Assembly: GCA_004524535.1 (NCBI GenBank)
Contig: SDNY01000008.1
Coordinates: 6,314-26,313 of the forward strand
DNA from: Promethearchaeota archaeon
Lineage (GTDB): Archaea > Asgardarchaeota > Lokiarchaeia > Sigyniarchaeales > SOKP01
Direction: 5' to 3'
Length of the DNA stretch: 20,000 nt
The notes under the pieces: generated by a model
Databases searched by the model: none
What the model saw: the letters and a program-made list of their open reading frames with translations, nothing else
Told to the model about the DNA's origin: nothing
Shown here: piece after piece, positions 1 through 20,000 of the stretch
How positions within the stretch are numbered: position 1 is the stretch's first letter
Layout: each line of letters opens with the position of its first letter
Made by a program: the position numbers and the translations under genes

Positions 1-1
1 A

Positions 2-883
2 AAAAGGATATTGCTTTATAATAAAAACGAACATGGATTAAATCCAAATGCTTGCCTTGAAATTACAAACAATACAGCATTAACGCTTGAGAGAGGACCA
101 GTAACAATCATTTACGACGATAATCTTGCCGGTGAAGCGATTATACCTTTTTTAAACAAAGAGGACACTCGCCTTTTGAATTATGCTGTTGAACAAGCGG
201 TTGTAATTAATCATGAAGAAAAATCCCAGAATCAAAAAGTTCACAGATTATCGATTGGAAACGCATATTGCTACGAATATTATTTCACAGATTTAAGAAC
301 TGAATATAAAATTAAGAATAAAACAAATGAAGAGAAAGATCTATACCTAGATCATCCAAAAAAGTCCGGCTATGAAATTAAAGAAAGTCCTGTGGAACCA
401 GAAGAGACACCTAATTATTGGCGTTTTAAACTGAAATTGAAAGAAAAGGAAGCAATTTCTTTTAAAATTAGGGAACGCAGTGAAAATTATTCGAGTTACT
501 ATTTATGGAACTGGACTAAAGACGATATCTTGAGAAGAGTTGATTTTTACGTTAGGCAAAGTTTTATAAATGAGGAATTAGAAGCACAATTGAAAGAAAC
601 AGGCGAATTGATAGGCAAGAAAAGCGATCTTGAAGAAAAGAAGTCCAAACTTGATAACGAACGGTATCAAATGACAGATGAACAAGCAAGAATTCGGGAA
701 AATATTGCAGTTCTAGGAAATACTACTCAAGAATCAAAGCTTAGGGAAAAATATGTACAAAAACTAAGTATTCAAGAAGAAAGATACGAAAATATTTCTG
801 CTGAAATTAACGATTTAGAAAAAGAACTGAAAGTACTCAATAAAGAAATTGATGAGAAGATAAATAACCTTAAATTAAAATAA
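2..883 (+). CDS. C-terminal part of a DUF4139-like protein with a coiled-coil tail (5'-truncated by window edge)
   Basis: Frame is open to the window start (codons from position 2), so the TTG at 11 is unlikely to be the real start. 'LEITNNTALTLERGPVTIIYDD..AGEAIIPFLNKEDTRLLNYAVEQAVVI' resembles the DUF4139 core; C-terminal ~120 aa are heptad-rich K/E coiled coil. Confidence 0.6.
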   Translation, partial: KRILLYNKNEHGLNPNACLEITNNTALTLERGPVTIIYDDNLAGEAIIPFLNKEDTRLLNYAVEQAVVINHEEKSQNQKVHRLSIGNAYCYEYYFTDLRTEYKIKNKTNEEKDLYLDHPKKSGYEIKESPVEPEETPNYWRFKLKLKEKEAISFKIRERSENYSSYYLWNWTKDDILRRVDFYVRQSFINEELEAQLKETGELIGKKSDLEEKKSKLDNERYQMTDEQARIRENIAVLGNTTQESKLREKYVQKLSIQEERYENISAEINDLEKELKVLNKEIDEKINNLKLK

Positions 884-1018
884 AGTTAATTTTTCTTTAT
901 TTTGATATTTCTCCGAGTTGTTAAAAAAAATTTTTAATAAATTTTAATCAAATTTTTAATAAATGAAAAGATTAAAATTATATTAAAAGGTTAGAAATTA
1001 ACATATTTTATCTTCAGA

Positions 1019-1720
1019 ATGACTGTTAAGTCAATAAAAACAGGATTTAGGAGCATTCCTTATCGCAGTGGTTATGTATATAATTGGATGACAAAGAGGC
1101 TTTACGATCAACATAAAAAATTTATGAGTATTGCCAAATTAATAGGAAATGGTTCAAAAAAAGTATTGGATTTACCTTGTGGAACAGGATTTCTAACTCA
1201 TTATTTACCAAATAATATTATTTATGAAGGCTGGGATTTAAATAGAAAATTTCTCATTAAAATAAGAAAAGACTGGAATAGGGGGAAAGCTAAACCAAAA
1301 AAAATAATCTTAAAGCAAAATAATATTTTCAATTTTAATGAATATCCTGATAATGCCGATATAATAGTTTTTTGCGACATTCTTCATCATATCTATCCGA
1401 ATCACATAGATTTAGTTGAGAATGCTAAAAATTTTGCTAAAAAGATAATTATTTGCGAACCAGTAGCAGTAAGACCACAAGACAATATGAATGGTCACGA
1501 CGCATTGGCCAAAACAGTTATTAAAATTAGTAAGTATTTCCCTGAAAAATTAATAAAAATCCTTGATTTTTTATTTGCTGATAATGATGGAATTAACTCA
1601 TTCGAAAAGAGGTCGTGTTGGAAACATACCAACGAGAGCCTTAAAGATTTATATTATAATTTAGGTGTTAATAAGATTTATAATATTTTAGACGATTATA
1701 TCGGTATATGGGAAGCATAA
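1019..1720 (+). CDS. Class I SAM-dependent methyltransferase
   Basis: ATG start; motif I 'VLDLPCGTGFLTHYLP', 'YEGWDLNRKFL', 'ADIIVFCDILHHIYPNH', 'KIIICEPVAV'. Confidence 0.8.
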   Translation: MTVKSIKTGFRSIPYRSGYVYNWMTKRLYDQHKKFMSIAKLIGNGSKKVLDLPCGTGFLTHYLPNNIIYEGWDLNRKFLIKIRKDWNRGKAKPKKIILKQNNIFNFNEYPDNADIIVFCDILHHIYPNHIDLVENAKNFAKKIIICEPVAVRPQDNMNGHDALAKTVIKISKYFPEKLIKILDFLFADNDGINSFEKRSCWKHTNESLKDLYYNLGVNKIYNILDDYIGIWEA

Positions 1721-1810
1721 AATTTTACTTTTAATTTATTAGGGGTTTATTAATTCAAATTTTTAAAGTAAAAAAAATAAATTATGAAATATTAAAAAAA
1801 ATATTATTTT

Positions 1811-2032
1811 TTGGTGAGAAACATGAGCATAGACAAACTAGAAGAAGAAGTTGAGGTATTACAAGATGAAATGGAAGCGTTAGAAGAGAATTGTGATACT
1901 CTAGATCTCTGTAAAGAAGAGGATGGCTGTTCAAGATGTGATGCTTTTAGGAAAATGGAAGAGATTAATGCTAAGATTGAGGAACTGGAAGAGAAAATTG
2001 AAGAATTAATATCGGCTGAAGAAGAAGAATAA
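1811..2032 (+). CDS. Small acidic coiled-coil protein with a central four-cysteine segment; true start probably GTG 1814 or ATG 1823
   Basis: Heptad-like E/L/I-rich helices flank 'NCDTLDLCKEEDGCSRCDAF'; the annotated start is TTG, with GTG and ATG in frame shortly downstream. Confidence 0.6.
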   Translation: MVRNMSIDKLEEEVEVLQDEMEALEENCDTLDLCKEEDGCSRCDAFRKMEEINAKIEELEEKIEELISAEEEE

Positions 2033-2158
2033 ATTGCTTTTTAATTTTAATATTTTTTTTACTTATTATTTTACTCTTATAAATAGCTGCTCTATTAATA
2101 AATAAAGAAAAAAAAAGTGATTCACTTAGAGTGAATTATATTCTTTGTAAACTATATT

Positions 2159-3463
2159 CTATATACCTGACATCTTGTAAAGTTGTCTTAGAGCCATTGA
2201 CATTATGTATTGTTGTATCTGGCGGCTTCCGCCAACGATCTCTTGAATTCGAGAAATATTAAGTAGGTCGTTCATTAATGTATTATCACAGAGTCCAGCA
2301 CCACCCATTAAGTTAGCACTTTCATAGCATATTTCTTTTGATAACGAGGTGGTATGATATTTTAACATTGACGCAGACGCTACTAATGCTTGTGCTATAT
2401 TCTTAGGTAATACACCGCCAAATTTCTCCATTTTCTCGTCGTAGGATTCGCAGAATTTTAATAATCCTAATGTTAAATTAGTAGTTTTAGCCCATAGGTC
2501 AGTCAACGAAAAACCTACACCTTGAAACAGCAAGATCATTTTGTCAAATTGCTTTCTATTGTTGGCATAAATAGCAGCATGAGTAATGGCGTTCCAACAT
2601 TCGCAAATAGACATTATTGCGATTCCAATTCTTTCAGGAACTAATCCTTCAAAAAGATGATCACGACCTTTCCCAACTCCACCTAGGACATACTCTTTGG
2701 GCACTCTCAGATTTTTTAATGTTTCTTTTCCAAGATAGAGTTTCGGTACCCAAGGTATTCCCACTCTTTCGCAAATCCATCCATCCCAGGAAGTATTGAT
2801 CAAGAATTGAGCCATAGTATTACCATTATTCGCTTCTGCAGTTGCGTAAGCTACTGCCCATTTTGATTTTGGAGCGTTCGTATTAAATATTTTTTCTCCA
2901 TTTAAAATAAAACTGCCATCTGGCTGCTCATCACATGTCGTTAATTGGTGGACTGCATCAGAACCTCTTTCTGGTTCCGTAATACAGATGCACCCAGCTG
3001 ATTGACCTGTTACTAAATCCTTGAGTGCGTCTAATCTTACTGGAATGTTCTCGTGATGCTCTTTGATCGGATTAATTGCGAGTACTGTTGCTCCTCCACC
3101 CATTGCGAATTGTGGATCGAAAAATTCTAACGCTAAATTTCTCATAAAGTCAATAGCAGCTCCGGAAGTCTCATAATTTACATCAATCATCGCAAATGGC
3201 TCCGTTCTAGATATATAGCCTTCTTTACCAAAAGCAGGGATCCAATCGTAAATATCTTCTTCAGGACCATGTGTAATGTTATTTTTTTTCTCGAAACGCA
3301 TACAGAACTTTTCAACCTTTTTGAGGAAATTGAATTGTTCTTGATCCAATAGTGCCATGAGGTTATTATTTAAGAAGGAATATCTATTTTTAAGGCTTAA
3401 TTTACCTAAAATCTCGTCGTTAATAGCTTGAACCATATATCTGGGCTTCTTCTCTTCTTCCAT
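2159..3463 (-). CDS. Acyl-CoA dehydrogenase family protein
   Basis: 434 aa, ATG start; 'AGCICITEPERGSDAVH', 'LNGEKIFNTNAPKSKWAVAYA', 'ESANLMGGAGLCDNTLMNDLLNISRIQEIVGGSRQIQQ' match ACAD family landmarks. Confidence 0.85.
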   Translation of the reverse strand: MEEEKKPRYMVQAINDEILGKLSLKNRYSFLNNNLMALLDQEQFNFLKKVEKFCMRFEKKNNITHGPEEDIYDWIPAFGKEGYISRTEPFAMIDVNYETSGAAIDFMRNLALEFFDPQFAMGGGATVLAINPIKEHHENIPVRLDALKDLVTGQSAGCICITEPERGSDAVHQLTTCDEQPDGSFILNGEKIFNTNAPKSKWAVAYATAEANNGNTMAQFLINTSWDGWICERVGIPWVPKLYLGKETLKNLRVPKEYVLGGVGKGRDHLFEGLVPERIGIAIMSICECWNAITHAAIYANNRKQFDKMILLFQGVGFSLTDLWAKTTNLTLGLLKFCESYDEKMEKFGGVLPKNIAQALVASASMLKYHTTSLSKEICYESANLMGGAGLCDNTLMNDLLNISRIQEIVGGSRQIQQYIMSMALRQLYKMSGI

Positions 3464-3611
3464 TTTTTCTTCACGCTTTTTTTTTTGAAATTTTTGAAAT
3501 TTAAGAGATAAATATTTTATATTAAGGAAAATGTGAATTCGTTTTTTAATTTTTTTTCAGAATTAGAAAATTAAGTGTTGAAATTAAATAATCAATTATC
3601 AAGATTAAAAA

Positions 3612-4361
3612 TTAAAAAATGAGATTTCGTAATCTCGAAGAAAATTTTTTTGAAATTGTAAGTGCGGTATCAAATGGACAACGACTTTTAAATAAAATCA
3701 CAGAAATAAAGCTGTCAATTCCGGTCAAACTTAGAATGCCAAAACTTTCAAGAGTTATGAGTTCATTGATTTTGTCATTTCCAATTAAGAAACGAGATTC
3801 TAAGAGCTTTATTATCTCTGAAAGTACATTTGGATACAAATAAGACACAATAACTCTTCCAGTTTGTGTTAATAAGGCTGAAGAAGTCACGAAAGAAGAA
3901 AATGTATGCAATTCATTAATGATTTTTATTAAATCTTTTTCTATTTCCTCAGAAACTAATTTTTTGCTTTTCTCAATAATATCCGTTATGTTATTTTCGA
4001 AATCAAGAAATTTTGAAATTTCGCCATCAAAATTAATATCAAAAGATTCCAAATCGAACTTGCTGAGAAATTGATTTTTGATTTCTCTTAATTGATTTCT
4101 AAGTTCAACCAAATTATCTGTCCTATCTGCGAAAATAGCAAACATTAACTCATCATTTTGAATATTTTCGATTTCAAATATAAATCTAAATTCAGAAACC
4201 TCAATTTCTGATAGTTTCGCCGTTTTTAAAGTTTGTTTTACAAAGGAGAAGATAGCACTTAAAAATTGACTTGTTAATTTAACGTTAAAAATATCCTCGT
4301 AAGTTTTATGAAAAATTAATTCCCCCGTTCTTGCCTTCATTATAAAGATATTTTTGATCAT
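3612..4361 (-). CDS. Longin-like N-terminal plus roadblock/LC7-like C-terminal protein (tentative)
   Basis: N-terminus 'MIKNIFIMKARTGELIFHKTYEDI' has the longin/small adaptin opening pattern; C-terminal 'FSSFVTSSALLTQTGRVIVSYLYP...LSLTGIDSFISVILFKSR' resembles roadblock folds. Antisense ORF 3619-3843 is spurious. Confidence 0.4.
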   Translation of the reverse strand: MIKNIFIMKARTGELIFHKTYEDIFNVKLTSQFLSAIFSFVKQTLKTAKLSEIEVSEFRFIFEIENIQNDELMFAIFADRTDNLVELRNQLREIKNQFLSKFDLESFDINFDGEISKFLDFENNITDIIEKSKKLVSEEIEKDLIKIINELHTFSSFVTSSALLTQTGRVIVSYLYPNVLSEIIKLLESRFLIGNDKINELITLESFGILSLTGIDSFISVILFKSRCPFDTALTISKKFSSRLRNLIF

Positions 4362-4487
4362 AAAACTCAGAAATCTTTTTATTAATCTAAATGACTTTTT
4401 TATATTATTTATAAATTTTTTACTTAAAAATATGTTCGAAACTAAAAATTAGTATTTATTAAAAGAATAGAATTTAAAAAAATTTTT

Positions 4488-5249
4488 TTAAAAGCCATCG
4501 AATTTTGCCCATTCATCCTCTTCATCTTCCTCCTCCTCCTCGTAATCTCGAATTGCCTCACTCTCGTATTGCTCAGGATAATCATCTTCTAACTCAGTTT
4601 CAAATTCATCATCGAAACTTATCATCTTTTCTAAATCAGTAATCGCTTCTTCTGGAGTTGTGACTCTTATTTCTGGGATGGGTTCTTTTTCTCTCTTCTT
4701 TTTCTCTACTAGCTTGAGATAATCCCCATGTATTTTGATAGTAATAGGTGTTTCCTCCTGTAAAAGGCGTACAACAACTTCTTCTGAACTGGAAGTATCA
4801 TGGGGCATTCTCATTACTAAAGCGCGTGAACCCTCGAAAACTCCCGATATAATTTCCACGGTGTCACCAGATTCAAGAAATTCGGTCACGGATCTTGGAA
4901 CGAGAACATGATTAATCTCTTTTAGCTTAATTTGTCCAACTATTCTTCCTTTTATATGAGGGATACCTTGAATTGCTATCTGTACATCCCTCTTCTGTGA
5001 AGCTTCGATGAATATATAACCCGGAAGCAATGGGCTAACCAACATAGCTTTAATGTCTGGAATTACATCTAAAATTTTGAACCGATAAAATATCTGCCTC
5101 AATATATTGCTTTCTTGATTAATTGTTGTTCTAACTGCGAAAAGTGTTGTTAAATCTTCCTTTTCTTCTTCAACGGATTGGTTAGCAATTTCTTCCATGA
5201 TAATATCTTTTTCGCTGCCATCTTTAACTTTTTCTTTTTGATCGGACAT
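4488..5249 (-). CDS. spt5: Transcription elongation factor Spt5/NusG-like (NGN + KOW) with extra N-terminal segment and long acidic C-terminal tail
   Basis: 'LFAVRTTINQESNILRQIF...ISPLLPGYIFIEA-like block, 'GIPHIKGRIVGQI', 'ESGDTVEIISGVFEGSRALVMRM' KOW motif; tail 'DYEEEEEDEEDEWAKFDGF'. Confidence 0.85.
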   Translation of the reverse strand: MSDQKEKVKDGSEKDIIMEEIANQSVEEEKEDLTTLFAVRTTINQESNILRQIFYRFKILDVIPDIKAMLVSPLLPGYIFIEASQKRDVQIAIQGIPHIKGRIVGQIKLKEINHVLVPRSVTEFLESGDTVEIISGVFEGSRALVMRMPHDTSSSEEVVVRLLQEETPITIKIHGDYLKLVEKKKREKEPIPEIRVTTPEEAITDLEKMISFDDEFETELEDDYPEQYESEAIRDYEEEEEDEEDEWAKFDGF

Positions 5250-5438
5250 TATTTTTTCATTTTTTCCTTATTTAATTTGGGTTTGTTTAAAAATTTATAA
5301 GAGAAATAAGGTATATATTAAAGAAGGTAATTATAAATTTTAAATTTTGTTTTTTTAGAGGGATTCTAAATATAATAGTAATAAAATTTAATTAATAATA
5401 GATTAAATTACATTAATAAAATTTTCGAAAATTAAATT

Positions 5439-5831
5439 CTAAAATGGTATTTTATTAATGTCAAGGATATCGGGAATTCTTCTATTCCGAGTAAGCCATG
5501 ATATTTCACTTTTCATATAACGCCAAGTGATTTCACATTTTCCAAGCTTATCCTTCATTTCAGTTTCCCATTCCCATGGAGATACAATAACTAGATCGCC
5601 AATACGGATCCATACTCGTTTTTTAATTTTCCCTCGTATTCTTCCTATTCTATGTTTCTCATCCTCACAGAATACTTCCATTCGGTCATTACCTAATATT
5701 GAAACCACTCTTCCGAACATTTCTCCAATTCTGCGATTCGGCATCTTTATTCTTGATGGGATTATCTCGTCAGGTTTACTAGAATAAGTTCGACGACCTT
5801 TTTTAGCTTGCTTTTTTTTCTTTTTAGCCAT
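5439..5831 (-). CDS. eif1A: Translation initiation factor aIF1A
   Basis: 'RMEVFCEDEKHRIGRIRGKIKKRVWIRIGDLVIVSPWEWE...KCEITWRYMKSEISWL' is the characteristic S1/OB-fold of aIF1A/eIF1A; ATG start, lysine-rich N-terminus. Confidence 0.93.
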   Translation of the reverse strand: MAKKKKKQAKKGRRTYSSKPDEIIPSRIKMPNRRIGEMFGRVVSILGNDRMEVFCEDEKHRIGRIRGKIKKRVWIRIGDLVIVSPWEWETEMKDKLGKCEITWRYMKSEISWLTRNRRIPDILDINKIPF

Positions 5832-5887
5832 GTTTAAATACTTAAAATTATTGATTTTTTTTTTATTTAATTTTTTAATGTTTTTGG

Positions 5888-6163
5888 TTATTCAATTTTA
5901 TCATCTGGTTTATATTCCCCTTTAATAAATACGATTTTTATCGGAGTTGAGGAATCATTTCCTATATTATGAAGTTCTTTTGGTTCACATAAAAAAACAC
6001 TTCCTTGAGGCGCTGGATATTCCTTGTCGTCTATAATCATAATGCCGTCACCTTCAACAAAGAAGAATGTTTCATCAATAACATTATGACCATGAGCTTT
6101 TCCTCCCATTTTTTCTCCTGGTTTAAGTCTTATTACACCCCAATCGATCGAGGGGCCTCTCAT
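5888..6163 (-). CDS. Cupin domain protein (N-terminus may extend upstream to about 6220)
   Basis: 'IRLKPGEKMGGKAHGHNVIDETFFFVEGDGIMIIDDKEYPAPQGSVFLCEPKELHNIGN' cupin motifs 1 and 2. Frame continues upstream of the ATG as IKKVHENDFEYRDGKVKYL. Confidence 0.8.
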   Translation of the reverse strand: MRGPSIDWGVIRLKPGEKMGGKAHGHNVIDETFFFVEGDGIMIIDDKEYPAPQGSVFLCEPKELHNIGNDSSTPIKIVFIKGEYKPDDKIE

Positions 6164-6505
6164 TAAATATTTGACCTTACCATCCCTATACTCAAAATCA
6201 TTCTCGTGAACTTTTTTAATAGTTAATCACCGATAATTTCTTATTTCGTTCAAAATCGATTTATCTATTTAAAAAATTAATACAAAAGTTAGCTGCCGTA
6301 TAGTAATATAAAATACAAAGAAAATAAATGTTTTGTAATACATTACTCTAATTTTTAAAAATAATGTGGAATTTATAAGTTAAGGTATGGAGTATTAAAT
6401 TGTTATGGGATTTACAACATGCAAACACTCATTCAAAAAAGGGCATTACATTGCCAAAATATTTCTTAAAAAATAGATAATAATATAGGGGATAAAAACT
6501 TAATT

Positions 6506-6781
6506 TTAATCTTGTTTTGATTGTTCTATTAGTTCTTTAACTTTTTTTTTGATAGGATCATCATCAGGTTTTTCTTCAAAAAATTTTATAAGATAATAAA
6601 GTTTATCCTCAACAGAATCCTTTTCGTAGAATTTTATAAAGTATTCTTGGTTTGGAAAAAGTTTTTTATTATTAATCAAGAATTTAGGGATTGATAGATT
6701 GAATTGCCTTTTGCTTTTTGCCCTAATAGTTCCATAGAAAGACGCTACCAACCGATCCTCTTCATTTTTAAAAGGATTCAT
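6506..6781 (-). CDS. Hypothetical protein, 91 aa
   Basis: ATG start, clean ORF with coding-like composition; 'YGTIRAKSKRQFNLSIPKFLIN' faintly resembles AbrB/SpoVT-like strands. Confidence 0.45.
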   Translation of the reverse strand: MNPFKNEEDRLVASFYGTIRAKSKRQFNLSIPKFLINNKKLFPNQEYFIKFYEKDSVEDKLYYLIKFFEEKPDDDPIKKKVKELIEQSKQD

Positions 6782-6920
6782 ACAATTAACTTAGTATAAA
6801 AGAGTATTTATTTTTTTTTCTTTTTTTGAGATCTCATTTGATACCTCTTTTGAGGAATCATTTAAATATTCTAGAAAATAATAATATTTTGAAAACAAAT
6901 TTCCAAAATTTAGGAATAGG

Positions 6921-7061
6921 GGAGTAGGTGAAACAACAGCAGAAAAAATAGTAGTTAATGCCCGAAAATGTAAGAATATGAAATTTGAATTGGGGATAGA
7001 TATATGGGAGAAGAGTTTAAAGGCATTAACTACTAACAGTTCTGAATTTGATATTCTTATA
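6921..7061 (+). pseudogene. Decayed fragment resembling archaeal RadA/Rad51 N-terminal HhH domain and linker
   Basis: Plus-strand frame from 6921 reads GVGETTAEKIVVNARKCKNMKFELGIDIWEKSLKALTTNSSEFDILI. It follows the RadA pattern G-[IV]-x-E-x-x-A-x-K-[IM]-x-x-x-A-R...F-x-x-G-[IV]-[DE]...L-[ST]-T-x-S-[ST]-E-[LF]-D. A TAA lies upstream, there is no start, and there is no Walker A region downstream. Confidence 0.55.
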
Positions 7062-8268
7062 ATGCATTTAAAAGAATTTCTTTTAGGGTTTGTTTATCCG
7101 TATCTCTTGGATTATTAGCTAAAGAACTTCCCGTAGTATCTTTTACAATGTCATCGATATCTTCTTCTCTAATTCCTACATCGCTAAGATGAAGCGGAAT
7201 TCCGATATACTGGAATATATCCTTAATTTTTTCAATTATCCATTTAGCTTTTCCTTTTTTATCGGTTGGCATTAATTTTGGGCACTCCCCATAATCCGTA
7301 AGAATTTTTTCTTTATTAAATAATTCGGCAATCCACGCATACTTCTCTGCTACATTATTTAATGGTCTATTATACTCCATAACATATGGTAGAAGAAGTC
7401 CGCAAATTAAACCATGAGGCAATTCGTACTTTATTCCTATAGGATGTGCAAAACCGTGAACTGCTCCTAGCTTTCCGTTTGCGAAAGATAACCCATCTAG
7501 CAAGCTACCGAGCATCATTTTCTCTCTTAGGTCAATGTTTGCTAAATCTGCATATATTTTAGGCAAATTTGGCCCTAACAATTTAATTGCTTCCTTAGCA
7601 AAGAAAACTGAGATAAAATTTGAACCCTTTGAAACTAGTGATTCTATTGCTTGAACTAAAGCATCCGCACCAGCGTAAGCAGTGTACTTTTTTGGTAAAG
7701 ATAATGTAATTTTAGGATCTAATAGTGCTAAACTTGCCCATAATCCTCTGATACTTTTTTTAACACCAGAATTTTCATCTTTAATTACAGCATTGTTAGT
7801 GACCTCAGAGCCCGTGCCTGAAGTTGAAGGGATTAATATAAATGGTAATGGGGATTTTAAAAATTCTTTCCCTGCATGATAATCTTCTACAATTCCCCCA
7901 TTTGTTACCAAACCAGCTATACCTTTCGCTGTATCCATAACACTCCCTCCGCCAATGCCAACGATAACATTTGCTTTTTGATCGAGAGCAATTTCTTTTC
8001 CTTCATTTAAAATTGTAGTAGTGGGTTCTTTCCCTGCTTTATCATAAATTTCTAAGTCAATTTTTAAATCCTCTAAACTAGTTCTTATTTTTTCTAAATA
8101 ACCAGACCTTTTTAAAGAACTTTTACCTATAATTAAAAAGGTTTTAGGATGTTCAATTCCTTTTGGTTTTAAAGTATTTACAATTTCTTGACTTAATTCG
8201 ACAATCCGGCCTTTACCAAAAATAATTTTAGGACAAATAAAATTGAATATAATTTCAGAAAATTCCAT
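7057..8268 (-). CDS. Iron-containing alcohol dehydrogenase family protein
   Basis: 'VGIGGGSVMDTAKGIA', 'IPSTSGTGSEVTNNAVI', 'YAGADALVQAIESLVS', 'GAVHGFAHPIG', 'LPHGLICGLLLPYVMEYN'. Confidence 0.92.
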   Translation of the reverse strand: MEFSEIIFNFICPKIIFGKGRIVELSQEIVNTLKPKGIEHPKTFLIIGKSSLKRSGYLEKIRTSLEDLKIDLEIYDKAGKEPTTTILNEGKEIALDQKANVIVGIGGGSVMDTAKGIAGLVTNGGIVEDYHAGKEFLKSPLPFILIPSTSGTGSEVTNNAVIKDENSGVKKSIRGLWASLALLDPKITLSLPKKYTAYAGADALVQAIESLVSKGSNFISVFFAKEAIKLLGPNLPKIYADLANIDLREKMMLGSLLDGLSFANGKLGAVHGFAHPIGIKYELPHGLICGLLLPYVMEYNRPLNNVAEKYAWIAELFNKEKILTDYGECPKLMPTDKKGKAKWIIEKIKDIFQYIGIPLHLSDVGIREEDIDDIVKDTTGSSLANNPRDTDKQTLKEILLNAL

Positions 8269-8418
8269 AATTACTTAATAGGCTAATTTATTTTTATAGA
8301 TAAATATTTAATGAGTATAAATAAATATTTTCAGTTATATCTTCGTCTTCAATGGTTATTTCTTCATTAAGATATAGATTTTAAATCAAATACCATTTGT
8401 TTGTTAACTTTTAATTCT

Positions 8419-8946
8419 TTAATGCTTTAAAAAAATAGTTTTAATAATATATCTTGTTAAACTCTCAAATGCATTTTCAACATTTAGCCCCGTTTTAGAA
8501 GATGTAATCATATAATCGAACAGATTGTATTTTTCTTTATGATATAATATATAATCTTCATCTAAACTTTGTTCCTCAACCAAATCAGCCTTTGTCCCTA
8601 AGAATATTATGGGTAAGTTTGGATCTTTCGATCTACAAATATTTACCCATTGTTCTATATTTTCTAAAGTTATTGCGCGAGTTAAATCAAACATTAGAAG
8701 AGCTCCTTTAGCTCCTATAACATAATTCTCCAATAAAAAGCGAAATCGTTCCTGTCCACCAAAATCCCAGATTTGTAGAATAACATCAAATCCATCAATG
8801 TTTAGTTCTTTTATAGAGAACTGAACTCCTATAGTCATCTTAGTGTCTGCCAGAAACTCTCCCTCAATGTATTTGTGAAGTAGAGTGGTTTTCCCCACAC
8901 CGCCATCACCGCTTGTAAGTATTTTAAGTACGAGAGGTCTACTCAT
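8419..8946 (-). CDS. Ras-superfamily small GTPase (Rab/Rho/Arf-like)
   Basis: G1 'GDGGVGKTT', G2-region 'TKMTIGVQF', G3 'WDFGGQERFR', G4 'LGTKADL', G5-like 'SSKTG'; ATG start. Confidence 0.95.
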   Translation of the reverse strand: MSRPLVLKILTSGDGGVGKTTLLHKYIEGEFLADTKMTIGVQFSIKELNIDGFDVILQIWDFGGQERFRFLLENYVIGAKGALLMFDLTRAITLENIEQWVNICRSKDPNLPIIFLGTKADLVEEQSLDEDYILYHKEKYNLFDYMITSSKTGLNVENAFESLTRYIIKTIFLKH

Positions 8947-9213
8947 TTTTAATTTTTTCTATTCAACTATATTTAATTAAAGACTAAATTATCGCTAAAT
9001 TGATTAAATTAATAATTGGATCTTATTTTAATAATTCTCATTTATAAATTATATTTCTTTAAATAAATTATTGTTTTTTTTCAATCATAATTATTAATAA
9101 AAGTATATAAAAAATTTCATTATAAACTATGAATATTTAATTAAAATTCTCATTATAAAAAGCATAGTTCTAAAAAATATTCAGAAATTTTAACCGAATT
9201 ATGGACACATTAA

Positions 9214-9669
9214 TTAAACTCTTTCAATACAGAGATATTTCTTTTGCCTTAAAAAAATAACATTAACATTTGAATTTTTGGCTTTTTTACGTAATTCTGA
9301 ATCATTAGTGGCTAGAAAAACATGACTATATTCTTTTTTTAATCTAATACACCATTTTAATAGAAATTCATCTGTGGTTTCCTTATCATTCTTAATCTCG
9401 TCAATGAAATAAATAGGATATACTTTTTCGTTTTTTTCTAAATAATTCATTCCGCCTTTTAACTGTCGATTAAATTTTCTAGCTTTTGTTTCTCTGATTA
9501 TCTTTGCGTTTAATTCGTCTAAAATTTGTTTGAATACATAAAATCTCGTTTTTCCCTCTAATTTCAAATAAATATCATTTAAATAATCAATTTTAAATTG
9601 GAAAGGTAGGAGTATAAAATTAGAGTCGATTATGATTATATTAATATTTTTCAAGTTCTTGGAATTCAA
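9214..9669 (-). CDS. PIN-domain nuclease-like protein (Fcf1/VapC9-type)
   Basis: 'NIIIIDSNFILLPFQFKIDYLNDI', 'FYVFKQILDELNA', 'TTDEFLLKWC', 'HVFLATNDSELRKKAKNSNVNVIFLRQKKYL' match the acidic PIN signature. TTG start overlaps the upstream GTPase stop (TTGA). Confidence 0.8.
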   Translation of the reverse strand: MNSKNLKNINIIIIDSNFILLPFQFKIDYLNDIYLKLEGKTRFYVFKQILDELNAKIIRETKARKFNRQLKGGMNYLEKNEKVYPIYFIDEIKNDKETTDEFLLKWCIRLKKEYSHVFLATNDSELRKKAKNSNVNVIFLRQKKYLCIERV

Positions 9670-10187
9670 TATGTTTGTCGGTCTAAGATCGTTCTTGTTA
9701 TTAATTCAAAAGATTCAAAAACATTTTCACCTGATTTTGAAGAAATTTTCAAGTAATCAAAGAGATTAAATTTTTCTTTAAATTGTAACGCATAATCATC
9801 ATCAACCATTACGTCATTTGCAAGGTCGAGTTTTGTTCCTAAAAAAAGAATCGGTAGGTTACTGTCACTTCTACGTACAATATTAACCCATTGTTGTAAG
9901 TTCTCTAACGTCATAGGTCGTGTTAGATCAAACATTAATAAGGCACCTTTTGCTCCTAAAACATAACTTTCTAATAAGAAGCGGAACCTTTCTTGCCCCC
10001 CAAAGTCCCATAATTGAAGAGTGCATTGTTTTCCATCAACTTCGATTTCTTTTAAGAAAAACTCGACACCTATAGTCATTTTCGTTTCTGCTGAGAATTG
10101 GCCTTCCACATACCTATGAAGCAAAGTTGTCTTCCCAACACCGCCTTCACCTGCTGTTAGAATCTTTAAAATAAACTTTTTGGGCAA
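9666..10187 (-). CDS. Ras-superfamily small GTPase, paralog of 8419-8946
   Basis: G1 'GEGGVGKTT', 'TKMTIGVEF', 'WDFGGQERFR', 'LGTKLDL', 'SSKSG'; start codon is TTG. Confidence 0.95.
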   Translation of the reverse strand: MPKKFILKILTAGEGGVGKTTLLHRYVEGQFSAETKMTIGVEFFLKEIEVDGKQCTLQLWDFGGQERFRFLLESYVLGAKGALLMFDLTRPMTLENLQQWVNIVRRSDSNLPILFLGTKLDLANDVMVDDDYALQFKEKFNLFDYLKISSKSGENVFESFELITRTILDRQTY

Positions 10188-10578
10188 TCTCTTTCACCAA
10201 TTCTTTATTTCGGAGTCATTTTTTTATTGAATAAGAAATTTAAAATTAATTTTTCATTAAATTATATTTTCAATATAAATAATTTTTATCTTACTTCTTT
10301 TATATTCTTAATTCACTATACTTTTAATTTATCTTAATTGTAAATATAATTTTATATTTTTGATTTTTTTTGTTTTTTATTTCTTAAATAAAACTTATCA
10401 CTATTAAACATATTTTTTTGATAGATTGAAATTAAGCACAAAAAATTGAACCTATTAATTGCAAAATTTTAATCCAGTGATGTAATTTCTAAAGGTTCTT
10501 AACTCTATAAATATTTATTTAGCAATAACTTATACTTAATTATCTCTAACTTAATTAATATAAGTAAATTCTTAGAAT

Positions 10579-10584
10579 AGGTGG
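10579..10584 (+). promoter_or_regulatory. Shine-Dalgarno-like AGGTGG upstream of the cupin_3 gene
   Basis: AGGTGG ends 7 nt before the ATG at 10592. Confidence 0.45.
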
Positions 10585-10591
10585 TTAAATA

Positions 10592-10885
10592 ATGAAAATG
10601 AAGAAGAAAATCCCATCTGAAGAGCAATTAAAGAAATTAAATGTGAACTCATGGGGTACTTGGAGTAAAGAAGTAAGCGAATTCGATTGGTCTTACGGTG
10701 ATACAGAAACGTGTTATATTTTAGATGGAGAAGTAGAAGTAACAGATTCAGATTCGGGGGAAAAAATCGAATTCAAGAAAGGGGATTTAGTGCAATTTGA
10801 AAAGGGATTAAAATGTATCTGGAACGTTAAAAAACCAGTCCGAAAGCATTTTAACTTTAATTTAGATTTTGGAGAAATAGACTAA
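10592..10885 (+). CDS. Small cupin (cupin_3/EutQ-like) protein
   Basis: 'WGTWSKEVSEFDWSYGDTETCYILDGEVEVTDSDSGEKIEFKKGDLVQFEKGLKCIWNV' is typical of the cupin_3 family. Confidence 0.85.
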   Translation: MKMKKKIPSEEQLKKLNVNSWGTWSKEVSEFDWSYGDTETCYILDGEVEVTDSDSGEKIEFKKGDLVQFEKGLKCIWNVKKPVRKHFNFNLDFGEID

Positions 10886-10936
10886 ATTTAAATTTTTTAT
10901 TTTTATTCTTTTTTATATTCAACGTGAATTAATATT

Positions 10937-13132
10937 ATGGTTATTAAAAAGTTTAGTTGCCCTACTTGTAATGCTGGATGTGGATTATTAGTTGAAGTAA
11001 ATAATAATAAAATCCTTTCTGTAAAACCTGATCCTAATTATCCATTAAGTGGCGGATTTTGTTGTCCAAAAGGGATTGCTTTAGGTGATATTACTAATGA
11101 TAAAGATCGTATTCTAAAACCTCTAATACGTTCTGGTAATACCTTTCATGAAATTTCTTGGAAAAAAGCAATTCACGAAATTGCTGCGAAACTCACCAAT
11201 ATTCGAAACAAATATTCCCCACATTCTATAGCATATTATATGGGAACGAATTCATTACACCAATACGCCCATAGTATGTTCGCCAAAGGCTTTATGGATG
11301 CAATTGGTAGTAAAAATATGTTTAACGCCGGATCTGTAGATGATAACAACAAATTTGTTGCACAGTATTTTCTATATGGAAATTCAATAATAATGCCTAT
11401 TCCGGATATACCTAAAACAGATTTATTAATTCTAATCGGCACTAATCCAGCAGTGACAAATTTGAGTTTAGTAACATGTTCAAATGTTCTCAAAGTAATG
11501 AAAGGAATTAAAGATAGAGGGGGAGAAATATATATAATCGACCCGCGTAGAAATGAAACTGCAAAAATTCTCACAAAAAAGAATGATGGACATCACATCC
11601 CAATTTTTCCAGATACAGATATATATTTTCTCTTATCAATGATTAATGTCATTCTGTCAGAGAATTTAGAGGATAAAAATTATCTTAATCGAAATAGTTC
11701 TAATTATGAAAATTTAAGGGAACTCGTTAAATTTTTTACTCCTAAACTTGCCGAGAAAATTTGTAAAATACCTTCCGAGACGATTTATGAACTTTCTCGA
11801 AAATTCGCAAAAACTAAGAAAGCGGTTATCTATGGAAGGTTGGGGACCTGCTTATCTACATTTAGCACTCTAAATGCTTGGGCAATTGATGTTTTAAATA
11901 TCATTGCTGGTAAACTAGACAGACCAGGCGGAGCGATTTTTGGAAAAAATGTAATCAATATAGCGAATTTAGGAAAAATAGTAGGTATGGGTGCTTTTGA
12001 TACTTACAGGAGTCGTATTGGAAATTATCCGGAGGTTATGGGTGCGTTTCCTCTCAGTGTTTTAGCCAGAGAGATTTTAATTGAAAAAAATCCTGTTAGA
12101 GCATTAATTATTTCGGGAGGAAATCCAATTTTAAGTGCTCCTAATTCAAACGAGTTTAGAAGAGCTTTAGAAAAACTAGAATTATGTATTATTCTAGACT
12201 TTTATAATAATGAAACAGCAGAATTCGCTGCGAATTATATACTACCTACGAGAACCCCGATGGAGAATTCTAACACTCCGGTGTATCACCTTAATTATCA
12301 AATTTTTCCACATGTGGAATACAATCATGCTCTCATTACCCCTGATAAGCATGGTCCAAAAGCAGAATGGGAAATTCTTTTGAGTTTATCAAGATTGATG
12401 AAAGTTCCGATGTTTGGAAATCGTATTTTAAATTTAATTCCAAAAATTTATAAGCTTTTTAGGAAAGAGTTTCATCCCGAATTTTTTATAAAATTATTTC
12501 TGTTTCTCGGGCAAGTGATCGAAAAAAAAATTCCGCACTTAAGTTCTGGAACATTAAGCGTTAAGAAATTAAGGAATAATGAAACAATATTATTAGGAGA
12601 TAATGAATATGGAGTTCTCAAGAAATATATCCAAACAAAAAACAAAAAAATTACTTTATTAAATCCTTTAATCGAGGAACAAATAAAATTGTGTAAAAAC
12701 TCATATAATAAAAAAATTGAGGATATAAAACGTATTGAGGCTCAAATCAACGAGTTTGTAGTTATTGGTAGGCGTAATCTGAAGACCATGAATTCCTGGA
12801 TGCACAATATTGAAAAATTATGGCGAAATAAACAAGAACCTCAATTATTAATAAATTCTCAAGACGCCACTCGATTGAATTTAATTGAACACGATTTAGT
12901 GATTCTTCAAAACGAATTTGGTTCTATTAAAATTCCAGTGTCCCCCACTGATGATATAATGTCTGGAGTTGTATGTTATCCTCACGGTTGGGGACATAAG
13001 AACTCATATCTTTCTTATGCTAATCAGCATCCAGGTGAAAACATCAATGTTTTAACCAATTCATCCAAATTAGATAAATTATCTGGTATGCCCGTATTAA
13101 ATGGATATAAGGTTTTTCTAAAAAAAATTTAA
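10937..13132 (+). CDS. Molybdopterin (bis-PGD, Mo/W) oxidoreductase catalytic subunit with N-terminal 4Fe-4S site
   Basis: 'CPTCNAGCGLLVEV...GGFCCPKG' Fe4S4 motif, 'DLLILIGTNPAVT', 'IYIIDPRRNETAK', 'GKLDRPGGAIFG', 'ALIISGGNPILSAPNS', 'NYILPTRTPMENSNT', C-terminal MopB-like 'LVILQNEFGSIKIPVSPTDDIMSGVVCYPHGWG'. Confidence 0.9.
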   Translation: MVIKKFSCPTCNAGCGLLVEVNNNKILSVKPDPNYPLSGGFCCPKGIALGDITNDKDRILKPLIRSGNTFHEISWKKAIHEIAAKLTNIRNKYSPHSIAYYMGTNSLHQYAHSMFAKGFMDAIGSKNMFNAGSVDDNNKFVAQYFLYGNSIIMPIPDIPKTDLLILIGTNPAVTNLSLVTCSNVLKVMKGIKDRGGEIYIIDPRRNETAKILTKKNDGHHIPIFPDTDIYFLLSMINVILSENLEDKNYLNRNSSNYENLRELVKFFTPKLAEKICKIPSETIYELSRKFAKTKKAVIYGRLGTCLSTFSTLNAWAIDVLNIIAGKLDRPGGAIFGKNVINIANLGKIVGMGAFDTYRSRIGNYPEVMGAFPLSVLAREILIEKNPVRALIISGGNPILSAPNSNEFRRALEKLELCIILDFYNNETAEFAANYILPTRTPMENSNTPVYHLNYQIFPHVEYNHALITPDKHGPKAEWEILLSLSRLMKVPMFGNRILNLIPKIYKLFRKEFHPEFFIKLFLFLGQVIEKKIPHLSSGTLSVKKLRNNETILLGDNEYGVLKKYIQTKNKKITLLNPLIEEQIKLCKNSYNKKIEDIKRIEAQINEFVVIGRRNLKTMNSWMHNIEKLWRNKQEPQLLINSQDATRLNLIEHDLVILQNEFGSIKIPVSPTDDIMSGVVCYPHGWGHKNSYLSYANQHPGENINVLTNSSKLDKLSGMPVLNGYKVFLKKI

Positions 13133-13161
13133 TAATAATTAAAGGAATTTTTATAAAGAGT

Positions 13162-13737
13162 CTATAAATTCTGAAATCGCTCCCTTTCTTTCCGTTCTTT
13201 CACAGAAATTTCCCTTTTACTAAGTTTTTCATATTTAATTAATGCATCCTCAATAGCCTTTACTTCTGCTCTTGTTTCAATATTAAATTCTTTAAGATTT
13301 TCGAGAATTTCTTTATCTCCTAAACCTTTATGATACAATTCTTTAAATTTCTCAATAGTATTCTTATGATAAAAAATATAACATCTATTAAAAAATAAAA
13401 TTAGCCAAGTTTTTTCCTTCTTTTTAGTCTGTTTTTGCGACAATTCAAACATTTTGTCTTGGACAGATCGCAAAGAACGACCAAGTTTTTTCGCAATAGT
13501 TTTATCTTCGACCCTGTAATACTTCTTCATAAATCTTTTTAATTTTTTCGATTTAAAAAATCTCCATATATACGATAAAATAAGCAACGCCATAGCAATA
13601 ATTGTTACGACAATTGCGGGCGTAAGATTTTCTGCGATGACCCAGCCAGCATAAGCAATTATAATGATAATTAAAATCAGGAATATGAACCATTTTCTTC
13701 CAATTGATTTGAAAAATATTCTTATTTTACTAGGCAT
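13162..13737 (-). CDS. Membrane protein with N-terminal two-TM hairpin and cytoplasmic HTH/SANT-like region (hypothetical)
   Basis: 'WFIFLILIIIIIAYAGWVIA' and 'AIVVTIIAMALLILSYIW' TM segments, then 'YYRVEDKTIAKKLGRSLRSVQDKMFEL' HTH-like pattern; ATG start. Confidence 0.55.
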   Translation of the reverse strand: MPSKIRIFFKSIGRKWFIFLILIIIIIAYAGWVIAENLTPAIVVTIIAMALLILSYIWRFFKSKKLKRFMKKYYRVEDKTIAKKLGRSLRSVQDKMFELSQKQTKKKEKTWLILFFNRCYIFYHKNTIEKFKELYHKGLGDKEILENLKEFNIETRAEVKAIEDALIKYEKLSKREISVKERKERERFQNL

Positions 13738-13800
13738 GATTGAAAAAAGTGATGGAATAAATTAAAATAATTATAATATTTACCACAAAAGTTAAAGCGC

Positions 13801-13951
13801 TTCCGGGTTCGGATGGGACCGGGTATTTTCCAAGATTCCCATGACCGTAAACGAATCTTTGCTTGCGGCGCGAAGCGCGCAATCAATTTACAGTTTGACA
13901 GTTCCCACAGATCGCAACTGCAGTACTATTGTCAACGAAATCAAGTTTAAC
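13801..13951 (-). rRNA. Circularly permuted 5S rRNA gene: 3' half (13951-13887), hairpin linker (13886-13852), 5' half (13851-13801)
   Basis: Minus strand reads GUUAAACUUGAUUUCGUUGACAAUAGUACUGCAGUUGCGAUCUGUGGGAACUGUCAAACUGUAAA, then linker, then UUUACGGUCAUGGGAAUCUUGGAAAAUACCCGGUCCCAUCCGAACCCGGAA. Re-ordered it is a ~116-nt archaeal 5S. Helix I UUUACGG/CUGUAAA (7 bp), helix III CCGG/CCGG, helix IV CUGCAG/CUGUGG, helix V UUGACA/UGUCAA. Confidence 0.88.
13863..13882 (-). other. Linker hairpin joining the natural 3' and 5' ends of the 5S rRNA
   Basis: UUGCGCGC-UUC-GCGC(C)GCAA: 8 bp with one bulged C, in an otherwise AT-rich region. Confidence 0.75.
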
Positions 13952-14103
13952 TTCCGGCGCGTGCCTAATTGCCACCAACTTTTATGGCTGTATCCGTAAT
14001 ATAGCAGCATTTTACTATTTCATAATAAATGCTTGCTTATATGATTTAGACTAAAAATGGTAATAAAGGTTAATAATTAAATTTTTTCAAAAAAAGATCA
14101 AAC

Positions 14104-16254
14104 TTAAAAGGAATCGTTTCGTGAGTGTAATAATTTATACTTATAATTCTTATACCCTTTGTAGGTTATAAAAATCGAAATCCCTGTTATACTTATAATA
14201 GCTATTGACATTGTAATAAGGATATAATCCATCATTGGCGTGGGTATTGTAAATTCAAAGCTATCATCATCTAAGATATGATAATTGTCAGCCCAATCTC
14301 TTGCTACTATTAAAAATGAGTATTTACCCGGATCTAAATTATGAATCGTGTGTTTAAACAAATTATCTTCATCACCCCTAAAGCTATTTAACATTCTGTA
14401 ATATGAATATTCATCAAAATCATCGTCATCTTCAGATTGTAATAAAAATACGCTTTCAAGACCCGATTGTAAGTCATATGCGTTGACCTCAAAACAAACA
14501 TCATCATAAACCGTAGGTTCATCAGGACTACAATCTTCATCGCTAATTTCTGGTACTAAATTGTCCGGAAGTGTTGAAAAATTAAAGTACGAGGGAATTA
14601 AATTATGCCCTGTTATTGTCACATTATATTTTTCACCCGCTTGAGCGGGAAGGCGAAAATTGACTTTTCCATTAATATCAGCGTATGCTGTATAATATTT
14701 TCCATCTTCAGTTCTCAGATGTACTCGTGCGTAAGGAACCGCAATACCGTTATCATTCTTAATTACTGTTGAAACCATTTGTGCCTCGAAAAAATTTCCT
14801 TTAAAGGGATTTGATGCATTTATTGGAACACCAGTATAAATATCAACTTCTGGATCTCCTAAAAGACAATAAGTTAAAACATTCTTACGCTGCCATTCTT
14901 CGTTCATTGTTGCTTCACCTCTTTCAAAATAATCACTATTCATATATGCAACTTTCGAGTCATATAACGCTCTCCCTTGTTGGAATTTTTTATTTTGAAA
15001 AAATTCCTCCCAAAATAACTTGGCATTTCCACGATTCAATTTTTCAAGATAAGTATCATCATCATAATAAAATGTTATTCTTAGAGCACCTACTACTCCT
15101 ATAGCTCCCGCATTAGATACATTTATTAAGATTTCAGCTAAATTGTTGTCATTTTTGTCATATGATGCTGTTTCACAAGCATCAAGATAAACTAAAGAAG
15201 GCATATTAATATTACCACAATTCTCAGCATCATTAGTATCATACATTGTAACTTTTGTTGGAGAAAGCCTACTATAAACATCATAATTGTCACCATGCCC
15301 AGCCATTATAACTGTCGAATATCCAGCAGTCATGTTTTGACTTACCTTTGCTTGAGTTAGATCTTCAAAAGGTTCAATAGGTATAAATTTAGAAGGTTCT
15401 GAAGGATAATATTTACCAGTATAATCACATAGATGTGTAAAATTCATGAAAAAGTGTGTATATTGTTGCCAAATGTATTGAGTAAGGCGACCTTCATCTT
15501 CATAATCATTTAAATTTGTAGGAGAGGGATCTGAGATTCCACCTGCTAAAAGCATCCTATTCATCCATTCACCAATAAAAGGATCTGTTTCATATTTTAA
15601 TGTTTTATTAACCATCAGTTCAAGTTCATAAGCATCATTTGCGGGTAATCGCCCCACATAAACTTCTGGTGTCCAATCAATCTCGTCTATTCCCCCCGTA
15701 TAAATTGGTGATTCGCCCCATTTTCCATTATTATTATTATCCCAGCTGCCGGTTAAATCTGCGTAATAAAAATCAGTTGGTTTATTATCTGGTTCACCGC
15801 TAGGATCAGGATTGTATACATATCTAATAGGAATTAAATCATCATTCGAATCGTCTTTTATATCACCACATAAAAGAACCCATCGAATATTATCTCTCTC
15901 ATAATAATATTTTATCTTATTTCGAATCTCTTCAGCATTGCTGCTAACATTTAAAATAACTGTTTTTACACCTTTTTCATTTTTCCATTCCATTAGGGGC
16001 TTTACAGCTTCATAAAAATCAGGTTTACCTTCAGGCACAATAATAAGCATTTCGATTTTAGGATTGTACCAATTATAGTTTAGAGAATAGTAATCTATTT
16101 GTGGTAATTCAGACAAATCTATGTCTGGAACATCATCAGCAACTACATTGGTAGGAGTTAAATTTGTATCTCCAAATATGTAGTAATTAATTCCTGAAAA
16201 TGGGATTAAAGTTAAAATAATGATAGACAAAAACGCTGTCTTTTTAGATATCAT
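14104..16254 (-). CDS. Secreted/membrane-anchored gingipain-like C25 family cysteine peptidase
   Basis: N-terminal signal/TM; 'MLIIVPEGKPDFYEAVKPLMEWKNEKG', 'WVLLCGDI', 'PEVYVGRLPA', catalytic-type 'VIMAGHGD' and 'LVYLDACET', 'YCLLGDPEVDIYT'; Ig-like tail and C-terminal TM. Confidence 0.88.
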   Translation of the reverse strand: MISKKTAFLSIIILTLIPFSGINYYIFGDTNLTPTNVVADDVPDIDLSELPQIDYYSLNYNWYNPKIEMLIIVPEGKPDFYEAVKPLMEWKNEKGVKTVILNVSSNAEEIRNKIKYYYERDNIRWVLLCGDIKDDSNDDLIPIRYVYNPDPSGEPDNKPTDFYYADLTGSWDNNNNGKWGESPIYTGGIDEIDWTPEVYVGRLPANDAYELELMVNKTLKYETDPFIGEWMNRMLLAGGISDPSPTNLNDYEDEGRLTQYIWQQYTHFFMNFTHLCDYTGKYYPSEPSKFIPIEPFEDLTQAKVSQNMTAGYSTVIMAGHGDNYDVYSRLSPTKVTMYDTNDAENCGNINMPSLVYLDACETASYDKNDNNLAEILINVSNAGAIGVVGALRITFYYDDDTYLEKLNRGNAKLFWEEFFQNKKFQQGRALYDSKVAYMNSDYFERGEATMNEEWQRKNVLTYCLLGDPEVDIYTGVPINASNPFKGNFFEAQMVSTVIKNDNGIAVPYARVHLRTEDGKYYTAYADINGKVNFRLPAQAGEKYNVTITGHNLIPSYFNFSTLPDNLVPEISDEDCSPDEPTVYDDVCFEVNAYDLQSGLESVFLLQSEDDDDFDEYSYYRMLNSFRGDEDNLFKHTIHNLDPGKYSFLIVARDWADNYHILDDDSFEFTIPTPMMDYILITMSIAIISITGISIFITYKGYKNYKYKLLHSRNDSF

Positions 16255-16354
16255 TATAAATAATGAAAGAGTTTTTTGATATATATTTATTTAAGGAATA
16301 AGATTTTAAAAATAAGAATATATTTGTTATATAAAATAAAAGAACTGGTTTTAT

Positions 16355-16594
16355 ATGCCTCTTAAATTTAATACCTGTCCTCATTGTAATAAAAAGATTT
16401 CATTTAAAATTGAGATGGACGATTTTGATCCAAGTCATTATCCAGCTCCCGTCTATATTCATCATAAAGATGAATCTTGTAATAAATTTTCAACATTTTA
16501 TTTTGACAGTAAATTTCGGGTTTCATATAAAGAACTGGAAAAAAAAAAATCATTAACGGGTCGAGAGATAAAAACTATAAAAACGATACAATAG
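16355..16594 (+). CDS. Small zinc-ribbon-like protein
   Basis: 'CPHCNKKISFKIEMDD...YIHHKDESCNKFSTFYFD'; ATG start, 79 aa. Confidence 0.55.
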   Translation: MPLKFNTCPHCNKKISFKIEMDDFDPSHYPAPVYIHHKDESCNKFSTFYFDSKFRVSYKELEKKKSLTGREIKTIKTIQ

Positions 16595-16728
16595 TTTTAT
16601 ACCCAAAGTATTGAATAAATCCCGTAATTATTGATTAATTTAATAATTAATACTTTCTTAATTTTAATTAGGGAAACTAGAACAGTACTTATAATACTAT
16701 AAATAAATTACTTTAGATTATAGAACTC

Positions 16729-18324
16729 ATGGCAAATGAATTAGAGGATGTAAGTGGCATTGGAAAGGCAACAGCTGAAAGATTAAAAGCGGCAGGGATT
16801 GATTCAGTTCAAAAATTAGCTACTGTAAAACTTGAAGATTTATTAGGATTAAAAATTAAAGGTGTTGGAACAGCCACTGCAAAAAAATATATAGAGAACG
16901 CTAGAAGTATGTTTGAAAAAATGACTTCTAAAGAAAAGGTTACAACTCCATCTAAAGTAGTTAAAGAAAAAGAAGTTAAAAAAGAGAAGAAAATCCCAGA
17001 AAAAGCTAAAGTAAAGGAAAAAAAAGCAAAAGCAATAGAAGAAAAAGGATTGGATGTAAAGAAGGAATTAAGACAACAAGCTGAATGCAACATTGGTTTA
17101 GTTGGTCATGTAGACCACGGAAAAACAACGCTAGTTAAGGCTATGACTGGAGATTGGACAGACAGACATTCTGAAGAACAAGAGCGTGGTATATCTATTA
17201 AATTAGGATATTCTAACGCAACAATTCTCTACTGTCCAACATGCGATATTTATGTAACGGCACATATGGCTGAATTGGAAAGAAAAAAAGGTCAACCCCG
17301 ATATACTTGTTCAAAATGCAAAGGTAAATTAATTTTTAAGCGTAATATTTCTTTTGTGGACGCACCTGGACATGAAATACTAATGGCAACCATGCTTAGT
17401 GGAGCCTCTCTAATGGACGGAGCTTGCCTATTAATTGCTGCGGATGAACCATGTCCACAACCTCAAACAAGAGAACACTTAGCTGCTTTAAACATTGCAG
17501 GGATTAAGAACATCATTGTTGTACAGAACAAGATAGATGCCGTTTCAAAAGAGCAAACTTTAGAGAACTACAATCAAATTAAAGATTTTATTAAAGGAAC
17601 TGTTGCTGAAAATGCACCAATAATACCAACCTCATCTGTTTTTAACTCAAACATAGATTTAGTGATTCGCGCTTTTGAAGAAGTAATCCCTTCTCCCAAA
17701 TTGAATGAAGACGAGGAATTTCAGTTTTTAATAGCTCGGTCATTTGATATTAATCGCCCTGGAAGTGAAATTGATGATTTAAAAGGTGGCGTTATTGGTG
17801 GTTCTGTATTAAAAGGAAAAATAAAAATTGGTGATAAAATAGAAATTCGACCTGGCCTTCACATTAAAGATAATTATATGCCATTAAAATCAACTATCAT
17901 TAGTATTAGTCAAGGTAAGAATTTATTGGAGGAAGCTAAACCAGGGGGGCTTATAGGTTTAGGAACAAAATTAGATCCGTCTTTGACTAAGGGAGATTCT
18001 TTAATTGGTCATTTAGTTGGTCGACCAGGAGAGTTACCAGAAATCCTTTCTGAAGTGGAATTAAATGTTAATCTTTTAGATCGAGTGATAGGTTCTGAAA
18101 ATATGATAAAAGTGCACGATCTCAAGCATAATGAAAAATTATTGCTAGTTGTTGGTACAGAAAAAACAGGTGGAATAGTTACAAAAATTTTAAAGAATAC
18201 CGTAATAATTAAATTAAATCCCCCAATTTGTCCTGCGGAAAATTTTATTTACGCTATTTCTCGTATAATTAATCGCCGTTATCGATTAATTGGATATGGA
18301 GTTAATATAAATCACAATAAATAG
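16729..18324 (+). CDS. eif2G: Translation initiation factor aIF2-gamma with N-terminal helix-hairpin-helix domain and charged linker
   Basis: 'NIGLVGHVDHGKTTLVKAMTGDWTDRHSEEQERGISIKLGY', 'CPTCDIY...CSKCKG' Zn knuckle, 'SFVDAPGHEILMATMLSGASLMDGACLLIAADEPCPQPQTREHL', 'VQNKIDAV'. N-term 'LEDVSGIGKATAERLKAAGIDSVQKLATVKLEDLLGLKIKGVGTATAKKYIENARSMFEKM' is HhH. Confidence 0.95.
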   Translation: MANELEDVSGIGKATAERLKAAGIDSVQKLATVKLEDLLGLKIKGVGTATAKKYIENARSMFEKMTSKEKVTTPSKVVKEKEVKKEKKIPEKAKVKEKKAKAIEEKGLDVKKELRQQAECNIGLVGHVDHGKTTLVKAMTGDWTDRHSEEQERGISIKLGYSNATILYCPTCDIYVTAHMAELERKKGQPRYTCSKCKGKLIFKRNISFVDAPGHEILMATMLSGASLMDGACLLIAADEPCPQPQTREHLAALNIAGIKNIIVVQNKIDAVSKEQTLENYNQIKDFIKGTVAENAPIIPTSSVFNSNIDLVIRAFEEVIPSPKLNEDEEFQFLIARSFDINRPGSEIDDLKGGVIGGSVLKGKIKIGDKIEIRPGLHIKDNYMPLKSTIISISQGKNLLEEAKPGGLIGLGTKLDPSLTKGDSLIGHLVGRPGELPEILSEVELNVNLLDRVIGSENMIKVHDLKHNEKLLLVVGTEKTGGIVTKILKNTVIIKLNPPICPAENFIYAISRIINRRYRLIGYGVNINHNK

Positions 18325-18374
18325 GAACAAAGTATTTTTTTTAATAATTATATTCGGATTTACTAATTTAAACA

Positions 18375-18665
18375 TTAAGACGAATAGGAAAGATATATTT
18401 CCCGTATCTTTCCTTTTATTAAAGATAACGAAGAATCTACGTTACTAAAAATTCTCTTCAACTCGTTAATTACTTCTTGACCTGTATCTGAAGTTCCTGA
18501 TTTATTTAAATTAATTTTAGTTTCATATAAAACAATAAATTCTTCAACTTTAGAAAGGAAATGTAATATAATTTCGACATTAATTTCGCTGGATAAATCA
18601 TTTTCGGTTTTCATTTCTTTAAATTCATAAAAAATTTCATTCATTATTCGAGGTTTGATGGACAA
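18375..18665 (-). CDS. Hypothetical protein (frame open upstream to about 18734)
   Basis: Annotated start is TTG. The same frame upstream reads FFIRGEIEIIVIFIDNIDDFVDLL without ATG or GTG. Confidence 0.45.
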   Translation of the reverse strand: MSIKPRIMNEIFYEFKEMKTENDLSSEINVEIILHFLSKVEEFIVLYETKINLNKSGTSDTGQEVINELKRIFSNVDSSLSLIKGKIREIYLSYSS

Positions 18666-18734
18666 TAAATCAACAAAATCGTCTATATTATCAATGAAAA
18701 TAACAATTATTTCAATTTCACCTCGAATAAAGAA

Positions 18735-20000
18735 TCATTTATCTTCACGCTTTAAATAAAAAATTAAACCTAGGATGAAAAAAAGTCCTCCTATTCCTCC
18801 AAATATTAAAATTAACAGAGGAAAGTGAATAATCTGCGTAACTATATAATTAATATCCAAAAACGCGCTTACTTCTGCCTTTTTTATCAAATCATCGCTA
18901 TCTCTTCTATATATTTTAGCTGTATAATTGCCGTTAGGAACATCTTCAATTAAGACTTCTCCATTCTCATCTGTTATTAATGGGCCTAAAGGTTGCGATT
19001 TATCTTTAGATATATAAGTCCCAAATATTTCATCATAATAATAAAGTACAACCTCCAAATCAGATAATGGCATGTTAATATTATCTGTAATAATAATTCT
19101 CAGATCATTTGTAGTTTCATACCTTATTATAAAAGGACATGTCTCTCCCTTAATTATATAGGGTAGCGTAATTTTTATGCCCTGTCGTTTAGTGGCATAT
19201 TCGTGAAATATTAAGCTATTTCTAATATCTTCTTCTAGTTCACTAATATTTATCTCTTTATATAATACAATCCTTTTAAATAACGAAGTACTAGTTATAA
19301 CTTGGTCAAAGGAGATTGTTTCTTCTAAAATCTTAACATGTTTGAGAAAAATATGTTTTGGTCCAGAAATTATCTCTGGAAAATATATTCTTTCCCTTAT
19401 ATCTTTGTCTTCAACAAGTCTATCAATACCCCATGTATAATCAACAGGATCGACGAAATCCAACGTAAAGCTTGTGGTAAAATCGATAGCTATGGAGCTT
19501 TCATTAGCTCTAATTAAATCTTTTGTGTACACAGACTTATCAGGATGTAAAAAATCGGTAGTAATTCTAATACCATTTATACTTAATCTATGACTACTCA
19601 ATAAGTTTTTATCCGGAAGATCTATAGTCAAATTTATCAATAAATCATCAGCGGGTATTTTTTTAAATCCATCTTTAGTTAGGTTATATTTATACCCAAT
19701 TATATCAAAATTGTAATTGAATCTTGGATAAACTATATTATCTTCATCTGTTATAATTAATTCTTGTGAAATATCTTGAGTAAGTTGCCAAGGGTCAATA
19801 GTTAAATTATAACGCCATATGATGTGCATTGTAAAATTTAGAGTATTTAATTTGAAGTAGTTTTTATAATTAAATTTTAGGAAGTTAATCTCAGTCTCAG
19901 GAGGTTTAATAAGGGAATAATTACCATCGTTCACTTTTTTAATACTCTCTGTATTATTTTCAACTAGCAACTGATCTATAACGCAAGGGGTTAATTTTGA
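18735..20000 (-). CDS. Surface/secreted protein with C-terminal Ig/SpaA-like domain and TM anchor (5' end beyond window)
   Basis: Frame stays open from the TTG at 19970 to the window edge. 'GPLITDENGEVLIEDVPNGNYTAKIYR' carboxypeptidase-regulatory-like pattern, then 'FPLLILIFGGIGGLFFILGLIFYLKRE' C-terminal TM. Confidence 0.7.
   Translation of the reverse strand, partial: SKLTPCVIDQLLVENNTESIKKVNDGNYSLIKPPETEINFLKFNYKNYFKLNTLNFTMHIIWRYNLTIDPWQLTQDISQELIITDEDNIVYPRFNYNFDIIGYKYNLTKDGFKKIPADDLLINLTIDLPDKNLLSSHRLSINGIRITTDFLHPDKSVYTKDLIRANESSIAIDFTTSFTLDFVDPVDYTWGIDRLVEDKDIRERIYFPEIISGPKHIFLKHVKILEETISFDQVITSTSLFKRIVLYKEINISELEEDIRNSLIFHEYATKRQGIKITLPYIIKGETCPFIIRYETTNDLRIIITDNINMPLSDLEVVLYYYDEIFGTYISKDKSQPLGPLITDENGEVLIEDVPNGNYTAKIYRRDSDDLIKKAEVSAFLDINYIVTQIIHFPLLILIFGGIGGLFFILGLIFYLKREDK

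Follow-up and report, generated by a model that had tools for sequence, protein, structure and literature searches.

5S rRNA is usually treated as a constant, collinear, and easily found rRNA. Permuted genes are known among tRNAs, both in Cyanidioschyzon merolae and in Thermofilum pendens and other archaea; cleavage after the second bulge base is the rule established for tRNA introns, and the products of the splicing endonuclease (a 2′,3′-cyclic phosphate and a 5′-OH) are the normal substrate of RtcB. The bulge-helix-bulge (BHB) recognized in archaea consists, on each strand, of a helix, a 4-bp helix, a 3-nt bulge, and a helix, and Asgard EndA is of the broad-specificity (alpha-beta)2 type with an L1 loop, which accepts relaxed motifs (PMC5829648). 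RNAs excised at archaeal BHBs, including 16S and 23S precursors, are circularized (PMC12918454, PMC5829648). Archaeal 16S and 23S pre-rRNAs carry BHB stems and pass through circular pre-rRNAs, and circular 23S rRNA occurs in mature ribosomes; 5S rRNA, unlike 16S and 23S, is stated not to be processed by excision and circularization (PMC12918454). In Pyrococcus and Thermococcus the 23S gene is collinear, and permutation arises post-transcriptionally as helix 98 is cut out of the circle (PMC7758197). Brown-algal and other stramenopile mitochondrial 5S rRNAs are organellar, have their ends at the alpha/gamma junction, show neither a BHB nor duplicated bases, and are linear as final products (Valach et al., 2014, PMC4267664). 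The Escherichia coli cp5S constructs have new ends in loop C or D and yield working ribosomes, though they are artificial, fused into 23S rRNA, and neither spliced nor circular (Huang et al., 2020, PMC7283268). In the literature searched, the brown-algal mitochondrial type is the sole natural 5S described as permuted, and no archaeal 5S gene is reported there to be permuted or circular.

The locus described here lies on the minus strand of the window, that is, of the whole 20,000-nt stretch of DNA that was analyzed. Positions 13951-13801 hold a 5S rRNA in permuted order, with the 3′ part (G52 onward) coming before the 5′ part (up to A51) and the native helix I capped by a hairpin. Among described systems the permuted tRNA gene is the closest mechanistic relative, and the BHB-bearing processing stem of 16S and 23S rRNA is the closest in context. 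As in permuted tRNA genes, the 3′ half lies upstream, leader and trailer sequences on the same strand can form a BHB, and a predicted circle would restore the functional sequence; unlike those genes, the locus encodes 5S rRNA, joins its native ends by a hairpin or tetraloop without sign of removal, probably yields the circle as end product, and reuses the palindromic CCGG of its own helix III as the central BHB helix. The long leader-trailer stem, the BHB set within it, and the predicted excision and circularization of an rRNA all recall the 16S and 23S processing stems. However, those genes are collinear and their stems close on native ends, whereas here the gene is permuted and helix III or loop C is what the stem closes on, so that ligation would be needed to create conserved internal sequence. 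The brown-algal 5S likewise has a closed helix I hairpin, ends placed elsewhere, and a structure missed by the standard model, but the ends here fall in the beta domain and within a BHB. BHB-dependent circularization would alter large-subunit rRNA topology, as in Pyrococcus and Thermococcus, although here it is the gene that is permuted and splicing that would undo the permutation. The joining of native ends by as few as 4 nt is shared with E. coli cp5S, which has a 4-nt connector.

Read 5′ to 3′ on the minus strand, the leader in the window consists of CCAUAAAAGUU, GGUGGCAAUUAGGCAC, GCG, CCGG, and AA. The first of these (13977-13987) is the 5′ arm of a leader-trailer stem; the second (13961-13976) is a hairpin between stem arm and BHB, degenerate in the window and clearer in homologues (e.g., GUAGCAUUUCGCUAC or AUAAGCAAUUCGCUUAU). 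GCG (13958-13960) forms the leader strand of the outer BHB helix h′, and CCGG (13954-13957), predicted to be discarded, forms the leader strand of the central 4-bp helix H. The leader bulge AAG (13951-13953) contains the predicted cut between A13952 and G13951, the latter corresponding to G52 and invariant as the third bulge base. Base by base, this stretch reads G13960 C G, C13957 C G G13954, A13953 A13952, and G13951 UUAAAC. The 3′ part of the 5S rRNA (13887-13951; GUUAAAC...UAGUACUG...UGGGAAC...AAACUGUAAA from G13951) aligns to the 3′ two-thirds of 5S rRNA and holds G52, loop B, the 3′ strand of helix II, helices V and IV with loop E (UAGUAC...UGGGAAC), and the 3′ strand of helix I; it is identified by a partial Rfam match, a full-length match to the rotated model R1 described below, and covariation.

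A 35-nt hairpin extension (13852-13886, minus strand) links the native ends, 3′ to 5′, and caps helix I. The 5′ part that follows (13801-13851; UUUACGGUCAUGG...ACCCGGUCCCAUCCGAACCCGGAA, ending with A51 at A13801) is matched by the Rfam 5S model and by R1, aligns to the 5′ third of 5S, and comprises the 5′ strand of helix I, loop A, helix II, helix III, and loop C (CCCAUCCGAAC, 13817-13807). It runs out through GAAC13807, C13806 C G G13803, and A13802 A13801 into a trailer of G13800, C13799 G C13797, UUU, and AACUUUUGUGG (13793-13783). Here CCGG (13803-13806) has two roles, forming the 3′ strand of helix III in the mature RNA and pairing with the leader CCGG in the BHB; AAG (13800-13802) is the trailer bulge, with a predicted cut between A13801 and G13800 and the AA retained as A50 and A51; CGC (13797-13799) pairs as the trailer strand of h′ with 13960-13958; and AACUUUUGUGG is the 3′ arm of the leader-trailer stem, which spans 11 bp with 13987-13977 and encloses the BHB. 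The two predicted cuts are 151 nt apart, the span put forward in the earlier note, whose sequence strings and coordinates also proved right; joining at the cuts would give the type A junction GAACCCGGAA followed directly by GUUAAAC. The surroundings of the locus include the archaeal genes Spt5, aIF1A, and aIF2-gamma; the window also contains two Ras-family GTPases and has a G+C content of ~30%, a combination indicative of an Asgard archaeon.

Neither the window nor 10 related loci gave an Rfam match at the gathering level, and no collinear gene reaching the RF00001 gathering score was present in any of them; ARAGORN found no tRNA in the window. At relaxed thresholds, positions 26-52 of the Rfam 5S model matched 13825-13800 with 21.5 bits (threshold 38), and a forced full-length alignment over 13979-13885 reached 15.2 bits against the same threshold and was convincing in its 3′ part only. 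A rotated model (R1) was built from the Rfam 5S consensus and structure, with the consensus rebuilt from printed alignments, rotated in silico between positions 51 and 52, and closed at helix I with UUCG. As R1 was made from the Rfam consensus alone, it holds zero information from the loci under study. Its positions 1-124 match 13801-13951 of the minus strand exactly at the predicted ends (26.3 bits, E 8.5e-4 in 166 kb), and its best score among the relatives is 41.5 bits (E 2.6e-7, L013). A second model (R2), rotated between positions 34 and 35, gives full-length matches with predicted ends in the three loci permuted at that point: L027 (2767-2886, 44.1 bits, E 1.3e-8), L024 (2618-2739, 33.2 bits, E 7.5e-6), and L022 (2715-2836, 23.2 bits, E 0.0025). 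Scores are highest where rotation and breakpoint type agree, R1 performing poorly on the second type and R2 on the first. Since the rotated consensus models match at full length, the failure of the Rfam search can be attributed to gene order. CCCAUCC-GAAC, CCGGAAGUUAA, UAGUAC, and UGGGAA all align to the Rfam consensus, so that the motifs of loop C, the AA bulge, and loop E are represented. The 5S motif pattern in permuted order is expected 0.00 times in shuffles, and the combination of motif order, R1 match, and recurrence in 13 sequences is far beyond chance.

This recurrence was established along two routes. Genomes and metagenomes were scanned with motif patterns in permuted order whose gap ranges fit the ~150-nt forms and not the common 120-nt form; these scans returned L002 and L007, which are close relatives of the window, and L009/L010, which represent one divergent form. 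Matches in bacteria (L003-L006, L008) were rejected as chance hits of the permuted-order patterns, and a scan of viral contigs yielded no matches. Because the gene order around the 5S is conserved (C25 peptidase, 5S, TauE-like membrane protein, cupin, Ras, PIN, Ras), the TauE-like protein was used as a query. It has 77 homologues, and all those with a source name derive from Asgard MAGs or marine sediment metagenomes; most of the family was found on contigs retrieved through this neighbor. In total, 13 distinct homologous RNA sequences were recovered from Lokiarchaeial contigs at one syntenic locus, and the permuted arrangement is kept in all of them. Their shared synteny indicates that the loci are orthologous, and they include lineages whose neighboring protein has no more than 42-65% identity to that of the window. 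Near-identical copies of the locus are present in two MAGs of the Promethearchaeota, which NCBI taxonomy uses for the Loki lineage, and the L015/L016 sequence derives from Loki's Castle metagenomes. The most distant TauE-like neighborhood fetched (L028) has no 5S at that position and is uninformative on permutation there. Ordinary, detectable 5S genes occur in other Asgard lineages. Ten sequences are broken between positions 51 and 52 (type A), and three (L022, L024, L027) between 34 and 35 (type B).

For structural comparison, each sequence was spliced in silico, with a cut placed behind the second base of either bulge, the ends joined, and the product rotated to start in the helix I cap. RNAalifold applied to the 13 spliced and rotated sequences returned the canonical three-way junction with helices I-V, the architecture of RF00001, with covariation in these helices. 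Compensatory changes are present in 15 of the 32 pairs across the 13 loci; 95.4% of alignment cells are paired, a share that drops to 24-44% if the partners are shifted by 1-3 columns, and none of 500 shuffles reached the observed pairing or covariation. Together with the R1 match, these data bear out the expectation in the earlier note that the rejoined sequence would restore the 5S consensus. The predicted circle measures 120-122 nt in 8/13 sequences and 149-154 nt where insertions are present: helix I is extended in the window, L007, and L011, and L009 and L015 carry insertions in helix IV or loop D. The native ends are joined by a tetraloop (UUCG, CUCG, UUUG, or UUAG) in 10 of the 13 and by a 35-nt hairpin in the others, and in most homologues the tetraloop sits on an 8-bp helix I with compensatory changes of its own. 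The cap thus ranges freely in length from 4 to 35 nt, in the manner of a solvent-exposed expansion, and no spacer or processing signal is visible between the native ends in the 13 sequences. Removal of the joining sequence to yield a linear RNA, as in the permuted-tRNA type, therefore does not appear to be encoded, judging from these sequences; the idea that the linker is a removable spacer was rejected on the grounds that it is a mere tetraloop in most lineages.

The elements thought to bring about the joining were first proposed in the earlier note from the duplication of CCGGAAG at the two breakpoints. The 7-mer is indeed present at both on the minus strand (reverse complements starting at 13800 and 13951), although the repeat by itself is weak evidence, since the same 7-mer also occurs four times on the plus strand. 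The leader GCG-CCGG-AA^G and the trailer CCGG-AA^G-CGC (^ denoting the predicted cut) can form a BHB, in which the possible pairs are G13958-C13799, C13959-G13798, and G13960-C13797 for h′ and C13957-G13803 through G13954-C13806 for H. The proposed central helix of two CCGG tetramers has 4 bp in all loci: the retained copy, in the 3′ strand of helix III, is invariant in all homologues, and the leader copy is CCGG or, by a single C>U change that keeps a G.U pair, CUGG (L012, L025, L027), with no other change. Pairing of GCG with CGC on the intron side, also foreseen there, is sustained by compensatory changes in L011 (ACG/CGU), L025 (GCGU/ACGC), and L027 (GCG/CGU); h′ is 2-5 bp long, is often extended to AGCG/CGCU, and shows compensatory changes at 4/4 counted positions. 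Such changes in homologues had been set beforehand as a check, and all 13 sequences retain the motif arrangement.

The geometry claimed in the earlier note, that of an archaeal BHB, is canonical in the trailer half and relaxed in the leader half. On the trailer side there is a clean 3-nt bulge, except in L022, which has a single A opposite. On the leader side the bulge is of 3 nt, or of 2 nt (AA) if G52 pairs with C13807, as the earlier note had allowed; this pair (G13951-C13807) can be extended by U13950-A13808 and U13949-A13809. The resulting helix h is of 3 bp in type A (G52-C, U-A, U-A) and absent in type B, where the leader side opens into an unpaired region. With a non-canonical leader-side bulge and helix h, the motif is best described as a relaxed, HBh′-like BHB with a canonical trailer half. 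In the window the BHB conformer lies 5 kcal/mol above the minimum; elsewhere it lies 0-8 kcal/mol above it, being the minimum-energy structure in some precursors only, an effect of competition with helix III. Predicted thermodynamic folding neither supports nor excludes the BHB.

In type A, the leader bulge is AAG, AGG (L011), or ACG (L013), its second base being A, G, or C and its third always G (10/10), and the trailer bulge is AAG, AAU, or AAA, with AA invariant and the third base G, U, or A. Bases predicted to be discarded vary, and bases predicted to be kept never do, as would be expected from cleavage of both strands behind the second base of the bulge; which bases vary shows the exact positions of the predicted cuts, and the AA^G site assigned in the earlier note matches them, with L027 of type B obeying the same rule. 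Farther out, compensatory changes affect 5/8 counted pairs of the leader-trailer stem, whose covariants among homologues include CCAUAAAAGU/ACUUUUGUGG, CCACAUUUAC/GUAAUGUGG, CCUCAU/AUGAGG, and UCAUAUCAG/CUGAAUAUGG. For BHB and stem elements together, a fixed-register alignment anchored by hand has 91.4% of cells paired, as compared with 22-44% when slid, and shows compensatory changes in 10/19 pairs. The gene permutation and the cut sites are well supported.

Upstream of the stem, the motif CAUAUAAGCAAGCAUUU (14027-14043, minus strand) is a candidate TATA-type promoter that recurs in most homologues, where it sits 48-58 nt ahead of the leader stem arm. The window has a second TATA-like element, CUAUAUUACGG (14004-13994, minus strand), and the distances of the two TATA-like motifs to the leader stem are inconsistent; given the closeness of the nearer element to that arm, its use would leave the leader stem arm untranscribed in the window. 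An interpretation of the leader stem arm itself as a TATA box, with a start at G52, was rejected because the arm covaries with the trailer arm.

The type B loci are permuted elsewhere in the molecule. In L022, L024, and L027 the 5′ part stops after the 5′ strand of helix III (...ACCCGG plus 2 nt), and the 3′ part starts inside loop C, with a predicted junction of ACCCGGNN followed by NCAU. The motif reads CGCG-CCGG-AC^A... and ...CCGG-AC^G-CGCG in L024, and UGCG-CUGG-AA^C-CAUCC... and ...CCGG-UC^A-CGUG in L027. In the latter, joining across UC^A and AA^C rebuilds the consensus GGUCCCAUCC: application of the second-bulge-base rule gives GGUC joined to CCAUCCGAAC (GGUC to CCAUCC), exactly the loop C of type A. 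Both breakpoints would lead to the same circular topology, for which it is difficult to account without a rejoining of the ends. At both, the palindromic CCGG of helix III is the partner of the leader CCGG, suggesting a way in which the splice point could jump between the two strands of the helix.

These data point to a mechanism in which a single transcript would run from leader through 5S position 52 to the 3′ end, the hairpin closing helix I, 5S positions 1-51, and trailer. Leader and trailer would pair into a processing stem whose inner part is the relaxed BHB; the archaeal splicing endonuclease would cut each strand after the second bulge base, and RtcB would join A51 to G52, releasing a covalently closed RNA of 151 nt (120-122 nt in relatives without insertions). 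CCGG would then re-pair within helix III to give the ordinary three-way junction of 5S rRNA. We infer the splicing endonuclease as the enzyme, ligation by RtcB, and persistence of the circle in the ribosome; as most relatives join their native ends by a tetraloop alone, the RNA most likely stays circular there, and the circle is most likely the mature form. Taken as a whole, the explanation of a permuted Lokiarchaeial 5S gene spliced at a BHB by endonuclease and RtcB into a lasting circle is in our assessment probable.

Other readings differ from this in what becomes of the RNA ends. Cutting at the same two sites without joining would leave a linear permuted 5S, nicked between A51 and G52 or in loop C. 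All of the DNA-level evidence (variable bases, covariation, matches to rotated models) would fit such an RNA equally well, and a natural 5S that is permuted in its final product does exist in brown-algal mitochondria (PMC4267664). We nonetheless consider it unlikely, as the ends left by the endonuclease suit RtcB and BHB-excised archaeal RNAs are generally circularized (PMC12918454, PMC5829648); the nick would moreover fall by the AA bulge of helix III or in loop C, with ends held by 4-6 bp, and sister lineages should tolerate a single shared circle more readily than nicks at two different positions. It is also conceivable, though improbable, that a circular intermediate is reopened at the helix I cap to give a conventional linear 5S. 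To our knowledge, no enzyme reopens a tetraloop-capped helix I, and the tetraloop join on an 8-bp helix in most homologues leaves no spacer to remove. Such reopening is known from permuted tRNA genes, where RNase P and tRNase Z carry it out (Soma et al., 2007, as cited in PMC4267664), and from circular pre-16S rRNA (PMC12918454); against it here stand the variation in cap length and the fact that an engineered tetraloop-capped 5S is functional (PMC7283268).

That other nucleases acting on the leader-trailer stem make the ends, the BHB-like pairing being incidental, appears very improbable. The weakness or absence of helix h, and a BHB that is not always the minimum-energy structure, would be in keeping with such an origin; however, the leader CCGG has no 5S role and yet is conserved, changing only to the G.U-compatible CUGG, h′ covaries, both strands display the geometry of H, 3-nt bulge, and helix, and the pattern of retained and discarded bases fits the endonuclease rule to the nucleotide at two breakpoints. 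The lack of a gathering-level Rfam match might suggest a rearranged 5S pseudogene or a chance resemblance, a reading whose probability we regard as negligible in view of syntenic conservation despite the divergence of the neighboring protein, the 15 compensatory 5S pairs, and the full-length matches to independent rotated models. Splicing into a circle by the endonuclease and RtcB remains our preferred reading, and on balance we lean toward the view that the 5S rRNA of Lokiarchaeial ribosomes is a covalent circle, which the tRNA-splicing machinery produces from a permuted gene, and that the splice point has moved at least once (between 51/52 and 34/35) by exploiting the CCGG of helix III.

If confirmed, the locus would set two precedents, as a permuted 5S gene of a cellular (non-organellar) genome and as an rRNA gene dependent on BHB splicing for making conserved internal sequence, and probably a third, as the source of a naturally circular 5S rRNA; it would do so in the archaeal group nearest eukaryotes. 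It would explain why 5S annotations are absent from Lokiarchaeial genomes, and hence why these do not qualify as high-quality MAGs under the "5S present" criterion. No 5S gene could be predicted by the authors of closed Heimdallarchaeum genomes (PMC8813620); such permutation would, if true, explain undetected 5S genes in some Asgard genomes, and a confirmed case suggests rotated covariance models for the search for the Heimdallarchaeum 5S. The two breakpoints would, in addition, constitute a natural experiment on the migration of splice sites in structured RNAs.

The permuted 5S rRNA gene (window 13801..13951, minus strand) carries a 35-nt extension at the tip of helix I (window 13852-13886, minus strand), which likewise occurs in the related loci L007 and L011; an AAGCAAA(A)G stretch is conserved within the extension in all three, and other lineages have a tetraloop at this position. 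Its appearance suggests that one lineage expanded the site where the 5′ and 3′ ends formerly were. Further insertions are found in other related loci. In L009 (7782-7930, minus strand) and L010 (2898-3046, plus strand), helix IV is interrupted after UAGUACUGCA by a 27-nt insertion, AAAGUGCUAUUAUAUCUUCGCACUGCAG, in which a UGCA/UGCA pairing, an AAA bulge, and a GUGC/GCAC pairing follow in that order. This shape resembles the relaxed, HBh′-like form of the bulge-helix-bulge splice motif; instead of an expansion segment, the insertion could represent another, second mini-intron. Loop D holds a hairpin insertion of ~31-38 nt (beginning AAGGAUGACCACUUCGAUGUUCCUU) in two loci from Loki's Castle metagenomes, L015 (1336-1486) and L016 (1209-1359); the predicted circular product of these loci is 151 nt with the hairpin included.

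The leader and trailer of the 5S gene form an inverted repeat. In L024 (about 2600-2790), the orientation of the entire 5S unit with respect to its neighboring genes is reversed, and the unit is bounded by both arms of this repeat, as if it had been flipped via recombination between them. Additionally, L013, L015, L024, L009, and L027 contain an extra copy of GUGGUU a few bases 5′ of AACCAC, directly upstream of the leader stem arm. These two motifs can form a hairpin in competition with the trailer GUGGUU, and this hairpin could represent either an alternative early fold or the leftover of a duplication.

A conserved trio of genes encoding a Ras-family GTPase, a PIN-domain protein, and a second Ras-family GTPase adjoins the 5S locus in the window (8419-10187, minus strand) and in all related loci. 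In the most distant of the TauE-like neighborhoods analyzed, L028 (740-1360), the TauE-like gene has no 5S gene upstream; a DNA methyltransferase fragment occupies that position, and synteny therefore stops at this distance. In L016, a group II intron domain match (Rfam RF02012, 48.8 bits; 29-159, minus strand) precedes the 5S locus by ~1 kb on its upstream side. The window also includes an aIF2-gamma ORF (16729-18324, plus strand) of 531 aa with an N-terminal helix-hairpin-helix domain (HHH_5); because typical aIF2-gamma is shorter, this ORF may reflect a fusion or a wrongly called start.

Two conserved TATA-like candidate promoter motifs lie upstream of the leader stem arm (window 13977..13987, minus strand): CAUAUAAGYAAGCAUUU (window 14027-14043, minus strand), at a distance of about 48-58 nt, and YUAUAWAAUGG (window 13994-14004, minus strand), at 9-24 nt. 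If YUAUAWAAUGG is the promoter, the leader stem arm would fall outside the transcript in the window.

Follow-up and report, generated by a model that had tools for sequence, protein, structure and literature searches.

Conserved leader and trailer strands as a likely processing stem on a circularly permuted 5S rRNA gene of Lokiarchaeia

The 20,000-nucleotide stretch analysed here (the window) encodes on its minus strand a permuted 5S rRNA gene, a solitary gene with protein-coding neighbours and a conserved BRE/TATA-like box in front of it, outside any rRNA operon; neither 16S nor 23S nor tRNA genes were found in the 20-kb window, and a dedicated tRNA search of it gave no hit. The 5S domains are not colinear, the 3' part (13951-13887) preceding the 5' part (13851-13801), and because of this order the locus was filed as a permuted 5S gene and not as a standard RF00001 member as encoded. 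The next ORF begins at 13737. The main features of the gene, in the order of transcription, are as follows.

14074..14088, minus strand: candidate BRE/TATA promoter GAAAAAAUUUAAUUA; as TGAAAAAATTTAATTA, it is the block conserved best in an alignment of 24 upstream regions
13999..14042, minus strand: leader hairpin AUAUAAGCAAGCAUUU ... AAAUGCUGCUAUAU, folding at -11.4 kcal/mol and optional in the family
13961..13974, minus strand: leader insert UGGCAAUUAGGCAC, the degenerate remains of a small hairpin that reads GUAGC-AAUUC-GCUAC in relatives
13887..13951, minus strand: 3' part of 5S rRNA, encoded first (helix II 3' strand, helices V and IV, helix I 3' strand)
13852..13886, minus strand: 35-nt hairpin extension capping helix I and joining the ancestral 3' and 5' ends
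13801..13851, minus strand: 5' part of 5S rRNA, encoded second (helix I 5' strand, loop A, helix II 5' strand, helix III, loop C)
13738..13781, minus strand: A/U-rich trailer with the U-runs UUAUUUUAAUUUAUU and CUUUUUUC, assigned from sequence only

When the window was searched with the Rfam 5S model RF00001, no match was obtained at the gathering score (38 bits), and no other Rfam family reached its own threshold there; nor did any family in 136 kb of 15 related loci. In permissive mode, two 5S fragments were detected in reversed order on the transcript: model positions 26-52 matched 13800-13825 with 21.5 bits and a posterior probability of 1.0, and a weak match of full length was seen at 13885-13979 (15.2 bits), aligned mainly over the 3' part. 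Weak permissive-mode matches to snoR31, the greA leader, GlsR25 and alpha_tmRNA had E-values of 0.75-3.4 and were taken as chance. Both the conserved sequence of helix III and loop C and, in the 3' domain, the GUACUG...GGGAA motifs are present and are invariant in 21 relatives. For 5S helices I-V, the native fold together with the flanking stems was 96.3% paired, with compensatory changes at 23 pairs, compared to 31-42% in slid controls. Helix I is capped in most relatives by a UUCG, UACG or UAUG tetraloop on an 8-bp helix.

The box at 14074..14088 is a putative promoter from which, judging by its position, transcription would start near 14052-14046; two related loci, L022 and L036, carry the same BRE/TATA-like box about 25 nt before the outer stem. 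Neither of these has the leader hairpin, and in other clades the hairpin has a different sequence, GGUAUUUAC-AUU-GUAAAUAACC. The leader insert had been called unpaired in the first-pass annotation, a description that holds for the window, where the insert is essentially unstructured (-0.8 kcal/mol, no better than shuffles), but not for the family, in which 14 of 32 relatives form a stable small hairpin, counted by folding each sequence separately because the hairpin register differs between clades. A GC-AWUUC-GC motif in the insert is common to both permutation types described below, and comparison with relatives indicates that the insert is a hairpin that has decayed in the window lineage. 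A pairing of UUAGG in the insert with UUUAA was considered and rejected, as it is not conserved in relatives. The U-rich trailer is a probable archaeal oligo-U termination region.

It had been proposed that complementary flanks of 11 bp, with one G-U pair, lie about 180 nt apart outside a bulge-helix-bulge motif (BHB), a motif recognised by the splicing enzyme, and enclose the permuted 5S like 16S/23S processing stems. The two strands are the following.

13975..13988, minus strand: outer stem 5' strand GCCAUAAAAGUUGG, identified by sequence, duplex and covariation; it contains the originally annotated 11 nt (13987-13977) and has G-U pairs at both ends
13782..13795, minus strand: outer stem 3' strand UUAACUUUUGUGGU, identified by sequence, duplex and covariation; it contains the originally annotated 11 nt (13793-13783)

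On the minus strand, CCAUAAAAGUU (13987-13977) pairs with AACUUUUGUGG (13793-13783) over 11 contiguous bp, exactly at the positions and with the sequences first described, the G-U pair being U13984-G13786. The strands are separated by 183 nt, lie outside the BHB as reported, and can be extended by three further G-U pairs, G13988-U13782, G13976-U13794 and G13975-U13795, to 14 bp, with a duplex energy of -16.2 kcal/mol (RNAduplex; z = -4.7 vs shuffled trailers). Among control positions or shuffles of the window, an ungapped flank stem of at least 11 bp occurred in 2.4-5.9% of cases and one of at least 13 bp in 0.4-1.0%; the stem within the window alone is only moderately unusual. In the fold of 13770-14010 (minus strand) that the first-pass annotation had suggested, the RNAfold minimum free energy structure does close with the stem, but the whole-fold z score is only -1.54 and not significant. 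Given these chance rates and this z score, the single sequence is suggestive, not decisive.

We therefore rest the case for the stem on homologues, which, unlike the single sequence, are decisive. The 36 related loci came from a genome scan (6), a metagenome scan (21) and synteny-guided look-ups (9); all lie in Asgard MAGs or sediment metagenomes, with conserved synteny, and next to the 32 distinct precursors the neighbouring protein is 43-88% identical to that of the window. The genome scan fixed the AGTACTG-to-CCCAT distance at 88-118 nt, for which reason it caught long forms only, and its 6 loci are all in Asgard MAGs. Among the 22 metagenome matches, 21 were true permuted 5S genes. Locus L020 was rejected as a permuted 5S gene, being a chance match in a G+C-rich contig. 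No 5S was found near L035, the most distant TauE-like homologue, and an exact-match look-up of the window's C25 peptidase returned no record. The comparative set comprised 32 distinct full precursors, and the covariation alignment of the outer stem 21 sequences. L013, in which the leader is replaced by an A/T run that is possibly an assembly join, was excluded from alignments; MAFFT misplaced the trailers of L005 and L008, and the alignment was anchored instead.

Each of the 32 distinct precursors has a leader-trailer duplex (p <= 0.01 in 29 of them; median z -4.4). In the 21-sequence alignment, the original 11 pairs are 90% paired, and 5 of them show changes on both sides; for the outer stem, 90-94% of cells are paired, with compensatory changes at 5-6 pairs, compared to 29-45% in controls slid by 1-3 columns, and none of 500 shuffles matched the observed covariation score. 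The GUGG core of the 3' strand is invariant across alignments, and the clade of L030 and L036 carries at the same place a stem of unrelated sequence, (U/C)AGUUG / CAACU(A/G). In the outer stem, 18 G-U stand against 2 A-C, which identifies the helix as RNA of the minus strand. Run without structure input, RNAalifold returned the outer stem, a helix of 3 bp (H1), a central helix of 4 bp next to a 3-nt bulge and, among the 5S helices, I, II, IV and V. Altogether, the comparative sequence data indicate that the flanks are a real, evolutionarily conserved RNA helix clamping a BHB around the permuted 5S.

The BHB between this stem and the 5S body consists of the following elements.

13958..13960, minus strand: outer helix H1, 5' strand GCG, pairing with CGC at 13799-13797 and invariant in the 21-sequence alignment
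13954..13957, minus strand: central 4-bp helix, 5' strand CCGG, pairing with CCGG at 13806-13803; a leader copy mimicking the 5' strand of 5S helix III
13951..13953, minus strand: bulge 1, AAG, with a predicted cut at 13952/13951; G13951 corresponds to position 52 of the Rfam 5S model
13803..13806, minus strand: central helix, 3' strand CCGG, shared with 5S helix III as its 3' strand
13800..13802, minus strand: bulge 2, AAG, with a predicted cut at 13801/13800 and exactly 3 nt unpaired in RNAalifold
13797..13799, minus strand: outer helix H1, 3' strand CGC, identified by pairing and RNAalifold

H1 continues into the outer stem and occurs as GCG/CGC, ACG/CGU, GUGU/ACGC or GCGU/ACGC, with compensatory replacement in L029, L030 and L036. 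The central helix is exactly 4 bp long (CCGG/CCGG, CUGG/CCAG or CUGG/CCGG), and 98.8% of its cells are paired; compensatory change is seen at one pair, the second (CG in 16, UA in 4 and UG in 1 of the 21 sequences), and this covariation is limited to one or two lineages and one G-U intermediate. In L003, L006, L007 and L019, the leader tetranucleotide and both strands of helix III change together. The central helix competes with native helix III and, since 13803..13806 belongs to both, the two pairings are mutually exclusive. The inner helix H2 (GUU/AAC) is 3 bp long and invariant in type 1 loci, so that covariation is uninformative on it, and is weak, of about 2 bp, in type 2. Bulge 1 has 3 nt only if G13951 is left unpaired, as its pairing with C in GUU/AAC reduces the bulge to 2 nt; judged by these pairings, the motif may be a relaxed BHB. 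In relatives, the first two nucleotides of bulge 1 vary (AA, AC or AG) and the third is always G, and the first two of bulge 2 are always AA and the third varies (G, A or U); the bulge nucleotides predicted to be kept in the product are invariant, and those predicted to be discarded are variable.

In standard BHB geometry, the cut falls after the second bulge nucleotide, as in tRNA introns at 37/38, and we used this rule to predict the cut positions. Cutting in silico after the second bulge nucleotide of both strands and ligating the ends gave canonical 5S sequence in both permutation types. In type 1, permuted in loop B (model positions 51/52), the join reads GAACCCGGAA+GUUAAAC; in type 2 (L031-L033), whose junction falls in loop C (34/35), with outer stem and BHB laid out alike, the rule yields ACCCGGUC+CCAUCCGAAC. 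Two other registers were tried by hand, one with a GCGC/GCGC central helix and one with the bulges 5' of the central helix; in both the junction was not 5S, and the CCGG/CCGG register with 3' bulges was preferred for that reason. The spliced circles measure 120-121 nt in short forms and 150-151 nt in forms with insertions. Those of the short forms L010 and L030 fold as the 5S three-way junction of helix I, the II/III arm and the IV/V arm; those of the window and L031 fit it less cleanly. What the data show is covariation-backed conservation of the outer stem, H1, the central helix and the 5S helices, and a cut rule that yields canonical 5S in silico; on these computational grounds, the proposal that the flanks are a processing stem outside the BHB, and that cut-and-circularise logic has been applied to 5S, is supported.

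The pathway suggested by these features would begin with minus-strand transcription of the permuted gene, driven apparently by a BRE/TATA promoter of its own. The leader-trailer helix of 11-14 bp, together with GCG/CGC, would bring the leader CCGG beside the CCGG of the helix III 3' strand, and their pairing would create the 4-bp central helix of the BHB, with an AAG bulge 3' of each strand. The splicing endonuclease EndA, presumed to act here, would then cut after the second bulge nucleotide on both strands, at 13952/13951 and 13801/13800; Asgard EndA is reported to be an (alpha-beta)2-type enzyme with an L1 loop and a broad specificity that tolerates relaxed BHBs (PMC5829648). RtcB, as the putative ligase, would join ...CCCGGAA to GUUAAAC..., which would restore canonical 5S and allow helix III to form. 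The predicted product junction links ...GAACCCGGAA (ending at 13801) to GUUAAACUUG... (starting at 13951), and the predicted by-product junction links the leader ...GCGCCGGAA (ending at 13952) to the trailer GCGCUUU... (starting at 13800). Because the ancestral ends at helix I are covalently capped, by the 35-nt hairpin here and by a tetraloop in relatives, the product would be a closed circle. We thus consider it likely that leader and trailer pair as a processing stem of the precursor RNA, which comes from a circularly permuted 5S gene of Lokiarchaeia (Promethearchaeota at NCBI) and is spliced to a circle.

Other explanations account for part of these data. That the complementarity is a chance product of DNA of 30% G+C, or an inverted repeat at the DNA level such as a remnant of the permuting rearrangement, would fit the frequency of stems of at least 11 bp in controls of this A+T-rich window (2.4-5.9%) and the fold z of only -1.54; it is nevertheless virtually untenable, as the stem occurs in all 32 distinct precursors with compensatory changes, one clade has changed its sequence fully, and the related loci are not assembly duplicates of one sequence, while the large excess of G-U over A-C (18 to 2) is not expected from a DNA-level repeat or from the opposite strand. 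The helix might instead chiefly protect or terminate the transcript, as an exonuclease block or in 3'-end formation, with the ends made by nucleases other than EndA. U-rich tracts directly after the 3' strand and, in L022 and L036, a 5' strand near the inferred transcription start are in line with such a role, which we nonetheless regard as highly improbable: it leaves unexplained the conserved BHB between stem and 5S body, as well as the leader copy of the helix III strand and its covariation, and joining would still be needed for a continuous loop B (loop C in type 2). It is also very unlikely, if a little less so, that the permuted RNA is mature without cleavage and the leader-trailer helix a permanent closing helix. 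A precedent exists in the brown-algal mitochondrial 5S, permuted in its final product without splicing (PMC4267664), and a stable 14-bp helix could serve as a clamp; yet the leader CCGG pairing, if kept, destroys helix III and loop C, where the molecule is most conserved. Nor does a permanent helix explain the exactly conserved BHB layout (4 bp, each bulge 3' of its own strand), the split between invariant and variable bulge nucleotides, which fits a cut after bulge nucleotide 2, or the precise restoration of canonical sequence in two permutation types.

An alternative that accepts both the processing stem and the BHB holds that the circle is an intermediate, re-opened in the helix I cap to give a linear 5S. 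Most archaeal 16S rRNAs and permuted tRNAs mature in this way, the circles from permuted tRNA genes (PMC4267664) and from pre-16S/23S (PMC12918454) being re-linearised, and the 35-nt helix I extension of the window's clade (13886-13852) could hold a cleavage site. In most relatives, however, the bare tetraloop on the 8-bp helix I offers neither spare sequence nor a conserved motif to cut, and circular mature RNAs are known, namely the Thermoproteus SRP RNA and the 23S rRNA of several archaeal phyla; we consider re-opening unlikely. For the processing stem, then, the reading we prefer is that the rRNA is probably cut out and re-joined, into a circle. Beyond this, we tentatively raise the possibility that the mature ribosomal 5S of Lokiarchaeia is itself the covalently closed circle produced by EndA and RtcB, that the permutation point has shifted one or more times, from loop B (51/52) to loop C (34/35), while the leader-trailer platform stayed as it was, and that the permuted form is the reason why 5S has gone undetected in these Asgard genomes.

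In literature searches on permuted or circular 5S in archaea or Asgard, we found no description of such a gene. If the proposed processing is true, then in some archaea the tRNA-splicing machinery would handle all three rRNAs. Having two permutation points on a shared, conserved platform, the family would be a natural experiment on the movement of a BHB site within a structural RNA. Standards for "high-quality" MAGs demand a 5S gene, so that a permuted gene would systematically downgrade such genomes; a covariance model of the precursor would close this annotation gap. No 5S gene could be predicted in closed Heimdallarchaeum genomes (Wu et al. 2022; PMC8813620). 5S has been held exempt from archaeal BHB cutting and circularisation (PMC12918454), a view that this locus family speaks against in an entire Asgard clade.

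Several known systems share parts of this arrangement. Low-abundance circular 5S species occur in Sulfolobus, Pyrococcus abyssi and Halobacterium and, like the proposed product, are circular RNAs with 5S sequence in archaea, but they derive from colinear genes without a BHB, have heterogeneous junctions and have been read as minor intermediates or degradation products. The brown-algal mitochondrial 5S (Rfam mtPerm-5S; Valach et al. 2014, PMC4267664) likewise has helix I closed into a hairpin and its ends relocated; it differs in being organellar, in having a permuted linear final product formed without BHB or ligation, and in the position of its ends at the three-way junction, and the mtPerm-5S model gave no match to the window even in permissive mode.

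Archaeal 16S and 23S rRNAs, to which the first-pass annotation had compared the locus, resemble it in that a leader-trailer helix encloses the whole rRNA and presents a BHB, and the excised rRNA is circularised by ligation; circular pre-rRNAs and circular mature 23S are described in archaea in a report that states that 5S is not processed by BHB cutting or circularisation (PMC12918454). The 16S and 23S genes lie in operon transcripts, unlike the solitary permuted 5S gene, and the 5S BHB sits directly on the 5S body, its central helix using a helix III strand. Furthermore, 16S and 23S genes are colinear with the mature RNA, so that circularisation is not needed there for sequence order. At the permuted 5S gene, ligation would be required to restore the canonical 5S chain and would not be a passing intermediate step, and for this reason the permuted SRP RNA of Thermoproteus, the closest analogue, and permuted tRNA genes are a better analogy than the 16S/23S stems.

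Permuted tRNA genes (Cyanidioschyzon merolae; Thermofilum pendens; PMC3978253, PMC3218864) share the permuted order, a BHB formed from the flanks and a circle made by the splicing machinery. Their circles are re-opened at the linker by RNase P and tRNase Z; at that place most of the 5S genes carry a bare tetraloop, in which no signal for re-opening is evident. In Thermoproteus, a BHB built from leader and trailer is the site at which the permuted SRP RNA is cut; since a covalent bond connects the ancestral ends, the mature molecule is a circle (Plagens et al. 2015, eLife; PMC4731332). As in the 5S gene, the 3' part precedes the 5' part in one transcript, leader and trailer form a BHB at the permutation point, and both genes escape standard covariance models; in Thermoproteus, the functional sequence is restored by EndA and RtcB, as we propose for 5S. 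The Thermoproteus system differs in that it concerns an SRP RNA in Thermoproteales, not an rRNA in Asgard, and in that it is experimentally proven, whereas the 5S case is computational. Features of the 5S family that go beyond the SRP layout are the long outer stem with its covariation, the leader hairpin, a tetranucleotide in the leader resembling one strand of an internal helix, and the occurrence of two alternative permutation points in one gene family.

Searched against Rfam at the gathering score, the window gave no match. In permissive mode, model positions 26-52 of 5S rRNA (helix III and loop C) matched 13825-13800 with 21.5 bits, and a second, weak match at 13979-13885 (15.2 bits), nominally to the whole model, aligned chiefly over its 3' part; the two stand in reversed order along the transcript. 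The order of the elements below indicates that the ancestral 5S ends are joined and that model positions 51 and 52 flank the new ends.

Elements of the permuted 5S gene in the window (minus strand), in transcript order, followed by the parts of the predicted bulge-helix-bulge (BHB) motif
Leader, with the 5' strand of the outer stem: 13987-13977 (-), CCAUAAAAGUU
GCG-CCGG-AAG
5S segment G52 through the helix I 3' strand
35-nt hairpin
5S segment starting with the helix I 5' strand and running through A51
G-CGC
Trailer, with the 3' strand of the outer stem: 13793-13783 (-), AACUUUUGUGG
H1, BHB outer helix: GCG/CGC, formed by the flanks of the new ends
BHB central helix, 4 bp: leader CCGG with CCGG of the helix III 3' strand
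BHB bulges: AAG, 3' of each central strand

The standard BHB cut falls after the second bulge nucleotide, as for tRNA introns at position 37/38. When this cut and ligation were performed in silico, the product read GAACCCGGAA+GUUAAAC, which is canonical 5S sequence. The 4-bp helix and 3-nt bulges agree with the BHB description in PMC4731332, the 5' bulge counting as 3 nt only when its G remains unpaired. Because the central helix and helix III are mutually exclusive, the precursor would have to take a non-native fold to be cut.

The first-pass annotation had proposed that this gene is enclosed by 11-bp complementary flanks lying about 180 nt apart and extendable by G-U pairs. These strands do pair contiguously with one G-U, are separated by 183 nt, and lengthen at both ends to a 14-bp stem (13988-13975 with 13795-13782), scored by RNAduplex at -16.2 kcal/mol (z = -4.7 relative to trailer shuffles). 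At the window's 30% G+C, chance flank stems of at least 11 bp occurred in 2.4-5.9% of controls and those of at least 13 bp in 0.4-1.0%. The minimum free energy fold of 13770-14010 (-), proposed as a check, was closed by the outer stem, yet overall it reached a z-score of only -1.54. Judged from the window alone, the outer stem is only moderately unusual, and its significance must therefore rest on comparison with relatives.

Species-representative genomes, scanned by pattern, yielded 6 loci, each of them in an Asgard MAG; in metagenomes, the pattern of the 3' junction matched 22 loci, of which 21 carried the same kind of gene, and synteny-guided look-ups added 9. This amounted to 36 related loci (handles beginning with L), from which 32 distinct full precursors, the window's included, were analyzed. 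A leader-trailer duplex was present in 32/32, reaching p ≤ 0.01 against shuffled trailers in 29/32 (median z of -4.4). Covariation, suggested earlier as a check, was scored in an anchored ungapped alignment of 21 sequences and spoke for the stem: the 11 pairs were paired in 90% of cells, with changes on both sides in 5/11, and a 4-bp outward extension was 77% paired. As a control, sliding the partner by 1-3 columns left 29-45% paired, and 0/500 shuffles matched the observed covariation score. The stems of L030 and L036 are unrelated in sequence to the others and occupy the same position.

Variants of the outer stem
Window: 5' CCAUAAAAGUU, 3' AACUUUUGUGG
L003, L006: 5' UUAACCACAAAA, 3' UUUUGUGGUUAA
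L004: 5' UUAACUACAUAAAC, 3' GUUUAUGUGGUUA
L019: 5' AACUAUGUAAA, 3' UUUAUGUGGUU
L030: 5' UAGUUG, 3' CAACUA
L036: 5' CAGUUG, 3' CAACUG

Given full-length precursors and no input structure, RNAalifold returned the outer stem and H1, the central helix, in which exactly three nucleotides of the 3' strand stay unpaired, and helices II, V, IV, and I of 5S. When the native 5S fold was scored together with the flanking stems, 96.3% was paired, with 23 compensatory pairs. Wobbles in the outer stem comprised 18 G-U versus 2 A-C, and the helix is therefore one of RNA from the 5S strand, not a DNA-level repeat or opposite-strand RNA. The outer stem is conserved as a structure.

The BHB parts vary as well. 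At its second pair, the central helix has C-G in 16 sequences, U-A in 4, and U-G in 1; since the helix III 5' strand is also altered in all four U-A sequences, the leader tetranucleotide changes along with the strand it pairs with rather than being a plain copy. H1 shows compensatory variants (GCG/CGC; ACG/CGU in L029; GUGU/ACGC in L030; GCGU/ACGC in L036). In type 1 genes, i.e., those with the junction of the window, the bulge on the 5' strand reads A-[A/C/G]-G, its G invariant, and that on the 3' strand A-A-[G/A/U], its AA invariant. A cut after nucleotide 2 predicts this pattern, as it would retain 5S positions 52 and 50-51 in the product. The inner helix GUU/AAC, weak in type 2, is invariant in type 1, so covariation is uninformative on it.

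In three loci, a second permutation type has its junction within loop C, at model positions 34/35.

Loci of type 2
L031: 2000-2500
L032: reverse strand, about 2000-2330
L033: 1-190

L031 and L032 have the same outer stem, leader hairpin, and H1 as type 1 (L033 is truncated at its 5' end), while in type 2 the partner of the leader CYGG is the 5' strand of helix III instead of the 3' strand. The leader of L031 ends in ...GCG-CUGG-AA/C-CAUCCGAAC... and its 3' end reads ...ACCCGG-UC/A-CGU...; the same cut rule, applied in silico at the slashes, gave ACCCGGUC+CCAUCCGAAC, again canonical 5S sequence. The L032 gene is inverted relative to its neighbors and may be a degenerate copy, as its predicted loop C would read ACACAUCC. 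Asgard archaea are reported to possess an (alpha-beta)2 splicing endonuclease, EndA, with an L1 loop, accepting relaxed BHBs (PMC5829648). Cleavage, ligation, and final topology of the precursor are what we infer from these sequences.

An insert in the leader, previously described as unpaired, is so in the window, where the 14-nt UGGCAAUUAGGCAC lacks structure (its -0.8 kcal/mol does not beat shuffles), but 14/32 relatives have a stable hairpin of 4-5 bp at this position, often GC-AWUUC-GC (GUAGC-AUUUC-GCUAC in L029; UAAGC-AAUUC-GCUUA in L022). About ten other relatives have an A-rich insert, and a spacer length of about 13-17 nt is kept in several lineages. The insert looks like an ancestral hairpin at the three-way junction of outer stem and H1, now a spacer in several lineages.

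Some 10-25 nt upstream of the stem 5' strand, L003, L006, L010, L011, L012, L014, L018, L019, and L023 carry GUGGUU(N4-6)AACCAC, for which the window clade has no counterpart beyond a weak equivalent (window 13999-13983). This local hairpin excludes the long-range stem, because the same AACCAC pairs with the trailer GUGGUU, and it may serve as a holding structure during transcription; L019 shows joint changes in the upstream copy (GUAGUU) and the 5' strand (AACUAU). A conserved, imperfect leader hairpin of -11.4 kcal/mol lies at window 14042-13999 (-); elsewhere it has a like shape and another sequence, GGUAUUUAC-AUU-GUAAAUAACC, flanked by AAUAAG/CUUAUU, and L022 and L036 are without it. Nearly invariant across loci, TGAAAAAATTTAATTATTA (window 14089-14071 (-)) looks like a candidate BRE and TATA box, which would imply a leader of ~90-100 nt; upstream of it, a second conserved A/T box, CCUUUUAAGUUUGAUC (about 14112-14097 (-)), adjoins the C25 peptidase stop codon. 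In L013 (14300-14600, reverse strand), otherwise identical to L012, a long A/T run replaces the leader and the ACCACAUAAAU strand is displaced, which may reflect a chimeric assembly or a genuine rearrangement.

Spliced in silico, the circles measured 120-121 nt in short forms, tetraloop included, and those of L010 and L030 folded as the 5S three-way junction. The circle might be re-linearized in the window clade, whose 35-nt helix I cap leaves room for this; most relatives cap helix I with a UUCG, UACG, or UAUG tetraloop, and since a bare tetraloop offers no obvious site for re-opening, a circular mature 5S is favored. Expansions of the 5S differ in place by clade: helix I is longer by ~35 nt in the window clade (13886-13852 (-)), L016, and L029, and L003-L006, L008, L012, L013, L015, and L037 have a ~30-nt insert in the helix IV/V arm, after GUACUG, at two positions with unrelated sequences (columns 86-115 and 119-148 of A3, the alignment of type 1 precursors).

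The gene order C25 peptidase, permuted 5S, 191-aa TauE-like ORF, cupin, and Ras-family GTPases is kept, with TauE-like identity of just 43-88% across loci. Homologues of this ORF are named Promethearchaeota or Promethearchaeia at NCBI, two being labeled Thorarchaeota; Promethearchaeota, a phylum-rank name in NCBI taxonomy, replaces the name Lokiarchaeota. The window encodes two Ras-family GTPases, eIF2-gamma, and Spt5, consistent with an Asgard origin. Over window 8419-16254 and in most related loci, the fuller neighborhood (C25 peptidase, 5S, TauE-like membrane protein, cupin, Ras-family GTPase, PIN-domain protein, Ras-family GTPase, Fe-alcohol dehydrogenase) is strongly kept despite ~50% protein identity. 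A 731-aa molybdopterin oxidoreductase (10937-13132) is inserted between TauE-like ORF and cupin in the window, and several loci have an additional ~185-aa ORF on the opposite strand between peptidase and 5S. In the eIF2-gamma homologue (window 16729-18324 (+)), a helix-hairpin-helix domain (PF14520) occupies residues 3-59 at the N-terminus; this fusion is unusual and is matched over its full length in L001, L004, L006, and L007 at 70-95% identity. L003 (Odinarchaeota H3B.4) and L006 (Hodarchaeota DZ1B.205) have nearly identical 5S loci under different phylum labels, so at least one label or bin is probably wrong.

Altogether, the proposal of a 5S processing stem is backed by the duplex in 32/32 precursors, by compensatory pairs, and by a cut rule restoring canonical 5S in silico; strong comparative evidence supports the stem as the putative outer part of a processing helix in a BHB-dependent, circularly permuted 5S family of Lokiarchaeia. 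The finding is of high interest because such processing is unexpected for 5S, bears on genome annotation, and offers exact, testable junctions.

No description of a permuted or BHB-processed archaeal 5S was found in the literature searched, and as most subscription journals fall outside its coverage, novelty is claimed for the searchable part. Circularization has been stated for 16S and 23S "but not 5S rRNAs" (PMC12918454), and 5S genes were not predictable in closed Heimdallarchaeum genomes (PMC8813620). The permuted 5S of brown-algal mitochondria differs in having a permuted final product and no BHB (PMC4267664); the circular 5S species of Sulfolobus, P. abyssi, and Halobacterium, which are rare and have no BHB, are interpreted as related to degradation. 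In 16S/23S processing, a stem likewise carries a BHB, but the genes, unlike the permuted 5S gene, are colinear with the mature RNA and stand in operons; no rRNA or tRNA genes were found near the permuted 5S in the window or, at the Rfam gathering score, in 15 related loci, and a conserved BRE/TATA-like box lies upstream of the gene. Permuted tRNA genes are similar, but their circles get re-opened. Thermoproteus offers the closest parallel in its permuted SRP RNA, with a leader-trailer BHB, EndA cleavage, and a circular mature RNA (PMC4731332).

What the first reader, a model, noticed from the sequence alone, without database searches (positions are those of the whole stretch)
13801..13951. Circularly permuted 5S rRNA gene in an Asgard-like archaeon
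On the minus strand, hallmark 3'-half sequence (GGAAGUUAAAC...GUACUGCAGUUGCGAUCUGUGGGAAC...CUGUAAA) precedes hallmark 5'-half sequence (UUUACGGUCAU...ACCCGGUCCCAUCCGAACCCGGAA). Swapping the pieces gives a 116-nt 5S with helices I, III, IV and V paired. Helix II (around 13838-13830 with 13945-13937) is weaker, with apparent U.U mismatches. No second copy of either half lies nearby, so this is not a tandem array cut by the window. Established parallels are permuted tRNA genes (red algae, Thermofilum), permuted SRP RNA (Thermoproteales) and permuted mitochondrial 5S (mtPerm-5S). I do not recall a named archaeal nuclear-type 5S precedent, but novelty needs a literature check.
Basis: partly seen in the sequence, partly recalled or inferred. 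Interest (0 to 1): 0.97.

Follow-up and report, generated by a model that had tools for sequence, protein, structure and literature searches.

The report
Circularly permuted Asgard 5S rRNA gene
This Asgard (Loki-type) archaeon encodes its 5S ribosomal RNA with the back half in front of the front half. It is flanked by the RNA-splicing signal that archaea use to cut and rejoin RNA, so the working molecule is probably a closed circle, and this would explain why 5S genes go undetected in Asgard genomes.

Summary
Rfam 5S matches only as two sub-threshold pieces in swapped order. Covariance models built from independent sequences match the native locus full-length: 81.9 bits (E 3e-19) with a model from other Asgard lineages, and 27.9 bits with a model of haloarchaeal 5S permuted in silico. 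A model of the re-ordered Loki-type sequences finds all ten genuine 5S control genes.

The same gene order occurs in every related locus I could fetch. That is about 12 lineages: Loki-type MAGs, the Loki's Castle metagenome, and Njordarchaeota. Helices I-V pair in about 90% of cells, with many compensatory changes.

New here: leader and trailer form a bulge-helix-bulge (BHB) splicing motif on a longer processing stem. Cutting each 3-nt bulge after its second base and joining the ends restores the exact canonical 5S sequence. This holds for two different breakpoints, Rfam positions 51|52 and 34|35. Helix I is closed by a tetraloop or a hairpin (35 nt in the window).

Most likely the transcript is excised and ligated into a circular 5S rRNA. 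Expression and circularity are inferred, not shown. I found no prior report. A 2022 paper on closed Heimdallarchaeum (Asgard) genomes says 5S genes "could not be predicted".

The parts
14074..14088 (-). Putative archaeal BRE/TATA promoter, GAAAAAATTTAATTA. The predicted transcription start is about 14050.
   Evidence: The motif GAAAAA(A/G)TTTAATTA is conserved 129-148 nt upstream of the 5' cut in most Loki-type loci. Njord loci have AAAA(C/A)TTTATAAA at -68/-71. Function is inferred from resemblance to the archaeal BRE/TATA consensus (my own knowledge); no transcription data.
13952..14050 (-). 5' leader of the precursor, discarded. Positions 14000-13952 look like a decayed copy of the 5S 5' part (AUUACGG....CCGGAA).
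   Evidence: Model R3 aligns the leader to the 5' part of the model. The leader shares conserved blocks among Loki-type lineages. The start coordinate is inferred.
13977..13988 (-). 5' strand of the long-range processing stem (GCCAUAAAAGUU). It pairs with 13793-13782.
   Evidence: 12 bp including G-U pairs. The stem appears in the MFE folds of all precursors. Equivalent stems are ACCACAUAAAUA/UAUUUAUGUGGU (L012), UUAACCACAUU/AAUGUGGUUAA (L026) and 16-bp perfect stems in the Njord loci.
13951..13960 (-). BHB motif, 5' side: outer helix GCG (13960-13958), central helix CCGG (13957-13954), and bulge AA^G (13953-13951). The predicted cut is between 13952 and 13951.
   Evidence: Pairs are C13957-G13803, C13956-G13804, G13955-C13805 and G13954-C13806; the outer pairs are G13958-C13799, C13959-G13798 and G13960-C13797. 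On the ungapped alignment A9, 90% of cells pair versus 9-46% when the partner is slid, and all 6 outer pairs covary.
13887..13951 (-). 5S rRNA 3' part (Rfam positions 52-119): 3' strands of helices III and II, helices V and IV, loop E (AGUACUG), and the 3' strand of helix I.
13852..13886 (-). 35-nt linker closing helix I. It folds as the hairpin UUGCGCG-CUUCG-CGC(C)GCAA within an asymmetric internal loop. Other lineages have a UUCG, UUUG, UUAG or UACG tetraloop, or a 17-38-nt hairpin, at this position.
13801..13851 (-). 5S rRNA 5' part (Rfam positions 1-51): 5' strands of helices I and II, helix III and loop C.
13797..13806 (-). BHB motif, 3' side: central helix CCGG (13806-13803), bulge AA^G (13802-13800), and outer helix CGC (13799-13797). 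The predicted cut is between 13801 and 13800.
   Evidence: The third bulge base, which is discarded, varies among lineages (G, A or U). The retained bases are conserved.
13756..13800 (-). 3' trailer: 3' strand of the long-range stem (AACUUUUGUGGU, 13793-13782) followed by a T-rich stretch (13770-13756) as a likely terminator.
   Evidence: The terminator role is inferred from the oligo-T rule for archaeal RNA polymerase (my own knowledge).
14104..16254 (-). Upstream neighbour, 716 aa. Its syntenic homologues in related loci carry Pfam Peptidase_C25. It serves as a conserved synteny anchor and is not part of the RNA.
13162..13737 (-). Downstream neighbour, 191 aa, a conserved hypothetical membrane protein. 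It serves as a conserved synteny anchor and is not part of the RNA.

Best explanation
Positions 13801-13951(-) are the organism's functional 5S rRNA gene, encoded in circularly permuted order: Rfam positions 52-119, then a helix-I cap, then positions 1-51. It is transcribed as a precursor of roughly 290 nt from a BRE/TATA-like promoter near 14088-14074. The leader and trailer pair into a processing stem topped by a bulge-helix-bulge motif: a 4-bp CCGG/CCGG helix flanked by two 3-nt bulges, AA^G. The tRNA-splicing endonuclease (EndA) cuts each bulge after its second base. The RtcB ligase then joins ...CCGGAA(13801) to G(13951)UUAAAC.... This recreates the canonical loop C / helix III sequence and releases a 151-nt covalently closed circle. 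Because helix I is closed by a hairpin here, and by a bare tetraloop in sister lineages, the circle itself is most likely the mature 5S rRNA. What is shown: the permuted order, 5S identity, conservation, the BHB geometry and covariation, and exact restoration of the canonical sequence at two different breakpoints. What is inferred: transcription, cleavage by EndA, ligation by RtcB, and the circular mature form.
For: 5S identity and order:
- Rfam gives swapped partial hits in the window and in Njord locus L017.
- The re-ordered Njord sequence BLASTs collinearly, as one piece over positions 1-102/104, to canonical 5S genes.
- Model R1, built from six Rfam-verified haloarchaeal 5S genes permuted in silico at 51|52, hits native loci full-length: L028 80.8 bits, L017 76.3, L012 36.3, L026 34.8, window 27.9.
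- Model R2, built without the window's lineage, hits the window at 81.9 bits, E 3e-19, while canonical controls score 41 or less.
- Model R3, built from re-ordered Loki-type sequences, finds all 10 canonical 5S controls full-length, E 3e-6 to 2e-11.

Structure:
- 89.9-91.2% of cells pair; 16-17 of 33 pairs have double changes; slid controls give 38-51%.
- RNAalifold on a structure-naive alignment gives the 5S Y-shape.

Conservation:
- Every syntenic locus fetched carries the permuted gene, 8 of 8, including Loki's Castle contigs and a 565-kb MAG contig.
- Two Njord lineages carry it as well.

Processing:
- The BHB is present in all 12 lineages, with the central helix 95.5% paired, all six outer pairs covarying, and 16-bp perfect but different outer stems in the two Njord lineages.
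- The discarded bulge bases vary while the retained ones are conserved.
- L042 and L044 use another breakpoint (34|35; the truncated L043 shows the same 3' junction). The same cut rule again restores a normal-length loop C; in L042 that stretch matches the window's 5S exactly.

Circular mature form:
- Helix I is capped by UUCG, UUUG, UUAG or UACG tetraloops in 7 lineages.
- Thermoproteus SRP RNA is a proven precedent for a BHB-processed, permuted RNA that functions as a circle (PMC4731332).
Against: - There are no transcript data: no junction reads, no ends, no northern blot.
- No inner helix (h') beyond the second bulge is evident, so the motif is a relaxed BHB.
- The BHB-proximal outer helix in the window's lineage is only 3 bp.
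- The Njord central helix has one G.A mismatch.
- R1's score on the window is modest (27.9 bits) and lies in the range of half-matches to canonical 5S. With filters off, the full-length hit on the window was not recovered.
- The 35-nt linker in the window's lineage could be a removable spacer rather than a retained cap.
- Alignments A7 and A8 were fitted to the model structure.
Confidence: 0.6

Rival explanations
1. Circular intermediate, linear product. The precursor is excised and ligated at the BHB as above, but the circle is then re-opened in the helix-I cap. This would give a normal linear 5S with conventional 5' and 3' ends, as happens for permuted tRNA genes.
For: The window's lineage, L046 and the Njord lineages have 17-38-nt linkers that vary in sequence and length, as expected for a spacer. 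Permuted tRNAs follow this route (summarised in PMC10085705). Archaeal 16S/23S circles are classically thought to be re-linearised (PMC12918454).
Against: Seven lineages have only a 4-nt tetraloop directly capping a 7-bp helix I. That leaves nothing to excise and no recognisable processing signal. The longer linkers fold as helix-I extensions with compensatory changes, for example CCCGC/GCGGG versus CCUCGC/GCGAGG in Njord. No second BHB is seen in the linker.
Confidence: 0.22
2. Permuted linear 5S. The transcript is trimmed, at the BHB or otherwise, but not ligated. The ribosome then carries a 5S whose chain is broken in helix III / loop C and whose helix I is a hairpin. This would be analogous to the brown-algal mitochondrial permuted 5S.
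For: Mitochondrial permuted 5S rRNAs function as linear permuted molecules (PMC4267664). Ligation is not demonstrated here.
Against: The flanks form a splicing-type BHB whose canonical cut sites restore the conserved 5S sequence to the nucleotide at two different breakpoints. That precision matters only if the ends are joined or held exactly. In archaea, EndA products are normally ligated by RtcB (PMC4731332). The break would fall in the most conserved, protein-binding part of 5S.
Confidence: 0.13
3. The locus is not a functional gene. It would be an assembly chimera, a decaying pseudogene left over from a tandem 5S pair, or a window cut through a tandem array, with the real 5S elsewhere.
For: Tandem canonical 5S copies do exist in some archaeal replicons, and they score highly with the permuted model (L033 and L034). 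The leader at 14000-13952 resembles a decayed 5' half. The rest of the genome could not be searched.
Against: The same order appears in independent assemblies from many samples and about 12 lineages. It comes with conserved synteny, a conserved promoter-like motif, about 90% base-pair maintenance, many compensatory changes, and covarying BHB stems. No 5' half precedes the 3' half and no 3' half follows the 5' half. Closed Heimdallarchaeum (Asgard) genomes are reported to lack any detectable canonical 5S (PMC8813620).
Confidence: 0.04

Closest known systems
Circularly permuted SRP RNA of Thermoproteus (Plagens et al. 2015, eLife; PMC4731332)
   Same: An archaeal non-coding RNA gene with the 3' part encoded before the 5' part. 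Leader and trailer form a BHB that is cut by the tRNA-splicing endonuclease. Ligation restores a conserved functional loop, and the product functions as a circle. Canonical-model searches also failed to find that gene.
   Different: It is a different RNA (SRP RNA, not ribosomal), known in a few Thermoproteus species in the TACK group. Here the RNA is 5S rRNA, the trait spans Loki-type and Njord Asgard lineages, two breakpoints exist, and nothing is yet shown experimentally.
Circularly permuted tRNA genes (Cyanidioschyzon merolae; Thermofilum pendens). Basis: my own knowledge, plus summaries in PMC4267664 and PMC10085705.
   Same: Gene-level permutation resolved through a circular RNA made at a BHB.
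   Different: The tRNA circles are re-opened to give linear tRNAs with normal ends. Here a tetraloop-capped helix I argues that the circle is retained.
Permuted mitochondrial 5S rRNA of brown algae and other stramenopiles (mtPerm-5S; Valach et al. 2014, PMC4267664)
   Same: A 5S rRNA whose helix I is a closed hairpin and whose gene is not collinear with the standard 5S.
   Different: It is organellar. The termini lie at the junction of the alpha and gamma domains. There is no BHB and no ligation, and the final product is linear and permuted. It has an independent origin.
BHB-dependent circular pre-16S/23S rRNA, and permuted or circular 23S rRNA in archaea (PMC7758197, PMC12918454, bioRxiv 10.64898/2026.03.23.713588)
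   Same: A processing stem with a BHB flanks an rRNA, and EndA/RtcB produce a circle. Circular 23S may be the mature form in many archaea.
   Different: Those genes are collinear, and the permutation or circularity arises only after transcription. 5S is stated not to follow this route (PMC12918454). Here the gene itself is permuted, and circularisation is needed to restore 5S continuity.
Engineered circularly permuted 5S rRNA in E. coli ribosomes (Huang et al. 2020, Nat Commun). Recalled from memory, not checked here.
   Same: It shows that closing helix I with a loop and opening 5S elsewhere is compatible with ribosome function.
   Different: It is an artificial bacterial construct tethered to 23S rRNA.

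Membership tests
5S rRNA (Rfam RF00001) | A collinear match to the covariance model at or above the gathering score (38 bits) | tested here: not met
   There is no hit at gathering threshold in the window. Only swapped partial hits appear, at 21.5 and 15.2 bits. The same holds for Njord locus L017, at 21.1 and 18.5 bits. This is the expected outcome for a permuted gene.
5S rRNA (Rfam RF00001) | After re-ordering: sequence and structure homology to bona fide 5S over the full length | tested here: met
   R1, built from canonical 5S permuted in silico, hits native loci full-length at 27.9-80.8 bits. R3, built from re-ordered Loki-type sequences including the window, hits 10 of 10 Rfam-verified 5S genes full-length. 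BLAST of the re-ordered Njord sequence is collinear with canonical 5S.
5S rRNA (Rfam RF00001) | Three-way junction with helices I-V, loop C (CCCAUCCGAAC) and loop E (AGUAC...GGGAA) motifs | tested here: met
   RNAalifold on a structure-naive alignment gives 37 pairs, 17 of them compensated. About 90% of cells pair in A7/A8, versus 38-51% when slid. The conserved motifs are visible in the sequence.
5S rRNA (Rfam RF00001) | Presence in the large ribosomal subunit | not testable with these tools
   This needs ribosome purification or cryo-EM.
BHB-processed circularly permuted archaeal ncRNA genes (SRP RNA / tRNA type) | The 3' part of the RNA is encoded upstream of the 5' part on one strand, in one transcription unit | tested here: met
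   A single promoter-like motif lies upstream and an oligo-T stretch lies downstream.
BHB-processed circularly permuted archaeal ncRNA genes (SRP RNA / tRNA type) | Leader and trailer form a BHB: a central 4-bp helix flanked by at least one 3-nt bulge (definition from PMC4731332) | tested here: met
   The central helix is 4/4 bp in the 10 Loki-type rows and 3 bp plus a G.A mismatch in the 2 Njord lineages. Both strands carry 3-nt bulges, and the outer helix is 3-16 bp. The inner helix h' of the strict hBHBh' form was not found.
BHB-processed circularly permuted archaeal ncRNA genes (SRP RNA / tRNA type) | Joining the ends produced by canonical bulge cleavage restores the canonical RNA sequence | tested here: met
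   Breakpoint 51|52 gives ...GAACCCGGAA+GUUAAAC. Breakpoint 34|35 gives ...ACCCGGUC+CCAUCCGAAC in L042, and a loop C of equal length in L044. The rule that the cut falls after the second bulge base is from my own knowledge.
BHB-processed circularly permuted archaeal ncRNA genes (SRP RNA / tRNA type) | Circular junction detected in RNA; cleavage by the splicing endonuclease shown | not testable with these tools
   No RNA-seq or biochemistry is available here.
mtPerm-5S (stramenopile mitochondrial permuted 5S) | Helix I replaced by a terminal hairpin, termini at the alpha/gamma junction, linear product, organellar | tested here: not met
   The breakpoints here lie in helix III / loop C (beta domain). 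BHB flanks are present, and the genome context is archaeal. The resemblance is analogy only.

The most novel reading that the evidence does not exclude
The mature 5S rRNA in the ribosomes of a large part of the Asgard archaea is a covalently closed circle made by the tRNA-splicing machinery from a permuted gene. The groups covered are at least the Loki-type Promethearchaeota, including the original Loki's Castle lineage, and the Njordarchaeota. This is why 5S genes are 'missing' from Asgard genome annotations. The trait is old enough to have two successive breakpoints, and may date to before the divergence of these phyla.
Probability: 0.5. Interest if true: 0.93.

Novelty: new variant of a known kind. 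Interest (0 to 1): 0.9.

Why it matters
5S rRNA is one of the most conserved and most easily annotated genes in biology. A gene-level circular permutation has so far been described only in some mitochondria.

If this reading is confirmed, four things follow.
1. It would solve a practical puzzle: 5S genes "could not be predicted" even in closed Heimdallarchaeum (Asgard) genomes (PMC8813620), and 5S is a MIMAG quality criterion.
2. It would add an essential ribosomal RNA to the short list of RNAs that need EndA/RtcB circularisation to become functional. Ribosome biogenesis in these archaea would then depend on the tRNA-splicing machinery for all three rRNAs.
3. It predicts a circular 5S inside the ribosome of the closest archaeal relatives of eukaryotes. 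This can be tested directly in the cultured Asgard strains by RNase R treatment, RNA-seq or cryo-EM.
4. It provides a clade marker with two breakpoint states, and a ready covariance model for annotation pipelines.

Tried and rejected
- A viral-contig scan for canonical archaeal 5S sequences to use as controls returned 0 hits.
- BLAST of the re-ordered window 116-mer against plasmids found no match; the query is too short and AT-rich.
- A pooled Rfam E-value search of five loci lost the weak partial hits because the filters tighten with more sequence. I repeated it on a 241-nt slice.
- R1 with filters off did not recover the full-length window hit, probably because of the 35-nt insertion against a 4-nt loop.
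- The mixed bacterial and archaeal MAFFT alignment (A2/A3) was shifted by 2 nt in helix IV for the bacterial rows. I therefore used only the six haloarchaeal sequences for R1.
- The 18 bacterial hits and L013 from the first pattern scan are chance matches. The three Acidobacteriaceae hits L005, L022 and L025 are ordinary 5S genes with a chance upstream motif.
- I tried to extend the Njord clade through the UPF0147 neighbour. Five further Njordarchaeales loci have the ribosomal-protein cluster but no 5S there, so synteny is not conserved in that clade.
- I looked for the cultured Prometheoarchaeum genome via the GTPase neighbour. It was not among the 120 listed hits.
- I searched for an inner BHB helix (h') and for a second BHB in the linker, and found none by inspection.
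- An 8-bp pairing of AAGUUAAA (13953-13946) with UUUAACUU (13796-13789) exists in the window but is not conserved in other lineages. I treat it as chance or lineage-specific.
Full report
**Observation**

On the minus strand the window reads 5'-...GGCACGCG CCGG AA|GUUAAACUUGAUUUCGUUGACAAUAGUACUGCAGUUGCGAUCUGUGGGAACUGUCAAACUGUAAA (13951-13887). This is followed by a 35-nt linker, UUGAUUGCGCGCUUCGCGCCGCAAGCAAAGAUUCG (13886-13852). Then comes UUUACGGUCAUGGGAAUCUUGGAAAAUACCCGGUCCCAUCCGAACCCGGAA| (13851-13801), followed by GCGCUUUAAC....

Rfam finds no family at gathering threshold anywhere in the 20-kb window. In E-value mode RF00001 matches twice, below threshold and in swapped order. Model positions 26-52 match at 13825-13800 (21.5 bits). 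A second, nominally full-length alignment at 13979-13885 (15.2 bits) really matches only in its 3' part, model positions ~49-120. No second copy of either half lies nearby. A Logan assembly contig from run SRR7615342 is identical across the locus.

**Is it a 5S rRNA once re-ordered?**

The tools do not accept a custom sequence for cmscan, so I ran the equivalent tests.

(a) I fetched ten canonical 5S genes from plasmid records and let Rfam define them; they score 80.8-105.1 bits. I permuted the six haloarchaeal ones in silico at model position 51|52, joined them with a UUCG linker, and transferred the Rfam structure. From these I built model R1. R1 owes nothing to Asgard sequences, yet it matches native Asgard loci over its full length:
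- L028: 80.8 bits, E 3e-16
- L017: 76.3 bits
- L012: 36.3 bits
- L026: 34.8 bits
- window, exactly 13801-13951(-): 27.9 bits, E 3e-4

Half-matches to ordinary 5S genes reach 25-58 bits with this model, so the window's score alone is not decisive.

(b) Model R2 was built only from four other lineages (L012, L026, L017, L028). It hits the window at 13801-13951(-) with 81.9 bits, E 2.9e-19, full-length. Canonical 5S controls reach 41 bits or less.

(c) The reciprocal test. I re-ordered five insertion-free Loki-type genes, including the window's, into canonical order. A structure-naive MAFFT alignment folded with RNAalifold gives the classical 5S three-way junction: helices I, II, III and V/IV, with 37 pairs, 17 of them carrying compensatory changes. 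Model R3 built from this alignment finds all ten Rfam-verified 5S genes full-length at their Rfam coordinates (31.5-49.9 bits, E 3e-6 to 2e-11). On the native window it finds only two half-matches.

(d) The re-ordered Njord sequence aligns by BLAST as one collinear piece, positions 1-102/104 at 72-81% identity, to canonical 5S genes.

**Conservation**

A pattern scan demanding the permuted order found the same arrangement in GTDB genomes:
- two Promethearchaeota MAGs almost identical to the window (LW60_4, TEKIR_6S)
- an "uncultured archaeon" on a 998-kb contig (L012)
- a Njordarchaeota MAG (L017)

The remaining hits were chance matches. A metagenome scan added L026/L027 and a second Njord-like lineage, L028.

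The Loki-type loci share the gene order Peptidase_C25-like gene, 5S, 180-190-aa protein, cupin, Arf/Rab GTPases. I therefore fetched further loci through homologues of the 191-aa neighbour and of the GTPase. All eight carry a permuted 5S. They include two contigs of the Loki's Castle metagenome (protein LCGC14_0586700), MAGs labelled Promethearchaeota, Thorarchaeota and Hermodarchaeota, and one MAG whose homologue is labelled Promethearchaeia. In NCBI taxonomy, Promethearchaeota and Candidatus Njordarchaeota are separate phyla of the kingdom Promethearchaeati, i.e. Asgard.

Across 11 distinct sequences, 89.9% of cells form standard pairs, against 38-48% when partners are slid. Seventeen of 33 pairs show double-sided changes. 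Helix I is 100% paired, with 7 of 9 pairs covarying (six-sequence version). These alignments were fitted to the model; the RNAalifold result is free of that bias.

In all 12 lineages the flanks fit one scheme:
- 5' side: outer helix, then C(C/U)GG, then a 3-nt bulge whose third base is the first base of the 5S part.
- 3' side: (C/A)CGG, then a 3-nt bulge whose first two bases are the last bases of the 5S part, then the outer helix.

In the window the pairs are C13957-G13803, C13956-G13804, G13955-C13805 and G13954-C13806. The bulges are A13953 A13952 G13951 and A13802 A13801 G13800. The outer pairs are G13958-C13799, C13959-G13798 and G13960-C13797.

This meets the definition of a bulge-helix-bulge motif as given in PMC4731332. 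By the canonical rule, the endonuclease cuts each bulge after its second base (my own knowledge of the hBHBh' motif). Joining the internal ends then gives ...GAACCCGGAA-GUUAAAC..., which is the universal 5S sequence.

Three observations make chance unlikely.
1. I built an ungapped alignment anchored only on the predicted cuts. On it, 90% of cells pair versus 9-46% when slid, and all six outer pairs show double-sided changes. The two Njord lineages have perfect 16-bp outer stems of different sequence: AACCCGGCACCCCGGA/UCCGGGGUGUCGGGUU and AAUGGCACCUCCUAGG/CCUAGGAGGUGCCAUU.
2. The discarded bulge bases vary (third base of the 3' bulge is G, A or U; the 5' bulge is AG^G in L046), while the retained bases are conserved.
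3. Lineages L042 and L044 have a different breakpoint, 16 nt earlier, inside loop C at Rfam 34|35 (the contig-truncated L043 shows the same 3' junction). The flanks are ..CUGCG-CUGG-AA^C-CAUCCGAAC.. with ..AUAC-CCGG-UC^A-CGUG.. in L042, and ..ACGCG-CCGG-AC^A-CAUCC.. with ..CCGG-AC^G-CGCGU in L044. The same cut rule again yields a 5S of normal length (116-117 nt). In L042 the rejoined loop C / helix III stretch matches the window's base for base.

Beyond the BHB, leader and trailer form a longer stem. In the window this is GCCAUAAAAGUU (13988-13977) with AACUUUUGUGGU (13793-13782); in relatives it is of the type ACCACAUAAAU.../...AUUUAUGUGGU. I found no inner helix past the second bulge, so the motif is of the relaxed kind.

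**Transcription unit (inferred)**

GAAAAA(A/G)TTTAATTA lies 129-148 nt upstream of the 5' cut in most Loki-type loci; in the window it is at 14088-14074. AAAA(C/A)TTTATAAA lies at -68/-71 in the Njord loci. T-rich stretches follow the stem in all lineages. These fit the archaeal BRE/TATA and oligo-T terminator conventions (my own knowledge).

**Helix I cap and the mature form**

The two natural ends of 5S are joined in the gene by:
- UUCG (L012, L026, L040/41, L044), UUUG (L045, L043), UUAG (L042) or UACG (L052) tetraloops
- a 17-20-nt hairpin with compensatory changes in Njord
- a 35-38-nt hairpin in the window's lineage and L046

A bare, stable tetraloop on a 7-bp helix leaves nothing to excise. 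I therefore think the ligated circle is the mature molecule, as shown experimentally for Thermoproteus SRP RNA (PMC4731332).

My estimates:
- genuine, functional permuted 5S gene: about 0.95
- BHB excision plus ligation: about 0.8
- circle as the mature form: about 0.6 overall

The rivals are re-opening to a normal linear 5S (0.22), an unligated permuted linear 5S as in brown-algal mitochondria (0.13), and artefact, pseudogene or tandem remnant (0.04).

**Origin**

The direct repeat CCGGAAG at both ends, and a leader whose ends resemble a decayed 5' half (AUUACGG...CCGGAAG, 14000-13951), fit an origin by tandem duplication followed by loss of the outer halves. This is inference.

**Novelty**

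Full-text searches for permuted or circular 5S in archaea or Asgard found only the mitochondrial case (PMC4267664) and work on 16S/23S. A 2023 survey of natural RNA permutations lists 5S only for that mitochondrial case (PMC10085705). A 2026 paper states that archaeal 5S, unlike 16S/23S, is not processed via excision and circularisation (PMC12918454). Wu et al. [quoted passage not shown] The library lacks most subscription-journal papers, so an existing report cannot be excluded.

**Limits**
- There are no expression data.
- Taxon labels of MAGs are as deposited.

Noticed in passing
L012:2332-2482: This lineage's 5S has a 31-nt insertion in loop C that contains a second copy of GGAUAAUACCCGGUCCC. 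It may be an internal duplication or a small intron. No convincing BHB could be drawn around it by eye.
   Followed up: partly
L026:7782-7930 (-), L052:863-1011, L040:1336-1486: A 27-33-nt insertion follows AGUACUGCA, in helix IV / loop D of the 5S. It could be an expansion segment or an intron. It is present in three Loki-type lineages and absent in the window.
   Followed up: no
window 13952-14050 (-) and equivalent leaders in L026, L042, L044, L046: The ~100-nt leaders share conserved blocks (CATATAAGnAnGnATTT) and a small hairpin, GUAGC-nnUUC-GCUAC, just 5' of the BHB. Their function is unknown. After excision, leader and trailer could be ligated into a separate RNA, as in 16S/23S processing.
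   Followed up: partly
window 16729-18324 (+): An aIF2-gamma homologue carries an N-terminal extension of about 110 aa with helix-hairpin-helix-like repeats and a lysine-rich stretch. This is unusual for archaeal aIF2-gamma.
   Followed up: no
window 8419-10187 (-) and syntenic loci: Two Arf/Rab-type small GTPases flank a PIN-domain gene. The block is highly conserved (78-99% aa identity across lineages) and sits next to the 5S locus throughout the Loki-type clade.
   Followed up: partly
L033:2-341, L034:1-323: Haloarchaeal megaplasmids (Natronorubrum bangense, Natrialba magadii) carry two tandem canonical 5S copies separated by 74-83 nt. A permuted-order model scores these very highly (121 and 105 bits). 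They are a useful false-positive class for any permuted-5S screen.
   Followed up: yes
L017:731-785 and 526-599: Upstream of the ribosomal-protein cluster in the Njord contig there is a C/D-box sRNA-like element (Rfam sR3, 27.8 bits, below threshold) next to a tRNA gene.
   Followed up: no
L047-L051: Other Njordarchaeales keep the uL11-L7Ae-S28e-L24e-UPF0147 cluster but have no 5S after it. The 5S position is therefore not conserved within that order, and their 5S genes remain unlocated.
   Followed up: partly
L040:1336-1486 versus L041:1209-1359: Two Loki's Castle contigs carry identical 151-nt permuted 5S genes, but with different upstream leaders. In L040 an LRR-protein gene is inserted between the 5S and the 180-aa gene. 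This could reflect two strains or two gene copies.
   Followed up: no
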